A stretch of DNA of 64,000 bases, taken from the NCBI GenBank assembly GCA_049515795.1, contig JBEKTT010000016.1:8271-72270 (forward strand). Direction: 5' to 3'. The notes under the pieces were generated by a model. The model made no database searches. It was given only the letters and a program-made list of their open reading frames with translations, and was not told the origin of the DNA. Origin of the DNA: Syntrophobacteraceae bacterium (GTDB lineage Bacteria; Desulfobacterota; Syntrophobacteria; Syntrophobacterales; Syntrophobacteraceae). The position numbers and the translations under genes are program-made. Position 1 is the first letter of the stretch. Each line of letters begins with the position of its first letter. This document shows positions 1 to 64,000 of the stretch, one piece after another.

Positions 1-210
1 GAGGATATGATAATGTATGCAGCAGTCCATTAAAAATGTGCTATCAACCCAGCCAAGTAGTAGCGACTAAACATCTGACAGAGGCGACGACATTGTAGGC
101 GTTGTTGACTTGCCAATCAATGTGAAGATAATTATCAATCAATTGCTTTTACAAGAGTTTTAATGTATGACAATAATAAAAAAGCCCAGTTAGTCAGGAA
201 AAAGGAGTAT

Positions 211-978
211 ATGATGGTTGGAGATATTGAAGTAAACACGACAAAAGGTGTAATGATATTAACAATCAATCGAGTCAGTAAGAAAAATGCCCTTTATGAA
301 GAAATGTATAGTATTGTTGCTGATGCATTTGAACAACTCGATCGAGACGAGACTATCCGCTGTATGCTTATTAAAGCCAATGGCGATACCTTTTGCGCCG
401 GAAATGACATCTCCTTTTTTCTGAATAACTATAATATGGCGCCGGATGCGGCAGTTGGACGTTTTTTATACGGATTAGCAGGGCTGACTAAACCTCTGGT
501 TGCTGCCGTTCAAGGAGCGGGAGTAGGAATCGGACTTACTCTCTTGCTACACTGCGATCTTGTTTTTGCTGCTGAGGACATTCGTCTGTCGGCGCCTTTT
601 TGCAGTTTAGGATTGGTGCCCGAGGCCGGGTCGAGTCAACTACTCCCTGCTTTGATCGGTCATCGAAGGGCAATGGAGATATTCCTGCTCGGCAAAGTTA
701 TAAAGGCAAAGGAGGCTCTGGCATATGGCCTTGTCAATGAGATAGTTCCTATCGCCCAACTCCATGAAATCGCTTTGGATGCCGCCCGAAAGCTGGCAGA
801 ACTTCCGGCCGCGGCCGTATATGAGACGAGAAGGCTGACTCGAATGCCTTCAGAGGCGCTAAGCAAGCATGTAGAAGAAGAATGTAAAGTATTCATGCAG
901 CGCATCGCAAGCGAAGAGGTACAGACCATTTTCAAACGTTTTCTAACCCGAAAAAGTGGTGTGGACCCCATTGGTTAG
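211..978 (+). CDS. enoyl-CoA hydratase/isomerase (crotonase superfamily)
   Basis: ORF track 163..978. Crotonase-type motifs (IKANGDTFCAGNDISFF; AAVQGAGVGIGLTLLLHCD). AAGGAG at 202-207 favours ATG 211 over ATG 163. Confidence 0.85.
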   Translation: MMVGDIEVNTTKGVMILTINRVSKKNALYEEMYSIVADAFEQLDRDETIRCMLIKANGDTFCAGNDISFFLNNYNMAPDAAVGRFLYGLAGLTKPLVAAVQGAGVGIGLTLLLHCDLVFAAEDIRLSAPFCSLGLVPEAGSSQLLPALIGHRRAMEIFLLGKVIKAKEALAYGLVNEIVPIAQLHEIALDAARKLAELPAAAVYETRRLTRMPSEALSKHVEEECKVFMQRIASEEVQTIFKRFLTRKSGVDPIG

Positions 979-1277
979 ACAGCTTGAGCCAGGGAATTAA
1001 ACTCTAAGTCGATGGGTTGTGGAAGGCCTCAAGCAGCCACCTTAAGCGGAGAGGGTCAACTGTAGTATACCTGATCCGGATTTTTGTCCAAAAATCGCGT
1101 TCTGCCTGGCGATAGAGCTCATCCATCTGAGCTTCCAGATCATGCCGGGAGTTGTTGACTTTCTCAAAAATCTCGGCCGCCCCTTCCTGGGGGGCTCGTC
1201 TCCAGCCGGCCCTTTCGAAGTGTCCATCAAAACCGGGGGGCACATTTTGTAGATAATTCAATGTTGGAGGGTGAGCA

Positions 1278-2570
1278 ATGAATTGGCGTGAGAAGTATAA
1301 AGATAAAATCGTTACAGCGGATGAAGCTGTAAAATGCGTAAAATCCGGAGATAAAATAGTTGTTGGTCAAACCAACGGTATTTCAGTTTTGCTGATAGAG
1401 GCTGTGTGTCGAAGAGCTGATGAATTGCAGGGAGTCAGCTTTTATTCATCGCTGGGCTGGAAAGGCGAGGCTTATCTTGATGAAAAATACCATGGTAAGT
1501 TCACGCATATGGCGGAATTTGTGTATGACAAAGCAAGACAAGCATATAAAACCGGCCAGACACAATTCACGCCGTTATATTTTCATGAATTTCCAAGATT
1601 CTTCAGAGAGGTAGTCAAACCGGAAGTGTCTTTTGTCATGGTTTCGGAACCTGATGAGAATGGTATATGCAGTTTCTCGATGAATGCAGATTTTATTTAT
1701 GAATCCGCCATGGTGAGTAAGAATGTTATTCTCCATGTAAATCCGGCAATGCCATATACCCGCGGCGTATCCATTTCTCTGGATAAGGCAACCTATATCG
1801 TAGAAGAAAGAGAGGAACCTCTGATTGTTTCCCAAGGCAACCCCGGTCCGATTGAGGAACAAATTGCCCGGAACATTGCCCCTTACATCGATGATGGAGC
1901 AACGATTCAGATGGGGATAGGAACCATACCTGACTTTGTTCTTTCCCTACTCGGCGATAAAAAGGACCTGGGAGTCCATACCGAGCTGTTTGCCGATGGA
2001 GTTATAGATTTGTACAATAAAGGAATTATTACCAATACAAAAAAGAATATTGATGTCGGCAAAATTGTGGCAACCTTTATCTTTGGCACTAATAAGCTCG
2101 CTGAATTTGTTCACAACAACGATGACGTTCTTATGATGCCTGTAGATTACACCAATAATCCATACGTAATCGCTCAAAACGACAAGGTAGTTTCCATCAA
2201 TTCTTGTCTGGAAGTGGACCTGTTAGGTCAGGTCAATTCAGATACACTGAATGGTTATCCGTTTAGCGGGGCAGGAGGACAAGTTGATTTTGTACGGGGG
2301 GCCAGGATGTCCAAAGGCGGCCAGTCCTTTCTCACTCTGCCTTCTACAGCAGCCAAAGGCAAGATTTCGCGAATTGTCTGCAAATTAGGGACAGGTTCTC
2401 CGGTGACGACAAATAGATTTGATGTGGATAATATTGTAACGGAGTACGGAGTAGCAAAGATGTGGGGGCGTACATTGAAACAAAGAGCTCAAGCACTCAT
2501 CAGTATAGCCCATCCCGACTTCAGAGAACAATTGGAGGGAGACGCTCATAATGCCGGCCTACTGAAATAG
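1278..2570 (+). CDS. acetyl-CoA hydrolase/transferase family protein (4-hydroxybutyrate/butyryl CoA-transferase-like)
   Basis: 430-aa ORF with GGAGGG RBS at 1266-1271. Length and motifs (GIGTIPD, EVDLLGQVNSD, SGAGGQVDF) are typical of this family. Confidence 0.8.
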   Translation: MNWREKYKDKIVTADEAVKCVKSGDKIVVGQTNGISVLLIEAVCRRADELQGVSFYSSLGWKGEAYLDEKYHGKFTHMAEFVYDKARQAYKTGQTQFTPLYFHEFPRFFREVVKPEVSFVMVSEPDENGICSFSMNADFIYESAMVSKNVILHVNPAMPYTRGVSISLDKATYIVEEREEPLIVSQGNPGPIEEQIARNIAPYIDDGATIQMGIGTIPDFVLSLLGDKKDLGVHTELFADGVIDLYNKGIITNTKKNIDVGKIVATFIFGTNKLAEFVHNNDDVLMMPVDYTNNPYVIAQNDKVVSINSCLEVDLLGQVNSDTLNGYPFSGAGGQVDFVRGARMSKGGQSFLTLPSTAAKGKISRIVCKLGTGSPVTTNRFDVDNIVTEYGVAKMWGRTLKQRAQALISIAHPDFREQLEGDAHNAGLLK

Positions 2571-2735
2571 AGTTTTATTTTGGAATAATGGTGGGCCGGA
2601 ATTTTCATCAGTTCATCAGCTATATTGGCATTGGGTCGGACCGATACTCGTCGGAGGCGGCCCGAAGTAGCGGCAGGCTTGGCGGAACCCGCGTCATCCC
2701 TTCTCCGCCTTCCGTCCTCCGTCTTCCGTCCCCCG

Positions 2736-5700
2736 TTATTCGCCGTACATCACAAAAGCCGACCAGAAAAACGGGTGACGGTACTTGGTATTCAACATCT
2801 CCTTTTTTGCGAGGCGCAGAGATTCAGCCGCTCCGAGCCCTTTTCGGATCATGTTGTCATAGAACCGAACCATGAGGTCTCTGGTCCCCTCATCATCCAC
2901 GCTCCAAAGACTCACGACGGCTGACGGGCTCCCGGCATACATGACGGCACGGGTAAGCCCGGTTATTCCTTCTCCCCGTTCAGCCCAGCCCAGGCCGGTC
3001 TCGCAGGCTGAAAGCACGACCACTCTCGCGTTGTATCTCAGGTTCATTATTTCCGCGAGAGTCAGGAACCCGTCTTCATCTTCGTCTGGAATCCGGCTCA
3101 GGGCTATCGCCTGAAAACGAGGGGCCAGAATGCCATGTGCAGAGAAGTGAATGTATCCATACAGCGCCGTATCGGGACGTTTGGCGTTTGCCTTTGTAGC
3201 ATCGGCTCTCAGAAAAACTTTGTTGGACTTAACACCCGGGTTCGCGTCAGCGAAAATGTGCTCTACTGCCCTGACCTCCTCACCGCTCCCCGCGAGCCTG
3301 TCCAGTTTTCCACCAACGCGGAAATATCTGGTTCGCGCAGATCTGTCGGGCCTGCCGTTTGAAATCTCACCATATTCGCGCTTGCCGGCTTTGAAATTAT
3401 CAAAATCATATACCGGGTCTCCGAATCCCATGAAAAGGCGGCTTTTGGCGCCACCCGCACCACCGGCCCTCAGGGTGGCAAGCACAGAGGCTGACTGCAC
3501 GTATTTGATAGTCTGTTGTTCAATGAGATAATGCCAGCCGGCCGCATCGGATACGACAAGGCTCTCAAAAGGCAGCTTCGCCAGAATGCCGTCGGGTACT
3601 ATGAAGAGAGTGCGGCCTTTCATTGCCCACTCGAATGGTTTGAGCAGGAGGCCGTATATCTCGGAAGCTGCGCCTTGGACGTAGCCTTCACCATATTGCG
3701 GACCCCGGGCAAGGCTTTTCAGAAGCGGCTCCAGGCCGCCCTTGAGACTATCCTCATCGACCGGCAGTCTGGCCACCTGAAATCTTTCTCTCGTAACGAC
3801 AAAACAGTAGACGCCCCTCTTCGATATCAGATACTCAATCAGCGCTTCATCATCCCTCAACACTTTTCTCCGGAGTTCCCGGATGGATACGGGCTGCGGA
3901 TACTGAACCGACGCATAGGCGCGGTTCTTGAGCCGTATCTGTTTTTTCAATCTGTCAAGTTCTTCCTCAAGCTGTTCCTGCCGTTCTCGCAGCCTTGAGA
4001 TTGCAGCATCATCACGCGCCTTTTTGCGGTAAGCTTCCGAAATTTTGTTCGTCATATCTGAGAGATCTTTTTCAAGCTGATCACGCTTACGCTTCAAACC
4101 CGGATCGATGCCTTTACTCAAATCCACACGGGCCTCAGCCAGTTGATCCAGAAAAAGCCGGGCTTTCATGCTCTCTGCAAGTTTGAAAGCCCGCTCGTCC
4201 AACCCGTTTTCAAGCATGAAAAGCGCGGCTTCCTCGTATCTGTCGTAGACTTTTCCCATTAAGGATTTTTTGAACTCGAGAAATCCCGCTTTCGAGCGCA
4301 CGCCTTCCAGTTTGGTTATGGCCCCATCGTAGAGCATTGCGGCCTTTTTCTTTTGATCAAGTGCGCCATAGACACGCGCCATATCGGTCATTGCGTATGC
4401 TTCCAGTTCGGCATCGCCAATCTTTTGAAACGCCGCGCGGGCCTGCTCGTAGGACCTTGCGGCTTCATCGAGCCTTCCGTCGGGTTCTTTGAACTGTCGG
4501 GCGATAAAACGGTGCGCATATCCGGCCGACGAGAGATCGCCGATGCCCTCCCAGAGTTCAAGAGCACGCTGGAATGTGGCCAACCCCTCGGACTGCTCTC
4601 CCAGAAGCGCGAGGGCTAATCCCTTCTGGTGGAGGGCCAGGCCTTCCCATTCCTGCTCTTTCATGGACAGCGCCAATTCCAGTGCTTGATCCGCATAGCT
4701 CAAAGCGTTCCGGTACTCTGCAGCCGCCCGGTCTGCGGCCATTGTCATGCCGAGCTGACGGTGGATGATGGAGATCTCTCTCAAGACATAGCCCTGACGC
4801 CAGCGGTCTTCAGTTTCCTTCGAGAGTCTCAGCGCCTCTTCTTCTGAGCTGACTGCATCCGCATAGAATTCACGTCCCTTGACCAGGTCTCCCTCAGAGA
4901 TGGTTTGCTCGGCCAGGGCCTGCAAACAGATCCCCAGGTGGTTGAACGCCCGGGCCCGGGCCCTTGCAGCGGCTGAGGGGCTCACTATCTTTTCGGCCGC
5001 AGAGGCCGCCTTTCGATGGCGCCTGATAGCATTTTCGTAATCACCCACTTCCCGGTAGCAGTACCCGAGATAATCGTTGTACTCCGCAATTAGAACTGAT
5101 TCGTTCGCAGCTTCCGCATACGACAGGGCACGGGAATAGACCTCGTAAGCACGTTTGAACTCTCCGGTCGCGACGTAGACGTCCCCGAGTTGCCTCAGCG
5201 CCCGCCCGGCTTCACGCCATTCAGCCGGAACCTTTAGTATTCGCAAAGCCTCATTGTAAAGTTTCACAGCCCGAGGCCAGTTCTTCCGGCGCTCATATAC
5301 ATCGGCAAGATCTATCAGGCCGCATCCCTGCCGGAGTCTGTCTCGATTATTTCGGGCAACAGCCAGGGCGCGCTCATGCAGCAAAATTGCCGTGGAATAA
5401 TTGGCCAGCTTTCTCTGGGCCTGCCCAAGAACATGGAGAGTATCCCCTTCACCGGCACTGTCACCGAGCCTGGCATACAGATCGAGTGCAGACCTGCCTG
5501 GACTGAGAACATCGCTGTAGCGGCCATCCTCGAACGCGTTCTCCGCAGACCTCAAGAAGCTATCCGCCTGCAACTTGCTTTCTATCTCTTTGCCGGACCA
5601 TGCACTGTAACGTTTTATCTGCCGCGCCGGCCATTGGTCTCCAGTCAGTATTTTTCCCTGCCCGGCAACAGAGGCCGCAAAGTTTAACACGTGTTTTTTC

Positions 5701-5960
5701 GCGCCCGCATCGTTTCTCTGTGATGCCGACAAGAAATCGGCAAGCAGTTGGTCCAGCAATGGCCGGAGCAAGTCCGGACGGCTGCTGGCGAGTTCCGCCA
5801 TGCGGGCGGTATCTCCCGCCAAAAATGAAGACTCAAATTCAGTGCGAAACTCTATCGGATCGAGTCCGCCTGAAAGGGCAAACGCAAAACCCGGTACGGA
5901 AGAGCCAGCCAGTAGAGCGGCGGTGGACAACACTATTAGAAATGTTCCAAACGGAGTCAT
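2736..5960 (-). CDS. TPR-repeat protein with C-terminal CHAT (caspase-like) domain, signal-peptide-like N-terminus
   Basis: 1074-aa ORF. Hydrophobic N-terminus ends in AFA. Many TPR-like repeats and a coiled-coil stretch (KRKRDQLEKDL...LDRLKKQIRLK). C-terminal His/Cys dyad context (HFSAHG ... VLSACETG) is typical of CHAT domains. Confidence 0.85.
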   Translation of the reverse strand: MTPFGTFLIVLSTAALLAGSSVPGFAFALSGGLDPIEFRTEFESSFLAGDTARMAELASSRPDLLRPLLDQLLADFLSASQRNDAGAKKHVLNFAASVAGQGKILTGDQWPARQIKRYSAWSGKEIESKLQADSFLRSAENAFEDGRYSDVLSPGRSALDLYARLGDSAGEGDTLHVLGQAQRKLANYSTAILLHERALAVARNNRDRLRQGCGLIDLADVYERRKNWPRAVKLYNEALRILKVPAEWREAGRALRQLGDVYVATGEFKRAYEVYSRALSYAEAANESVLIAEYNDYLGYCYREVGDYENAIRRHRKAASAAEKIVSPSAAARARARAFNHLGICLQALAEQTISEGDLVKGREFYADAVSSEEEALRLSKETEDRWRQGYVLREISIIHRQLGMTMAADRAAAEYRNALSYADQALELALSMKEQEWEGLALHQKGLALALLGEQSEGLATFQRALELWEGIGDLSSAGYAHRFIARQFKEPDGRLDEAARSYEQARAAFQKIGDAELEAYAMTDMARVYGALDQKKKAAMLYDGAITKLEGVRSKAGFLEFKKSLMGKVYDRYEEAALFMLENGLDERAFKLAESMKARLFLDQLAEARVDLSKGIDPGLKRKRDQLEKDLSDMTNKISEAYRKKARDDAAISRLRERQEQLEEELDRLKKQIRLKNRAYASVQYPQPVSIRELRRKVLRDDEALIEYLISKRGVYCFVVTRERFQVARLPVDEDSLKGGLEPLLKSLARGPQYGEGYVQGAASEIYGLLLKPFEWAMKGRTLFIVPDGILAKLPFESLVVSDAAGWHYLIEQQTIKYVQSASVLATLRAGGAGGAKSRLFMGFGDPVYDFDNFKAGKREYGEISNGRPDRSARTRYFRVGGKLDRLAGSGEEVRAVEHIFADANPGVKSNKVFLRADATKANAKRPDTALYGYIHFSAHGILAPRFQAIALSRIPDEDEDGFLTLAEIMNLRYNARVVVLSACETGLGWAERGEGITGLTRAVMYAGSPSAVVSLWSVDDEGTRDLMVRFYDNMIRKGLGAAESLRLAKKEMLNTKYRHPFFWSAFVMYGE

Positions 5961-6443
5961 CCTGAACCCCTTGAGGATCGAGGGGGCGCCGCAGTTAATG
6001 CACCGGCCTCGGAAACCTCACAGCTTCTCAGAAGCAGTTTTCCATACAAAACTATTGCACCGAATCGATGAGCATTATTGAAGGATTTCCCGTCCTATGC
6101 AAGAATTTTTAGCCATTTGCCCAGGCTCCTCTCAGCACTGACGCCGGACAGCCTGGGGTGAGGGACTACAGCCTGATTTCGTCATACTTTCCTTTTGGTT
6201 CAGGTATTTCACCTGCTTTGACAACCTGGGGGCAAAAAGGTTCCCTTTTCTTGAAAATGTGTTGATCAAATTCGATTCATGAGTAGACCTTTACACGTGG
6301 AGCTTGTTATGAAGGAATTCCGGACCAGATTGTTCGGCAACCGAAGTACAGCCCGGTTGTGCTAATTTCCTGTGCCACGCTCTTGCGAGCGGGCAGATGT
6401 TCTGTTTGGCTGGTGATTGCTGCTCACTTTTTACCTTTCCATA

Positions 6444-6801
6444 CCTCGCATGAAAGACTTATATAATACCCTGCTCGAAAAAAATGCGCCTGACATGATA
6501 AGAGCGGCGACCGTGCGCGCAGCCATGCAGAGAAGCAGGACTGAGGACTGAGGACTGAGGGCTGAGCAAAAGCGGCGACCGTGCTCGGAGCTATGCAGAA
6601 CGCACAGACAATAAACGTGGCGCGTTTGAAGGCAAGCCAAATATGAGGCGCTTCCGAGAAGTGAAGTGACAATGGTGTCAGGGTTTCACTCTCAGTCCTC
6701 AGTCCTCAGGGAGCGAAGCGTAGTTCAGTCCTGATAGCGTAGCGCGGAGGCCGACCGCAGGATATGTCTATCACACGCGATTGGCGGGAGCGGGAGGCCT
6801 T
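6444..6801 (+). repeat. mosaic intergenic repeat, copy A (full length, with ~70-bp internal insertion)
   Basis: Near-identical to 26937-27192 (reverse) and 54001-54320. Starts CCTCGCATGAAAGACTTATATAATACC and ends GGCGGGAGCGGGAGGCCTT. Contains (GAGGACT)n arms at 6537-6566 and 6691-6711. Confidence 0.9.
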
Positions 6802-6819
6802 CTGGAAACGGGGGAAGCC

Positions 6820-7968
6820 ATGGAACAGGAAATCTATAAAAGACTGGCCGGGCATTTGGACAACCTTCCCGGCGGCTTTCCACCCACTGAGAGCGGAGTG
6901 GAAATGCGCATTCTGAGGAGGCTCTTTACCCCGGAGGAAGCAAAGCTTGCCGTTTATCTTACCCTGCTCGCCGAAGAACCCAGGGTCGTAGCACGCAGGG
7001 CCGGGATACATAGGGATGAGGCCGCTAAGCGTCTGGATGAGATGGCGCAAAAGGGGCTTATTTTGCGGCAGCAACGGGGAAAAGGTCCCACAAGATACCG
7101 GGCGGCTCAATATGTTGTCGGGATATGGGAGTACCACGTCAACGATCTGGACAAAGAGTTGATACAGGACATGAATGAATATTTACCGGCCCTTTCAGAA
7201 CAGGTCTGGAAGGTCCCTCAAATGCGCACCGTTCCTGTAGGTCGCAGTGTGACTCCGGAACTTAAAGTGCTGCCGTACGAGATGGCTGAAGAACTAGTCC
7301 GGGCCCAGAAGAAATTTTCGGTCGGCCCCTGCATTTGCCGCCGTGAGCACAACATGATGGGAAAGGGGTGTGACAAGCGGGAGGAGAGTTGTTTAGGATT
7401 CGGCATGGCGGTGGATTATCTGAAACGGAATGGCATGGGCCGGGAGATCGACCTGAGGGAGACCCTTGATATTCTCAAATGGGCCGATGAGGCCGGTCTC
7501 GTCCTGCAGCCCGCCAACGCCAAAAATGCTCTCTGGATTTGTCTCTGCTGCGGCTGCTGTTGTCAGGTCCTGAAAAATTTCAAGCGTCAGGCCAAGCCGG
7601 CCGCAATGGCGGCCAGCCCTTTTTTTGCAGCGTATAACCCTGAAAACTGTCAAACTTGCGGCGTCTGCGTGGACCGCTGCCAGATGGAGGCCCTGAAGCT
7701 CGAAGCCGACAAGGTGCGGTTCGATGTCGATCGCTGCATCGGCTGCGGACTCTGCGTTTCCACCTGCCCTACCGATTCGCTTACTTTGGTCCGAAAACCT
7801 CAATCCGAACAACCAGAGGCGCCAAAGGATTTTATCGATGCTTCCATCAGGCTGGGAAGAGCCAGGGGAAAAATCACCACACCAGGACTGATGAAGATGA
7901 TGGTCAAATCCAAGGTGGATAGAATCGTGACGAAAGTGAACCTTTTCAGTCGCGGGCCACAATCGTAG
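6820..7968 (+). CDS. Cys-rich iron-sulfur protein with C-terminal 2x[4Fe-4S] ferredoxin domain
   Basis: ORF 6781..7968 with probable start ATG 6820 (MEQEIYKRL). Two CxxCxxCxxxCP motifs (CQTCGVCVDRC, CIGCGLCVSTCP) plus extra Cys clusters (CICRREH..GC, CLCCGCCCQ). The N-terminus is possibly wHTH-like. Confidence 0.75.
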   Translation: MEQEIYKRLAGHLDNLPGGFPPTESGVEMRILRRLFTPEEAKLAVYLTLLAEEPRVVARRAGIHRDEAAKRLDEMAQKGLILRQQRGKGPTRYRAAQYVVGIWEYHVNDLDKELIQDMNEYLPALSEQVWKVPQMRTVPVGRSVTPELKVLPYEMAEELVRAQKKFSVGPCICRREHNMMGKGCDKREESCLGFGMAVDYLKRNGMGREIDLRETLDILKWADEAGLVLQPANAKNALWICLCCGCCCQVLKNFKRQAKPAAMAASPFFAAYNPENCQTCGVCVDRCQMEALKLEADKVRFDVDRCIGCGLCVSTCPTDSLTLVRKPQSEQPEAPKDFIDASIRLGRARGKITTPGLMKMMVKSKVDRIVTKVNLFSRGPQS

Positions 7969-8212
7969 TTAACCCCATGCCGCCCCCGACACACAGCGTA
8001 GCCAATCCTGTTTGGACATCCCGGCGCGCCATTTCATAGGTGAGGCCGATCACGATTCGCAACCCGGTACATCCCACGGGGTGACCCAAGCCGAGGCCGC
8101 TCCCGTTCACATTGGTTTTGGAGCGGTCAAGATCCAGACCCGGTTCGTATGCGATGTACCGGGCAGCGAACGCCTCATTTAATTCAATCAGCCCGATGTA
8201 TTGGAGCACCAT
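7946..8212 (-). pseudogene. thiolase (acetyl-CoA acetyltransferase) C-terminal fragment
   Basis: The 88-aa ORF carries only the C-terminal thiolase signatures (NEAFAA; NVNGSGLGLGHPVGCTG; CVGGGMG), whereas full-length thiolases are ~390 aa. It abuts acpS and overlaps the 3' end of the Fe-S gene by 23 nt. Confidence 0.7.
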
Positions 8213-8270
8213 CCCCGCCCCGATCGCACAGGTTTTCCGGATCTCTATCTGCCCTCTTGGATTGTAGCGA

Positions 8271-8669
8271 CTAACCTGGAAAATCTTGCGAGGTCTCTAT
8301 AACCACCACTGCCGCTCCGTACTGCCCGTCGTCAGTGAGGCTGAGGTGCCAGGACCCGACACCTTGGTCCCTGCAATATTGGAGAGCGCGCGGGGTTAGG
8401 GAAATCTCAGGTTTGCCCATCGTGTTATGCCTGATTTCGATATCCTGCCAGAGCACCGGTTTTCTAATCCCCAGCCCGAGGGCTTTTACGAAAGCCTCTT
8501 TTGCAGCAAACCGCAACGCCAGGCAAGCGGCACGCTTTTTTCTTCCCGAACAGAATTGTCTTTCGAATTCGGTGAACACACGCGTCTCAAACCGCTCGCC
8601 CCAGCGCTCAAGCAGCTTTTCGAGCCGGTCCACCCGCACCAGGTCAATACCTACACCGTAAATAGGCAT
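8271..8669 (-). CDS. acpS: holo-[acyl-carrier-protein] synthase
   Basis: 132 aa with an N-terminal GVGIDLV motif and typical AcpS length. Located directly downstream of pdxJ, as in many bacteria. Confidence 0.9.
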   Translation of the reverse strand: MPIYGVGIDLVRVDRLEKLLERWGERFETRVFTEFERQFCSGRKKRAACLALRFAAKEAFVKALGLGIRKPVLWQDIEIRHNTMGKPEISLTPRALQYCRDQGVGSWHLSLTDDGQYGAAVVVIETSQDFPG

Positions 8670-8671
8670 GG

Positions 8672-9385
8672 TCAGCCCATCAGTTGGAGCATTTCGCGAA
8701 CGGCCCGATCCATGCCGATCAACACAGCCCGTGCGATTATCGAGTGGCCGATGCTGAACTCCTCTATTTCCCTTATGTTCCTGAGCCAGACAATATTCTG
8801 GTAATCGACCCCGTGTCCGGCATGCACTCCTATCTGCAGTTTTTTTGCCAGCCTTGCTGCCGTAATGAGCTTTTCATACTGCTCCTGGCGGTTCGCAAAA
8901 GATTGGGCTTCCGCAAAAGCTCCGGTATGGAGTTCGATGTAATCGGTTTCAAGCCTTTGGGCCACTTTGATGTGTTTGGGATCCGGTTCTATGAAAAGGC
9001 TGACCGCAATACCACTGCCGTGAAGTGTCTCTATAACACGCGCCAGAGGGGTTTCGAAAAGGACGACGTCGAGGCCCCCTTCGGTCGTCAATTCCTGGCG
9101 CTTTTCAGGGACCAGGGTCACCACGTCGGGTTTTATCTTCTGGGCGATTTCGACCATCTCCTTTGTTGCCGACATCTCCAGGTTCATTTTAGTTTTGATG
9201 GTCTTTCGCAGGATGGCGACATCCCTGTCCTGGATATGGCGACGGTCTTCCCTAAGGTGAACCACTATCCCGTGAGCTCCCGCAAGCTCGGCAAACATTG
9301 CGGCGGCAACCGGGTCCGGCTCGGGGGCGAGGCGGGCTTGTCGAAGTGTGGCTACATGGTCTACATTGATGGCGAGTCTTGCCAA
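8672..9385 (-). CDS. pdxJ: pyridoxine 5'-phosphate synthase
   Basis: 237 aa with the N-terminus LAINVDHVATLRQAR characteristic of PdxJ. Confidence 0.92.
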   Translation of the reverse strand: MARLAINVDHVATLRQARLAPEPDPVAAAMFAELAGAHGIVVHLREDRRHIQDRDVAILRKTIKTKMNLEMSATKEMVEIAQKIKPDVVTLVPEKRQELTTEGGLDVVLFETPLARVIETLHGSGIAVSLFIEPDPKHIKVAQRLETDYIELHTGAFAEAQSFANRQEQYEKLITAARLAKKLQIGVHAGHGVDYQNIVWLRNIREIEEFSIGHSIIARAVLIGMDRAVREMLQLMG

Positions 9386-9469
9386 TTTTGCTCCTCTTCA
9401 TTAACCTCGCGGAGCGTCGAGTTTGAGCTTTCTCCGCGTCCTCGGCGTCTCAGCGGTGGACGATTCGGA

Positions 9470-9946
9470 TCACTCATCCGTATCGAAGAACCACTCGAAT
9501 TGTTCTCCGCAATGGCCAAGCATCGCAAGGAGTTCTTCGGTTTTCAGTTTCATCTCCTTGGCGCCTGCCGGTCCCGCCTCATGATCGAGGCCGAGCAGGT
9601 GCAAAATCCCATGAACGACAAGCAGGTCCAGCACCGATTCGAGCGCTGCTCCAGTCTCAGCGCTCATGGCTTTGGCGGTCTCCGCTGAAATGACTACGTC
9701 TCCCAGCATTTCGGGGGCGATGTCGCTGAATTCGCCTTCGAGCATCGGAAAGGAGAGTACGTCGGTAGTACGGCCGATCTGGCGGTATTGCTGGTTAAGT
9801 CTGGCCATTTCGCCGTTATCGACGATCAGGACGCTCAGTTCCGATTCAGTGTATCCCAAGGCGTTTAAGATCCGTTTTGCCGCGTTCTCTATTGACCCCG
9901 GATTTATCTTTATCCTGCTTTGGTTCGCGACTTGGATCAAGGCCAT
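9470..9946 (-). CDS. ybeY: rRNA maturation RNase YbeY
   Basis: HGILHLLGLDHE zinc-binding motif. The ORF track starts at 9982, but ATG 9946 (MALIQV) gives the usual N-terminal length. Either start overlaps the upstream gene by >=100 nt. Confidence 0.88.
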   Translation of the reverse strand: MALIQVANQSRIKINPGSIENAAKRILNALGYTESELSVLIVDNGEMARLNQQYRQIGRTTDVLSFPMLEGEFSDIAPEMLGDVVISAETAKAMSAETGAALESVLDLLVVHGILHLLGLDHEAGPAGAKEMKLKTEELLAMLGHCGEQFEWFFDTDE

Positions 9947-12338
9947 CCGTTTTTGCCTTTCCGTTTGCAGCCGGATATTCAATTCGCTTGTGATGTATCG
10001 TCGCCAGTATCTGGTTGAAGTGCTTGGCTATCTGGTGGATGTCCTTGAGGGTAAGCTCGCATTCGTCAAGCTGCCCATCACTGAATATGGCGTTTATCAG
10101 CCTGTTTACAAGACCCTGAATCCTGGCGGGAGTAGGTTCTGTAAGGGAGCGGCAGGCCGCTTCTACGACGTCTGCCAGCAATACCAGTCCGGCTTCTCTG
10201 GTCTGGGGTTTGGGACCGGGATAGCGGAAGTCGTCAGCGTTAATCGGAGGAAGGGGTGAAGCCTTCGTGCTCTGGGCTTTTTCGCGCGCTTCCACCGCCT
10301 TGTTGTAGAAAAAGGAAATGAAGCTCTTTCCGTGATGCTGGCTGATAATGCTTATGATTTCCTTGCCCAGACGGTGCTGCTTGGCAAGTTCTATCCCGTC
10401 CTTGACGTGGGAAATGAGAATGAGGCTGCTCATAGACGGGGCGAGCTTCTCATGCCGGTTTTCGCACTCGAACTGGTTCTCGATGAAGTAGAGAGGCTTT
10501 CTTATCTTGCCGATGTCATGGTAATAGGCCGCCACTTTGGCCAAAAGGGAATTTGCCCCGATCGAGTCTGCCGAGGCCTCGACCATGTTGCCCACTATGA
10601 CGCTGTGATGGTATGTCCCGGGCGCTTCCACCATGAGCTCCCGCAGGAGCGGCTGATCCATTGTGGCGAGTTCGAGCAGCTTGATGTCGGTCGTGTAGCC
10701 GAAGAGCATCTCGGCAAGAGGGGTCAGACCGGTTGATAGAATTCCCGCGAAAATACCCCCGGACAGCCCAAAAAATGAGTCGCTCAGGACCTTCAAGAAT
10801 ACCCACTGGTCCTGGAGGAAGGCGCTTAGCACGATCAAAATGACGTTTGTAGAGCCCACGAGCAACCCGGTCTTTATGGAGACCATCCGGTTTCTGCACT
10901 GCGAAACGCCATGAGCGGCAACGAAGGCGCCTATCATAAAATAAAAGAACATTGCGAACTCTTTGCCGAAAATCATTCCGGAAAAGAGCGTGAGCACCAG
11001 CGAGAAAATCAGCGAAACCGTGACCCCGAAAAAGATGCAGGCTATCATCGCCCCGGCGCTCAAGGGAACAGCATAGATAAAGGTCTTTGTAGAAATTATT
11101 CCAGAGCTGTCGCCTATGCTGTCTCCAATCCAAAGCCCCGCCCTGGACAGCATCAGCAGGAAAATCAGAAGTATGCCCAGAAACAGGCAGTCGTGCAAAT
11201 CCAATCGTATATGAGGAAGGCTCTGCTTTACAACATGCAACACAACACCGATGCAGACCATGCTGAATGCGAAAATCGCCAGGAAGATAAAAAACCAGGA
11301 TCTGGCGGATGAGTTCCGGAGATGGTGCATAAGCTTGAGCACCTCCTCACGGCCGATGCTTTGCCCCTCACGCACCAGCATTTCGTTTCGAGCAATTTTG
11401 ATAAAAACAGGTTTAACCGAAGCGTGTGCCTCCTCACGTTTTTTTTCGGTGGCTTCCAGATTGAACGTAAGATTGGGCTGTAGAAGGGAGGATACAACCG
11501 AAGATATCAGCATCAGTTCCCTGACGTCCCGGCCTGGTTCCAGCGCCTTCATGACGATCATCTTGCGGGCTTCTTCGATATCCGGATAGGGAAACGGCGG
11601 GGGGATCAGGGTCTCTTCACCCGTGTCCAATTTGCGGATCAGAAGGTTTCCGCTCTGCTCGTCGTGACCCCATGCCTTGCTGGCAACAATGCCGCGGTCC
11701 ATTGTAGTCTTTACGAGATTTTGAATCTTTTCCTGAACTTCCAGGCTAAACTGCTGCTCGACGAGACACTTAAAGATGTCACCTTTGAGAGAGCAGCCAA
11801 GAAACTCTTCGAAATCCTTTTTCTTGCCCTGGAGCCGTTCCACATCAGTGGGGACAGCGGAGACATTACCCGGATCCGTCACAGATCTGCCGGGTCTCCG
11901 ATCTATTAATTTAAATGGTTTCCGGCCCGAGGCCGCAGGGAGGGGTTCCGATTCGAGGCTGGCCTGAGCCTCACGCATCACCTTGAACGATCCTTCGAGT
12001 TTGTCGAGAAGATTCCTGGCGATCCTCTGGTCAAAATCATAGACAATAGGCGACTGGCGTATCGTCTCTTCACGTTTCTTTGCCGTCGCCTCTTCATCTT
12101 CTATCAAAAAATCATGTTGCGCCTTTATATTGCGATCCGCAATTTCGCCCAGCCGGTAGCGAGGATTCTCGACTATGAATGAAGGACTCACCAGAGCAGC
12201 TATGACAAGACTTAAGCCCGCCAGCAGCATCCAGTTGGGGCAATAAAGGTTTTGAAGATTACAGGAAATCAAGCTGGCCAGGAGTTTCGACCTGGGTTTG
12301 CTCCTTGCCTTTTCGGGCTCACGCTTCTCCCTGTCCAT
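9846..12338 (-). CDS. 7TM-receptor HD/HDIG phosphohydrolase (PgpH/YqfF-like)
   Basis: 830 aa with a large N-terminal domain and a multi-TM block (aa ~345-560). C-terminal HD domain (HHSVIVGNMVE ... AYYHDIGK). Sits between phoH and ybeY, the conserved order. Confidence 0.82.
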   Translation of the reverse strand: MDREKREPEKARSKPRSKLLASLISCNLQNLYCPNWMLLAGLSLVIAALVSPSFIVENPRYRLGEIADRNIKAQHDFLIEDEEATAKKREETIRQSPIVYDFDQRIARNLLDKLEGSFKVMREAQASLESEPLPAASGRKPFKLIDRRPGRSVTDPGNVSAVPTDVERLQGKKKDFEEFLGCSLKGDIFKCLVEQQFSLEVQEKIQNLVKTTMDRGIVASKAWGHDEQSGNLLIRKLDTGEETLIPPPFPYPDIEEARKMIVMKALEPGRDVRELMLISSVVSSLLQPNLTFNLEATEKKREEAHASVKPVFIKIARNEMLVREGQSIGREEVLKLMHHLRNSSARSWFFIFLAIFAFSMVCIGVVLHVVKQSLPHIRLDLHDCLFLGILLIFLLMLSRAGLWIGDSIGDSSGIISTKTFIYAVPLSAGAMIACIFFGVTVSLIFSLVLTLFSGMIFGKEFAMFFYFMIGAFVAAHGVSQCRNRMVSIKTGLLVGSTNVILIVLSAFLQDQWVFLKVLSDSFFGLSGGIFAGILSTGLTPLAEMLFGYTTDIKLLELATMDQPLLRELMVEAPGTYHHSVIVGNMVEASADSIGANSLLAKVAAYYHDIGKIRKPLYFIENQFECENRHEKLAPSMSSLILISHVKDGIELAKQHRLGKEIISIISQHHGKSFISFFYNKAVEAREKAQSTKASPLPPINADDFRYPGPKPQTREAGLVLLADVVEAACRSLTEPTPARIQGLVNRLINAIFSDGQLDECELTLKDIHQIAKHFNQILATIHHKRIEYPAANGKAKTDGLDPSREPKQDKDKSGVNRERGKTDLKRLGIH

Positions 12339-12340
12339 GT

Positions 12341-13369
12341 TCAGCTTCTCTCGGCGTCCCTGGAGGTGGTCGGGCTTTTTCTTTTTTCGGCTCTCTCGTA
12401 GGCCTCGATTATGTCCTGTACGAGTTTGTGCCTGACCACGTCACGTTTTGTGAAATATACCATTCGAATTCCATGAACTCCCTGGAGCAGTTCGATTGCC
12501 TCCACCAGCCCCGAAGGTTTGTTCTCGGGTAGATCTATTTGGGTTATATCGCCGGTTATGACCGCCTTGGAACCAAGACCAAGCCTCGTTAGAAACATTT
12601 TCATCTGCTCGGCGGTCGTATTCTGCGCTTCGTCCAGAATCACGAAAGAATCGTTTAACGTGCGGCCCCGCATGAAGGCAAGTGGCGCTACCTCGATTAC
12701 CCCTCTCTGGATCAAATTATTTGCGTGCTCGAAGTCCATCATGTCGTGTAGAGCGTCATAGAGCGGCCGCAGGTAAGGGTTCACTTTCTCGGCAAGATCA
12801 CCCGGAAGAAACCCGAGTTTTTCGCCGGCTTCAACAGCGGGGCGGACAAGCACTATGCGCCGGACAACATCCTTCGACATTGCGGCAACCGCCATCGCCA
12901 TCGCAAGGTATGTCTTTCCGGTCCCGGCCGGACCTACCCCGAACGCAATATCATAGCTGCGAATAGCTTCTATGTACTCCTTCTGCTTGATGCTCTTCGG
13001 GCTGATAGCCCTTTTATTGGAGGCTATAAAAACCTGGTCGAGAAAAATATCTTTTAGACGGCGGTTGATATTATCACTTAGGATTTGAATCGCAAACAGG
13101 ATATCGCTTTCGTAGAGCGGGTAACCGTCTCGGATCAGGTCGGCCAGTTCATTGAGAAGCCGCTCGCCAACTTCCACATCGGCTCGAGCCCCGGCAACGG
13201 TAAGCTGATTGCCACGCAGGTGAACCTGGACATCGAGATGTCTTTCGATTATCTTCAGATTGGCGTTTTGTTCTCCTGCAAGCAACTGAAGCAATCTGTT
13301 ATCGTCAAAAATAACCTGTATAGAGGTTCTTTGAGGTTGGTTTCTGCGGTTTAAGACTGCCTGAGCCAA
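12341..13369 (-). CDS. PhoH-family ATPase (YbeZ-like, with N-terminal KH-like extension)
   Basis: Walker A motif GPAGTGKTYLAMAMAV and 342-aa length. First gene of the phoH-pgpH-ybeY string. Confidence 0.88.
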   Translation of the reverse strand: MAQAVLNRRNQPQRTSIQVIFDDNRLLQLLAGEQNANLKIIERHLDVQVHLRGNQLTVAGARADVEVGERLLNELADLIRDGYPLYESDILFAIQILSDNINRRLKDIFLDQVFIASNKRAISPKSIKQKEYIEAIRSYDIAFGVGPAGTGKTYLAMAMAVAAMSKDVVRRIVLVRPAVEAGEKLGFLPGDLAEKVNPYLRPLYDALHDMMDFEHANNLIQRGVIEVAPLAFMRGRTLNDSFVILDEAQNTTAEQMKMFLTRLGLGSKAVITGDITQIDLPENKPSGLVEAIELLQGVHGIRMVYFTKRDVVRHKLVQDIIEAYERAEKRKSPTTSRDAERS

Positions 13370-13623
13370 AATTATTTTGCCTCTGGAAAAGAAGATGCTG
13401 TTACCGTGTTAAACGGCAACCATCATTATTATCACGCAATTTTTGCTATGACAACAACCACATTATAAAAACCGGCATTTACTCTTGCAACCGCCCAAGA
13501 ATGCTGCCAGGATAGAAAGGGAGATCGGCAAGCAGGAAGCGGGGAGCGGATGCAAAACTCTGCCCCCTGTTTGTTGCTCCCCACTATGCGGCGGCCTTTA
13601 CTTCCACCCAATGGTGGCCAACT

Positions 13624-14229
13624 ATGAACATTCTCGACTGGGTCCTGATCTGTGCGGGAGGTTTCTGGATGCTCAGGGGCCTTATGCGCGGCGCCATCTC
13701 TCAGATAATGGGAGTCGCCGGCATTTTAACAGGTTTTATTGTGGCCTCGTACCACTACCAGCCCGTGGGCTTTTTTATAACCAGCAAGTTTCCTTCTATT
13801 TCCGGTACCGCCGCCGGGCCCCTCAGCTTCATCCTGCTGTTTCTGTTAACTTGGTTCAGTATTGCGGTGGCGGGCTCCTGGGTTGTTAGAGTCGTACGCA
13901 GCGCCGGTCTAGGGTTTCTTGACCGGCTCTGGGGCGCGATGATCGGATTCGGCAAAGCGCTCCTTTTTGCGATTGTGACGATCTCTTTTTTGACGTTGTT
14001 TTCCTTTGGTGGCAAGTCGTCGCTCGTCGCAGAGTCAACGCTTGCGCCCAGAGTAAGGGAGGCCTCTCAATTCCTCTTCAAATTGGCGCCCGTAAAGGTT
14101 CAGGAGGAGTTTTCCAGAAAGCAGAAGGAGGTCCAGAAGCTGCTGACCGAACGAACATCGGCTCTGCTGAACTCCTTCTTTGGAAACGGTAATGATTCAA
14201 AGGAAAAAGGTGAAAGAAACAAAAACTGA
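13624..14229 (+). CDS. cvpA: CvpA-family membrane protein
   Basis: 201 aa with four hydrophobic segments. The N-terminus MNILDWVLI..GLMRG resembles colicin V production protein family members. Confidence 0.7.
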   Translation: MNILDWVLICAGGFWMLRGLMRGAISQIMGVAGILTGFIVASYHYQPVGFFITSKFPSISGTAAGPLSFILLFLLTWFSIAVAGSWVVRVVRSAGLGFLDRLWGAMIGFGKALLFAIVTISFLTLFSFGGKSSLVAESTLAPRVREASQFLFKLAPVKVQEEFSRKQKEVQKLLTERTSALLNSFFGNGNDSKEKGERNKN

Positions 14230-14896
14230 TCGCTGGAACGCGATAGAGGAAATCCTCCGGATAATCGAGCGTCTACGAAGTGAGACCGGTTGCCCCTGGG
14301 ACCGAAAGCAGACCCCTGAAACAATCCAGACCTACCTTGTTGAAGAATCCCACGAAGCCGCTGCGGCAGTGCGGGCGAAAAAAGTCGACGAGGTGGCAGA
14401 AGAACTCGGGGACGTCCTCTTTATGGCGTTTTTCCTCGTTTATTTATACGAGCAGCGGGGAGATTTCAGCCTGGAAGAAGTTTGCCGCAGAGTCAGTGAA
14501 AAAATGATCCGTAGGCATCCGCACGTTTTCGGTGAAACGAGCGTGAGTTCGGCCGAGGAGGTTAAAGATAACTGGGAAATGATAAAAGCCCAGGAGAAGC
14601 GCGCAAGCGGCAAAACTCAAACCGAACCCGTCCCGGACTCCCTCCCGGCCCTTATTCGCGCACATAGAATCCTTTCGCGCCTCTCGCAAAAAGATGATGC
14701 AAATTGGAACGATCTCCTGAAACAGGGGCGTGAATTCGCCGGGGAAAGTAAAGAGCTGGCGAGCAAGATCGAGTCCGGCCGGCTCGACTCTGAGGATGAT
14801 CTGGGCCGCCTCCTTGCTCGACTGGTTAATATCGCACGCCTTAAAGGTTACCGCGCCGAGGATATCCTCCATAATTTTCTGCGAAAACTCGAATAG
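14192..14896 (+). CDS. mazG: nucleoside triphosphate pyrophosphohydrolase MazG
   Basis: Motifs CPWDRKQT and EExxE (EESHEAAAAV..EELGDVLF). The ORF starts at 14180 and an alternative ATG lies at 14192. Confidence 0.85.
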   Translation: MIQRKKVKETKTDRWNAIEEILRIIERLRSETGCPWDRKQTPETIQTYLVEESHEAAAAVRAKKVDEVAEELGDVLFMAFFLVYLYEQRGDFSLEEVCRRVSEKMIRRHPHVFGETSVSSAEEVKDNWEMIKAQEKRASGKTQTEPVPDSLPALIRAHRILSRLSQKDDANWNDLLKQGREFAGESKELASKIESGRLDSEDDLGRLLARLVNIARLKGYRAEDILHNFLRKLE

Positions 14897-14910
14897 CCAA
14901 TGCGCGGGTC

Positions 14911-14950
14911 AAGGCCTCCCGCGCACGCCCCGTCTCGCGGGTGGGTGGGC
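14911..14950 (-). repeat. mosaic intergenic repeat, copy E (terminal module only)
   Basis: AAGGCCTCCCGC..GCCCCGTCTCGCGGGTGGGTGGGC matches the right-end module of copies A/B/C (26937-26976; reverse complement of 54281-54320). Confidence 0.8.
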
Positions 14951-15003
14951 GAAAAGTCCGGTTTTCGAAGGTTTGCCGGCTTGGAATTTGTGTGGAATTT
15001 ATC

Positions 15004-15034
15004 TTGACAAAGTGGTTGGGATGAAGTCTACTCT
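15004..15034 (+). promoter_or_regulatory. possible sigma-70 promoter for the leader/aroF-tyrA transcript
   Basis: TTGACA at 15004-15009 and TACTCT (TAnnnT) at 15029-15034. The 19-nt spacing is long, so this is tentative. Confidence 0.3.
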
Positions 15035-15053
15035 GGACCGGGTAGGAGATAAT

Positions 15054-15110
15054 ATGTTCACTATATCTTATTATTACGATTATTATAACCCCAGCGAAGG
15101 GAACGCTTAA
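15054..15110 (+). CDS. Tyr-rich leader peptide MFTISYYYDYYNPSEGNA
   Basis: AGGAG at 15044-15048 lies 5 nt before the ATG. The 18-codon ORF has 5 Tyr codons within 15069-15086. It is followed by a terminator and then the tyrosine-pathway genes. Confidence 0.6.
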   Translation: MFTISYYYDYYNPSEGNA

Positions 15111-15151
15111 GGTATGCTCGGGTCCTGAGAATTAAATTTGTTTGTTTTGAA

Positions 15152-15184
15152 GCCGTGAGCACCTGGGTGCTCACGGCTTTTTTT
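15152..15184 (+). terminator. intrinsic terminator (attenuator) upstream of aroF
   Basis: 11-bp stem GCCGTGAGCAC/GTGCTCACGGC with a CTGG loop, followed by T7 at 15178-15184. Confidence 0.8.
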
Positions 15185-15229
15185 GTATGCGATTGTTCCG
15201 AAATTGGGAAAATATGGGGGGAAATCGTC

Positions 15230-16243
15230 ATGATCATTGTAATGCGTCCGGATCACCGGGAAGAAGACCTGCTCAGAATAGTCCGGCGCCTCGAGGACAC
15301 GAACCTCCGGGTGCATATCTCCAAAGGCGAGCACAGGACCATTGTGGGTGCGATTGGAGATGAACGGGTTATAGCGGAGATCCCGATGGAGTCCTTTCCG
15401 GGAGTGGAGAAGGTGCTCCCCATCTTGAAACCGTACAAGCTGGTCAGCAGGGAATTCAAGCCTGAAAACACCGTGGTGAATATAAACGGCCTTGAGATCG
15501 GCGGCCCTCAGATCCAGGTTATTGCAGGGCCCTGTGCGGTCGAGAGCCGGGAAGTTCTCGAGGAAATAGCCGAGGAGATCGAGCCTGCCGGGGTTCATTT
15601 TTTGCGCGGAGGCGCTTTCAAACCACGCACTTCACCCTACGCGTTCCAGGGCTGGGGCGAAAAGGGGTTGAAGTTCCTTGCCGGAGTCCGCGAAAAAACC
15701 GGTATGAAGGTAGTTACCGAACTTATGGATCCAAGAGATACCGTGCTGGTTTGCAAGTATGCGGACATCGTCCAGATCGGTACTCGCAACATGCAAAATT
15801 TCAGGCTCCTCACAGAGGTTGGCAACATCGATAAACCGGTCATCCTGAAACGCGGCCTCTGCGCAACTATAAAGGAATTCCTCATGTCGGCCGAATACAT
15901 AATGGCGCAGGGGAACGAAAGGGTAATTCTGTGCGAAAGGGGAATACGCACATTCGAAACCGAAACCCGAAATACCCTCGATATCAGCGCAGTGCCGCTT
16001 CTGAAGCAACTCACACATCTTCCGGTAATCGTTGACCCGAGTCACGCGGTGGGGAGGGCAGACCTTGTGCCCGCCGTCTCGAGGGCGGCCGTTGCGGCCG
16101 GCGCCGACGGGCTCCTCGTTGAAGTGCACGTGCGTCCTGAGGAAGCAATGAGCGACGGTCCTCAATCTCTTCGCCCGCAGGTTTTTCTTTCTATGATCGA
16201 GGAGTGCCGCCGGGTCGCCGAAGCGATCGGCCGGTTTATGTGA
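15230..16243 (+). CDS. aroF: 3-deoxy-7-phosphoheptulonate (DAHP) synthase, type I-beta with N-terminal regulatory domain
   Basis: The ORF starts at 15155, with likely ATG 15230 after a G-rich RBS. The KDO8PS-like DAHPS core (GPCAVES, RGGAFKPRTSPY, DPSH) is preceded by a ~70-aa ferredoxin-like domain. Confidence 0.88.
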   Translation: MIIVMRPDHREEDLLRIVRRLEDTNLRVHISKGEHRTIVGAIGDERVIAEIPMESFPGVEKVLPILKPYKLVSREFKPENTVVNINGLEIGGPQIQVIAGPCAVESREVLEEIAEEIEPAGVHFLRGGAFKPRTSPYAFQGWGEKGLKFLAGVREKTGMKVVTELMDPRDTVLVCKYADIVQIGTRNMQNFRLLTEVGNIDKPVILKRGLCATIKEFLMSAEYIMAQGNERVILCERGIRTFETETRNTLDISAVPLLKQLTHLPVIVDPSHAVGRADLVPAVSRAAVAAGADGLLVEVHVRPEEAMSDGPQSLRPQVFLSMIEECRRVAEAIGRFM

Positions 16244-16265
16244 AAGAACACAGGCATACAGGTTA

Positions 16266-17198
16266 ATGGGTGAACAAAGTATGGATGGCCCTCACTTTTG
16301 CGGCCCAACCAACTCAAGCCGCCGGTGGAATAAGCGTTCCGTAATCGGGATAATCGGCGGGCAGGGGGAAATGGGTCGGCTTTTTTCAAAGTTCTTCAGC
16401 TCGCATGGTTTTCACGTCAATATTGCCGACTTGGGTACGCCGCTTACGCCCGAGCAGGCTGTAGGCGAATCAGATATAGTCATTTTTGCCCTGCCGCTTC
16501 ATAAGACCGTCGAGATAATCAGGAGACTCGTTCCGCATACCCGGCCGGGTCAGCTCCTGATGGACCTGACCAGCCTGAAGACCGCGCCCGTGAAAGAGAT
16601 GTTGCAATCCCCCGCCAGCGTCGTCGGGCTTCACCCGATGTTTGGAGGCCGAATATCGAGCTTTAACGGCCAGACTCTGGCCGCCTGTCCCGTTCGCATC
16701 GGCCAGGCCCAGTGGCGGAGGCTGCGCGCGCTTTTTACCTCAAGTGGCATCCGGGTCAAGGAATGCAGCCCGGAAGAACACGACAGGATGATGGGCATCA
16801 TACAGGTGCTTTTCCACATTACGACCATGCTCATCGGAAGGACCTTGAGAAAGCTCGGTGCAGACATAGACGAAACTATGAATTATACGAGCCCGAGCTA
16901 CCGCATCGAAATGAACCTCGTCGGGAGGATTTTCGCGCAAAGTCCGGAACTCTATGCCGCCATCACCCAGATGAATCCCAATACCGAAGAGATTCTTTCC
17001 GCTTTGAAGGATGGCCTGGAGGTCTATGAACAATTCTACCGTTCGGGAAACCTTGATGGGTTTATCGAGGATTTCGAGCTAAGCGCTCTGCATCTTGGCG
17101 ATTTCTGCTCAGATGCATACCGCGAAAGTTCGCAAATCCTGGACTTTTCGGTTGAACTGGCCAATCATAAGAGGAACTCCAGCGGTGAAAGGGGTTGA
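16266..17198 (+). CDS. tyrA: prephenate dehydrogenase
   Basis: Rossmann motif IGIIGGQGEMG and central HPMFG motif; 310 aa. Lies immediately after aroF. Confidence 0.82.
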   Translation: MGEQSMDGPHFCGPTNSSRRWNKRSVIGIIGGQGEMGRLFSKFFSSHGFHVNIADLGTPLTPEQAVGESDIVIFALPLHKTVEIIRRLVPHTRPGQLLMDLTSLKTAPVKEMLQSPASVVGLHPMFGGRISSFNGQTLAACPVRIGQAQWRRLRALFTSSGIRVKECSPEEHDRMMGIIQVLFHITTMLIGRTLRKLGADIDETMNYTSPSYRIEMNLVGRIFAQSPELYAAITQMNPNTEEILSALKDGLEVYEQFYRSGNLDGFIEDFELSALHLGDFCSDAYRESSQILDFSVELANHKRNSSGERG

Positions 17199-17438
17199 AG
17201 TTTTGTAGCGGATCAGCTCCAAGCGCTGACAAAAAGGTCTTGGATCATCATGTATACGGGTTTCTGGGGACTTCCTGAGAAACCGGACAAAAACCCTACC
17301 CCTTGATCCTTTTCAAACAAATCCCTCATAACCGGGACTGGGTGGAGGGATCCTTGGCAGGAAACGAGAATACCCGGGGACAGCATATGGTGTGACGGTA
17401 TTGTCGGACGGTCGCACGGCGGACGGGGAAGGGTGTGT

Positions 17439-18302
17439 ATGGAAAAGCATCTGTTGCTCACAGTCGCCGATGACGTCGGATCGATCTTTGAAGCTGATTT
17501 TATCGGTTCTTTCTTCAGGAATAAAGCGGAAGTCAGAGTCACTCTTTTTTCCGTCGCACCTAAATCATACGACGAGGGTGTCGATGAGAACGGTGGCGCA
17601 CCTGAGCCGAAAGTTCCAGGTGCTCATGTCCATAGGGATAAGTGGCAAAACGCGATCCATTTGAAACGCGATATCCTTATCAGGCTTGGTTTCCTTGATG
17701 ACCACATCACCGGCAAAGTGATCAGATCTCGCTACGGAACAATTGAGGATATCATCCTCGAAGGGAAAAAGGGTCTTTATGATGCGGTTATCCTTGCAAG
17801 ACACACCGTTGAACTCCTGGACCAGACCTTTCTGACAAGTGTGAGCAGAGAGATTTTGAACCACAAGATAGACTTCCCCGTGTGGATATGCAGACATCCT
17901 GAGATAGGGCGCAGAAACGTGTTGCTTTGTGTTGATGAAGATGAGGCCAGCATGCGTATTGCCGATCATGTCGGGTTCGTTTTGCAGGGAGAAACCCAGC
18001 ATAACATAACCCTCTTCCATGTTGATACGGGGGAAAGAGCAAATCCCCGGGATATACTGGACCGGGCAAGACAAAAGCTTATGGATTATGGAATCCCGGA
18101 AACGCAGATCAAAAACCTTATAGTCCAATCTCGCAGCGTCCCCAGGTCTATCCGGGAAGAGGCTGTGAGTGGAGCATATGCCGTTATTGCTGTTGGGCAC
18201 GACAGGGCGCAGCCAAAGGGCCTGAAGGAATGGCTTGTCGGCTCAATGTGTATGAAGGTTTTGGAGATGTTGAATAGGTGTGTTCTATGGGCGAGTCAGT
18301 GA
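17439..18302 (+). CDS. universal stress protein family (tandem USP domains), tentative
   Basis: Two ~140-aa halves each begin with a hydrophobic beta-strand (HLLLTVADD; NVLLCVDEDE), with YAVIAVGH near the C-terminus. Weak motif-level call. Confidence 0.5.
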   Translation: MEKHLLLTVADDVGSIFEADFIGSFFRNKAEVRVTLFSVAPKSYDEGVDENGGAPEPKVPGAHVHRDKWQNAIHLKRDILIRLGFLDDHITGKVIRSRYGTIEDIILEGKKGLYDAVILARHTVELLDQTFLTSVSREILNHKIDFPVWICRHPEIGRRNVLLCVDEDEASMRIADHVGFVLQGETQHNITLFHVDTGERANPRDILDRARQKLMDYGIPETQIKNLIVQSRSVPRSIREEAVSGAYAVIAVGHDRAQPKGLKEWLVGSMCMKVLEMLNRCVLWASQ

Positions 18303-18562
18303 TAAAACTGCCATGGTGCCCGCAGCTTACCGGGATGGGTGCTTTAGGACTCACACCGCACCACAAATTCCGCATTCTTTGGCCAGTCCTTTGAACGGGG
18401 TCTGCAGCCAGTAACGGAATCCGCCGGTCACGGCCTGGACGCATGTCCGTCGATCCCGATCGAGATTTATCATCAAGAGGACCTCGATTGGTCCCTGTAT
18501 CAAGTTGCATTCCGATAGGTAATATAGTAAGCTGTCCCTGAACCTTAACGGAGGGGGAAGGG

Positions 18563-19057
18563 ATGGGCAAAGTGACTCAAGTAGTTCATTACCTGACAGC
18601 CGATGAAGTAATGGAGAGGATGAAGCAGACAGTTGGTTTCTGGAGGGTTCAGAAGTGGCTTGTAATACTCAATGCCACTATTGACCCTCGTCCCGCCAAG
18701 CTTGTTGCCTTACACACCGGACTGGCGGAACAAACGGTTCATAACCTTGTCTCAAGCTATAATCGGCATGGGCCAAAAGTCATGGAGGGGCCGGGGAAAG
18801 GAGGGCGACGAAGAGCCTATCGCAGTTTAGATGATGAGATGGTTTTTCTGGAGCCCTTCTTCAAAAAGGCTCTTATCGGACAGATTGCAACTGTTGCCGA
18901 GATCAAAATGGCATGGGAGAAAGTCTTGGGGCGCAAAGTCCATAAGACCACGGTTTATCGATTACTCGAACGACACGAATGGCGCAAGGTAGCTCCGCGA
19001 CCTTTCCATGAGCAGGCCAAAGCAGAGGAGCAAGAGGCTTTTAAAAAAACTCCCTGA
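18563..19057 (+). CDS. IS630-family transposase, N-terminal HTH part (orfA)
   Basis: 164-aa ORF inside the IS. It ends just after the A7 run at 19043-19049. Confidence 0.8.
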   Translation: MGKVTQVVHYLTADEVMERMKQTVGFWRVQKWLVILNATIDPRPAKLVALHTGLAEQTVHNLVSSYNRHGPKVMEGPGKGGRRRAYRSLDDEMVFLEPFFKKALIGQIATVAEIKMAWEKVLGRKVHKTTVYRLLERHEWRKVAPRPFHEQAKAEEQEAFKKTP

Positions 19058-19622
19058 ACTGGTGGCGGAAAGACTTGCGCAAAGGAATAGAGGCGATCAC
19101 CGACCGGTTCTGATTTTCGCCCAGGATGAGGCCAGGTTCGGCAGAATAAGCATCACCAGGAAGTCATGGGCGCCCGCTGGCATTAGACCAAGATCGCCCC
19201 GGCAAGTTATCAGGAAATATGTTTATGCCTACTCGGCGGTATGCCCTGCAACGGGCAAGATGACATCTTTGATCTTGCCGAAAGCCAATTCAGAGATGAT
19301 GAGCCTTTTCCTGCAGCAAGTCTCAAGCGATTTTGCGGACTATTTCATTATCATGCTTGTTGATCGTGCAGGCTGGCATGTATCAGCCAGATTAAAAATC
19401 CCTGAAAATATACGGCTAATTCCCATTCCCTCTCACAGTCCCGAGTTGAATCCTACGGAACATGTTTGGGACGAATTGAGGGAGAAACACTTCCCGAACT
19501 TGGCACTAAAAACCCTTGATGATGTCGAGGACAAGCTTTGTGACGGTCTCAATGCGATGGCAGATGACCCCGAACGGCTCCGGAGTTTAACATATTTTCC
19601 TTATTTACATATTACCGTTTAG
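19008..19622 (+). CDS. IS630-family transposase, DDE catalytic part (orfB)
   Basis: DDE-type motifs (IFAQDEARFG; MLVDRAGWH; SPELNPTEHVWDELRE). Lies in the +1 frame relative to orfA and overlaps it across the A7 run. Confidence 0.85.
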   Translation: MSRPKQRSKRLLKKLPELVAERLAQRNRGDHRPVLIFAQDEARFGRISITRKSWAPAGIRPRSPRQVIRKYVYAYSAVCPATGKMTSLILPKANSEMMSLFLQQVSSDFADYFIIMLVDRAGWHVSARLKIPENIRLIPIPSHSPELNPTEHVWDELREKHFPNLALKTLDDVEDKLCDGLNAMADDPERLRSLTYFPYLHITV

Positions 19623-20577
19623 GTAGCAACTTGGTACTGGTCCTTTCCATGTGGGTGAAAATCGCTTCGAAAAACTTATCCTGTTCTGCTCTCATTTGAG
19701 CTGCCTTGCGAATGTAACCTTCCATATCCTGAAATCTTTGCTTGACAAACTCCATCAGTGCACCGGGCAAAACAACCAGAAAAGTGTTTTCCCTGATGGC
19801 CCGGATGGTTTCCTCTGCGACCCGCTCAGGGCTTATGAAAGATGGAAGGGCGGCAGCCACTGAACCGCCAAGGCTGGATATGAGATCGGAGACAAAATCC
19901 GGGAACTTTCCCTGTTTGAAATTCACCTCGAAGGCCTTGAGCAATTCCCGCCGCGATTCGTCGTGTCCGTCTCCCACGGGAATAAAGCGTTGGCTCGCAG
20001 CGATATTGGTGCTCACTATTCCCGGACAAATCACCGTTACCCCTATGCCCTTGTCCCGCAAGTAAACTGCCAGTCCCTCAGAAAGCCCAACCACCGCGAA
20101 CTTTGTCATTGTATAGGGGATCGATCTATCCAGAGCCCCGACCAGCCCGGCACTGGAAGCGGTGTTGACGACATAGCCGTTGCCGCGCTCCAGCATATGA
20201 GGCAAAAATACATGAATTCCGTTGATGACGCCCCAAAGGTTAATATCCACGATCCATTTCCAGTCGTCGACCGCTGTCTTTTCCACGGGACCCGACATGT
20301 GAACGCCGGCGTTATTCATTAAGATATCCACCCGGCCCATTTCTGAAATGGATTGGTCATAAAGGTTTTGAATATCATTTAATTTTGTAACATCGGCGGG
20401 TATTGCCAAGCCCCTGCGTCCAAGTTTCTCTATCTCGCCGCGTACCTCCGTCAGGCCTTCGCGGTTCAGATCCGCCAACACCACGTCAGCGCCCTCCCTG
20501 GCCAGGGCGATAGCCGTTGAACGGCCGATACCGCTTGCCGCACCAGTAACCACCGCAATTTTCCCTTGTATCTCCAC
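19612..20577 (-). CDS. short-chain dehydrogenase/reductase (SDR) family oxidoreductase
   Basis: TGAASGIGRS cofactor motif, NNAG and a YxxxK-type active-site region. The last 6 codons and the stop lie inside the IS630 terminus. Confidence 0.85.
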   Translation of the reverse strand: MEIQGKIAVVTGAASGIGRSTAIALAREGADVVLADLNREGLTEVRGEIEKLGRRGLAIPADVTKLNDIQNLYDQSISEMGRVDILMNNAGVHMSGPVEKTAVDDWKWIVDINLWGVINGIHVFLPHMLERGNGYVVNTASSAGLVGALDRSIPYTMTKFAVVGLSEGLAVYLRDKGIGVTVICPGIVSTNIAASQRFIPVGDGHDESRRELLKAFEVNFKQGKFPDFVSDLISSLGGSVAAALPSFISPERVAEETIRAIRENTFLVVLPGALMEFVKQRFQDMEGYIRKAAQMRAEQDKFFEAIFTHMERTSTKLLPKR

Positions 20578-20648
20578 TTCGCACTTCCTGATTGTTAAGA
20601 GTTTATTCTCAAATTATGAAAGGTTCTTTATCGTATCCAATCCCAAGA

Positions 20649-21869
20649 TCATAAGAACTCTGCAGCCTTTATCGCCAGGGCATCATTTACCCCATCTTCG
20701 ATCATCCCGGTACGGGCGTCGCGGAACATCTTTTCGACGGGAAATTCCTTAGCCAGACCGAACCCGCCGAAAATCTGGATGGCTTCTCCTGCGACGGTTG
20801 TGGCCGTCTCGGTGGAAAGGCATTTGGCGCCTACGGCGTGAGCTACGGAGGGTGTAAAAGTATTTAGCAGATTAAAAACGGCCATCCGCCGCGCATTAGC
20901 CCTGGCCGCTTCTACTGCGGTGAACATCTTCATCAGCTTCAATTTCATGACCGCATGCTCGAAGATCGGGACTCCGCCCTGTATCCTCTCCTTCGCATAC
21001 CGCAAAGCTTCATCGAAGGCCGCCTTGCCAAGACCCGCAAAGACAACCGCCATTCTTCCGTTCACCGCTGCCAGCCCCAGCCCACGGGCAGCGTTGATGA
21101 TGTCTGGATTCGAAACCACCATATACTTCTTCGGGATCCGAACATCCTCAAAAATAATCGCCCCCTGGTTCAACGGCCGCTGACCCATCTTGTCCAATGG
21201 CTTCCCCCTGGAAATACCGGGAAGGTCCAGCGGGATGATCGCCAATCCCTGCCCCTGCATACCTCTGGCCGGGTCAAGTCCAACGTGCAGAAGCGCATGG
21301 GTGGCGATTGTCCCATTCGAGACCCAGGCAGACTTCTCGCCGTTCACAACGTACTCATCGCCGTTGAGCACCGCTTTTACGGAAGGACCACACTTCGGGT
21401 TGTTCCCGCCGAGGCTCCAGTCAGTGCCGTGATCGGGCTCGGTTATGGCCCAGCAGCCGATCATTTTTCCTTCTTTGTCCTGGCAGAAATCCCTGGCCAG
21501 TTGTTGCATTTCGGGTGTCGGGAACCGTGCGGCATAATTGAACGGCATGCACGCCACTCCCATGCTTATCGCCAGTCCGGCGTCCGCATATCCGAGCTGT
21601 TCTGAGATGAGCACTTTCGCCATAGGATCCATATCTTCCGCCAGGCCTCCCAGATTTTTTGGAATCTCCAATGTGTGAAGACCCAATTTCCGGAATCCTC
21701 TAAATACGTCCCATAAGATGGAGTCCCGCGCGATCACCTCCTCGGGCTTAGGCAGCTTATCGAGCTCGATCCCTGCCGGACGCATGACTTCCATGCTGAA
21801 CCTCTTCACCTGCTCCACCATGGCTTTGGTCTCGGCAGCCAGATTAATATCGATATCACGGAATGTCAT
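20649..21869 (-). CDS. acyl-CoA dehydrogenase family protein
   Basis: 406 aa with typical ACAD organisation (N-terminal alpha, middle beta with CWAITEPDHGTD, C-terminal alpha with IQIFGGFG). Confidence 0.85.
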   Translation of the reverse strand: MTFRDIDINLAAETKAMVEQVKRFSMEVMRPAGIELDKLPKPEEVIARDSILWDVFRGFRKLGLHTLEIPKNLGGLAEDMDPMAKVLISEQLGYADAGLAISMGVACMPFNYAARFPTPEMQQLARDFCQDKEGKMIGCWAITEPDHGTDWSLGGNNPKCGPSVKAVLNGDEYVVNGEKSAWVSNGTIATHALLHVGLDPARGMQGQGLAIIPLDLPGISRGKPLDKMGQRPLNQGAIIFEDVRIPKKYMVVSNPDIINAARGLGLAAVNGRMAVVFAGLGKAAFDEALRYAKERIQGGVPIFEHAVMKLKLMKMFTAVEAARANARRMAVFNLLNTFTPSVAHAVGAKCLSTETATTVAGEAIQIFGGFGLAKEFPVEKMFRDARTGMIEDGVNDALAIKAAEFL

Positions 21870-21885
21870 GCACGGCTCCTCTTCT

Positions 21886-22677
21886 CTATTTCATGTCCCA
21901 TTTCAGGAAGGCGTATGGCGCAAATTCCATTGGACTGACTTCTGCAACCGTCTTTCCGGGCAACATGGAGTTATCTCCCACGCTGTAGATGGCCCCAAGA
22001 GCCTTGACGACCTCCACTTCGGCCCAGGGGTCATAGTCGGAAGGCCTGAGGATTATTTCCGCCTCTCCGATCTGCATTCGTTTAGGTTTTAGCACTGTTT
22101 CCTGCCGGACGAGCCGCGGGTTATAATCAAAGCCTCCGCCCTCGGGAGCTGGAAAATTCTTAAAATTGTAAGAGATCCCCTTGCCTTCACCATTCTCAAA
22201 GCGGGAGTTCATAACGATCGTTTGGGCCTCCGGCCGATTGAACTTACCGGTTAACTTCGCTCGAATCTCCATGAACCGAACTCCCCGGCGCTCCGTCCAT
22301 CCGTATGCAATTTCCCGCTCTTTGGCGATATGAATCTCAGCCATTTTTTTCGGAAAACCGAATTTCTCCCGCCCTCCGGCCATGGCGATGTCGTTGGTGA
22401 CCGGCATGGCCAGGCAGTAGTTGCCTTCCTCGCCGTTGTGCACTGCGCGGAGGAATAGAGCGCTCTCATGGTAGGTCACATCGAAATTGGTTCTTGGATA
22501 ATGGGCCACAAACGCCATGGCAAGCGGATACTCGGCGGACTTCAGCGGCGGGGGGAGCAGTCTCGCGACAATCTCCGGTTTGGTCTCCCAGAAGACGGCA
22601 AGCATTTCTGCGTCATAGAAATCAGCGGTGTCCCTCCTGCTGGCCAAAATTTCATCGAATGATTTTACAAATCCCAT
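21886..22677 (-). CDS. acetoacetate decarboxylase (ADC) family protein
   Basis: The ORF extends to 22719, with likely start ATG 22677 (MGFVKS). The motif MPVTNDIAMAGGREKFGFPKK is typical of the ADC family. Confidence 0.65.
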   Translation of the reverse strand: MGFVKSFDEILASRRDTADFYDAEMLAVFWETKPEIVARLLPPPLKSAEYPLAMAFVAHYPRTNFDVTYHESALFLRAVHNGEEGNYCLAMPVTNDIAMAGGREKFGFPKKMAEIHIAKEREIAYGWTERRGVRFMEIRAKLTGKFNRPEAQTIVMNSRFENGEGKGISYNFKNFPAPEGGGFDYNPRLVRQETVLKPKRMQIGEAEIILRPSDYDPWAEVEVVKALGAIYSVGDNSMLPGKTVAEVSPMEFAPYAFLKWDMK

Positions 22678-22867
22678 GGGTCCCTCCTCCAGTCGAATTT
22701 GGTTGCTATGAGCCGGCAAGCCAGCTTCAGAGCATAGGTTATCGAGAGAGCGGTTTCTTTTCCATTTTTGCTCTTAATGTTTCCGATCTTGCTTTTTTCT
22801 GTTCCGAAAGGTTCTCGCGGGCAGGGCTCAAGGAGCCCAGCGGGTCTCATCGGGACATGGTTACCGC

Positions 22868-23839
22868 TTACGAGGGTCTTATAGGAAGGCAAAGATCCAC
22901 TACATGGCGCCTTAGCGGATATTCTTCAGTGATGTTGTAGATGATTTCATAATAAGGGCGGCTATCAGGCTGATAGCCGCTGGAGAGCAACCAGTGGATA
23001 ATCAGTCTCATCCAGGCCTCATGATGCCCCTCAGGATCGATTTCACAATGATAGACCGCGAATTTTCCTCCCGGCAGGGACTGAACGTTAATCCTTCCAT
23101 CACTTCTTACGGATTCCGGAATAGTGATACAAGCATCGTAGATGCATTTGTCCACAGGCGTGACATTGGGATCGTTCCTTAAAACGCCGAGGATGAGGGT
23201 CTTTTCATTGATTAGTCCTCTGGGCATCGCCCACTGGAGCAATTGGAGAAAGGCCGGCTCGGCTGTTTCCAAGCAGTAAGGTCCGATAGTCCGGGCATAA
23301 GCCACCCGATAGCTGGGCATCTCCGTCACTCTCACAGGCAAAGACGCCCGTTGCTCGACCATGCTTTTTATCAACGGCCCGGAATGCAAAAAACCGTGAT
23401 CCGTATTCGGCGCACCCGGAGATGGAACAGCTTCCCGATCTTCGCTTTCCGCCTTCGCAAGCATGTTTTTCATGCGGTCCCAATTGTACTCCGTCCTGAC
23501 ATACGTGGGCGTGACGCCGAAATGAGCCTTAAAGGCTTTGGCAAAATTCTGGGAGCTTGAAAACCCGCAATCAAGAGCAATCTCGACGATGCTCTTGTCT
23601 TTATCGAGTGTGAGCATCCGGACGGCTCTCTCAAGCCGGACTCGCCGTACATATCGATTTACGGTCTCACCTAGCAAGGTGCGGAATATACGATGAAAAT
23701 GATACTTTGAAAAACAGGCGACTTTGGCGAGCTTCGCCAAAGTCAAATCTTCCGTAAAATTATCGCGGATGTAGTCCAGGGTTCGATTCAATCGAAACAG
23801 ATACTCATACTTTAATACTTCATCGTAAAGTAATGTCAT
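22868..23839 (-). CDS. AraC-family transcriptional regulator with GyrI-like effector-binding domain
   Basis: AraC HTH (FSKYHFHRIFRTLLGETVNRYVRRVRLERA) followed by a C-terminal GyrI-like region (YRVAYARTIGPY ... GGKFAVYHCE). The ORF extends to 23908; ATG 23839 is preferred. Confidence 0.8.
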   Translation of the reverse strand: MTLLYDEVLKYEYLFRLNRTLDYIRDNFTEDLTLAKLAKVACFSKYHFHRIFRTLLGETVNRYVRRVRLERAVRMLTLDKDKSIVEIALDCGFSSSQNFAKAFKAHFGVTPTYVRTEYNWDRMKNMLAKAESEDREAVPSPGAPNTDHGFLHSGPLIKSMVEQRASLPVRVTEMPSYRVAYARTIGPYCLETAEPAFLQLLQWAMPRGLINEKTLILGVLRNDPNVTPVDKCIYDACITIPESVRSDGRINVQSLPGGKFAVYHCEIDPEGHHEAWMRLIIHWLLSSGYQPDSRPYYEIIYNITEEYPLRRHVVDLCLPIRPS

Positions 23840-23932
23840 AGGGTTCCCGGTGTTACCGAACTCGCCGGACAAGCCCCGTAGGGCGGCGGCTTCCTTCGGA
23901 TGCCTCAAAGAGATTCGCCTGAGATCGGCATA

Positions 23933-24436
23933 TCATTGAATCCGCTCCCAAGTTAAGACTACACTCTCGAGCTTGCCATCCTTCGAACCAATGGATGGGA
24001 TCGTGCTCAGGATCAGTCTATTTCCTTCGAACTTGACGATCCGAGCCTGTTCTGTGCCGGTCCAGTTTTCATTCCAGGAAATGTCCACACGGGTTTTAAG
24101 GGTTTTCCCATCAAAGGTGTACTTTCCACCGTAGGCTAACATGGTTTTGAATAGATCAATTCGATCCTGATCTGTCACCTTGTCCGGATCAGGGGGTTTA
24201 GGCCTTCTGTCGCCAGCCAGTAAAACGAGCATGCGGCCATCCCGTCCAAAGATGATGAAACCGTGTGGTGACTTTCCGAATATGTCCTTCGTCTCACCAG
24301 TTGCCGCAAAAGTTCTCTTACAGCTGACAAGTCGCCACGTTCCGTACAATTGCTTAGCTGCTGCAATGCCCGCAGGCGACATCAGCAGCACCAGGGAAAA
24401 TCCTGCAATAATCGAAATTGCCTCTCCTGAAATCAT
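23933..24436 (-). CDS. lipocalin-like domain protein with signal peptide
   Basis: N-terminal hydrophobic signal followed by the GTWRLVS motif typical of the lipocalin-like domain family; 167 aa. Confidence 0.5.
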   Translation of the reverse strand: MISGEAISIIAGFSLVLLMSPAGIAAAKQLYGTWRLVSCKRTFAATGETKDIFGKSPHGFIIFGRDGRMLVLLAGDRRPKPPDPDKVTDQDRIDLFKTMLAYGGKYTFDGKTLKTRVDISWNENWTGTEQARIVKFEGNRLILSTIPSIGSKDGKLESVVLTWERIQ

Positions 24437-25404
24437 GATCGTTTCCTCTTTTTAAGCTATTCGTTTGATTTGAACCAATCGGCTTAGAAATTTGACTCCA
24501 AAAAATGTATCAACTTGACCACCAACGGACCTCGATTGGCATTTTGAGTTCGTCTATCGTCCTAAAAACTTCCCGGGACGCCTTCAAGGCCGTAGAACCT
24601 TCCCATATACGAATAAAAAACGCAAATGTTGTGTCAACGGGACCGGCTTTAGCAGTTTCCGGAGACACACTTCTTTCCGGTTGATAGCTCCTCTGCTCAA
24701 TGCAGGATCGAGTTCCAGGGGCCAATATTCAAGTTCTTCGATTGATGGGTATTAGAATGAAACGTTGAATCGGGCAAGGGTCGGAAGCCAGGATGAAAGG
24801 CTTTGAACGGGATCTACCGGCCACTTCCGGCGACTGTTCAGTAGAAGCTCCACCAGGTATCCCTGCACTGGGGCCAAGGCAGGTACCTGAATCAAACCAG
24901 CCAAAGGATCGAAAGAAGGGGCGATTTTTGGTCTTAGAAGGTCGATTTGAACGGTGAAATGGGCATTCTAAGCAGAATTGAGGGATTCCGAATTCAGGGA
25001 TTAAAACCAATTCCTCAATCCCTAAATCCTTCAATTCCTCAATCAATATCGCAATCGATCCCTTGATGCAAGGGGATGACAAAGCCTAATAATAATTCGA
25101 CTGATCCGCATAAGAGGCGGACTTTCGGGTTCCGGCCCCATAACAGGCCAACGAACGGTCGCCGCTTGTGCGCTATGTTGCATTTCAGAGAAACCTCAAC
25201 CCGGCGCGCGAACAGCTTGAACTCCATCCCTGGCCTGCTCGTGAATTGGTGGATATTCCAGTCGTTGAGTGTTACTATGACTAGAAGGGTAGTGGGTTTG
25301 CAAAGCCTTATCTGCCCACCAAAATATCAGTTGATCTCGACGCTCTGCGAGGCGGGGCACGCTAAAACTTTACCCACTCTACATGACTTAGATCGGAGAT
25401 TCAC

Positions 25405-26058
25405 ATGAAAATCAGGTCGGTATCTTTCGTTGGCATTTTACTTGTCTTAATGCTCAGCGGTTCTTTTGTGAGCTACGCTGCAGATCCTTCGACCATTCAG
25501 CTTCCCAATCCTCAAAAGGAGGGCGGAAAGCCCCTGATGTCAGCGTTAAATGACAGGATGTCTACGAAGTCATTCAGCGGGGAAAAGCTCCCGATGCAAA
25601 CCCTGTCGAACCTTCTTTGGGCTGCTTTTGGAATAAACCGGCCGGATGGCAGGCGAACCGCTCCCTCGGCAAAAAATTGGCAGGAAACAGACATTTATGT
25701 GGCAACCGCTGATGGCGTCTATCTCTACGATGCCAAGAAAAACGCCCTGGACAAGATTGCGACCGGGGACATCAGGGCGATGACGGGTGCACAGGCATAT
25801 GTAAAAGACGCACCAGTCGTCCTTATCTACGTGTCTGATTACTCAAAGGTCAACGCGGGCGATCTTGACAGGCAAATTCTCGTAGGCGCAGACACTGGCC
25901 TGATCGCTGAAAATGTCTATCTGTTCTGCGCCTCGGAGGGCTTGGCGACAGTCGTGCGAGCGCTCATAGACAGAGATGCGCTGGCTAAAGAATTGAAGCT
26001 GAGGCCGGATCAAAAGATCATCCTCGACCAGTGCGTGGGATATCCTAAGAAACAGTGA
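25405..26058 (+). CDS. nitroreductase-family protein with N-terminal signal peptide
   Basis: Signal peptide MKIRSVSFVGILLVLMLSGSFVSYA. LSNLLWAAFGINR motif of the SagB-type/nitroreductase fold; 217 aa. Confidence 0.7.
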   Translation: MKIRSVSFVGILLVLMLSGSFVSYAADPSTIQLPNPQKEGGKPLMSALNDRMSTKSFSGEKLPMQTLSNLLWAAFGINRPDGRRTAPSAKNWQETDIYVATADGVYLYDAKKNALDKIATGDIRAMTGAQAYVKDAPVVLIYVSDYSKVNAGDLDRQILVGADTGLIAENVYLFCASEGLATVVRALIDRDALAKELKLRPDQKIILDQCVGYPKKQ

Positions 26059-26164
26059 TGAGTGAGTAGTGAAGAGTGAGCAGAAAAAAATAGTTCCTTT
26101 TGGTTCTATCGCTTCGCGAGGAACAGTGAAGAGTGAAGAGTGAACAGAAAAGCGACCTTATTTA

Positions 26165-26767
26165 TCAAAAATCCACCCCGGGCTGCGGCTCTATGCCTTT
26201 GCGGTAGGAATGGACGATCTCCCTGACCTCGCTCACCGTATCGGCCAGCGAGATAACCTCCGGGGCTGCGTCGCGGCCTGTCAGAACGAGGTGCAGAAGG
26301 GGGGGCTTGCTGCGAAGCAGGTCGATCGCCTGTTCCAGGTCCACCAGCTTGAGATGGACGGCGTTATTGATCTCATCGAGGACGATCAGGTCATATTTTC
26401 CTGAAGTGATCCGTTCTTTTGCCATCAGGAGGGCGCGTTGGGCAGCTTCGCGGTGCTGGGCGTGCGAATAAGGGTTTCCCTGGATTCCGCAAAACCCCAT
26501 GCCCGTAACGACCAGTTCCACGTCGCAGTCCATTTTCTTTATTGCTTCCCATTCCCCCGTGAAGATGTCGCCTTTCATGAACTGGAGCATGCAGACCTTC
26601 ATGCCGTGCCCGCAGGCGCGGACGACCATGCCCAGGGCCGAGGAAGTCTTGCCTTTTCCATACCCGGTAAGAACGACCACTAGGCCGACTCTTTTCTCAG
26701 GTTCAAGAGTGGTGATTGCGAACTGAGGATTCAATCGGGTCAGTTTTCCCTCCTCATCATGCGGCAT
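26165..26767 (-). CDS. cobO: cob(I)yrinic acid a,c-diamide adenosyltransferase
   Basis: P-loop-like motif LTGYGKGKTSSALG and the LDE motif. The ORF extends to 26926, but ATG 26767 with a GGAGGA RBS gives the usual ~200 aa. Confidence 0.85.
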   Translation of the reverse strand: MPHDEEGKLTRLNPQFAITTLEPEKRVGLVVVLTGYGKGKTSSALGMVVRACGHGMKVCMLQFMKGDIFTGEWEAIKKMDCDVELVVTGMGFCGIQGNPYSHAQHREAAQRALLMAKERITSGKYDLIVLDEINNAVHLKLVDLEQAIDLLRSKPPLLHLVLTGRDAAPEVISLADTVSEVREIVHSYRKGIEPQPGVDF

Positions 26768-26936
26768 CAGGTTTGTCCTCCGTTCCGGATATTGGATAAG
26801 CGTTCCGCGCTCGGCGCTGTCGCATCCAATATCTAATGTCCATTTTTTGGCAAGCGGGTATCTAATTAAAAGATATGCTCGGGTGGGGACGAAATAAACA
26901 TCGGTCGGTGGAAAGAATGTAAACACCGGTAAAGAT

Positions 26937-27192
26937 AAGGCCTCCCGCTCCCGCCCCGTCTCGCGGGTGGGTGGGCTGTCGATAATGAGCGGTCGGCCTC
27001 CGCGCTACGCTATCAGGACTGAACTACGCTTCGCTCCCTGAGGACTGAGGACTGAGAGTGAAACCCTGACACCATTGTCACTTCACTTCTCGGAAGCGCC
27101 TCATATTTGGATTGCCTTCAAACGTACCACGTTTAATGTCTGTGCGTTCTGCATGGCTGCGCGCACGGTCGCCGCTCTTATCATGTCAGGCG
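26937..27192 (-). repeat. mosaic intergenic repeat, copy B (reverse orientation, truncated at one end)
   Basis: Its reverse complement is near-identical to copy A except for A's ~70-bp internal insertion (at about 6533-6602). It overlaps the stop codon of the ABC-2 permease gene. Confidence 0.9.
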
Positions 27193-28296
27193 GCGGCTAA
27201 ACATCCACACGGCCACGGAAAGAGAGCAAACGGCGATAAGGGCGAGCGGCCACAGGTCCGGGAAGATCTCCCGGAAAGAGGCGGCCTCCAGGAACACCCG
27301 ATGGATAATCGATATGATATAGCGCAGCGGGTTTATCAGCGTAATATATTGTACATTGCGCGGCATGTTGCTGATAGGCGTGTTCAAGCCCGAGAGCATG
27401 GCGAAGGGCATGATGGTGAGAAAGCTGCCCATCAGGGCCTGCTGCATGGTGGCGGCAACCGAGGAGACCATCAGGCCGATCCCCACAGCCGCGAGGAGGA
27501 AAAGGAGGATCCCAAAATAGAGGGTGAACAGCGACCCCTGGAACGGTATTTTAAACCAGAAAAGGGCCAGCGTCAGGACCATTGTCACCTGTACCAGGCC
27601 GATGAGAATGCTTGGGACGGATTTACCGATCATGATCTCGATGGGCCGGAACGGAGTTACCAGCAGTTGGTCGAATGTCCCCTGTTCCCGTTCGCGCGCT
27701 ACGGACATGGCGGTTATGACGATCATTTGGACCAGTGTAAGCATCCCGATCATGCCTGGGATCATATACCACCGGGTCTCCAGGTTCGGATTGTACCATG
27801 CCCTCGGTACGGCTTGCACGGGCGGCGAAGGACCGCCGTAAGTCTGTCGCCACCATGCGTTGAAGGCGTCGGCGATAGTTCCGATATAGTTCAGCGCGGT
27901 CCCTGCCGTGTTGGAATTGCGCCCATCTGCTATGACTTGCACGTCGGCCGGTTGACCTAAAAGCAAACGCCGCTCGAAATCCTGTCCGATCTGCACCACG
28001 ATGAGAACACTTTTGCTGTCGATCAACCGCCCGATCTCCCTTTGGTCCCGCAGGTTGGCGACGCGCCTGAAGGTGCCTGAGCCATCCAGGCCGGCCAGAA
28101 ACTGCCTCGAGGCTTCGCTGTGGTCCTGGTCATAAACCGCGTAGCGAACGTGGTTCAGATCGTACGTCGCGGCATAGCCGAAAATCATGGCCTGGATCAC
28201 GGGTGGGCCAAGCACGGTAAATCGGCTCCTTGGGTCCTTCAAAATGGCCAGAAGCTCCTTTCGGATCAGCGCCAGAATCCTTCGTATCGATTCCAT
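27181..28296 (-). CDS. ABC-2 type transporter permease (YbhR/YbhS-like)
   Basis: 371 aa with an N-terminal cytoplasmic segment, a large periplasmic loop and 5 C-terminal TM helices. Lies in an operon with the ATPase. Confidence 0.85.
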   Translation of the reverse strand: MESIRRILALIRKELLAILKDPRSRFTVLGPPVIQAMIFGYAATYDLNHVRYAVYDQDHSEASRQFLAGLDGSGTFRRVANLRDQREIGRLIDSKSVLIVVQIGQDFERRLLLGQPADVQVIADGRNSNTAGTALNYIGTIADAFNAWWRQTYGGPSPPVQAVPRAWYNPNLETRWYMIPGMIGMLTLVQMIVITAMSVAREREQGTFDQLLVTPFRPIEIMIGKSVPSILIGLVQVTMVLTLALFWFKIPFQGSLFTLYFGILLFLLAAVGIGLMVSSVAATMQQALMGSFLTIMPFAMLSGLNTPISNMPRNVQYITLINPLRYIISIIHRVFLEAASFREIFPDLWPLALIAVCSLSVAVWMFSRRLT

Positions 28297-28299
28297 CGT

Positions 28300-29457
28300 T
28301 TAGTTCAGCCTCTTTTTGGTTTTGCGCAGAGTGAGCGCAAAAAGAATCAGGAACATTACCAGCATAACGGCAGAGTTAGGGACGATAACGCTCCACACGT
28401 TTCCTGCCAGAAAGATGGTTTGCAGGAGCGACACGTAGTACCTTGCCGGGAGCAGATAGCTGATGAATCGAACCGCCCTGGGAACGCTGGTAAGATCGAA
28501 GATGAAGCCGGAGAGGAAAACCGCAGGCAGGAACGTCGCGATTAGCGTGATCTGGCCGGCGACGAACTGATTTCGAGTTGCCGAAGATATGAGCAATCCG
28601 AATCCCAGAGCCACCAGCAGGTAGAGCGCGGAGACCGCAGCTAAAATGAGCGTCGAGCCATTGAGCGGGACATGGAACAGGAAACGCCCGGCCGACGCCG
28701 TCAGGAGCAGGCCGGTCATCCCCAGCAGGAAATAGGGCAGGGTCTTGCCGATCAGAATCTCGCCCGCTCGGACTGGTGTGACAAAAAGCGCCTCCAGGGT
28801 GCCCTGTTCCCATTCGCGCGCCATAACAAGGGCGGTGAGCAGTGCTCCGGTGAGCGTCATAATGAGTACGACCAATCCGGGCACCAGAAAATAATGGCTG
28901 TCCACAGCCTCATTGAACCACATCCGGGATTGGAGCCGGACCGATCCCACGGATGGGGCGGCCTCACTGATCGCTCTTTGATTAGTCCACTGTTCGAGTG
29001 CGCCGTGGGCATAACCCTGGATGAAGCGGGCACGGTTGGCGTCGACGCCTCGGACGATCAACTGGACGGAGGAGCCACCCTTAGCCAGTTGCCGGTCGAA
29101 GTCCTGCGACAGGCGCACGATGCCGTCCACCTTTTTGTCCCTGATCAGTCGCACGGCCTCCTGCATTGAAGTGACTTCGCATACTTTGAAGTAGTCGGAC
29201 AGCTTGAACGCTCCGGCCACACTGGTTGAGTCCGGGGTAGGGTTCTCCAGAACCACCGCCACCGGGACCTCCTTGGCGTCCAGTGACAAACCATATCCGA
29301 TGAGCAGGATGAGAAACACGGGCAAGACGAGAGCGATAGCGATGCTGCTGGGATCGCGGATTATCTGGACGAATTCCTTGTGAATCAGCGCGCGGATGCG
29401 GCGTTGGCTCATCTTCGAGGAATCGCTTCCTGGTTGGTCGGCAAAGCGGGTTTCCAT
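28300..29457 (-). CDS. ABC-2 type transporter permease (YbhR/YbhS-like)
   Basis: 385 aa and a paralogue of the downstream permease, with the same topology pattern. Confidence 0.85.
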   Translation of the reverse strand: METRFADQPGSDSSKMSQRRIRALIHKEFVQIIRDPSSIAIALVLPVFLILLIGYGLSLDAKEVPVAVVLENPTPDSTSVAGAFKLSDYFKVCEVTSMQEAVRLIRDKKVDGIVRLSQDFDRQLAKGGSSVQLIVRGVDANRARFIQGYAHGALEQWTNQRAISEAAPSVGSVRLQSRMWFNEAVDSHYFLVPGLVVLIMTLTGALLTALVMAREWEQGTLEALFVTPVRAGEILIGKTLPYFLLGMTGLLLTASAGRFLFHVPLNGSTLILAAVSALYLLVALGFGLLISSATRNQFVAGQITLIATFLPAVFLSGFIFDLTSVPRAVRFISYLLPARYYVSLLQTIFLAGNVWSVIVPNSAVMLVMFLILFALTLRKTKKRLN

Positions 29458-29467
29458 ACCTTGCTCC

Positions 29468-31234
29468 CTAAGTCACTGCACTCATCCGGTGGTCTTCGAC
29501 AATAGCAATAAAGGCGTCCTCAATAGTCGGTTCCCTGTCTTCGGAGGGACGCGCGCGGTCGCGAACATCCGCCGGCGTTCCCGTGGCCAGGATCTGACCG
29601 TCCACCATGATAACCATCTGGTCGCAGTATTCGGCCTCCTCCAGAAAATGGGTCGTGACTATCACGGTGACCCCGCGATCGGCCAGAGTGCTGATCCGGC
29701 GCCAGAACTCCCGGCGCGCTAACGGGTCCACACCTGAGGTGGGTTCGTCGAGGAAGAGGATTTCGGGCTCGTGCATCAGCGCGCAGGCCATTGCCAGGCG
29801 CTGCTTGTAGCCGCTTGGGAGTTGGCCGCTGGCCAGGTCGGATTGCGAGCGCAAGTCAAACTGATCGAGCGCCCAGTCTATACGTTGTGATCTGTGCGAG
29901 CCCCTAAGTCCGTAAGCGCCGGTGAAAAATTTGAGGTTTTCCATGACGGTGAGTTGCCCGTAGAGGGAAAACTTCTGGGCAACATAGCCGATGCGCTGTC
30001 TCGCCGATGCGCGGGTGTGCCGCAAGTCCATGCCGGCCACACTTAGGGTCCCGCTGCTTGCAGGGAGCAAACCGCAAAGCATGCGGAATGTGGTGCTCTT
30101 CCCAGCGCCATTGGGGCCGAGCAGTCCAAATATTTCACCCCTGTGGACCTTGAAGGTGGCGTTGTCAACAGCAGTGAAGGTCCCGAATTTCCTGGTCAGA
30201 TTATGGACCTCCACAACGACTTCTTCTTTCCGCAGGTTCTCAGGCGCCCTCGAAGACCCAAACGGCACAAAGGGCGCCTCGTGGCTGTGCCCTGCGGCAC
30301 GGCGCACAAGGGTCATGAACCCGTCTTCGAACCGAGGGGTAACCGGGTTGACGGTCAGTCCCTCAAAAAGAGCGCTCTCAGGAGCCTCATCGCTTGATGT
30401 GACAACCCGGACGCGCTTGCCCTCAAGGGTGGCGTCGACGATACCGCCCGCACTCGCCAGGGTGGCCTGCAACTGGCGGGGTTTCATGGATTCAGGAGTA
30501 TCGATTCTAAAGGACCTGCCACTCGCTATGGAACTGATTTGGGAAGGGGGCCCCGACGCCAGGACCCTGCCTCGCAGGAGCAGCACCGCCATATCGCACC
30601 GCTCTGCCTCCTCGAGATAAGAGGTGCTGAGCAGGACTGTCAAACCCTGTTCCCGCACCAGGCTATACACTATTTGCCAGAGTTCCCGCCGTGACAGGGG
30701 ATCTACCCCCACCGTCGGTTCATCGAGGAGAAGCAGATCGGGGGTGCTCACCAGGGTGCAGGCCAGGCCGAGCTTCTGCTTCATCCCACCGGAAAGTTGC
30801 CTCGCCAGGCGCCGATTGAAGGGCCCGAGGCCGGTCATGTGCATTAACTGAGGATAGCGCTCGGACCTGGTTTCGGGCGTGATCCCGTGCAGGTCCGCGT
30901 AAAGGTTCAGGTTCTCCTCGACTGTCAGGTCTTCGTAAAGCCCAAATCTCTGCGGCATGTAGCCGACCCTTGACTGCACGGCCTGGGGATTGGCCGTGAC
31001 GTCGATGCCCAGCACGCGAATGGAGCCCGCTTCGGGGGCGAAAAGACCCGTTGCAATGCGAATCAGGGTCGTCTTGCCGGCGCCGTCGGGACCAATCAGG
31101 CCGGTGACGGCCCCACGGGCGACACGGAGCGTCACGCCGTCAAGGGCTTTGACCTTCTCATGCGGACCGTGTATGAACTCCTTGGTTAAGCCCTGGCAGC
31201 TCAGTACGTCCGTTTCACGATTATGGTCCGGCAT
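29468..31234 (-). CDS. ABC transporter ATP-binding protein with duplicated ATPase domains (YbhF-like)
   Basis: Two Walker A motifs (GPDGAGKTT, GPNGAGKST), two LSGG signatures (LSGGMKQK; SGYKQR variant) and two Walker B motifs (LLLDEPT, LFLDEPT). Confidence 0.9.
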   Translation of the reverse strand: MPDHNRETDVLSCQGLTKEFIHGPHEKVKALDGVTLRVARGAVTGLIGPDGAGKTTLIRIATGLFAPEAGSIRVLGIDVTANPQAVQSRVGYMPQRFGLYEDLTVEENLNLYADLHGITPETRSERYPQLMHMTGLGPFNRRLARQLSGGMKQKLGLACTLVSTPDLLLLDEPTVGVDPLSRRELWQIVYSLVREQGLTVLLSTSYLEEAERCDMAVLLLRGRVLASGPPSQISSIASGRSFRIDTPESMKPRQLQATLASAGGIVDATLEGKRVRVVTSSDEAPESALFEGLTVNPVTPRFEDGFMTLVRRAAGHSHEAPFVPFGSSRAPENLRKEEVVVEVHNLTRKFGTFTAVDNATFKVHRGEIFGLLGPNGAGKSTTFRMLCGLLPASSGTLSVAGMDLRHTRASARQRIGYVAQKFSLYGQLTVMENLKFFTGAYGLRGSHRSQRIDWALDQFDLRSQSDLASGQLPSGYKQRLAMACALMHEPEILFLDEPTSGVDPLARREFWRRISTLADRGVTVIVTTHFLEEAEYCDQMVIMVDGQILATGTPADVRDRARPSEDREPTIEDAFIAIVEDHRMSAVT

Positions 31235-32268
31235 CAGCCGCCCCTGTTCTCAGTAGCGCCTCCACCATTATGCGAGTCTCCCCCGGTCAGCGCAATTTGC
31301 ACCGTGGCGGGCATCCCCAACCGCAGTTGGTCGGCTGGGTCCTTTACGAAGATGCGGACTTCGTAGACGAGCGATGTACGCAGATCGGCCGTTTCGACCG
31401 TTTTGGGGGTAAAAGAGGCAACCGGGGAGATGAATCCCACCCAGCCGTCGTATTTTTTGCCGGGGAAACTGTCGGTTGTCACCGTGGCTGTCATTCCCAT
31501 GCGGATTTTTCCAAGGTCCGGCTCTCCCGCATAGACGCGGACCCACTTGGGATCGGTAATGGCAATGCTCAGTACCGCTCGTTGCGGCGAAGCCATTTCT
31601 CCAGGCTCGAGTATCCGGTTCTGTACAACCCCGTTTGTAGGGCTGACAAGAGTGGCGTAGACAAGGTTCTGCTTCGACACCGCAAGGTCGGCCTTGTTGG
31701 CTAGAAGTGTTGCGCGCGCTTCGGCAATGTCCTCTTTCCTCGGACCGATCACCGCAAGGTCCAGCGCTTTCTGATTTACGCGAAGCTTCGCTTCGGCGAC
31801 CTCGAAAGCCGCCTTGGCTGCATCCAGGTCCTGCTGGCTTGTAGCACCGCCGCCGGTAGATTTTTTCAACCTCTCATAGTTGAGGCGGGTGTTCGTGAGG
31901 TCGGCCTGAGCGGCGTTCAGATTCGCACGGGCCTGGTCGATCTCTTCGGGCCGCGTCCCGTTTTCGAGGCGCTCGACCACATGCCGCTGTGCCTCAGCCC
32001 TGGCTTCAGCTTGCGCTACAGTTGCCTTGAGCCTCTCCATTTCCAGCGTGCCTACGACCTGTTCCTTCTCCACCCGGTCCCCTTCTTGCACCAGGACGGT
32101 TTCTATCCTTTCGTTCCCGTTGAACGCCAGGTTGACCTGGCGGAGGTCCAGGTTCCCATACAACACGAGTTCGCCGGGGGAGGTCCCGGCGGAGTGGTGG
32201 ACCCACCAGTAGATGACGGCTCCCCCGATCACTGCGGCAAGCATTATGAGCATAATGGTCTTTTTCAT
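31234..32268 (-). CDS. HlyD-family periplasmic adaptor (YbhG-like)
   Basis: N-terminal TM anchor (MKKTIMLIMLAAVIGG), coiled-coil hairpin and a barrel-sandwich region. ATG 32268 is preferred over 32304. Confidence 0.85.
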   Translation of the reverse strand: MKKTIMLIMLAAVIGGAVIYWWVHHSAGTSPGELVLYGNLDLRQVNLAFNGNERIETVLVQEGDRVEKEQVVGTLEMERLKATVAQAEARAEAQRHVVERLENGTRPEEIDQARANLNAAQADLTNTRLNYERLKKSTGGGATSQQDLDAAKAAFEVAEAKLRVNQKALDLAVIGPRKEDIAEARATLLANKADLAVSKQNLVYATLVSPTNGVVQNRILEPGEMASPQRAVLSIAITDPKWVRVYAGEPDLGKIRMGMTATVTTDSFPGKKYDGWVGFISPVASFTPKTVETADLRTSLVYEVRIFVKDPADQLRLGMPATVQIALTGGDSHNGGGATENRGG

Positions 32269-32291
32269 TGTCTGGTTTCCTCCGGTCAAGC

Positions 32292-32321
32292 AATATAGCG
32301 GCAATAGGTGAGGGGTGTCAA
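32292..32321 (-). promoter_or_regulatory. sigma-70-like promoter for the hlyD-ABC operon
   Basis: On the minus strand, TTGACA (32321-32316), an 18-nt spacer and TATATT (32297-32292). It lies ~25 nt upstream of ATG 32268, which has a GGAGGA RBS. Confidence 0.5.
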
Positions 32322-32325
32322 ACTA

Positions 32326-32338
32326 AAAGTTAAACTTT
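32326..32338. promoter_or_regulatory. 13-bp perfect palindrome AAAGTT-A-AACTTT between divergent promoters (candidate TetR operator)
   Basis: The palindrome lies between the two divergent TTGACA boxes (32316-32321 minus strand; 32349-32354 plus strand). Confidence 0.35.
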
Positions 32339-32386
32339 AAATTTATATTTGACAACAACCTTCCTCCGGTGATATATCTTGACGCC

Positions 32387-33076
32387 ATGATTGAGAATGA
32401 CACAGACCTGAGGAGTATCGAAATTTTCAATACCCCGGACCATCGGACCCGCAGCCGCCTTCTCGAAGCTGCCGGCCTCGTATTCTCCGAAAAGGGTTTC
32501 GAACATGCGACGGCGCGGGAGATTTGCGATTTTGCCAGGGTCAACTCCGCCGCTGTCAATTATTATTTTGGCGGTAAGCGATCCCTCTACGTGGAAGTAT
32601 TGCGGGAGGCCCACCGCCGCCTGGTGAACTTCGGCGCACTCAAGGCCGTGGCCGAAGACATACGTGCCTCAGAAGAGACGTTGGAGCGGTTTTTCACCGG
32701 TCTTCTTCATTCGGTGCTCGATCCATCGCCGGGCGGATGGGTCGTCAGGGTGATTATGCGCGAGATGGTTTCGCACACTGATGCGCTCGCTGAACTGGTT
32801 GAGCTTCAGATCCGCCCCACCGCGAGGCTGTTTCGCACTATTATCGCAAGGTTGATGGACCTGCCGGTGGACCACGAGGCTGTAGTCCGTGGGACTTTGA
32901 GTACGGTTGCTCAATTTATATTTATCTTTCAGAACAGGCACGTCATCGAACTGAACTATCCCGATCTCGATCTGAGGGGCGAAGGCATTGACAGGATGGC
33001 GCGGCATATCTGGCGTTTTACCGTAGCGGGGCTCCGGGCCGTGGCGCGCCATATCGAGCAGGGAGGCAGCGCATGA
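32387..33076 (+). CDS. TetR-family transcriptional regulator (YbiH/CecR-like)
   Basis: TetR HTH (GFEHATAREICDFARVNSAAVNYYFGGKRSLY). Divergent from the ybhGFSR-like operon. The ORF starts at GTG 32369; ATG 32387 is preferred. Confidence 0.85.
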   Translation: MIENDTDLRSIEIFNTPDHRTRSRLLEAAGLVFSEKGFEHATAREICDFARVNSAAVNYYFGGKRSLYVEVLREAHRRLVNFGALKAVAEDIRASEETLERFFTGLLHSVLDPSPGGWVVRVIMREMVSHTDALAELVELQIRPTARLFRTIIARLMDLPVDHEAVVRGTLSTVAQFIFIFQNRHVIELNYPDLDLRGEGIDRMARHIWRFTVAGLRAVARHIEQGGSA

Positions 33077-34548
33077 GGGGTCCTCTGGCGAGCATTACGA
33101 GGTGTGTTTGGCCGCTGATTATAGCTGAGCTGATTTACGGCTGCATGGTTGGACCTGATTACAGCCGCCCGCCTGTCCCGCAGCAGAACGGCTGGCAGGC
33201 AGTAAAAGGCGCTGCCGCACAGCCGGCGGAGGATGTTCGGTGGTGGCGTGACCTCAAGGACCCGCAGCTCGTAAACTGCATTGAGAAAGGAGTATCCGGA
33301 AATCAGAATATAAAGGAGGCTGAGGCCAGGGTTCGCGAGGCGAGGGCGCTTCGTGGAGTTGCGGCGGCAAGCCTGCTGCCGCAGGTGGATGGCAGCGCCC
33401 TCTACAACAGATCGATGACAAGCAGTACCGCAGGCATCATCAGCCAGTTACCCAAGAATTTGATAAGTCAGGTAAACTTTGAGCAGGACCTTTACCAGGT
33501 GGGTTTTGACGCCAGTTGGGAATTGGACATATTCGGCGGAAGGCGGCGGGAGGTGCAGGCCGCTTCGGCTCGCGCCCAGTCGAGCATCGAGAACTATCGC
33601 GATGTAATGATCTCGGTGATCGCCGAAATTGCCCGAAATTACGTGGAACTGCGGGGTGCACAGCGCCAATTGGCAATAGCGGAAAAAAACAGCGACATTC
33701 AGGAGAAAACGCTCTCTCTTGTAAAGGTCAGGCAGGACGCAAAAATAACCTCCGACCTCGAGGTGGAGCAGGCCAAAGCGCAGCTCGAGCGCACACGAGG
33801 GAGCATTCCGCCCCTGCAGGCCTCGATTCGTGGAAGCGCCTACCGGCTGGCGGTCCTCACCGGGCAACCTCCAAACGCGCTCCTGGACGATCTTCTGGCG
33901 ACGTCCCCCATCCCCAATCCTCCTGACATCGTACCCGTGGGGCTGCCTTCGGACCTGCTGTTGCGAAGGCCGGACCTCAGGCGGGCGGAAAACGATCTAC
34001 GCGCCGCCACTTCAGACATCGGCGCATCGACGGCGGACCTCTACCCGCGCTTTTATCTCACGGGATATGCGGAGCCGCAAAGCTCGAAATTCGTTGATCT
34101 CTTTACCGCCAACAGTTTTGCCTGGTCTGTGGGGCCGGCCGTCTCGTGGCCGGTCTTTCAGGGGGGCAGGATACGGTCCAACATCGCCGCCACGAAAGCC
34201 AGGCGGGATGAAGCGCTGGCCCGGTATCGGCAAGCGGTGCTGACGGCTTTTCAAGAGGTTGAGACCTCGCTTGTGGGCTATGCCGAACATCAGGTTGAAA
34301 GGGAGCGGCTCGCACTGTCGGTTGAGTCGCAGTCGCGGGCAGTGGAATTGGCCAGGGAGCGGTTCGAGCTGGGCATCAAGGATTTCCAGACCGTTCTCGA
34401 TGCCGAGAGGCAACTGAGGGATGTCGAAAACAGCCTTGCCCTGAGCGAAACTCAAGTGCTCGTAAACCTGGTCAGCCTCTACAAGGCTTTAGGCGGGGGC
34501 TGGCAACAAACTGATGTTTCCCCGCATCGCGGTGATGATCGATCGTAG
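33073..34548 (+). CDS. efflux outer-membrane factor lipoprotein (NodT family)
   Basis: Lipobox-like LIYGC followed by VGPDYSRPP, the hallmark N-terminus of NodT/OprM-type OMFs; 491 aa. ATGA overlap with the TetR stop codon. Confidence 0.88.
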   Translation: MRGPLASITRCVWPLIIAELIYGCMVGPDYSRPPVPQQNGWQAVKGAAAQPAEDVRWWRDLKDPQLVNCIEKGVSGNQNIKEAEARVREARALRGVAAASLLPQVDGSALYNRSMTSSTAGIISQLPKNLISQVNFEQDLYQVGFDASWELDIFGGRRREVQAASARAQSSIENYRDVMISVIAEIARNYVELRGAQRQLAIAEKNSDIQEKTLSLVKVRQDAKITSDLEVEQAKAQLERTRGSIPPLQASIRGSAYRLAVLTGQPPNALLDDLLATSPIPNPPDIVPVGLPSDLLLRRPDLRRAENDLRAATSDIGASTADLYPRFYLTGYAEPQSSKFVDLFTANSFAWSVGPAVSWPVFQGGRIRSNIAATKARRDEALARYRQAVLTAFQEVETSLVGYAEHQVERERLALSVESQSRAVELARERFELGIKDFQTVLDAERQLRDVENSLALSETQVLVNLVSLYKALGGGWQQTDVSPHRGDDRS

Positions 34549-35075
34549 GGGCTTTTTTGCTCGCGTGCGCTTAATACCAACTTACCTACAAAATAACTTT
34601 ATTTTGATGCTTCGCGGGTGAGGCGGGCATCATGGAAAATTGCGTTGCGTTCAAGAAAGTATCAAGTGATGTTTTTCAAAAGCGCGGGGAGCTACGCCCC
34701 CCACACCCCCTCGCCGCTACGCGGCTCACGATCTCGACGCTCCGCGAGGCGGGCCTGCGGCTAGCCGCCGATAGCGCCGAGCGCTCGGCCACACGCGCTT
34801 GCGCGTGTGCGCCGAAATCCTGGCGGGCGCGGGGGAAACTTTCCCCCGCTTAGTTTGGGGTTATTAGGGGCTCTATGAATGCAACTTGGTATAAGCCTTT
34901 GACATCTCCTTTTTCAGGGCTTCCAACTAATTCTTTGCTTCCCATGAAAGAAACACTGCCGGAGTTCGACGCCAGCCTCAACTGTGCAGGACACACCGGC
35001 GGCGGATGCGCTCATTGAGAAGCAGGGAGCAGAGATCCCGGTTTCCGAGACTGTGTTGCAAACGTAGTATTTTTT

Positions 35076-35210
35076 GTATTTCCCCCCTTTGCTAAAGGGG
35101 GGCAGTTCGTATTCCCCCCTTTTCTAAAGGGGGGCAGGGGGGATTGTGATTCTCCGATACTACATAGGCACTTGAAATCCCCCTTGATCCCCGTTACAAA
35201 AGGGGGAAGC
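35076..35210. repeat. tandem C6/G6 hairpin repeats
   Basis: Two ~29-bp units (35076-35104 and 35109-35137: GTATT(T)CCCCCCTTT.CTAAAGGGGGGCAG) plus a degenerate third hairpin near 35185-35205. Confidence 0.8.
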
Positions 35211-35350
35211 AAAACCTGGTCCCGTGGGATTTTACCCGTGTATTACTGAATTACGGCACAGTCTCTTCCGCCGGGGTGACGTCATCCCGACGAAAGTTGG
35301 GAAGGAAGCAGGAATCAACGTTACCACAATGCCGGGAGTATCCTTTCTCG

Positions 35351-35396
35351 CTTCACGCTCCCCGCTTCCTGCTTCGTAAATGTGCGCACGAAATAA
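35351..35396 (+). repeat. 46-bp direct repeat R1 upstream of the MBL gene 1
   Basis: CTTCACGCTCCCCGCTTCCTGCTTCGTAAATGTGCGCACGAAATAA matches 36161-36206 with 2 mismatches. Confidence 0.9.
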
Positions 35397-35415
35397 TGGA
35401 CATGAGGGTATAGAC

Positions 35416-36135
35416 ATGAAAGAGTACATTATTTACCCCCTGGTGATCGGAGCCAACGAGACCGATCAGGGGGTCATGACCTATCTTCGCGGGTACGGCA
35501 AACGCATCTGGATACCGATTTATGCTTTCCTGATAAAGGGGGCCGACGAGGTTATTCTGGTGGATACGGGGCTCGAGCAGTTTGTCGTGCCCGAGCATGT
35601 AGGGCGTGAACATGGCTTGAAGATCCAGGAATTTGAAGAGGCTCTCGAAGACCATGGACTGCGCCCTGAAGACATAGACCTCATAATTCACACTCATTTG
35701 CATAATGATCACTGCGAGAACGATCCAAAATGCCCGCAGGCGAAGGTCGTCGTGCAAAAAGCCGAATACGATTTTTTCCTAAACCCCCACCCCATAGACC
35801 ATCGCTACTATCCCGACCTCCTGGATGGTTTGCATGTTGAGCTGGTAGAAGGGGATGTAAGCTTGAGGGATGGAATAGACCTTATCTTCACGCCGGGCCA
35901 TACGCCGGGAGGCCAGTCAGTCGCCGTCCGCACCTCCGGTGGGAGGGCAATCATCACCGGATTTTGCTGCAACGCTTTGAACTTTCCCGCCAATGCCCCC
36001 GTCGTTGCTCCGGGAGTTCACACCGATGCAATTGCAGCCTTCGATAGCGCCTTGAAAATCCGCGAGATGGCCGATATCCTGATACCGTTGCATGATATTT
36101 CCATAGGAAAGCTCGGACGAATCCCGGGAGTTTAG
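35416..36135 (+). CDS. MBL-fold metallo-hydrolase (N-acyl homoserine lactonase-like)
   Basis: HTHLHNDH zinc motif. The ORF starts at 35380; ATG 35416 (MKEYIIYP) is preferred. Confidence 0.75.
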   Translation: MKEYIIYPLVIGANETDQGVMTYLRGYGKRIWIPIYAFLIKGADEVILVDTGLEQFVVPEHVGREHGLKIQEFEEALEDHGLRPEDIDLIIHTHLHNDHCENDPKCPQAKVVVQKAEYDFFLNPHPIDHRYYPDLLDGLHVELVEGDVSLRDGIDLIFTPGHTPGGQSVAVRTSGGRAIITGFCCNALNFPANAPVVAPGVHTDAIAAFDSALKIREMADILIPLHDISIGKLGRIPGV

Positions 36136-36160
36136 GAGGAAAGAAGGGAGCAAACGCCTT

Positions 36161-36206
36161 CTTCACGCTCCCCGCTTCCTGCTTCGTAAATATCCGCACG
36201 AAATAA
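36161..36206 (+). repeat. 46-bp direct repeat R2 upstream of the MBL gene 2
   Basis: Matches R1 at 44/46 positions. Confidence 0.9.
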
Positions 36207-36249
36207 GTGTTAGCCGGACCAAATAACCCGAGATACAGGAGGCGAAACA

Positions 36250-37092
36250 ATGGAATGCAGAATCACGGTTCTTTGTGAGAACACGGTCCAGGGCCTGGGC
36301 TTCCTTGGAGAGCACGGATTCTCCGCATTTATTGAAACCCCCGGGCAAAACATTCTTTTCGATACCGGCCAGGGCTTTAGCCTCATTCAGAACTCCCTGC
36401 GGCTCCAAAAAGATCTGAGGCAGGTTTCAAAGGTTGTATTGAGTCACGGCCATGTGGATCACGTAGGAGGACTCCTGGCTTTCCTGGGAGTGAAAGGCGC
36501 CTGCCCTGTAGCCGCTCACCCCGATATTTTCACTGAAAGGTTCTGGCTCATGCCGGTGGCCGGCGGAGAGGAAAAACCCGTATCTATCGGCATGCCATGG
36601 CCTCAGGCATATCTTACGACCCGGGGCGCGCAATTCGAATGGCGCCGGGATTTTATGGAAGTCGCGCCGGGCGTTTTCATAACGGGCGAAGTACCCAGGA
36701 AAACGCTTTTCGAACTGGGATCTCCAAAATGGGTAGTTGCTCGGGACGGCGGCTGGACCCCGGATCCTTTTCTCGATGATTTTTCGATGGTTTTGAAGAC
36801 CTCGCGAGGGTTGGTGATCGTGCTGGGGTGTGCGCACGCCGGAATCGTGAATATTCTCAACCATGCGATAGACCGGACAGGAGAAAACCGCATTTACGCA
36901 GTTCTTGGCGGCACTCATCTTGGTCTTTCCCCTGAGCCGCAGTTCGACCCGACCATTGAGGCGCTTAAAGAATTCGACATCCGGATGCTTGCGGTCAGCC
37001 ACTGCACCGGCCAGGGCCCGGTTGCACGGCTGGCATCCGAATTTGGCGACAAGTTCGCCTTCGGGCGTGTAGGCTTCGTACTCGAGGTTTAA
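36250..37092 (+). CDS. MBL-fold metallo-hydrolase
   Basis: LSHGHVDHVGG zinc motif; 280 aa. The N-terminus ITVLCENT is typical of a stand-alone MBL subfamily. Confidence 0.75.
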   Translation: MECRITVLCENTVQGLGFLGEHGFSAFIETPGQNILFDTGQGFSLIQNSLRLQKDLRQVSKVVLSHGHVDHVGGLLAFLGVKGACPVAAHPDIFTERFWLMPVAGGEEKPVSIGMPWPQAYLTTRGAQFEWRRDFMEVAPGVFITGEVPRKTLFELGSPKWVVARDGGWTPDPFLDDFSMVLKTSRGLVIVLGCAHAGIVNILNHAIDRTGENRIYAVLGGTHLGLSPEPQFDPTIEALKEFDIRMLAVSHCTGQGPVARLASEFGDKFAFGRVGFVLEV

Positions 37093-37100
37093 TGAACATT

Positions 37101-37200
37101 TCATCGAGGAAGCAAGAAGCGTAAGCAGGAAGCAAAGGCCCATGCTGCCGCAGTTCCGGGAGTATTTATTCCCGCTCCCCGCTCCCTGCTTCCCGCTTCG
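37101..37200. repeat. degenerate R3 copy forming a long imperfect hairpin between the convergent MBL and degP genes
   Basis: GAAGCAAGAAGCGTAAGCAGGAAGC (37101-37125) is roughly complementary to GCTCCCTGCTTCCCGCTTCGC (37180-37200). CCGGGAGTA + CGCTCCCCGCT recur as in R1/R2. Confidence 0.6.
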
Positions 37201-37207
37201 CTTTTAT

Positions 37208-38674
37208 CTACCCTTTCAGGACAACATAGCGGCTGCCCTGTGCGTTCTTCACCAGAAGGAGCAAAGCATCGCCGCCTTCGGCTCCGGCGATCTTTTCTTT
37301 TAGATCGTTCACCGATTTCACCGCCTGGCGGTTTACTTCCAGGATCACATCACCCGGTTTGATAAATGCTCGATAGGCTGGGCTTGCAGGCTGCACCCCG
37401 GCGACCACGACACCGTGGTCGGCCTTGAGCCCGAATTGCCGCGCTGTCTCAGCATTTAAGTCCTGCAGTTGAAGACCCCATTTCCCCTGAGCAGGCATTC
37501 CGCTCTCCGCGAGTTTAGTACCGCCGGACTCAAGCTTTGCAATGACGGCGGCGATCTTAATCTCTTTGCCGTTCCGGATAAGGGTGATGGGGACCTCCCT
37601 GCCAATCGCCGTCGCAGCTACCATCGCGGGCAAATCGTGGCTGTCATGTACGGGTTTGCCATCGAATGAGACGATTACGTCACCGGCCTTTATTCCTGCC
37701 TTATCAGCCGGTCCGCCCGGCACAACTTCGGCAATCAGGGCGCCCTTGCTCTGTTCCACTTTAAGGGCCTTGGACAGATCAGGGGTAATTGACTGAATGT
37801 TTGCCCCCAGATAGCCGCGGGTAACTTCCCCATTTGCCTCCAACTGAGGAATGAGAGGTTTTGCCGTGTTGACAGGTATTGCGAATCCTATTCCCTGACC
37901 GTCAGAGATGATGGCGGTGTTGATCCCAATTACTTCTCCTTTCATGTTGAAAAGAGGGCCGCCCGAGTTGCCGGGATTGATGGAAGCATCTGTCTGAATA
38001 AAATCATCATACGGGCCGGCGCCGATCACACGCCCTTTGGCGCTGACAATCCCCGAGGTGACTGTGTCGCCCAGTCCGAAGGGATTTCCAATGGCGAGCA
38101 CCCAATCGCCCACTTTGATTTGATCGGAGTCGCCGATGTCTGCCGCCGGCAGATTTTCCCCTGCGTCAATCTTAACTATCGCGAGGTCTGTTTTAGGGTC
38201 TTCTCCTACGATCTGCGCCTTGAATTCCCCCTTGTCAGCCATGGTGACTGTGAGTTCTTTGGCGCCTTCCACTACATGGTTGTTGGTTAGTATGTAGCCG
38301 TCCTTGGAAATGATTACGCCCGATCCTGCCCCCTGAACGGTTCGATCTTGCGGCGCCCGGGGATTATTGAAAAAATCTCCAAACGGCCCTCCCGGAATTT
38401 GCATCTCTCCAAAGCCGGCTTTCTCAACTTTGGTTACTTTGACATTTACAACCGAGGGGGTGCACTTCTCGGCCAGGGCAGTAAAAGGGCTGATGATCAC
38501 CGGCTGCTCTGAGCCGGTCTGGGAGTGAATGACGCCCGGCTCGGCTGCAGCCCGGCCAATGCTGTCGAACATTCCGGATGCGAAAAGGCCGGCCAAAGCA
38601 CAAGCCAAGCCTACTGCCATGATTGTTTTTATCCCAAAGCGTTTGTTAAACCGGTTACTGATTCTCTTAAACAT
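37208..38674 (-). CDS. DegP/HtrA-family periplasmic serine endoprotease with two PDZ domains
   Basis: Catalytic motifs (TNNHVV, D..LAIVKI, GNSGGPLFN), an N-terminal signal anchor and 488-aa length. Confidence 0.9.
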   Translation of the reverse strand: MFKRISNRFNKRFGIKTIMAVGLACALAGLFASGMFDSIGRAAAEPGVIHSQTGSEQPVIISPFTALAEKCTPSVVNVKVTKVEKAGFGEMQIPGGPFGDFFNNPRAPQDRTVQGAGSGVIISKDGYILTNNHVVEGAKELTVTMADKGEFKAQIVGEDPKTDLAIVKIDAGENLPAADIGDSDQIKVGDWVLAIGNPFGLGDTVTSGIVSAKGRVIGAGPYDDFIQTDASINPGNSGGPLFNMKGEVIGINTAIISDGQGIGFAIPVNTAKPLIPQLEANGEVTRGYLGANIQSITPDLSKALKVEQSKGALIAEVVPGGPADKAGIKAGDVIVSFDGKPVHDSHDLPAMVAATAIGREVPITLIRNGKEIKIAAVIAKLESGGTKLAESGMPAQGKWGLQLQDLNAETARQFGLKADHGVVVAGVQPASPAYRAFIKPGDVILEVNRQAVKSVNDLKEKIAGAEGGDALLLLVKNAQGSRYVVLKG

Positions 38675-38787
38675 TGCCGTTTCTCCTTAATGTTGAGTAA
38701 AACCTGTTTATGACTGGCTCCGCTGTACAGACAGAAGATATATAAACAGAGAAAGTTAAGGTGAGATTAAAGGTAGATTAGAATATT

Positions 38788-38871
38788 CTAATGTGGGGTA
38801 GTATATAAGGTGTAATACCGAATAGCCTCATCGAACTCAATATCGGCTGGGGATAGAAATCGAACCTTCAA
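38788..38871 (-). pseudogene. truncated ParE/RelE-like toxin remnant (27 codons)
   Basis: The reading frame LKVRFLSPADIEFDEAIRYY... starts at a TTG overlapping the antitoxin stop codon and resembles ParE/RelE N-termini. It stops after 27 codons. Confidence 0.45.
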
Positions 38872-39083
38872 CGTTCATACCTTTTTCTGATCTCTTCCCA
38901 ATCTATGGCGTCGAGTTCTCCGCGTTTGTGAGCCTGATACCGAGCTTCGGATTCGGCGGCCCAACTCCGTTCGATGTCATGATCAGGCTTGTCAAGGCTA
39001 TGCAGTATTGCCTCGACCAACCGGATCCGCTCAACAGGTTCGAGTTCGATAGCTTTCTTAGCAAGCTGGCTTACTGATTCCAT
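38868..39083 (-). CDS. addiction-module antitoxin-like protein (putative addiction module component family)
   Basis: LEPVERIRLVEAILHSL ... WAAESEARYQAHKRGE is typical of this antitoxin family. ATG 39083 is preferred over 39140. Confidence 0.65.
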   Translation of the reverse strand: MESVSQLAKKAIELEPVERIRLVEAILHSLDKPDHDIERSWAAESEARYQAHKRGELDAIDWEEIRKRYER

Positions 39084-39656
39084 ATTATTCTCCAACTCCA
39101 ACTTTTTTAGAAACGCCCGATCCGGAGGCATAAGATTCACCTGTCAATTGTCGCATATTATTGCTCCCAAGAGCAAGCATGCGATTAACCGAATGGCTCT
39201 CAGGCATTAAAAGATTATACCAGGGGCGAGGGATAAGGGGGAGTGCTGAAAATAAAAGTAAAAAGGCAAAAGAGACAGTGCGGATATCTGAAAGCAGTTA
39301 GAAAAAATCAGGCCGAATGGTCTCATGAGCTTGCTGACTTCACTATCTTGCCGAATGTGTGGCGATCCACTCTGTAGAATTGCCCTTCCCTGAGAGCGGA
39401 CCCAATAGTCCAGTGTTCTCGCCAGGGTAAGAAAAGAAGCCGGAAGCGGCGTAGGGCAATCTTAACAGCTTGCCAATTTCGAAAGAGTCTGATTTGGGTC
39501 GATTCGGTAAAGAAATGATTCGAAAACGGCGAATATTTTGGCGCCTTCATTTCTCAAGAGCAAGGAGAGATATCTGAAATCAGCCGGTTGCAGCCCCTAC
39601 CACTCGATACAAAACAGATATCACCAGTCTCAGTTCATACTTTTGGGAGGTGCAGG

Positions 39657-41402
39657 TCATGCCGGACGGTAAAGCTCCTTCCTGACAGCCAGTCCCAGTT
39701 TTTCCAACACATAGGGTTTTTTCACGTAAGTCCCCGCGCCCAATTCCTGAGCTATACTCACCCGTTCCGTTTCGGAAAAACCACTGACGATGATCGCTCT
39801 CTGATGGACATTGATTTCAAGTATTTTGGCATAAGTGTCGAGGCCATCCATGCCAGGGTCCATGATCATATCTAAAACGACCAAATCTACCGCGTTTTGC
39901 TTGAGATACTCTACCGCTTCTTCACCACTGGAAACACTGACGACCTTGTAATTCAGCTTCGTGAGCATCGCGCCGGCAAGTTCTCGCTGCTCTTTAACGT
40001 CATCCACGATCAGGATGGCCTCACCGTTCCCCATATATTCGGCAGCGAATGTGGAAACCTGATCCGGGGATATTTCTTCTCTTACCACAGGAAAATAAAG
40101 GGTGAAAATGGTTCCTTTGCCTTCTTGACTGTCCACATTGATATATCCCAGATGATCCTTGACCGTCCCCCAAATCACAGCCAATCCCAGACCTGTCCCG
40201 CTACGACCCATGACTTTTTTCGTATAGAAAGGCTCGAATATGCGTTTCATATCGCTGGCTGGTATTCCTTGACCCGTGTCCGATACGGATAGAACGACAT
40301 AATCCCCCTCCCGGACCTCATCATATCCGGAAACGGGTTTATCCAAATACTGATTCACGGTTTTGATGGTGATTACGCCGCCCTGAGGCATGGCTTCGGC
40401 GGCATTAGACACCAGATTCATCAGTGATTTGCTGAGATGAACGGCGGAGCCCGCTATGTTAAGAAGGTTCGCCTCCAAATCGGTCTTGATCCGGACGTTG
40501 GGATGATATGAAGAGATCCCGGCGAACTCGGGGGAGTTCAGACATTCCAGGACAATGTTATTAAAATTCAACACCTTTCTGTTGGAGACCCCCCTCCTCG
40601 CCAGAGTCAGAAGATCCTGAACAATCGCTGCTGCCCTCAGTCCACCCTTCATAATCTCGTTGGCGTGTGACATTGCCGAACCGTGCTCACCCAAATTATT
40701 CAGAAGCAGTTCAGAATAGCCCACGACAACACCTAGAACATTGTTGAGATCATGGGCCACTCCACCAGCCAAAGTACCCAGAGCCTCCATCTTCTCTGCA
40801 CGCTGTAAACGATCTTCAAGCCTCCTTCGTTCGTCCTCTCCTCGCTTGCGCTCGTTGATGTCGCGTGCAATCGCGAGAATACCAATCGCCTTACCTGTTG
40901 AATTGCGCAAGAAACAAAAATTCGCTTCGACCGGGACGGTATTTCCATCCTTGCGGACCAGCTCCAGTTCAAGCATCCGTGACCGAGTAGGATCAGCGTT
41001 TCCTGCACTTTCAATCGCCATTTCTTCGGTGAAAATCTGTATAGCTTTCTCAAATGACGCTGGAGCGTACACTTGGTGCATTGTTCGCGCCATTGCCTCT
41101 TCCACCGTAAAGCCTAAGAGCCTCGTCACGGAGGGACTGATGTAGGTCAGTTGCGTGTCCATACCTGCTGTCCAGATGACGTCCGTCGCGTTATCTGCAA
41201 GGAGGCGATAGGGGGTTTCACTGTCTCGAAGCGCCTCCTCGGCCCGCTTGCGCTCCGTCTTGTCCTTCTCCGATTCGGCAACGCGTTGGCGCAATGCTTT
41301 CAACTCGGTTATGAGTTGCTCTTTGGACTTGTCTTCGTCCTGCATATTCGACTCCTCGGGAGATCGATGTGCGGGTTCGGATGCATGCGATGCAAAGTGC
41401 AT
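39657..41402 (-). CDS. hybrid sensor histidine kinase/response regulator with PAS domain
   Basis: Coiled-coil, then PAS, HisKA (H-box AHDLNNVL), HATPase (GTGLGLA) and a C-terminal receiver (ILIVDDV...DLVVLDMIMPGMDG-like). Alternative start ATG 41345. Confidence 0.85.
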   Translation of the reverse strand: MHFASHASEPAHRSPEESNMQDEDKSKEQLITELKALRQRVAESEKDKTERKRAEEALRDSETPYRLLADNATDVIWTAGMDTQLTYISPSVTRLLGFTVEEAMARTMHQVYAPASFEKAIQIFTEEMAIESAGNADPTRSRMLELELVRKDGNTVPVEANFCFLRNSTGKAIGILAIARDINERKRGEDERRRLEDRLQRAEKMEALGTLAGGVAHDLNNVLGVVVGYSELLLNNLGEHGSAMSHANEIMKGGLRAAAIVQDLLTLARRGVSNRKVLNFNNIVLECLNSPEFAGISSYHPNVRIKTDLEANLLNIAGSAVHLSKSLMNLVSNAAEAMPQGGVITIKTVNQYLDKPVSGYDEVREGDYVVLSVSDTGQGIPASDMKRIFEPFYTKKVMGRSGTGLGLAVIWGTVKDHLGYINVDSQEGKGTIFTLYFPVVREEISPDQVSTFAAEYMGNGEAILIVDDVKEQRELAGAMLTKLNYKVVSVSSGEEAVEYLKQNAVDLVVLDMIMDPGMDGLDTYAKILEINVHQRAIIVSGFSETERVSIAQELGAGTYVKKPYVLEKLGLAVRKELYRPA

Positions 41403-41643
41403 CCTATTTGCTGACCCCGCAAAGATTTGTCAGCTAATATTCGGACTCTCATAACGAGAAATTCAAGATACTTGCCACTGTTAAACCACCATTTTCTCGC
41501 CATATCGCAATATGTGCAAGTCTAAGGTCAAGGCCGACAGAGATAAATCGGCGGGCAGAGGTGATGTGATTCACTGCAGCGCATCGGATGTTTTTCCCAA
41601 AAGCGTACCGGACAGCCCACCACCTCACCTTTGGACTCGCGCT

Positions 41644-43050
41644 TTAAGAGGTGATCGGTATCAGGACCCTGAAACTGCTCCCCCGGCCAGGGGAGCTTTC
41701 TACCTGGATAGTTCCGCCGTGAGCGGCAGCAATTGATTGGGCGATAGATAGCCCGAGGCCGGTTCCCCGTTCTGCCGGGGAGCGGGCCTCCGAAGTGCGG
41801 TAAAAGGCTTGAAAAATAAGCTTCTGCTCTTCAACGGCAATCCCGCTTCCAGTATCTGAAACCAGAATGGATGCACATCTGCTGTCGTGCTGCAAGCCGA
41901 GGGTGACACGGCCTTTTGCCCCGGTGTATTTTATGGCATTGTCCACGAGGTTGGATGTCATGCGCTCCAGGCGTTCGCGATCTCCTTGAATGCTGAGCGG
42001 TTCTATTGCACCGAGCCGAAGTTCTATGCTGCGGGAGTCTGCCAGAGGCTTTAATCGGATGTAAACCTCTTCGAGCAACTGCCCCAGGTCTACCTCCTGC
42101 CGGTCCATTTTCAGTACCCCCGCTTCGGCGCGAGCCAAAAGCAGGAGCCCTTCCACCAGGTGGGCGGTCCTGTCGACCTCTTCCAGGGCGCTCTCAAGGG
42201 TTGCACGGTATTCCTCCGCTGTTCTTGCCGAACGCAGAGCAACTTCCAGTTCACCTTTCAAAATGGTGAGGGGAGTCTGAAGTTCATGGGAGGCATCGGC
42301 ACTGAACCGGCGGATCTGGCTGAATGCAGCATCCAGACGGGTGAGCATCTGGTTCAAGGTTTTGGCCAGATTGTCCAGTTCATCGCCTGTTCCTGTCTCC
42401 TCCACACGTTGGCTAAGGTGTTCGGCGCTTATCCGGCGGGCAGCGGCCGTCATCCGGTCTACGGGCTTCAACGCCCGATGAGCCAGAAGCCATCCGCCGG
42501 ATGCCGCCAGCACCAGGCCAAGAGGGAGCACCCCTGCCATGATCAAAAGAAACCGAAGATAGGTTTCATCGATACTCTTCAGGGACATCCCAACCTGGAT
42601 CATGTTGATCACCCGGTTGGATTCCATTACGGGCATGGTCAGCAACCGCACTGGATACTCTCCGAGACCTTCCACTGTCTCAAAAGAAGATAGTCCCCGA
42701 ATTGCATTATTGAGGGCCTTGCTGCTTAGAGGCAACTTGCCGGTGGAAGGCAAAGACCGGTGTTCATCACCTTTGCCGGATGGATCGCGCATCTGAAAAT
42801 AATGGTCCCATGGCGAAAAGCCGAAAAAACGGCGGAAAGCCTGATCGATTTCGGAGGGAGGAAAAGTAGTGGCTCTGCTTTGATCCCGTTCGATCAATGC
42901 TCTGGCGACACTGTCGAGTGCGCTGTCCATCTCGTGGGAGAGGCTGTACGATAAAAGTACGAATGCCGCCCCTCCCACAATGAGCAGGGTAACGGTCAAA
43001 AGGCATGTGTACCAGATTGTGAGACGTGTCCGGATAGACTTGATATACAA
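41644..43050 (-). CDS. sensor histidine kinase (heavy-metal-sensor/CusS-like architecture)
   Basis: Two TM segments flank a periplasmic domain, followed by HAMP, an H-box (SADASHELQTPLT) and HATPase (GTGLGLSIA). Confidence 0.85.
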   Translation of the reverse strand: MYIKSIRTRLTIWYTCLLTVTLLIVGGAAFVLLSYSLSHEMDSALDSVARALIERDQSRATTFPPSEIDQAFRRFFGFSPWDHYFQMRDPSGKGDEHRSLPSTGKLPLSSKALNNAIRGLSSFETVEGLGEYPVRLLTMPVMESNRVINMIQVGMSLKSIDETYLRFLLIMAGVLPLGLVLAASGGWLLAHRALKPVDRMTAAARRISAEHLSQRVEETGTGDELDNLAKTLNQMLTRLDAAFSQIRRFSADASHELQTPLTILKGELEVALRSARTAEEYRATLESALEEVDRTAHLVEGLLLLARAEAGVLKMDRQEVDLGQLLEEVYIRLKPLADSRSIELRLGAIEPLSIQGDRERLERMTSNLVDNAIKYTGAKGRVTLGLQHDSRCASILVSDTGSGIAVEEQKLIFQAFYRTSEARSPAERGTGLGLSIAQSIAAAHGGTIQVESSPGRGSSFRVLIPITS

Positions 43051-43053
43051 GGA

Positions 43054-43725
43054 TTACTCCTCTTTTAGCACATAGCCCACTCCACGAACCGTGTGAATGA
43101 GTTTATGCTCGCGATCTGAGTCGATCTTCCTGCGAAGGTAGTTCACGTACACGTCGATGATGTTGGTCATCGGGTCGAAGTTGTAGTCCCACACATGCTC
43201 GACGATCATGGTCCTGGTGAGTACTCGCCCTGGATTTCGGATGAAATAATCAAGGAGAGCATACTCCTTTGCAGTCAGGTCAATCTTCCTGGCGCCTCGC
43301 AGGACCACGCGGCGAGCGGGGTCCAGAGTGAGATCGGCAAACCGGAGCACCGGAAGTTTTTCCTCTGTTTGCCGTCTGAGCAGCGCCCGAATCCTGGCGA
43401 CAAGCTCCTGGAATGCGAATGGTTTGGTCAGATAGTCGTCAGCGCCTGCATCCAGACCCAGGACCTTGTCTTCGATATTCGCTCTTACAGTGAGCAGCAG
43501 CACCGGGGTTGACACTCTTGCCGTGCGCAACTGGTGCAGAAGGCTCAGGCCGTCCATTCCCGGCAGATGAATATCGAGCACGATCAGATCGTGAATCCGG
43601 TCCATGGCCATTTGAAGGCCGGTTTTTCCGTCGAAGGCCACATCGACCGCATAGCCTTCTTCCTGCAGGCCCTTCTTGATAAAGCCCGACACCTTTTTTT
43701 CATCTTCCACAACCAGAATCCGCAT
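43054..43725 (-). CDS. OmpR-family response regulator
   Basis: Receiver domain (MRILVVEDE...LDIHLPGMDG) plus a winged-helix output domain (..VRGVGYVL). ATG 43725 is preferred. Confidence 0.9.
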   Translation of the reverse strand: MRILVVEDEKKVSGFIKKGLQEEGYAVDVAFDGKTGLQMAMDRIHDLIVLDIHLPGMDGLSLLHQLRTARVSTPVLLLTVRANIEDKVLGLDAGADDYLTKPFAFQELVARIRALLRRQTEEKLPVLRFADLTLDPARRVVLRGARKIDLTAKEYALLDYFIRNPGRVLTRTMIVEHVWDYNFDPMTNIIDVYVNYLRRKIDSDREHKLIHTVRGVGYVLKEE

Positions 43726-43758
43726 CGGTTTTTTCTCACTGCACAATATTCGTTGAAA

Positions 43759-45303
43759 TTAATTCCGTTTCCTCTCGATGGACCATTTCAGCAGGGGAGG
43801 AGTCATTAGAACCGTCAGCAACACCACGACGATAATGACCGAAAACAGGGCATCATCAAGTACGCCAAGCGATTTTCCCATGCTGGCGACTATCAGCGCT
43901 ACCTCGACTCTTGGAAGCATGCCTGCCCCGACGATCAGCCTGCTGGCTCCGTTCCTTACCACTAGTGAGGACGCCAGCTTACCGGCTACCGCAACGGCGG
44001 TAATTATTAGTCCCGTCAGCATGGTCTTAACGTTTGCAAGCGTGGTGAGGTTCACCTGTAAACCGACCAGGACGAAGAAGATCGGAGCAAGAATCCCCTC
44101 AAAGGGCGCCAGGATCGATTCTACATTCTGGCAAGGGTCCAGTCCGGGGCCAATACCCGAAAAGGACTCCTCCTTAATGATCACCCCGGCCGCGAAAGCC
44201 CCGATAATGGCAGCCAGTCCAATTTTGTCGGCAAGCCACGCCAGGAGCATGAGGAGTACAAAAGGGTACAGCAGCTTTATGTTGCCCAGGTCCAATCTTA
44301 CAAGGAATTGAACCGTTTTTTCGATAAACCGGGTCCCGAAAACTACCACTGCTCCAAGAAATAGGGCCGTCTTCAGCAGGGTCAGGAACAGATGCCCGAT
44401 TCCAATGGCGCCATGAGTGGCAACCGCCATAACCATCGCTAGCACTATGAGCCCCAGGACATCATCCATGATGGCCGCACCAAGCACAATCCTGGCTTCC
44501 TTCATCTCGGTCTGCTTCATGTCCCTGAAAATTCTGGCTGCAATCCCGACACTGGAAGCGCACAGGGCTGCGCCCACAAATAATGAAGGCATTAATCCGG
44601 AGGTTTTTGGCAGCAGAAGCAATGTCGTGATACAAGTCAGACTGAAAGTTAAACCTACTCCTGTCAGGGCAACCGCCGACGCGCCGGCTCCAATTGCCTT
44701 TAATTCTTTCAGGCTGACCTCCAACCCCACCATGAACAGGAGCATTGCGACTCCAAAGCTTGCGAAGAGCTGGATCGATTTGGCCAGTAAAAGGTACGAG
44801 GGGAAATCACTTCTCAGGAGTACACGCTCGACTCTTTGGGCAACCTCTTTGGGCAGGCCCGCCTGCTCCAGCGTGGATCGAACTGTGGTTTCCCAGTTTT
44901 TGCCTTCACTCAGGGCTCTGTGATATGTCTGCTGAATCAGCTCGGAATGCCGGATGATAATGACCGTCGGGCTGCCTAGTTGATAGACAATGGCGCCAAC
45001 TATGATCCCTGCCGCCAATTCGCCCAGAACCGGTGATTGTTTCAGTTTCCTCGCACCAAAGCGTCCGATGGCTGCACAGCATACGATCAGTGCAAGGACC
45101 CCGAAAACCCGGGCAGAAGGGTCACCGTACGCGGTTAAGTGAGACTCTGCTGAGTCCATGGCGCTTGCGCCGGCAGGGATTTCCTTGGTGGACTGCGCAA
45201 AAACTGCGTACCCTGTTCCAGGAAGGCAGAAAGAAAAAAGCAGGCCAAACGTGCAGTAGATAATTGAAAAGCCTATCAGGCGTTTTATAGTCAAATGCGT
45301 CAC
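43759..45303 (-). CDS. cation:proton antiporter (CPA family, Na+/H+ exchanger-like)
   Basis: 514 aa with ~12-13 hydrophobic helices. Upstream of, and co-oriented with, the two-component pair. Confidence 0.75.
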   Translation of the reverse strand: MTHLTIKRLIGFSIIYCTFGLLFSFCLPGTGYAVFAQSTKEIPAGASAMDSAESHLTAYGDPSARVFGVLALIVCCAAIGRFGARKLKQSPVLGELAAGIIVGAIVYQLGSPTVIIIRHSELIQQTYHRALSEGKNWETTVRSTLEQAGLPKEVAQRVERVLLRSDFPSYLLLAKSIQLFASFGVAMLLFMVGLEVSLKELKAIGAGASAVALTGVGLTFSLTCITTLLLLPKTSGLMPSLFVGAALCASSVGIAARIFRDMKQTEMKEARIVLGAAIMDDVLGLIVLAMVMAVATHGAIGIGHLFLTLLKTALFLGAVVVFGTRFIEKTVQFLVRLDLGNIKLLYPFVLLMLLAWLADKIGLAAIIGAFAAGVIIKEESFSGIGPGLDPCQNVESILAPFEGILAPIFFVLVGLQVNLTTLANVKTMLTGLIITAVAVAGKLASSLVVRNGASRLIVGAGMLPRVEVALIVASMGKSLGVLDDALFSVIIVVVLLTVLMTPPLLKWSIERKRN

Positions 45304-45423
45304 CGGGTCCTCTGCGTACTATCAGGGAGAGTAGCAAAATGCAGCGGCATCCAAGAGTAGACTTCCTGTGTCAACCGTACTGCTCGAACTGAGAACGACA
45401 TGGGGCCGGCCCGGTGTCCGGTT

Positions 45424-45897
45424 TCAGATTTCGATTGAAAGAACCCGGTAAAAACGGGTTCCGGAAGGCGTGTAGACCAGGACTTCGTCGCCCTCGCGAT
45501 GCCCCATTACGCCCTTGCCGACCGGCGAATCTATCGAAAGCTTGCCACCGGATACGTCGGACTCCCACGGCCCAACTATCTGGAACCGGTTGATCTCACC
45601 GGACTGAAGGTTCTTGATGGTTATTACGGTCCCGAAACCCACCTGTTTGAAAAAGAACTTGCGGCCAACGAATATTTCACAACCGGCCAGCTTTTCTTCC
45701 AGATCGTTTATCTTCTTTTGGAGGATGGCATGCCGTTCGCGCGCCACCAGATACTGCTGGTTCTCAATTTTTACCCCATAACCCCTGGCCTCGCGCAATT
45801 CATCCAGCACCTCCGGACGCACGATCCTCCTGAGGTGGGAAAGCTCTCTTATCAGCCTTCGATAGCCGTTTCGTGTTATAGGGACCTTGGGCTTCAT
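45424..45897 (-). CDS. greA: transcription elongation factor GreA
   Basis: 157 aa with an N-terminal coiled-coil (PITRNGYRRLIRELSHL) and a C-terminal FKBP-like domain (SIDSPVGKGVMGHREGD). Confidence 0.85.
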   Translation of the reverse strand: MKPKVPITRNGYRRLIRELSHLRRIVRPEVLDELREARGYGVKIENQQYLVARERHAILQKKINDLEEKLAGCEIFVGRKFFFKQVGFGTVITIKNLQSGEINRFQIVGPWESDVSGGKLSIDSPVGKGVMGHREGDEVLVYTPSGTRFYRVLSIEI

Positions 45898-45903
45898 CGC
45901 AGA

Positions 45904-46458
45904 TCACACAAAAAAATTATCCGGGATTTCTCCTCGTTCCATTTTGGCCCGGAAAAGAGATACGGCAATGACCGTTTTACCGTCACGAATCCTGCCTGAC
46001 ATAATCATATCATGAACCTGGTCGAGTTTTACCATTTCCACCCCGGATATTTCGTCCTGGTCCTCCTTGTCCGAAGTCCTCTCCAGGCCCGAAGCCATAA
46101 AAATTCTAATGAGTTCATTGGCATACCCGATGGCAGGATAATAGCTGAAGATTTCGAGCAGCCGCGATGCCCTTTGTCCGGTTTCCTCCGTGAGTTCCCG
46201 GCCGGCGCACACTTCCGCAGATTCACCGGGGTCCACCTTGCCTGCCGGTATCTCGAGAGTTTCACCGCCTATCGCATACCGCCATTGACGGACCATGAGG
46301 ATGTGGTCCCTGTCCGGAAACGCCAGAATTGCAGCGGCTTCCGGATGGTCTATCTTGATTCGCTCCGTCTCCCTGCCGGTCCGGAGTCTCACGGTATCGA
46401 GTCTCGCGCTGAAATGCCTTGCCTTGAGAATGCCCAGTGTTCTGATCGTTTCTTCCAT
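45904..46458 (-). CDS. NUDIX hydrolase (ADP-ribose pyrophosphatase-like)
   Basis: Nudix box GKVDPGESAEVCAGRELTEETG. Confidence 0.85.
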   Translation of the reverse strand: MEETIRTLGILKARHFSARLDTVRLRTGRETERIKIDHPEAAAILAFPDRDHILMVRQWRYAIGGETLEIPAGKVDPGESAEVCAGRELTEETGQRASRLLEIFSYYPAIGYANELIRIFMASGLERTSDKEDQDEISGVEMVKLDQVHDMIMSGRIRDGKTVIAVSLFRAKMERGEIPDNFFV

Positions 46459-46617
46459 TAAGATTTGACTCCCCGCCTAAAGTGTCGGTTTATTGCATCG
46501 AAAGTTATAATAATAGTTCAGAAAGATGGGAAAACTCAACAGTTTGAGGTCCTGTTACACTGAGGTCCGGCTGCTCTTGCTTTTAGGTCTTGCTCATGAT
46601 AAGGAGGATAGCTCCAT

Positions 46618-46691
46618 CGGGGCGTAGCGCAGCCTGGTAGCGCACCTGCCTTGGGAGCAGGGGGCCGGAGGTTCAAATCCTCTCGCCCCGA
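46618..46691 (+). tRNA. tRNA-Pro (anticodon UGG)
   Basis: Cloverleaf read by eye: acceptor CGGGGCG/CGCCCCG, anticodon stem CCTGC/GCAGG with loop CTTGGGA, and T-arm GGAGGTTCAAATCCTCT. No encoded CCA. Confidence 0.9.
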
Positions 46692-46844
46692 TTGAAACAT
46701 CTTATGTTTTAGGGTAGTTACAGGTGAAGTGGTCCGCTGCCGGTAGTTCTATGGTGGCTTGCTGCACTCTGCTGTTTCGGCGCCTTCGATTGCTTACGGC
46801 CTAAATTGCCGCAGCCGGTATTGCCTCATGCCGGGGAGTAAAAT

Positions 46845-47267
46845 ATGACCATGCCGCCGAGCGAGCCGCCTATGTCCGAATCCGAGTTTCCCAAGGAGGG
46901 CATCCTATGGCGAAGCTACGACGCTACGATCGACCTTTTGAATGAGAGGACTCGCCCTGTCCTTGCGTTCGTTATAGACTACGACGGGACACGCTGGCCG
47001 TTTCTTCGGGAGATATTCAGGGCTATGCCCAAAAACGAGAAGCTGCGGGGCCTCCTGAATGGGCCGTGTGTCGCCATGCTGCTCGAGGCCGACTCTATGC
47101 CCGAGTACATGGACGACCTGGGTGCGGGCAGCGACTACCATATCGCCATTCTTTCGCCCGCAGGTTTGACTGCGATGAGGATCTTCAACTATGTTACCGG
47201 CGAACCTGAAATGCTTGTCGAAACGATAGCCGGCGCCATGGAAGCCATTGCGCCCATCTGGGCATAG
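46845..47267 (+). CDS. hypothetical protein (possibly thioredoxin-like fold without CxxC)
   Basis: 140-aa ORF with a GGAG-like RBS upstream. No motif recognised with confidence. Confidence 0.45.
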   Translation: MTMPPSEPPMSESEFPKEGILWRSYDATIDLLNERTRPVLAFVIDYDGTRWPFLREIFRAMPKNEKLRGLLNGPCVAMLLEADSMPEYMDDLGAGSDYHIAILSPAGLTAMRIFNYVTGEPEMLVETIAGAMEAIAPIWA

Positions 47268-47365
47268 CCGCCACGGACACCAGGCTGCAGCCTGCGAGGG
47301 AGTTCTCCCCAATTGCTTGCCGGGACGCAAGAGAAAAACCCGCGGCGGTTGGAAGTTTGTATTTG

Positions 47366-48232
47366 TCATGGTTTCCAGGAAGGGTTTATAGGTCTAAACT
47401 TGGGGGCTTCCGCCAAAAACCTCGGATCGTCTTTCCATTTTTCGTAAGTACTGTAAAGTCCGGGTACTAACCGGGTCCACCTGGGGTAGCGCGCAAAGAA
47501 ACAGGCGCTGTCGAAATCACCCTCCTTCTCCTCACTCCAGGGACTGGGGAGTGCCTCAGCCTTCACTCTTATGTCTTCGATCCGTTCCGAGCCGGGGGAA
47601 AGAATGCTTCCAGCCGGCCCCAGCTTGTCTTCTAACTCGATCAATATCGCCCTGACTCTTCGGTCCTCTTCTGCGGCGAGATTGTGATACTCCATCGAAA
47701 AGCGTTTGTTGCCGATCTCATACCACTCATCTCCCTTGACGCGATATTTTCGGGAAAGATACTCATGGGTCTGCAACGATTTGAGCAGAGAGGCAATCTC
47801 CTGAGCCTCCTGGGCATTCATCTCCGTGCTCATGTCTGAAGGTGCGGAGAATTCGCCTTTTAAGACGTCCTTGAAGACAAGCGGAATGGAAGTATAGAGA
47901 CCCAGGATCGATTCGCCCTCTTCATCGAAGTGCTTGCTTATTTTAGCGAAAGGGAAAACGGCGTTGTTGTCGTCGAATGAGATGCCCCACCTGCCCTCCG
48001 TCTGCCTCCAAACGCCTCCGTAACGATGCCGGATGCACTCACCGAAAAAAGAGCCGAGAACATCTATCAGTTTATCCGTGACGACCCTGGAAAGATCGGC
48101 GCGGATTCGTACAATGTAGTCATCGAGCCACGCGACCGATTTTTCATCATAAGAGAGCGTCACTCCAAGCAGGTCTTTCATCTGTTTGATGACCAGCTCT
48201 GCATTACGCCTGATTGTTTCTTCCATGACCAA
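47366..48232 (-). CDS. hypothetical protein
   Basis: 288-aa ORF with coding-like composition. No family recognised. Confidence 0.5.
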   Translation of the reverse strand: MVMEETIRRNAELVIKQMKDLLGVTLSYDEKSVAWLDDYIVRIRADLSRVVTDKLIDVLGSFFGECIRHRYGGVWRQTEGRWGISFDDNNAVFPFAKISKHFDEEGESILGLYTSIPLVFKDVLKGEFSAPSDMSTEMNAQEAQEIASLLKSLQTHEYLSRKYRVKGDEWYEIGNKRFSMEYHNLAAEEDRRVRAILIELEDKLGPAGSILSPGSERIEDIRVKAEALPSPWSEEKEGDFDSACFFARYPRWTRLVPGLYSTYEKWKDDPRFLAEAPKFRPINPSWKP

Positions 48233-48348
48233 CCTGTATCCCGAATACTGTTGCCTGTTTCCGGTTTAGTGACTTAGCACAACGGGATGGGGCTAGCCAA
48301 GCTAAATATTCTAAATTACCCGGAAAACTTTCGAAATGGCCGGCTCTG

Positions 48349-48384
48349 AAAAAAAGCAAAGTCCCCGCGCGTGCGGGGACTTTG
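48349..48384 (-). terminator. intrinsic terminator after the 38-codon ORF
   Basis: On the minus strand, a 12-bp stem CAAAGTCCCCGC/GCGGGGACTTTG with a 4-nt loop, followed by C + T7 (plus-strand A7 at 48349-48355). Confidence 0.8.
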
Positions 48385-48457
48385 TCAGAAATCCTAAGCA
48401 GGTGAAGCCTGGTATTTTATCTGAGAAAAGCGGAGATTGCCGGATTATAAAAGACTG

Positions 48458-48574
48458 TCAGGACATTCCCTGATTGTCGCATCCTCCCGTGAGAAGGTCG
48501 GCGATTTCATCAGGGGTCAATTCCAGTTCCTTTTCCTGTTCATCTTCATTTTTCCTGATTGTTTTGCGGGCCAT
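48458..48574 (-). CDS. small acidic protein, 38 aa (MARKTIRKNEDEQEKELELTPDEIADLLTGGCDNQGMS)
   Basis: Not in the ORF track because it is under 60 aa. AAGGAG lies 7 nt upstream of ATG 48574. It has its own promoter-like boxes and terminator. Confidence 0.55.
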   Translation of the reverse strand: MARKTIRKNEDEQEKELELTPDEIADLLTGGCDNQGMS

Positions 48575-48634
48575 GATGGATCTCCTTTTCTTGAGAACTC
48601 TGCTTCGTTTAAAGCCGTTCTCTTTTAGCGCGCA

Positions 48635-48662
48635 AAATAACCATTCGCCTCACTATGTCAAT
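48635..48662 (-). promoter_or_regulatory. sigma-70-like promoter for the 38-codon ORF
   Basis: On the minus strand, TTGACA (48662-48657), a 16-nt spacer and TATTTT (48640-48635). Confidence 0.5.
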
Positions 48663-48852
48663 TGAACCCCATCGGTCATCCGGTACTAAATCATGTCCCG
48701 GACTTCCTGATTGCAAATCCGGATTTTGAGCCGAAGCGAGCAACCACCCTTGAGGCATCCGATAGAAATCCGGCTTTATTTAGTGTATGTTAACCACGAA
48801 GGGCTTTTTCAGCCCGGCACAGAAGAATGGCACGCGAAAGGCGGCCCAAAAA

Positions 48853-49575
48853 ATGCCTGCCGCAACGGAGTCTAAACCGAGAATCTTTAAAATCGACCCT
48901 GCGGAAATAAGTGCGGAGGCGATTTGCGATGCTGCCTGCATCTTAAGGTCGGGGGGGCTTGTTCTGTACCCGACCGAGACATTTTATGCGCTGGGGGCGA
49001 TACCGGGGATTGCAGAAGCAGTGGAGAGGGTTTTCGAAATAAAAGGCAGGGACCTTGGCAAACCTCTGCCGCTTATCGCGTCGGACCTTCAGGCCGTCCT
49101 GGGCGCCGCATCCGAATGGCCCGAATCGGCCGAGGCGCTGGCGCGCTTGTTCTGGCCCGGTCCATTGAGTATGGTCATTCCCGCCGCTGCGTCTCTGGCT
49201 GCCGTCCTGCACGCAAAAACCGGCAAAATCGCCATCCGCATCTCTTCTCATCCGGTCGCCACGATGCTGGCTCAGGCCTCGGGAGGACTTATCGTTTCAA
49301 CCAGCGCAAACAAAGCGGGAGAGCCTCCTCCAAAAAGCCCCGGCGGTATCTCCACTGAGTTGATCCTATCGGTTGAGGCGTTACTGGATGCGGGGAATTT
49401 GCCTGGCGGTTTGCCTTCGGCTATAGTAGATATAACTGTTCAGCCGGCCGCGCTGATAAGGGCGGGCAAAATAGACTGGAAAGATATTCGACGGGCGATT
49501 GAACGGAAATCGGAGATCGGAAACAAGGAAACCAAAAAAGACCAATATCCACGCTGCGTGTGGTGTGAAGATTGA
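48853..49575 (+). CDS. tsaC: L-threonylcarbamoyladenylate synthase (YrdC/TsaC family)
   Basis: YrdC-domain motifs (LVLYPTETFYALGA; KGRDLGKPLPL; STSANKAGEP). The ORF starts at 48787; ATG 48853 is also possible. Confidence 0.8.
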   Translation: MPAATESKPRIFKIDPAEISAEAICDAACILRSGGLVLYPTETFYALGAIPGIAEAVERVFEIKGRDLGKPLPLIASDLQAVLGAASEWPESAEALARLFWPGPLSMVIPAAASLAAVLHAKTGKIAIRISSHPVATMLAQASGGLIVSTSANKAGEPPPKSPGGISTELILSVEALLDAGNLPGGLPSAIVDITVQPAALIRAGKIDWKDIRRAIERKSEIGNKETKKDQYPRCVWCED

Positions 49576-49612
49576 CATCCGATATGCCGCAGAGTTCGAG
49601 AAGAATCGATAA

Positions 49613-51769
49613 GTGCACATACTGATTGGATTTTCGGTAATATTTTTGATCCTGACAGGCGCTTTTGCAGCCTCTCGCCGCTGGAAAAGGCTGGGGGGCG
49701 CCCATACCCGTGTTGTGCTCACCGGCGGAGGAACGGGCGGCCATGTCAACCCGGCGCTGGCCATCGCAGAGGGCATAAAATCACGTGAGCCCGAAACGCG
49801 CTTTCTTTACATCGGTGTAAAAAACAAAGCCGAAAGTGTAATCGTTAACAAAGCGGGATATGAGCTTCGTTTTGTCTACTCCGAGGGATATCCGGGCATT
49901 GGTCCGTCTTTTCGAACTTTGCGGTTTCTCTTTAAGCTCGGCCTGGGAATCGCTCAATCCATCATTATTCTGATTGAGTTTGCTCCAAAGTGGATAATTG
50001 CTACCGGCGGCTATGTGAGCGCGCCCGTCATTATCGCTGCAATTTTATTGAAAAAGCTGAAAATTGCGCCCGTACGAATTTTTCTGCACGAGCAGAACAG
50101 CATTCCCGGCCAATTGAACGCCTTAATGGGAAGGTGGGCTGACAAGGTGCTGCTTACCTTTCCCCAGACCCTTTGTTTTTTCCCCAACGCAACGGTTGCA
50201 GGCTATCCTATACGCCACTCGATAGTTGCTATCCCACCGGAGCAGGCCAGAAAAAGGCTTTCCTTTGAAATCCCGCAGGGCCGGGATGTGATATTCGCGT
50301 TTGGAGGGTCCCAGGGAGCGCGTACGATAAATCGTGCAATAGTCGATGCGCTTCCTTTCCTTCTCGAGTACAGGGACCGGCTGTTTATAATACACGGCAG
50401 CGGACTTGCCAGCTCTGTCGAATACGATGCGGCGGCGGACACCGAACGGCGGATCGAAAAAACTCTATCCCCGGAACAAAGGGCTTTGCTGGGGGAGCTA
50501 TATTACCGGCAAGACTATTTTCACGATATCGCCGAGATTTACTCGGTAAGCTCGCTAATCGTTTGCAGAAGCGGTGCGGGCAGCCTAAACGAGATTTCAC
50601 GCATTGGGAAACCCGCTCTGCTGATCCCGAAAGTCAATCTGCCGGGCGATCACCAGGTGATGAACGCCCGAGCCATGAAAAGCTTCGGGGCCGCCGAGGT
50701 GCTGTTCGAAGACACGGTTATGGAGAACGGAGAACTGCTTGAGAAGCTCGATGGGCGAGTTCTGGCGCAAAAGATTTTATCCCTGCTCGAAAACCCGGCG
50801 CTGCTGCGGTCGATGGGTGAAAAGAGCAGGGATTTTCTGAGGCGAAAGGCCATCGAGCGGATATTGAGCGAAATCTATGGAGATATGCGCTTCATGGATG
50901 GCAACGGCCATCAGGTGACAGCTTTCAGAGATCTGGCGGGAAACGCCCAGCTCCTGCAAATGCTCTCCACTGCGTATAGCCTTTTGGGGCGCGATTTCGA
51001 CCCCGCTTCGGTGGTGGACGACCCTGACGACCTTGCCTATTACCGTCACAGGGCGGCGGGGCTGCTGAGCCGCAAAGGCTGGCAGGACCGCAACCTGGGT
51101 ATCAAACTGATTGGTCTTACAAGGTACAGGGAAAAAATCCCGACGCTGCTTAAAATGCTCTCCGACAGGACCCCGGTAAGCAAAATAAAAAAATTTTTCG
51201 GAGGAGATTTCGAGCAAGTCGGGTTTATCCGAAGAAACATCGTCCAGGCACTTCAAGTTATGGACCACTTCGACTCTGATGTTGAAAAACATTTGCTTGC
51301 CGCCCTTAAGGACCCTTATTTCGAAGTGCGAGTCCAGGCTTGCCGCAGCGCCGCTCATTTCGGCCCATTTTTGGCGGGAAACAAGTCATGGATAAATGGG
51401 ATTGCCGAACGCCTTGAAGATGATTGTTTCGAGGTTGTAATCGAGGCAGCCAGGGCTCTGGGCGAGATAGGAACAGACCGGGAAGCCGCAGAGGCGCTCT
51501 TTTCCATGAATGAATCGCACTACTGGCAGGTACGCAACGCCGCTTTGTGCGGACTGAAGAAAATGATCGAACGGGGGGTGGTGGAAGCCTCTGAGGAGCT
51601 GCTCTCCAGGACCTCGTCTTTCATCCTGACCTCGACTGATTTCAGGCCGCATTTCGAGATAAAGGAAACATACGCGGCAGTCCGGAAGTGCGCAGAAGAG
51701 TCTAAATCCGAGCACCATTTGCCTGGTCAAGCCGCTTTATCAGACCATGTCTCCAGGAAAATCCAATGA
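49613..51769 (+). CDS. MurG-like GT28 glycosyltransferase fused to a C-terminal HEAT-repeat domain
   Basis: MurG motifs (LTGGGTGGHVNPALA; ATGGYVSAP; HEQNSIPG; FGGSQGA; CRSGAGSLNE; GDHQVMNA) lie in aa ~33-400. Aa ~440-718 carry HEAT-like repeats (PYFEVRVQACRSAA; CFEVVIEAARALGEIG; YWQVRNAALCGL). GTG start with a hydrophobic N-terminus. Confidence 0.8.
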   Translation: MHILIGFSVIFLILTGAFAASRRWKRLGGAHTRVVLTGGGTGGHVNPALAIAEGIKSREPETRFLYIGVKNKAESVIVNKAGYELRFVYSEGYPGIGPSFRTLRFLFKLGLGIAQSIIILIEFAPKWIIATGGYVSAPVIIAAILLKKLKIAPVRIFLHEQNSIPGQLNALMGRWADKVLLTFPQTLCFFPNATVAGYPIRHSIVAIPPEQARKRLSFEIPQGRDVIFAFGGSQGARTINRAIVDALPFLLEYRDRLFIIHGSGLASSVEYDAAADTERRIEKTLSPEQRALLGELYYRQDYFHDIAEIYSVSSLIVCRSGAGSLNEISRIGKPALLIPKVNLPGDHQVMNARAMKSFGAAEVLFEDTVMENGELLEKLDGRVLAQKILSLLENPALLRSMGEKSRDFLRRKAIERILSEIYGDMRFMDGNGHQVTAFRDLAGNAQLLQMLSTAYSLLGRDFDPASVVDDPDDLAYYRHRAAGLLSRKGWQDRNLGIKLIGLTRYREKIPTLLKMLSDRTPVSKIKKFFGGDFEQVGFIRRNIVQALQVMDHFDSDVEKHLLAALKDPYFEVRVQACRSAAHFGPFLAGNKSWINGIAERLEDDCFEVVIEAARALGEIGTDREAAEALFSMNESHYWQVRNAALCGLKKMIERGVVEASEELLSRTSSFILTSTDFRPHFEIKETYAAVRKCAEESKSEHHLPGQAALSDHVSRKIQ

Positions 51770-52875
51770 TTTACGAAATCTGCAATTTTCTCCTCCCGCT
51801 TTCCGAGAGTTTTTCATTCTGCCGGCTGGTGAACTACATAAGCTTCAGGGCCATAATGTCTGCGCTAACGGCAGTCATAATCATTTTCCTTTTCAGCAGG
51901 CATTTTATTCTATTTATCCATAGGCTCTGTTTTCTGGAACAGGTCCGCGAAACCGGCGTTCATTCAGCATTCGACAAAAGAGGCACTCCGACCATGGGCG
52001 GAGTGCTCATAATCGGGGCCGTACTCGTTTCGATGGCTATCTGGGGCAACTGGCGCAGCCCCTTTATGCTCTGCTCCGTTGCGGGGATGGTCTGGTTCGG
52101 GCTGCTCGGCCTTTGGGACGACGTGTACAAGGTGCGGTTGAAAAGCGGGGACAGGGGACTTTCAGAACGCAGCAAGCTTTTTCTGCAGGGGTTTTTCAGC
52201 CTTGTTTTCGCCTGGATTTGCGTCGGACCTTACGCGCCCCTTGGAAGCGCGCTTGCCACCAAAGTGTTCGTTCCATTTTACAAATACCCGCTCGCCGACA
52301 TCGGACCATGGCTCTACGGCCTGTTCATATTCCTGTTCGTTATCTTTGTTTGCAATGCAGTGAACATAACCGACGGTCTCGATGGTCTTGCCATTACGCC
52401 CTCGATTTTCGTAGTGGCCGTTTTGGGCATCTTCGCCTACGTTGAGGGCAACCGGATTTACTCGAGTTATCTGTACTACCCGTATTTGCGCGGGGCCGGC
52501 GAGCTGACGATCTTCGGGGCAGCATTCGTAGGCGCCGGGCTGGGGTTTTTGTGGTATAATGCTTACCCTGCCCAGATCTTTATGGGAGACACGGGTTCGC
52601 TCGCCATCGGAGGCACAATGGCTGTCATGTCGGTCCTGTTGAAACAGGAAATGCTTTTCCCCCTGTTGGGCGCCCTGTTCATCGCCGAAGCCATCAGCAG
52701 CCAGGTGCAGGATAAAATAGGCGTAAAGTGGATCGGTCGCCGGATTTTTTTCCGCGCCCCTCTGCACCATAACCTGCAGCACAAGGGTTTGGCCGAAACC
52801 AAGGTCGTGATACGTCTTTGGATCGTTGCAGGCATTCTTGCTCTCATTTCTCTTGCCACTCTTAAACTGCGGTAA
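51766..52875 (+). CDS. mraY: phospho-N-acetylmuramoyl-pentapeptide-transferase
   Basis: MraY motifs (GTPTMGG; NAVNITDGLDGLA; MGDTGSLAIGG) and 10 TM-like segments. ATGA overlap with the upstream stop codon. Confidence 0.88.
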   Translation: MIYEICNFLLPLSESFSFCRLVNYISFRAIMSALTAVIIIFLFSRHFILFIHRLCFLEQVRETGVHSAFDKRGTPTMGGVLIIGAVLVSMAIWGNWRSPFMLCSVAGMVWFGLLGLWDDVYKVRLKSGDRGLSERSKLFLQGFFSLVFAWICVGPYAPLGSALATKVFVPFYKYPLADIGPWLYGLFIFLFVIFVCNAVNITDGLDGLAITPSIFVVAVLGIFAYVEGNRIYSSYLYYPYLRGAGELTIFGAAFVGAGLGFLWYNAYPAQIFMGDTGSLAIGGTMAVMSVLLKQEMLFPLLGALFIAEAISSQVQDKIGVKWIGRRIFFRAPLHHNLQHKGLAETKVVIRLWIVAGILALISLATLKLR

Positions 52876-52974
52876 TTTCTCCTTTTTCGCTTTATATTTT
52901 TTGGGGCTGCGTATAATAGTTGTCATCAGCCGAGATGATATAAGCAGGTCAAGGGTGGAACAACAGGGGAGACA

Positions 52975-53910
52975 ATGAACGTTCTTATCGTCGGTGCGGG
53001 AGCGCTTGGCAGTTTGATCGGGGCACGGCTATCGAAGACGCACGCATCCATTTCGCTTTTCAGCACAAACCGCGAGCACATGGAGGCTATTCGGCAGGGC
53101 GGACTCGATATCGAGGAACTTGACGGAACCGTACGCAACTATCCGCTCACGACCTATTTCGAGGTTGACAAACTCCCCCGCAACCCTGAGCTCGCGCTTG
53201 TCCTGGTAAAGACATATGCGACGCAAAGGGCCGTATCGCTCGTGCAAGGGGTCTGTTCGCCCTCCACTGTTTTTTTAACCCTCCAGAACGGAATAGGAAA
53301 CTGGGAGCGGATAGCCGAAATCACAGGCAAAGAGGCCGTCCTTGCAGGCAGCACCGCTCAGGGATCGACTCTGCTCGGACCGGGCTTAATACGTCACGGA
53401 GGCAACGGGCCCACCTATATCGGCGAACCTGACGGGTCCACATCCGAAAGGGTCAGACGATCGGTAGAGTTATTCCGGGAAGCCGGGCTGGCAGCGGAAC
53501 CGAGCGAGGAGGTGGAGAGGCTCATCTGGGAAAAGCTCGTCATAAACGTCGGGATAAACGCGATCACAGGCCTGACCGGCATACGAAACGGCTTCATAGC
53601 GGAGATGCAGGAGGCGGGCGACCTGTGCCGCTTAGCGGTCGAGGAAGCAATAATGGTGGCCGGGTCGAAAGGTTTTCCTATCGGCATGGAGATGGTCCAA
53701 CGGGTAATCGCAGTCGCCAGGGCTACTGCCCGCAACCGCTCGTCGATGGGTCAGGACGTAGATAAGAAAAAGAAAACCGAGATCGATGCAATAAACGGGG
53801 CAGTGGTGCGCTTCGGGAAGGAGGCGGGAATTCCGACCCCGGTCAACCGGACGCTCACATTACTGATGAAGGTGCTCGAAGCCCAATACACCGGCCCAAG
53901 GACGCCGTAG
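52975..53910 (+). CDS. panE: 2-dehydropantoate 2-reductase
   Basis: N-terminal Rossmann motif MNVLIVGAGALGS, ApbA/PanE length, and a C-terminal SSMGQD..K..TEID motif. Confidence 0.85.
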   Translation: MNVLIVGAGALGSLIGARLSKTHASISLFSTNREHMEAIRQGGLDIEELDGTVRNYPLTTYFEVDKLPRNPELALVLVKTYATQRAVSLVQGVCSPSTVFLTLQNGIGNWERIAEITGKEAVLAGSTAQGSTLLGPGLIRHGGNGPTYIGEPDGSTSERVRRSVELFREAGLAAEPSEEVERLIWEKLVINVGINAITGLTGIRNGFIAEMQEAGDLCRLAVEEAIMVAGSKGFPIGMEMVQRVIAVARATARNRSSMGQDVDKKKKTEIDAINGAVVRFGKEAGIPTPVNRTLTLLMKVLEAQYTGPRTP

Positions 53911-54000
53911 TGGGCTCGGGGAGCCGCCACAGGCGCGATTGGCAGACGCCGCGAGCCGGGATATGACATGAAATGACATGGAATGGCAGGGATTAAGACT

Positions 54001-54320
54001 CCTCGTATGACAGACTTATATAATACCCTGCTCGAAAAAAATGCGCCTGTCATGATAAGAGCGGCGACCGTGCGTGCAGCCATGCAGAACGCACAGACAT
54101 TAAATGTGGTGCGTTTGAAGGCAAGCCAAATGTTAAACGCTTCCAAAAAGTGAAGTGTCTCCAGTGTATAGATCACGCTTCGCGAGCTTCGCATTGCTTC
54201 ACAAAGTGAAGCAATACTTGCTGGCCTCCCTTAGCGAAGTGCTAGCGCGTAGCGCGGAGGCCGACCGCTCATTCTCGACAGCCCACCCACCCGCGAGACG
54301 GGGCGGGAGCGGGAGGCCTT
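54001..54320 (+). repeat. mosaic intergenic repeat, copy C (different central module)
   Basis: Shares the left ~125 bp and right ~75 bp with copy A. The centre is replaced by a GTGAAG/CTTCAC hairpin module. Confidence 0.9.
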
Positions 54321-54435
54321 ATTATATATAGTCCCATCAATCTTGGGGGGACTGATTCGGCTTTTGGCCGGAGTTTTCAGGCATCAACCAACCGGGCAGG
54401 CGCCATGCCGCTCGAGTAAAAAAGGAGAGAGCCAA

Positions 54436-55272
54436 ATGAGCAAAAGAGTGACCGTTCCCGAGATCATTGCTGCCAAAGGCAAGCGTAAACTGACCGAGCT
54501 TACCGCATACGATTACCCTACCGCGTTATGGGCGGATAAGAGCGGAGTCGATATGCTGCTTGTCGGCGACTCGCTTGCGATGGTCGTTTTGGGCCAGCAG
54601 GACACACTTTCAGTCGGAATGACTGAAATGCTCCATCACACCCTGGCGGTCAGCAGGGGGGCAAACCGGGCCTTAGTAATCGGCGATATGCCTTTCATGT
54701 CTTATCAGGCGAGCGTGGAACAAGCCCTCATAAATGCCGGCCGTTTTATGAAGGAAGCCAGGGCGAGCGCTGTAAAACTCGAAGGGGGAGCAAGGGTGAT
54801 CCCGCAGGTCAGGGCAATGGTGGAAGCCGGAATTCCGGTGCAGGGCCATCTTGGTCTGACGCCCCAGAGCGCAGCCCAATTCGGAGGTTTCAAGGTACAG
54901 GGAAAATCCGCCGAAGCCGCCAGGGTGCTGATCGAAGACGCCCAGGCTCTGGCTGAGGCCGGATGCTTCAGCATAGTCCTCGAGGCCATTCCTTCCTCAA
55001 TCGCAGAGATGATCTCCGAGGCCGTGCCGGTACCCACTATCGGTATCGGGGCGGGGCCGTCCTGCGATGGGCAGGTGCTCGTTATTCATGATGTGTTGGG
55101 GCTTTTCGACAGGTTCGTACCTCGGTTCGTAAAAAAATACGCAAAGCTTGACGATGTGATTATAGCAGCCCTGGTCAAATACAGGGAAGAGGTGGAGCAG
55201 GGCATTTTCCCCGGACCCGAGCATGGGTTCATGATCGACGAACAGGAAGTAAAGAAGCTGGAAAAAACCTAG
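54436..55272 (+). CDS. panB: 3-methyl-2-oxobutanoate hydroxymethyltransferase
   Basis: PanB motifs (LTAYDY; LLVGDSLAMV; VKLEGG). AAAGGAGAG RBS precedes ATG 54436; the ORF track start 54343 lies in the repeat. Confidence 0.9.
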   Translation: MSKRVTVPEIIAAKGKRKLTELTAYDYPTALWADKSGVDMLLVGDSLAMVVLGQQDTLSVGMTEMLHHTLAVSRGANRALVIGDMPFMSYQASVEQALINAGRFMKEARASAVKLEGGARVIPQVRAMVEAGIPVQGHLGLTPQSAAQFGGFKVQGKSAEAARVLIEDAQALAEAGCFSIVLEAIPSSIAEMISEAVPVPTIGIGAGPSCDGQVLVIHDVLGLFDRFVPRFVKKYAKLDDVIIAALVKYREEVEQGIFPGPEHGFMIDEQEVKKLEKT

Positions 55273-55857
55273 AGATGTACAAGGGGCGGGAGTTTTCCGG
55301 TTCCGATATATGGAATTTGAACTCCCCGCCCCGTTCAAAAAACACAATTAATAAATACAGTTCTTTCCCTCCGGGAGTACCGTCTATACCTGATTTAAAA
55401 AACCGAATCCCCGGGTTAGATTATTGCCCGGTTGTCCTCGGCCTAAAACCCCGTTTTCCTTTTTGTGATCCTCAACTTGGGAGCCGGGCCCCGCTACTTG
55501 TCTCTTTTCTTGTGGCGTTTGGCCGGACCGGTGATGCAAGCGTTCACCACAGCATCTCATGTCCCACTGGGACACCCTAAACTATGAAACGATCGGTAGG
55601 TGGGGTGCCGGGCGTAAGCGGAGCGCAGCCCGTCACGCCTTTTCGAGACAGACGCAGAGAAAAGCTTTGTTAGGCAGGATTTACAGGATTTACAGAAATG
55701 GCTATTTCTAAGGCCTGAGAATAAGGTGGAAATAGCTTCTGCGTTACGGTTGATCTTGTTGAGTGTTGGTATCTCGAAGCTCCGCGAGGGACCTCTGCGG
55801 TGAACGGGTACGACACACCACTGTCAACGATTACCTCAAGATCCGAAAGGAGACCTC

Positions 55858-56376
55858 ATGAAGGTCCTTGTCACAATTATTGTCTTTGTGGTTTTGACCG
55901 CCGGGGCCGGGGCCGCATTGGTCTGGTTCGGGTTCTTTAATGTCTCCGCCCGTGTCCCGCACTGGGACATCACGGTTGAAGCCATTGAGGTTTTGCGCGA
56001 CCGGTCGATTATCGTCCACAGCCGGGATGTCAAAACACCTCCCCTGGCGGACCCATCGCTGGCGCCGAAAGGGGCGGCCTTATATAACGAAGCTTGCCTT
56101 TATTGCCACGGGGCCCCGGGGATTTCGGCTCGTCGCTTTTCCCAGGGCCTTTACCCCGCCCCGGCAGACCTGCTTTCGGGATCTACACAGAACGAATGGG
56201 AGGACGCACAACTGTACTGGATTGTGGACAATGGCCTCAAACTAACCGGAATGCCCGCTTTCGGCTCGATTTACGAGAAAGACCAAATAGCAGCCGTGAT
56301 CGCTTTCGTCAGGCGGCTCCCCAAAATATCTCCCGGTGAGTACGAGCGGATGGCCGGACCAAGTGAAGGTCGATAA
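55858..56376 (+). CDS. membrane-anchored monohaem c-type cytochrome
   Basis: N-terminal TM helix, a single CxxCH (CLYCHG) and a distal Met context (LTGMPAF). Confidence 0.75.
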   Translation: MKVLVTIIVFVVLTAGAGAALVWFGFFNVSARVPHWDITVEAIEVLRDRSIIVHSRDVKTPPLADPSLAPKGAALYNEACLYCHGAPGISARRFSQGLYPAPADLLSGSTQNEWEDAQLYWIVDNGLKLTGMPAFGSIYEKDQIAAVIAFVRRLPKISPGEYERMAGPSEGR

Positions 56377-56443
56377 CACCATCAGCCTTAGATCCAGCCA
56401 TATTCGGATTCTTTTTAAGCGACCGGTGATCCGCCGGCGCCGG

Positions 56444-57040
56444 CTACTTTTCCCGTTTGACGCTCTCGATAACCACGGGTTTTACAGGCACATCCTGGTT
56501 TGAAGTCGCAACGCTCTTTATCTTGTCCACGACGTCCATCCCGTCAATAACCTTGCCGAAAACCGCATAGCCGAAACCGGCGCCTGAATTGTCCCTGTGG
56601 TTAAGAGATACATTGTCCACGACATTTATGAAGAATTGGGCAGTCGCGCTGTCAACGACGTTTGTTCTGGCCATTGCAATGGTCCCGCGGTCGTTCTTGA
56701 GCTCTGCGCCAGCCTCATTCTTGACAGGGGCATGGGTTGGCTTCTGTTTCATATCCGGCGTAAACCCGCCTCCCTGGATCATGAAATTGCCTATAACCCG
56801 ATGGAAGATGGTGCCGTCGTAGAATCCCTCATCCACGTACTGCAAAAAATTTTTCACTGTTTCAGGGGCTTTGCCAGGCCAGAGTTCGATCCTGATCGGG
56901 CCCAGGGACGTCTTCATCAAGACGACCGGATTTGCGGGCTGTGCATTTTCTTCGGGGCCGGCCGCCGAGGAAAAGCTTTGTAATATCATCGAGCAGCTAG
57001 AGATGAGGACCAGCAACAATGTGTACTTCAAATAAGCCAT
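56444..57040 (-). CDS. peptidylprolyl isomerase, cyclophilin type, with signal peptide
   Basis: [15 protein letters not shown] cyclophilin signature. AAAGGAG RBS precedes ATG 57040; the ORF track start is 57151. Confidence 0.9.
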
Positions 57041-57122
57041 TTTCCACTCCTTTGGATAAATGTTAAACATTAAACTTCTGACAAAGAATATAGGGCTGCT
57101 GGAATCGAGTTGAGGAAATGTA

Positions 57123-58250
57123 ATGACAAAAAAGCGGAGTACAAGGGGCATGGCTTCCGATTATGTCAGGGCAGCGGCCGAGCAGTTCGACTCAGCAGAG
57201 CAAATTGCCGAAATCAGCAAATTTGGGACCGGAAACATAAACGATACATATCTTGTGTCCACCAGATCGAATCGAGAAAAATATTTCATTCTTCAGCGCA
57301 TAAACCGACGTGTATTTAGCAGGCCCGAATTAATAATGCAAAACCTTCGCGCCTTCTCCGAGCACGTTTCAGAGCGCCTGAGGCGCATTCCGGCGGCCGG
57401 CCGGCGCTGGGAAATGCCGCGCCTCCTGCCGACAGCCTATTGCCAGGACCACTGGATCGACCCTGGCGGTCATTTCTGGCGCGCGATCAGCTTCATAGAG
57501 AACTCGGAATCATTCGATTCGGTCATCAACCTTGATCATGCAGCCGAGGTCGGGTTCGCGATAGGGTTTTTCCACACCCTTGTTAACGATCTGCCTGCAA
57601 ACAGGCTAAAGGACACGCTGGAAGGCTTTCACATCACCCCGATTTATTTAGGGCGCTATCTGGCGGTGCTGGAAAAACGCTGCGCGCCTGCATCCCCCGA
57701 TGCGGCTTATTGCATGGATTTCATAGACCGGCGCAAAGAGATCGCGCCCATTCTGGAAAAGGCCAAAGCGGACGGGAGATTGGCACTGCGGATAATTCAC
57801 GGCGACCCTAAAGTGAGCAATATAATGATCGATACCGGGACAGGGCTGGCCGTGAGCATCGTGGACCTGGATACCGTCAAGCCCGGCCTGGTTCATTATG
57901 ATATCGGCGACTGCCTGCGTTCATGCTGCAATCCGCTTGGAGAAGACCCCGGCAAGCCCGATGAAGTCCGTTTCGAACCTGAACTCTGCCGGTCGCTGCT
58001 CAGGGGATATTTTTCGGTGGCCAAAGGCTTTCTCACCGAATACGACCGTGAGTTCATCTACGATTCTATCCGCCTGCTGGCCTATGAGCTGGGAGTGAGG
58101 TTTTTTTGCGACTACCTGGAGGGGAATGTTTATTTCAAGGCAAAGGACCGCCGGCAGAACCTGCGAAGAGCGCTGGTCCAGTTCCGCCTTGTCGAAAGTA
58201 TCGAGTCGCAGGCTCAAGCCCTGCGCGCGATTATCAGGGAGGCAAAATGA
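57123..58250 (+). CDS. APH-fold phosphotransferase (N-acetylhexosamine 1-kinase-like)
   Basis: Catalytic-loop [14 protein letters not shown] and metal-binding [15 protein letters not shown] resemble NahK/AmgK-type sugar kinases. Confidence 0.6.
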
Positions 58251-58393
58251 GCGGCGTAAGGCGTGGTCTCACGATCTCGGATTTAATTGATTCCAGGGGG
58301 CCTTGTCCGGATTTTGCCCTGCTTCGCAGCTCAAATAGCACATCGTGCAGCTCCGGTGCCCGCATTAATTCGTTAATTTCAGTAGCTATAGTG

Positions 58394-58422
58394 TTTAAAG
58401 TGTGTCAAAAGGGGAGTATAAT
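58394..58422 (+). promoter_or_regulatory. possible promoter giving a ~150-nt 5' UTR for the RRM gene
   Basis: TTTAAA (58394-58399), a 17-nt spacer and TATAAT (58417-58422). Confidence 0.3.
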
Positions 58423-58579
58423 TTAAAGTTTCGAAGACGATTTAATTCGCCGTCGATTGCCGTCACACCAAACCCGTAATGCCTTATTGGGGCTATCCGG
58501 CAAGCATCCTTTCACCATTGAGGTCGAGCAAGGATCTATCGGATTTAGCTGAAAGGGCATTCATTTGAAAAGGAAAAAC

Positions 58580-59080
58580 ATGAACATCTTTGTAGGGAGC
58601 CTCTCATTTAAGACAACAGAAGAGGAGTTGCAAAAGGAGTTTGAGACATTTGGCGAGGTAGGTTCTGTTAAAATCATTGTGGACCACGAGACTTTCAAAT
58701 CGCGGGGCTTTGCTTTCGTTACAATGCCGAACCAGGATCAGGCGACGGCTGCAATCGCCGCCTTAAACGGCAAAGAGATAAACGGCTTCGCTCTTAAGGT
58801 AAACGAAGCAAGACCCAGGGAACCCGGGGGAGGTCCAGGCCGTGAGCGTAGCGGGGGCGGTTATGCGAACAGTAACAGAACCGGGTCCGGTTATGGCTCA
58901 GGGGGCGGCTCGACAGGCGGCGGCTACAACAGAGATCGGACAAGTGGTACATTTGATGCCAAAGACCTTGATATCTACGACAGTAAAGGCGGTCGGAGCG
59001 GAACGCACGGCAGGAAGGGCCGAGGTGGCGGCGGCCGTGGTTCAGGTGGCAAGTCAGGCGGGGGCAGATCTTCGTACTAA
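58580..59080 (+). CDS. RRM-type RNA-binding protein with Gly/Arg/Ser-rich tail
   Basis: RNP2 (NIFVGSL) and RNP1 (RGFAFVTM) motifs followed by a ~85-aa G-rich C-terminus. ATG 58580 is preferred. Confidence 0.88.
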   Translation: MNIFVGSLSFKTTEEELQKEFETFGEVGSVKIIVDHETFKSRGFAFVTMPNQDQATAAIAALNGKEINGFALKVNEARPREPGGGPGRERSGGGYANSNRTGSGYGSGGGSTGGGYNRDRTSGTFDAKDLDIYDSKGGRSGTHGRKGRGGGGRGSGGKSGGGRSSY

Positions 59081-59482
59081 CCCCCGTGTTAATAGTGACT
59101 ACAGGTGAAAATCAGGCTGCATTCGCCCTGGATAGCGCCAGGCGCTGCGTCAGCGCCGTGGTCTTTGTCCAGGGGTTCAACTGGTTGACGTGGCCGCCCG
59201 GAAATCGATCCTGTGCAGCGGATGGTCCATAATGCGGTCTTAAGGTTCGTGTTTTTTGAGCAAAACCCCAAGGCGGAGCCTGTTTGACTCCGCCTTTAAG
59301 TTTGCGATTACTCGGAGCAGAAATTAAATTACTATCCCGCCCCCATGTTCTGAACACTCACAGATTTTTCAAGCCGTTTTTGTTTCCGGCGCCGATTTTC
59401 GCAGGGCCGCTGTGCGTGAAGAGTGAAGAGCGAGGATAATCTGGTCCTTTCTCTACGCTCCGCGAGGCGTTTAGCCGGAAGT

Positions 59483-60514
59483 TCACCCTTCTAACTTCAC
59501 TGTTCTAACTTCAGCGGCCTTCTCGCCGCGCATCCCGAAAAACCTATACACCCATATCTGGTAGGCAATTACTATGGGCACGAATACCAGGGCTACACCG
59601 AGCATGATTTTCAACGTCAGGGGACTCGATGATGAGTTGAATGCGGTCAGGCTGAATGCCGGATCGATGCTGGATATGAGCAGATTGGGGTACATTCCCC
59701 CGACTCCGAAAAGCGTAACCATGACAATGAAAACCGCTGAGGAGAACCAGGCTTTCAGCCATTTCCCCTGCCGGATAAAGAGCAGTATCCCGATCAGCGC
59801 GCATACAGCCGCAAGCGGAATAACGAATAGGACTGGAACTTTCATGTAATTGTCATACAGACGCGTTGAGATATAAGTGGCCCCCAGGAACACCACCGCC
59901 GCAACGGCAAGAGCAAACCACAGATTGCCCGCAAGCTGTCCGGCGCGTTTTTTGAGCGCCCCCTCGGACTTGATCGCGAGCCAAAGAGACCCGTGCACCG
60001 TGAAGATCAGGGTGAAGAGGACCCCTCCCATAAGCCCGTAGGGGTTGAGCAGCGACAAAAGAGACCCATGATAAATTCCACCTTTATCAATTAAAATACC
60101 GCGAAACAGATTGGCGAAAGCCACGCCGAACAGCAAGGCCGGACCGAAGTTTCCTATCCACAGTAGGGCGTCCCAGAAGCTTTTCCAGCCCCCTGAAGCA
60201 AATTTGGACCTGAACTCCATTGCGACTCCGCGCACTATAAGGCAAAACAGGATCAGCAGAAGGGCCGAATAGAGGCTGCTGAACATTACTGCGTAAGTTT
60301 TCGGGAATGCGGCGAACGTAACCCCGCCTGCGGTTATCAGCCAGACCTCGTTGCCGTTCCAGTAAGGCGCCATGCTGTTGTAGACGGTGCGCTTCTCGCT
60401 TTCGTTTTTTGCAATGAACGGGGCCAAAGTTCCGACCCCGAAATCGAAGCCGTCCAGGACGAAATAGACGGCCCACAGAATTGCCCAGAGAGCAAACCAG
60501 ATTGTCTCAAGCAT
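59483..60514 (-). CDS. cydB: cytochrome bd ubiquinol oxidase subunit II
   Basis: N-terminus MLETIWFALWAILWAVYFVLDGFDFGVG is the CydB hallmark. Its start overlaps the cydA stop codon by 8 nt. Confidence 0.9.
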   Translation of the reverse strand: MLETIWFALWAILWAVYFVLDGFDFGVGTLAPFIAKNESEKRTVYNSMAPYWNGNEVWLITAGGVTFAAFPKTYAVMFSSLYSALLLILFCLIVRGVAMEFRSKFASGGWKSFWDALLWIGNFGPALLFGVAFANLFRGILIDKGGIYHGSLLSLLNPYGLMGGVLFTLIFTVHGSLWLAIKSEGALKKRAGQLAGNLWFALAVAAVVFLGATYISTRLYDNYMKVPVLFVIPLAAVCALIGILLFIRQGKWLKAWFSSAVFIVMVTLFGVGGMYPNLLISSIDPAFSLTAFNSSSSPLTLKIMLGVALVFVPIVIAYQIWVYRFFGMRGEKAAEVRTVKLEG

Positions 60515-61853
60515 ATCCCACCTCCTCATCGTCCACTTCGAGCAGGGCTGTTTCATCTACCGGCCCTTTCCGCGCATGGCTCCACATAAGGTAGTAAGCC
60601 ACAATTCCCAGGAAGGTGTAGACAAGCACGAACGCCCCAAAAGAGATCGCCACCTGGGATGGGGCAATCGGAGATACAGCATTCGAGGTCTTCATCATCC
60701 CGTATACCACCCAGGGCTGCCTCCCCACTTCGGCGAGCATCCAACCGAACTCACTAGCCAAATAGGGCAGGGGAATAGAATAGAGGAACACCTTGAGCAG
60801 CTTGGGCCGTTCCTCGACCGTGTTACGCCTGAGCCAGCCGATGATTGCCATTACAAGGAAAAAAAACCCGAGCATCATCATCAGGCGGAAGGAGATAAAG
60901 GTAAAGGTTACCGGAGGCCTTTCCGAGGGCGCAAAAGCTTTAAGACCCTTCACTTCCGCCGAGAAATCATGGTATGCCAGCATGCTCAAAGCGCCGGGAA
61001 TGGCTCCGAATTGGACCAGATTGCGATCGTGATCCGGATCGGGAATAACGAACAAGTACTGCGGGGCCGATTTTTTTGTCTCCCAGAGCGACTCCATGGC
61101 AGCGAGCTTTGCGGGCTGTATTTTGGCTACCTCACCGCCGTGCATATGGCCCTGCACAACCTCAACGATCGTAAAGATCAGGGCGAGTGAAACGGCCAGC
61201 CGAAACGATTTCTTAAAAAAAGAAATGTGCTGCTTGCGTAGTAAATGCCAGGCGCTGACGCCCATAACGAAAAAGGCTGAAAGGATATAGGCGGCTGAGA
61301 CTGTGTGGACTATAGTATGCCATGCAAACGGCTGCGTAATAACAGCAATCAGATCGTCAAGCTCTGCCCGGCCGTTTCGAATGACGAAACCTACCGGATG
61401 CTGCATCCACGAGTTGGCTATCAGAATCCATAGCGCCGAAAGGTTCGAGGAGAGCGCCACCAGCCAGATGACTACAGCGTGCGCCTTCGGTGAGAGCCGC
61501 TTCCATCCGAAAGCCCATACCGCGATAAAAGTGGATTCCAAAAAGAAAGCCACTGTCGCTTCAATTGCCAGGAGTGAACCGAAAATATCGCCAACGTACT
61601 CCGAGTAGCGTGACCAGTTTGTCCCGAACTGGAACTCGAGCGTTATGCCGGTAACCACCCCGATGGCGAAATTTATCAGGAAAATCTTGCCCCAAAACCG
61701 GGCCATGTTTCTGTATTCTTCGTTTCCCGTCCGGACGTAGGCCGTCTCCATTATCGCCAGCAGGATCGAAAGCCCGAGCGTAAGCGGCACGAACAGGAAA
61801 TGGAAGAATGTCGCCGCCGCAAACTGCAGTCTGGATAGCATAAGGGTGTCCAT
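60507..61853 (-). CDS. cydA: cytochrome bd ubiquinol oxidase subunit I
   Basis: N-terminus LSRLQFAATFFHFLFVPLTLG plus the Q-loop and GWMLAEVGRQPW motif; 448 aa. Confidence 0.92.
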   Translation of the reverse strand: MDTLMLSRLQFAAATFFHFLFVPLTLGLSILLAIMETAYVRTGNEEYRNMARFWGKIFLINFAIGVVTGITLEFQFGTNWSRYSEYVGDIFGSLLAIEATVAFFLESTFIAVWAFGWKRLSPKAHAVVIWLVALSSNLSALWILIANSWMQHPVGFVIRNGRAELDDLIAVITQPFAWHTIVHTVSAAYILSAFFVMGVSAWHLLRKQHISFFKKSFRLAVSLALIFTIVEVVQGHMHGGEVAKIQPAKLAAMESLWETKKSAPQYLFVIPDPDHDRNLVQFGAIPGALSMLAYHDFSAEVKGLKAFAPSERPPVTFTFISFRLMMMLGFFFLVMAIIGWLRRNTVEERPKLLKVFLYSIPLPYLASEFGWMLAEVGRQPWVVYGMMKTSNAVSPIAPSQVAISFGAFVLVYTFLGIVAYYLMWSHARKGPVDETALLEVDDEEVGYA

Positions 61854-62171
61854 ATGCTGTCTCCTTTTGATGTGAGAGTTCTATAATGCACCGCGGATAG
61901 ACGTCAGGGTCAAAATGCTCATTCACTATGAGATGTGCAACATTTCCAACGCTTGTTTTTGCGCTCAAAGGAGGCAGGGGGATTTTACTCATATGAGCGC
62001 AGTTTCGTGTTAGTGCAGCGTCAACTAAGTTCCTATAGGTAATGACCGTCAGCCCGTCATTCCGGCGAAGGCCGGAATCGAGCGTCTTTTCAGTTGGTTA
62101 ACAGCACTGGACCCCGGCCTTCGCCGGGGTGACGATTCCTTGCAACATGTAATAACTTTGTTGACAACGTA

Positions 62172-62684
62172 CTAGTCCGTCTTCGAGAAAAAGCTCGTTG
62201 CCGAACCGCAAACCGGGCAGGCGCCGGGCGGTCCATCTGCGCAGGTGTACCCGCAAACCGAACAGACGTAATAATCAGTCTCTTTGGGGGCCTCCATCAT
62301 CTGATCGAGGGCCTGTTGATAAAGCGCCGCATGCTGAATCTCTACGGAATTGGCATACGTGAAGCTTCTTCGGGCCGCAGCATGCCCTTCTTCCTCCGCT
62401 TTTTTGATCATTGGAGGATACATCTCCGTGAATTCGAATGTCTCACCCGCAATGGCCGCTTTGAGGTTTTCCTCCGTGGTCCCGATTTTCCCCAAAGCCC
62501 GGAGATGCGCGAGGGCATGAACGGTTTCGGCCACGGCGGCAGCCCTGAAAAGCCTAGCAGCCTGGAGGTATCCTTCCTTTTCCGCCTGCTTTGCGAAGGC
62601 CAGATATTTTCGGTTCGCCTGCGATTCGCCCGCAAAGGCCTGCAGTAAATTCATTTCTGTTTGAGTGGTGTCTTTGGATTGCAT
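62172..62684 (-). CDS. rubrerythrin
   Basis: Ferritin-like diiron ExxH motifs (ESQANRKY, AETVHA, E..EMY, VEIQHA) plus a C-terminal rubredoxin-like CxxC..CPxCG. Confidence 0.9.
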   Translation of the reverse strand: MQSKDTTQTEMNLLQAFAGESQANRKYLAFAKQAEKEGYLQAARLFRAAAVAETVHALAHLRALGKIGTTEENLKAAIAGETFEFTEMYPPMIKKAEEEGHAAARRSFTYANSVEIQHAALYQQALDQMMEAPKETDYYVCSVCGYTCADGPPGACPVCGSATSFFSKTD

Positions 62685-62739
62685 TGTGATCTCCTTAGTT
62701 CATCCGCATCTGTCTGTGGTTCTCTCCGACATCCGCCAT

Positions 62740-62817
62740 CCTCGTATGATAGACTTATATATATCGCTTAAATAGCTTCACATCGCGGAGCGCGGAAGGC
62801 GACCGCTCATTCCCGAC
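62740..62817 (+). repeat. mosaic intergenic repeat, copy D (deletion derivative)
   Basis: Left terminus CCTCGTATGATAGACTTATATA is joined to the GCGCGGA(A)GGCGACCGCTCATTCCCGAC module of copies A-C. Confidence 0.75.
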
Positions 62818-63107
62818 GCTTTCCATGACCTGTCTATGACCAGAGACGGGGCGGGCGGGGATGCCTTCTTCGGTATGGCAATCTTGGCCTTGACGGACTT
62901 CTTTTCTTCCGGCCACAGGCCTCTGCTGATGTGGTTTTCCTTCTCCTGCCCGGCAACCTTTCTGATTTTGTATGCCGAGTCCCTCAGGAGTCCGTAGAGG
63001 ACCCCGCAGCCGACATCTTTCCTGGCGCCGTCACCCATGTCGGCCAGTTCGATCATCATGTCGGTCAACTGGAGTGTCCTTCCAAGTATTTCATTGCATG
63101 TCTTCAT
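62778..63107 (-). CDS. hypothetical small protein (109 aa)
   Basis: ORF 62778..63248, with ATG 63107 (MKTCNEILGR) lying downstream of the sigma-54 promoter. The last ~13 codons lie in repeat copy D. Confidence 0.5.
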   Translation of the reverse strand: MKTCNEILGRTLQLTDMMIELADMGDGARKDVGCGVLYGLLRDSAYKIRKVAGQEKENHISRGLWPEEKKSVKAKIAIPKKASPPAPSLVIDRSWKASGMSGRLPRSAM

Positions 63108-63146
63108 CGTTATCCATCGAAAGCCGGGTTCGCATCCTCTAAGTGG

Positions 63147-63160
63147 CAACAAGCGCGCCA
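63147..63160 (-). promoter_or_regulatory. sigma-54 (-24/-12) promoter
   Basis: The minus strand reads TGGCGCGCTTGTTGC, against the consensus TGGCACGnnnnTTGC, with correct GG-to-GC spacing. It lies ~40 nt upstream of ATG 63107. Confidence 0.65.
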
Positions 63161-63255
63161 AGTGGGCGCGCATGCGGATAATTAACAAATACTGTGTGAT
63201 TTCAGTTAATTGTTCGGTATGGAAATTTTGCCGGGTGGGGGTCTGCATTAAAAAC

Positions 63256-63385
63256 GAGACACTTTTGAGACAGCCGGAAGAAGGGACTATTAAAAAGAAT
63301 CGACAAAATACATGGAAATAAGCTGTTGGCGGGGTAATGCGAATGTCTCAAGATACAGCCTGAGACACTTTTGTATCATGAGACA
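63256..63385. promoter_or_regulatory. cluster of GAGACA repeats (candidate enhancer/UAS for the adjacent bEBP)
   Basis: GAGACA at 63256, 63267, 63362 and 63380, and inverted at 63344-63349. The identical 12-mer GAGACACTTTTG occurs at 63256 and 63362. TGTCTCA-N12-TGAGACA spans 63344-63368. Confidence 0.45.
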
Positions 63386-63449
63386 AGTTTTTGGGAATCG
63401 AGGAATTGAGGAATTGGGGAATTGGGGAATTCCCTAAATCCCTAAATCC

Positions 63450-64000
63450 TTAAAGTTGCTTTTCGAGGAACCGGTAAAGGGTGGCGCGGCCTATTCCGAG
63501 CAGCTTCGCCGCTTTGGACCTGTTTCCGCCGGCCTTTTCAACGGCTGATGCAACGGCCTCGGAGGTGAGCCGGGGCTTTGGCCCGGGCTTGAAGGTCGTG
63601 CAGGTCATCTGCCGGATTTCGAGTGGAAGGTGTTCGGCTTCGATAGTGGGTCCGCGTGACTTAACCAGGGCGAAATGAATCGTGTTTTGCAACTCACGCA
63701 CGTTTCCCGGCCAACCATAATCCATCATAAGCGACAGGGCCTCTTCGGAAAGCCGGGGGGCCTTCCGGCCATGTTCAGCGGCCAGCTTCAGGAAATGGAA
63801 GGCAAGGAGCGGAATGTCGTTTCTGCGCTCGCGAAGGGGTGGGATGCGGATGGGGACTACGCTCAGACGGTAATAGAGGTCTTCGCGGAAATTCTGCCGT
63901 TCCATCTCCCGCTTCAGGTCCCTGTTGGTCGCGCTGATTATGCGGACGTTTACGGAAATCGTCTTCTCGGCGCCAACCCGCTCGAAGCTACCCTTCTGAA
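63450..64000 (-). CDS. sigma-54-dependent transcriptional activator (NtrC family), 5'-truncated by the window edge
   Basis: The AAA+ C-terminal part (RVGAEKTISVNVRIISATNRDL; FREDLYYRLSVVPIRIPPLRERRNDI) and a Fis-type HTH (GNRSKAAKLLGIGRATLYRFL). The frame stays open to position 64000. Confidence 0.9.
   Translation of the reverse strand, partial: QKGSFERVGAEKTISVNVRIISATNRDLKREMERQNFREDLYYRLSVVPIRIPPLRERRNDIPLLAFHFLKLAAEHGRKAPRLSEEALSLMMDYGWPGNVRELQNTIHFALVKSRGPTIEAEHLPLEIRQMTCTTFKPGPKPRLTSEAVASAVEKAGGNRSKAAKLLGIGRATLYRFLEKQL

Follow-up and report, generated by a model that had tools for sequence, protein, structure and literature searches.

Is the short, tyrosine-rich reading frame that precedes the DAHP synthase (DAHPS) and prephenate dehydrogenase genes of this locus the sensor of a genetic switch and, if so, which signal does it read? 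Leader-peptide attenuation has been described for Trp, Phe, His, Leu, Thr and Ile/Val, and a conserved attenuator with a run of Tyr codons would fill a gap in this textbook list; the sole characterized DAHPS leader found, aroR, is unresponsive to Tyr as far as its published description goes. An initial annotation, made from the DNA letters, had proposed a ribosome-mediated, Tyr-sensing attenuator of aroF-tyrA. The comparative sequence evidence gathered here supports this central claim, and the element is quite probably a classical ribosome-mediated leader-peptide attenuator that gauges Tyr-tRNA(Tyr) and controls aroF-tyrA. Positions are those of the window, the whole 64-kb stretch that was analyzed, and all features of the element lie on the forward strand.

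Architecture of the Leader and the Operon

The region begins with a −35 hexamer of perfect consensus, TTGACA (15004–15009), which was missing from the initial annotation and is followed after a 17-nt spacer by the −10-like hexamer TCTACT (15027–15032); most close relatives carry TCTATT at equal spacing. Transcription is predicted to start near 15039–15042. The Shine–Dalgarno sequence (SD) of the leader ORF, AGGAG (15044–15048), is located 5 nt 5′ of the ATG at 15054. The ORF (15054–15110) encodes MFTISYYYDYYNPSEGNA* in 18 codons, ends with a UAA stop at 15108–15110 and reads ATG TTC ACT ATA TCT TAT TAT TAC GAT TAT TAT AAC CCC AGC GAA GGG AAC GCT TAA. Its regulatory codon run, TAT TAT TAC GAT TAT TAT (15069–15086), contains 5 Tyr in 6 codons (YYYDYY) and neither Phe nor Trp codons; Tyr makes up 2.6% of the codons in the long ORFs of the window.

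Overlapping the leader stop is segment 2 (15107–15123, UUAAGGUAUGCUCGGGU), the 5′ strand of the putative antiterminator, and an A/U-rich spacer that was unstructured in folds (15124–15148) connects it to segment 3. The latter (15149–15166, GAAGCCGUGAGCAC CUGG) consists of the terminator 5′ arm and loop and is common to terminator and antiterminator, while segment 4 (15167–15184) comprises the terminator 3′ arm (15167–15180) and a T7 tract (15178–15184). The core of the hairpin, which begins 41 nt past the leader stop, pairs GCCGTGAGCAC (15152–15162) with GTGCTCACGGC (15167–15177) around the loop CTGG (15163–15166), and the stem extends to 14 pairs (15149–15180). With a folding energy of −25.3 kcal/mol (z = −4.1), the terminator was not equaled by any of 200 shuffles, and only 5 strong terminator-like sites were found in the whole window on both strands.

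The DAHPS gene (15230–16243), whose ATG lies 45 nt past the T7 tract, encodes an aroF-type enzyme of type I-beta with an N-terminal ferredoxin-like regulatory domain (Pfam DAHP_synth_1, 2e-78; DAHP_snth_FXD, 8e-22). It is followed by tyrA for prephenate dehydrogenase (16266–17198; Pfam PDH_N and PDH_C). The Pfam assignments agree with the gene order given in the initial annotation, and the SD, the 18-codon ORF with its five Tyr codons, and the hairpin (15152–15162 with 15167–15177) with its T7 tract were all recovered exactly where that annotation had placed them.

Short ORFs that have an SD, carry one residue five or more times within 7 positions and are followed by a terminator no more than 120 nt away were sought across the 64-kb window, and this leader was the sole case. 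The leader and terminator features are beyond chance. A Phe-rich mini-ORF on the minus strand (58587–58561) was considered as a Phe leader and rejected, being without a terminator or relevant context. The mazG gene lies upstream of the leader on the same strand in the window, and the terminator was also considered as the end of mazG; this reading was rejected, since a conserved promoter separates mazG from the leader and upstream synteny differs from locus to locus.

Conservation among Relatives

A scan of related genomes, which the initial annotation had suggested as a check, recovered the complete unit of TTGACA promoter, SD, Tyr-run ORF, terminator, aroF and tyrA in about 52 Syntrophobacteraceae/Syntrophobacterales genomes. 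The comparison set comprised 53 Syntrophobacter-type loci with DAHPS identities of 75–99%, and nearly all compared sequences come from metagenome-assembled genomes. An equivalent leader ORF is present in 52/52 full-length leaders of this clade, and the Tyr run in all 52 that could be read. In 43 of the 52, an exact TTGACA precedes the leader ATG by 47–75 nt, the SD and ATG are both kept across 49 aligned leaders, and AGGAGAG is kept in leader alignment A1. Downstream, tyrA directly follows the DAHPS gene in 52 of the 53 loci; the remaining contig ends earlier. A covariance model of the element recovered held-out loci and identified a single copy at each clade locus, in every case 5′ of DAHPS; no further copies that would make up a regulon were found in the window or in the locus flanks.

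Within the run, 77% of the positions in the 52 leaders are Tyr, 9% Phe and <1% Trp, with many leaders reading FYYY.YFY, and Tyr accounts for 89% of the aromatic residues (284 Y, 33 F, 3 W). Since both Tyr codons are used (TAT:TAC, 73:27), it is the amino acid that is conserved, rather than the nucleotides. The residues flanking the run diverge, and the peptide sequence, the position of the stop codon and the neighboring genes all vary among the loci.

This pattern bears on whether the tract and hairpin might instead be read by a trans-acting factor, be it a TRAP- or PyrR-type protein, uncharged tRNA(Tyr) through a T-box, or a TyrR-like repressor. Precedents exist, as the tyrosine genes of Firmicutes are under T-boxes (PMC1262725) and aroF-tyrA of E. 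coli is under TyrR, and repeated UAU/UAC triplets could in principle form a protein-binding array. The tract, however, is always in frame with the SD and ATG and closed by a stop near segment 2, and TAT/TAC interchange together with interruptions by whole codons is the signature of decoding, not of a nucleotide binding site. In addition, cmscan of 14000–18000 with the complete set of 4227 families in Rfam 15 (E ≤ 10) gave nothing in 15000–15230 and only four chance-level matches, inside coding sequence, by which a T-box or other known RNA family was rejected. TyrR boxes (TGTAAA-N6-TTTACA, up to 3 mismatches) occurred in the window at the chance rate (15 versus 15.1 expected), with none in 14900–15230, near the promoter. 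Control by a trans-acting factor is considered very improbable.

After the run there is nearly always a Pro codon, also in the family of mixed-aromatic leaders described below. Since Pro is typical of arrest peptides, the nascent peptide could be thought to sense free tyrosine in the ribosome, as TnaC does with Trp, rather than tRNA charging. Ligand-induced arrest would, however, turn a biosynthetic operon on at high tyrosine, which is the wrong logic, neither the length nor the sequence of the peptide is conserved beyond the run, and, measured against the RNA elements, the stop codon shifts by >30 nt. An arrest peptide is therefore scarcely credible here.

Two Competing Helices

Pairing was evaluated over the alignment of 49 distinct sequences. 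The terminator cells are 93% paired, with compensatory changes, and give a covariation score of 0.243, with slid controls not exceeding 0.115. When RNAalifold was run on the complete alignment, the terminator was the sole structure returned, which is the expected ground state and no evidence against an alternative fold.

In the window, the antiterminator joins 15110–15123 with 15152–15164 through 12 pairs (−13.8 to −14.4 kcal/mol) and needs two bulges. The energies found here, near −14 kcal/mol for the antiterminator and −25 kcal/mol for the terminator, are of similar order to those of the trp attenuator. The stability of the window antiterminator was not above that of shuffled sequence (z = +0.65), and the raw duplex energy between the terminator arm and the upstream region was generally not above mononucleotide shuffles either (mean z about 0). 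Raw duplex energies are uninformative because an arm so rich in GC reaches about −11 kcal/mol at nearly any site, and pairing with own versus foreign arms and covariation in the alignment were used in their place. Since both kinds of energy do no better than shuffles, the support for the antiterminator is entirely comparative.

In one register, the antiterminator is 74% paired over 17 pairs, 3 of which are rarely paired in register. Cells changed on both sides numbered 40 versus 16.8 in shuffles, and none of 500 shuffles reached the observed value, although the loci are phylogenetically related and shuffle statistics therefore overstate the significance. The covariation score was 0.239, versus at most 0.166 in slid controls, so the antiterminator covaries as strongly as the terminator. 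Compensatory pairs include CG/GC/AU at 113/180, AU/GC at 114/179 and GC/AU at 116/177, and the bases of the terminator loop covary with those immediately 5′ of GGUAU. Segment 2 also pairs better with its own than with a foreign arm, a value not reached in any of 10,000 re-pairings. The GGTATGC block lies at a constant distance of about 38 nt from the terminator arm and is kept while the leader stop ranges from 14–16 nt before to 18 nt after it. The antiterminator drawn by eye in the initial annotation (15111–15122 with 15153–15163) proved to be essentially the pairing that covaries across the 49 sequences.

These results also bear on whether there is a switch at all. The hairpin could be a constitutive or leaky terminator, or that of mazG, accompanied by an incidental ORF, a micropeptide or a (TAT)n repeat, and the unexceptional thermodynamics of the window antiterminator and the presence of mazG upstream on the same strand would fit such a view. 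Nevertheless, only 21 of the 53 loci have mazG upstream, whereas aroF-tyrA is never without the promoter, leader and terminator, and the promoter between mazG and the leader is itself conserved. The lack of conservation of the peptide outside the run argues against a micropeptide, the alternative helix covaries, and a strong unregulated terminator before an essential biosynthetic operon would be senseless. The absence of any switch is thus barely conceivable.

Candidate Segment 1 and the Possible 1:2 Helix

The weakest part of the attenuator model is the 1:2 element, which is poorly defined. Candidate segment 1 (15038–15059) covers the mRNA 5′ end, the SD and the start codon, and consists of CCGGGUA (15038–15044) and UGUUC (15055–15059). 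It pairs with UGCUCGG (15115–15121) and GAACG (15101–15105) at −14.4 kcal/mol (p = 0.04 versus shuffles). This pairing belongs to the minimum free energy (MFE) structure of the window but is weak there (register I, 6 of 9 pairs). Stronger equivalents exist among relatives, most of which join the leader's SD/AUG region to the segment 2 block. Tested locus by locus, a helix from the leader start to segment 2 reached significance in 21 of 51 cases, in two registers. None of three 1:2 candidates showed covariation when treated as a fixed consensus helix; one of the candidates, a local hairpin, is 65% paired. The initial annotation had proposed CCCAGC (15090–15095) with 15116–15122 as a pausing or 1:2 structure. 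Some pairing there can be observed (59% versus 27–45% in slid controls, mostly CCC:GGG), which gives the proposal weak support, while in most relatives the block pairs elsewhere, with the SD/AUG region of the leader. A 1:2 helix may nonetheless play a part in the switch, as set out in the next section.

Ribosome Position and Predicted Fold

The effect of ribosome position was evaluated by constrained folding of nascent RNA for 51 loci, with an assumed standard footprint of −15 to +12 nt. With the ribosome at the first Tyr codon, segment 2 captured the terminator arm in 38 of the 51 loci, compared with only 4 when the ribosome was on the stop codon; at the last Tyr codon, the antiterminator formed in only 21. 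For the window itself, a stalled ribosome makes the antiterminator the MFE structure, and a ribosome on the stop codon abolishes it. Constrained folding therefore reproduces the masking logic put forward in the initial annotation, and the modeled geometry fits: a ribosome on the stop codon would mask segment 2, and one stalled at Tyr would leave it free.

The mechanism suggested by these predictions is as follows. Transcription would start at the conserved sigma-70-type promoter (TTGACA at 15004–15009), and a ribosome would load on the 18-codon leader. When Tyr is plentiful, the ribosome would reach the UAA (15108–15110) with its footprint over segment 2 (15107–15123). With segment 2 covered, the 5′ arm (15149–15162) could pair with the 3′ arm (15167–15180), and RNA polymerase would terminate at the U7 tract (15178–15184). 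If charged tRNA(Tyr) runs short, the ribosome would stall on the five Tyr codons (15069–15086) and leave segment 2 exposed, which could then pair with the 5′ arm and loop (15152–15164) before the 3′ arm is made, so that no terminator forms and aroF-tyrA is transcribed. In most relatives, a leader that is not translated would still be terminated, by way of the added helix that joins the SD/AUG region to segment 2; this helix is weak in the window. Leader translation and the response to tyrosine, like the transcription start and the role of the 1:2 helix, are predicted from the arrangement of these elements.

Amino Acid Specificity

Leaders of a different composition were found on related DAHPS genes. 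On diverse metagenome contigs, 19 leader ORFs with mixed Phe/Tyr/Trp codons lie 5′ of stand-alone type I-beta DAHPS genes (L082, L084–87, L090, L093, L094, L103, L114, L118, L127, L130, L135, L138, L139, L141, L143 and L148). Among the aromatic residues of these leaders, Phe makes up 57%, Tyr 25% and Trp 17%. They share with the window element the order of run, Pro, G-rich block, spacer, strong terminator and DAHPS, and 6 of the 19 are recovered by the covariance model built on the Syntrophobacter element (E ≤ 1e-3). No tyrA was found by tblastn downstream of the 19 DAHPS genes, nor is there one downstream of the related DAHPS gene with leader L074. Since Tyr-run leaders always precede aroF-tyrA and the mixed leaders and L074 are without tyrA, specificity for Tyr is supported, with the association of the Tyr run and tyrA resting on essentially one clade.

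A real attenuator could still sense aromatic amino acids generally, reading Tyr and Phe together in a multivalent manner, instead of Tyr specifically. The Phe residues within the clade runs, the mixed composition of the related metagenomic leaders and the fact that DAHPS serves all three aromatic branches would agree with this, as would the F-Y-F leader aroR of Corynebacterium, which is described as responding to Phe and not to Tyr (PMC11802643). The window run, however, is free of Phe and Trp, the Tyr share of run aromatics in the clade far exceeds that in the mixed family, and the second gene encodes the Tyr-branch enzyme in every clade locus that extends that far. General aromatic sensing is consequently regarded as unlikely. 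A point that counts against the Tyr-specific model is that shut-off of the first common aromatic step by Tyr alone requires other DAHPS isozymes; no second isozyme was found in the 64-kb window.

The mixed leaders suggest a larger family that is missing from RNA-family databases. Tentatively, and with somewhat less than an even chance, type I-beta DAHPS genes may carry a broad and essentially uncatalogued superfamily of aromatic leader attenuators, whose codons were re-tuned from mixed Phe/Tyr/Trp on stand-alone DAHPS genes to near-pure Tyr where tyrA joined the operon, and some of which have added a second terminator that a 4:5 relay helix connects to the first. If true, the specificity of an attenuator would here have evolved in nature to match the content of its operon. 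Under this reading, members come from Syntrophobacterales, from an anammox planctomycete and from numerous uncultured bacteria of soil and sediment. A metagenome scan for close relatives of the anammox example found only sequences of ≤64% identity, and it yielded the mixed-aromatic leaders.

The roughly 50 natural variants with clear covariation are material for dissecting how ribosome position decides between two RNA folds. The attenuator would also reveal how aromatic biosynthesis is regulated in poorly studied syntrophic, peat-dwelling Deltaproteobacteria, and, at about 150 nt, it could serve as a compact genetic part that responds to tyrosine.

Comparison with Known Systems

Tyrosine control was found catalogued only as TyrR in enterobacteria and T-boxes in Firmicutes, and no description of a leader-peptide attenuator with a Tyr run was found in the literature. 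The hypothesis of attenuation of E. coli aroF-tyrA has, to our knowledge, never been tied to a leader peptide. Attenuation-like control of that operon was hypothesized by Camakaris et al. in 1980, according to later papers that cite the work (PMC2659441, PMC8632094). The TyrR-repressed aroF-tyrA of E. coli and the Tyr T-boxes of Firmicutes share genes and logic with the window, namely, a DAHPS isozyme and a Tyr-branch enzyme switched by tyrosine status, and T-boxes likewise read tRNA(Tyr) charging through the choice between terminator and antiterminator. Unlike both, the window has no TyrR box and no T-box, and sensing would use the translating ribosome.

The layout is that of pheL-pheA and trpL-trpEDCBA of E. 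coli, as well as hisL, leuL, thrL and ilvL: promoter, SD, ORF with regulatory codons, stop near segment 2, mutually exclusive 2:3 and 3:4 helices, U-tract and operon. The differences are that the regulatory codon is Tyr, the lineage is Syntrophobacterales and no Rfam family is similar; in addition, segment 1 in most relatives is the SD/AUG region of the leader and not the surroundings of the regulatory codons.

Two leaders of DAHPS genes come closest. The aroR leader upstream of aroF in Corynebacterium glutamicum (Neshat et al. 2014; PMC11802643, PMC4046766) is a leader-peptide attenuator with a Tyr-containing aromatic motif before a DAHPS gene, as in the window. By the published description, as far as it goes, its motif is only Phe-Tyr-Phe and it responds to Phe limitation, Tyr availability being reported as without effect (PMC11802643), whereas the clade studied here has 5–7 Tyr codons and tyrA in the operon; the lineages are unrelated. 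Upstream of Acholeplasma aroF, uORFC-13-1 is a predicted uORF with a terminator and a Phe-encoding U run, restricted to Acholeplasma and environmental sequences (PMC8632094). It resembles the window element in that a uORF and terminator would control a DAHPS gene via aromatic codons, and it differs in its Phe run, neither a Tyr run nor linkage to tyrA being part of its description (PMC8632094). We conclude that the window element is a new, Tyr-specific version of classical attenuation, set apart from aroR and uORFC-13-1 by what has been published on them.

Organization of the aroF-tyrA Leader

The elements that the initial annotation had assigned to the region upstream of aroF were all found exactly where it had placed them. 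On the plus strand, a Shine-Dalgarno (SD) AGGAG (15044-15048) lies five bases 5' of the ATG at 15054, which opens an 18-codon ORF read directly from the sequence as MFTISYYYDYYNPSEGNA followed by a stop codon (15054-15110). Five of the six codons at 15069-15086 encode Tyr. A terminator hairpin core begins 41 nt after the ORF, with GCCGTGAGCAC (15152-15162) joined through a CTGG loop to GTGCTCACGGC (15167-15177) and a T7 tract directly 3' (15178-15184); the full stem comprises 14 pairs (15149-15180). The aroF ATG (15230) is located 45 nt past T7. Pfam agrees with the proposed identity of both downstream genes, a type I-beta DAHP synthase (DAHPS) with an N-terminal ferredoxin-like regulatory domain (aroF, 15230-16243) and a prephenate dehydrogenase (tyrA, 16266-17198), also on the plus strand. 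The annotation did not include a perfect -35 hexamer, TTGACA at 15004-15009 (plus strand) with TCTACT 17 nt downstream, from which leader transcription would presumably start.

The 5' neighbor is a MazG-family gene ending at 14896. Directly past its stop codon, a GC-rich inverted repeat (TGCGCGGG/CCCGCGCA, 14901-14925, 9-nt loop) without a T-run may be an mRNA-end or stabilizing hairpin for mazG. The 3' neighbors are a Usp-family gene and an IS630-type transposase, the latter split over two frames as two overlapping plus-strand ORFs (18563-19622, about 1.4 kb downstream of tyrA) with winged-HTH (HTH_33) and DDE_3 domains.

The terminator has a folding energy of -25.3 kcal/mol (z = -4.1), not reached by any of 200 shuffles, and the two strands of the 64-kb window together contain only five comparably strong terminator-like sites. 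Tyr makes up 2.6% of the codons in the long ORFs of the window. Apart from the leader, the window has no SD-preceded ORF of 8-40 codons that combines at least 5 identical residues in 7 with a terminator no more than 120 nt away. A Phe-rich mini-ORF (MFMFFLFK, 58587-58561, minus strand) with an SD-like sequence 5' was judged incidental, having neither a terminator nor a relevant downstream gene.

Conservation in Syntrophobacterales

With one genome scanned per species, DAHPS relatives were obtained from 80 loci, 53 of which (75-99% identity; hereafter clade loci) are from Syntrophobacteraceae or Syntrophobacterales MAGs, mainly of peat, bog and reactor samples. These relatives place the window in that lineage. 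The ORF-terminator pair is kept: a short Tyr-run ORF preceded by an SD, e.g., MHTGFYYYYYFYPL, MGYYRYYYYYGF or MFTKYYRYYYYSEIPGSAGDM, was found 5' of DAHPS in all clade loci with sufficient upstream sequence (51 plus the window), followed by a terminator with the consensus AAGCCGTGAGCGCC...GGCGCTCACGGCTTTTTT. The leader-aroF(-tyrA) unit is present three times in one MAG (MFD02979.bin.2.138), every copy having a separate Tyr-run leader and two sharing a contig; the copies are true paralogues, or else the bin is mixed.

Across the clade, the runs consist of 77% Tyr, 9% Phe and <1% Trp codons, TAT and TAC are interchangeable (73:27), and the residues beyond the run diverge freely. Since Tyr is kept while its codons interchange and the other residues diverge, selection appears to act on decoding and not on a nucleotide motif or peptide product. 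Sensing of aromatic amino acids in general is disfavored by the window's run, which contains no Phe or Trp, and by the 89% share of Tyr among the aromatic residues of clade runs. A TnaC-like arrest peptide responding to free Tyr would regulate a biosynthetic operon the wrong way round, and the leader peptide is not conserved. Regulation by a trans-acting factor or a T-box instead is likewise disfavored: the tract behaves as codons, TyrR box matches occur at chance rate with none near the promoter, and no Rfam match to a T-box or other known RNA was obtained at E up to 10.

A Pro codon (CCC; columns 91-94 of the 49-sequence leader alignment, window 15089-15092) is nearly always found directly 3' of the aromatic run, and this pattern (..YP, ..SP, ..AP) is common to Tyr-type and mixed-aromatic leaders. 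It may reflect RNA pairing with the GGG of the antiterminator 5' strand or, alternatively, slow peptidyl-Pro chemistry.

Leader geometry is constant: the run occupies +15 to +38, a conserved GGTATGC block follows at about +56 to +60, and another 38 nt or so lead from the block to the terminator arm. The stop codon, from 14-16 nt before the block to 18 nt after it, wanders relative to the block, which points to conservation of the block at the RNA level. In 43 of 52 leaders, an exact TTGACA is present 47-75 nt 5' of the ATG, and tyrA is immediately 3' of DAHPS in 52 of 53 clade loci, whereas only 21 of 53 have mazG upstream and none keeps the Usp gene. Since the neighbors vary and the tyrA linkage is constant, the conserved unit is promoter, leader, terminator, aroF and tyrA. 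The conserved intervening promoter and variable upstream synteny, together with the covarying alternative helix described below, exclude that the elements are incidental or belong to a mazG terminator. A covariance model built on 49 distinct leaders gave exactly one match per clade locus, always at the leader position upstream of DAHPS, recovered five loci left out of its building, and matched the window only at 15042-15188.

Terminator and Antiterminator Helices

In the following, segment 1 is the leader SD/AUG region, segment 2 the antiterminator 5' strand, segment 3 the terminator 5' arm and loop, and segment 4 the terminator 3' arm. The terminator (3:4) is 93% paired in the 49-sequence alignment, with compensatory changes AU/GC at columns 173/192 and GC/AU at 176/186 and a covariation score of 0.243; sliding the partner strand gives no more than 0.115.

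The antiterminator (2:3), proposed by eye in the initial annotation, runs in the window from A15110-U15164 to U15123.G15152 (12 pairs, two bulges, -14.4 kcal/mol). Raw duplex energies are not discriminating, and in a shuffle test the window's antiterminator (-13.8 kcal/mol, z = +0.65) is no more stable than shuffled sequence. The alignment bears it out: in a single register (columns 111-127 with 166-182), 74% of positions are paired over 17 pairs, compared with 25-57% for slid controls, and the covariation score of 0.239 is on par with that of the terminator. Cells with changes on both sides number 40 vs. 16.8 in shuffles (0/500 reach 40), and the block of each locus pairs more stably with the locus's own arm than with foreign arms (interaction -1.1 kcal/mol; 0/10,000 re-pairings reach it), although, the loci sharing a common ancestry, these covariation and re-pairing statistics overstate independence. 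The most informative pairs connect the bases immediately 5' of GGUAU with terminator apical and loop bases: 113/180 (CG 21, GC 13, AU 3), 114/179 (AU 18, GC 13, GU 12) and 116/177 (GC 32, GU 11, AU 6; paired in 49/49). The terminator itself leaves these apical and loop bases unpaired, so that their covariation with the block is specific evidence for the alternative fold.

Modelled Effect of Ribosome Position

Nascent RNA up to the terminator loop was folded for 51 leaders (50 loci and the window) with a masked ribosome footprint of -15 to +12 nt. The masking logic originally suggested was reproduced: when the first Tyr codon occupied the A site, the GGUAUGC block paired with 7 or more bases of the terminator 5' arm in 38/51 leaders, vs. 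4/51 with the ribosome on the stop codon (mean arm bases captured, 7.9 vs. 1.6). For the window, folding gives the antiterminator as the MFE structure with the ribosome stalled or absent, and it is lost with the ribosome on UAA.

A ribosome at the last Tyr codon or no ribosome gave intermediate counts (21-22/51), which led to a competing partner of the block, the leader's own SD/AUG region. This 1:2 helix, e.g., AUGCAUACC:GGUAUGCAU, which accounts for the frequent MHT start, or AGAGCAUAU:GUAUGCUCU plus GAGCGGC:GCCGCUU, occurs in two registers, often at -20 to -29 kcal/mol, and is better than shuffles (p ≤ 0.05) in 21/51 leaders, about 2.5 being expected. No covariation was found for it in the leader alignment, because its partner is nearly invariant. 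In the window it is weak (CCGGGUA 15038-15044/UGCUCGG 15115-15121 plus UGUUC 15055-15059/GAACG 15101-15105; -14.4 kcal/mol, p = 0.04), and a local MFE hairpin (15088-15096 with 15104-15113) is 65% paired across the alignment without covariation. The pairing of CCCAGC (15090-15095) with 15116-15122, initially proposed as a pause or 1:2 structure, is 59% paired vs. 27-45% in slid controls. The 1:2 element, whose role we infer, is thus the least secure part of the model.

The anatomy, conservation, covariation of both helices, position-dependent folding and linkage to tyrA thus support the tyrosine-sensing reading as predicted from sequence and modelling, and the element is likely a classical leader-peptide attenuator reading Tyr-tRNA(Tyr) supply. 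With ample tyrosine, a ribosome translating the leader would reach UAA (15108-15110) and cover segment 2, so that 3:4 would form and transcription would end at U7. With scarce tyrosine, it would stall at 15069-15086, segment 2 would capture the 5' arm and loop, and aroF-tyrA would be transcribed in vivo. If Tyr alone controls the first common aromatic step, other DAHPS isozymes are implied; no further DAHPS gene was found in the 64-kb window.

In 10-11 divergent clade loci (L030, L036, L038, L039, L042, L043, L044, L048, L050 and L062; the MAG with three copies contributes L030, L048 and L050), a second terminator is present about 30 nt past the first, 52-99 nt before the DAHPS ATG; it is absent from the window. 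The 3' arm of the first terminator pairs with the 5' arm of the second (GGCCGUGGG) through 10 contiguous pairs (-19 to -22 kcal/mol), and this 4:5 pairing covaries (CCCGCGGC/GCCGCGGG vs. CCCACGGC/GCCGUGGG). The sequences suggest a relay from one leader to two tandem terminators, where 2:3 would free segment 4, 4:5 would form and 5:6 would be prevented.

A Possible Wider Family of Aromatic Leaders

In the anammox planctomycete Ca. Subterrananammoxibius (L074:2847-2989), a Tyr/Phe leader ends in ...LSYYYPFNYFPGGGRS and its stop codon lies inside the block that forms a -20.9 kcal/mol antiterminator duplex with the terminator 5' arm. This locus scores 42 bits with the Syntrophobacter covariance model, and its DAHPS starts 20 nt past the T-run. 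A metagenome scan seeded with its enzyme gave 80 diverse DAHPS loci, 69 with sufficient upstream sequence. A mixed aromatic (Phe/Tyr/Trp) leader, e.g., MFRYFYFYFAPLKGG or MATFAFRFWFFFFSPAAWDLG, precedes 19 of these 69 type I-beta DAHPS loci, with a very strong terminator 3' in 18/19. Coordinates for the 17 inspected in detail are L082:239-286, L084:1330-1398, L085:1276-1362, L087:1289-1333, L090:1250-1333, L093:1250-1324, L094:1285-1392, L103:305-373, L114:342-395, L118:822-932, L127:1292-1357, L130:204-344, L135:597-674, L139:1265-1342, L141:1292-1369, L143:126-200 and L148:1212-1292. In the 19 mixed leaders, the aromatic residues add up to F 63, Y 28 and W 19, tyrA was not found downstream of any of the 19, and six match the Syntrophobacter model at E ≤ 1e-3. 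These leaders look like a broader aromatic-leader family, for which no catalogue entry was found, and the Tyr-run element looks like its Tyr-specialized branch, codon content tracking operon content, a correlation drawn from few independent lineages.

A short ORF in which Tyr residues are spaced out, MI(H/R)..Y....Y.YATR..GR.RRRLR, is common to two Gemmatimonadota loci (L066 and L073), about 100-220 nt 5' of the DAHPS start; a GC-rich terminator follows in L066, the same stretch being masked by N in L073. This ORF may be another kind of DAHPS leader.

Comparison with Known Attenuators

The Tyr-run element matches the design of trpL, pheL and hisL, with no sequence-family match in Rfam 15. Leader-peptide attenuation of DAHPS genes has been described or predicted in two cases. 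In Corynebacterium, aroR carries a Phe-Tyr-Phe motif and its response is to Phe, Tyr availability reportedly having no effect (PMC11802643, PMC4046766), and the motif of Acholeplasma uORFC-13-1 is a U-run coding for Phe (PMC8632094). For E. coli aroF-tyrA, attenuation-like control was reportedly hypothesized in 1980 (cited in PMC2659441, PMC8632094). A comparative survey gives T-boxes as the only RNA-level control of tyrosine genes (PMC1262725), and aromatic attenuation goes unmentioned in a delta-proteobacterial regulon reconstruction. In the literature searched, no mention of a tyrosine or tyrA leader or attenuator by name was found, nor any paper combining Syntrophobacter with attenuation and leader peptide.

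Since the element has no counterpart in Rfam or in the literature searched and the known DAHPS leaders are Phe-based, it would be a new version of attenuation. It is not ordinary noise. The mechanism is known, and the regulatory amino acid, lineage and sequence family are new, aroR and uORFC-13-1 being set apart by their published descriptions; the element extends the textbook mechanism rather than introducing a new principle.
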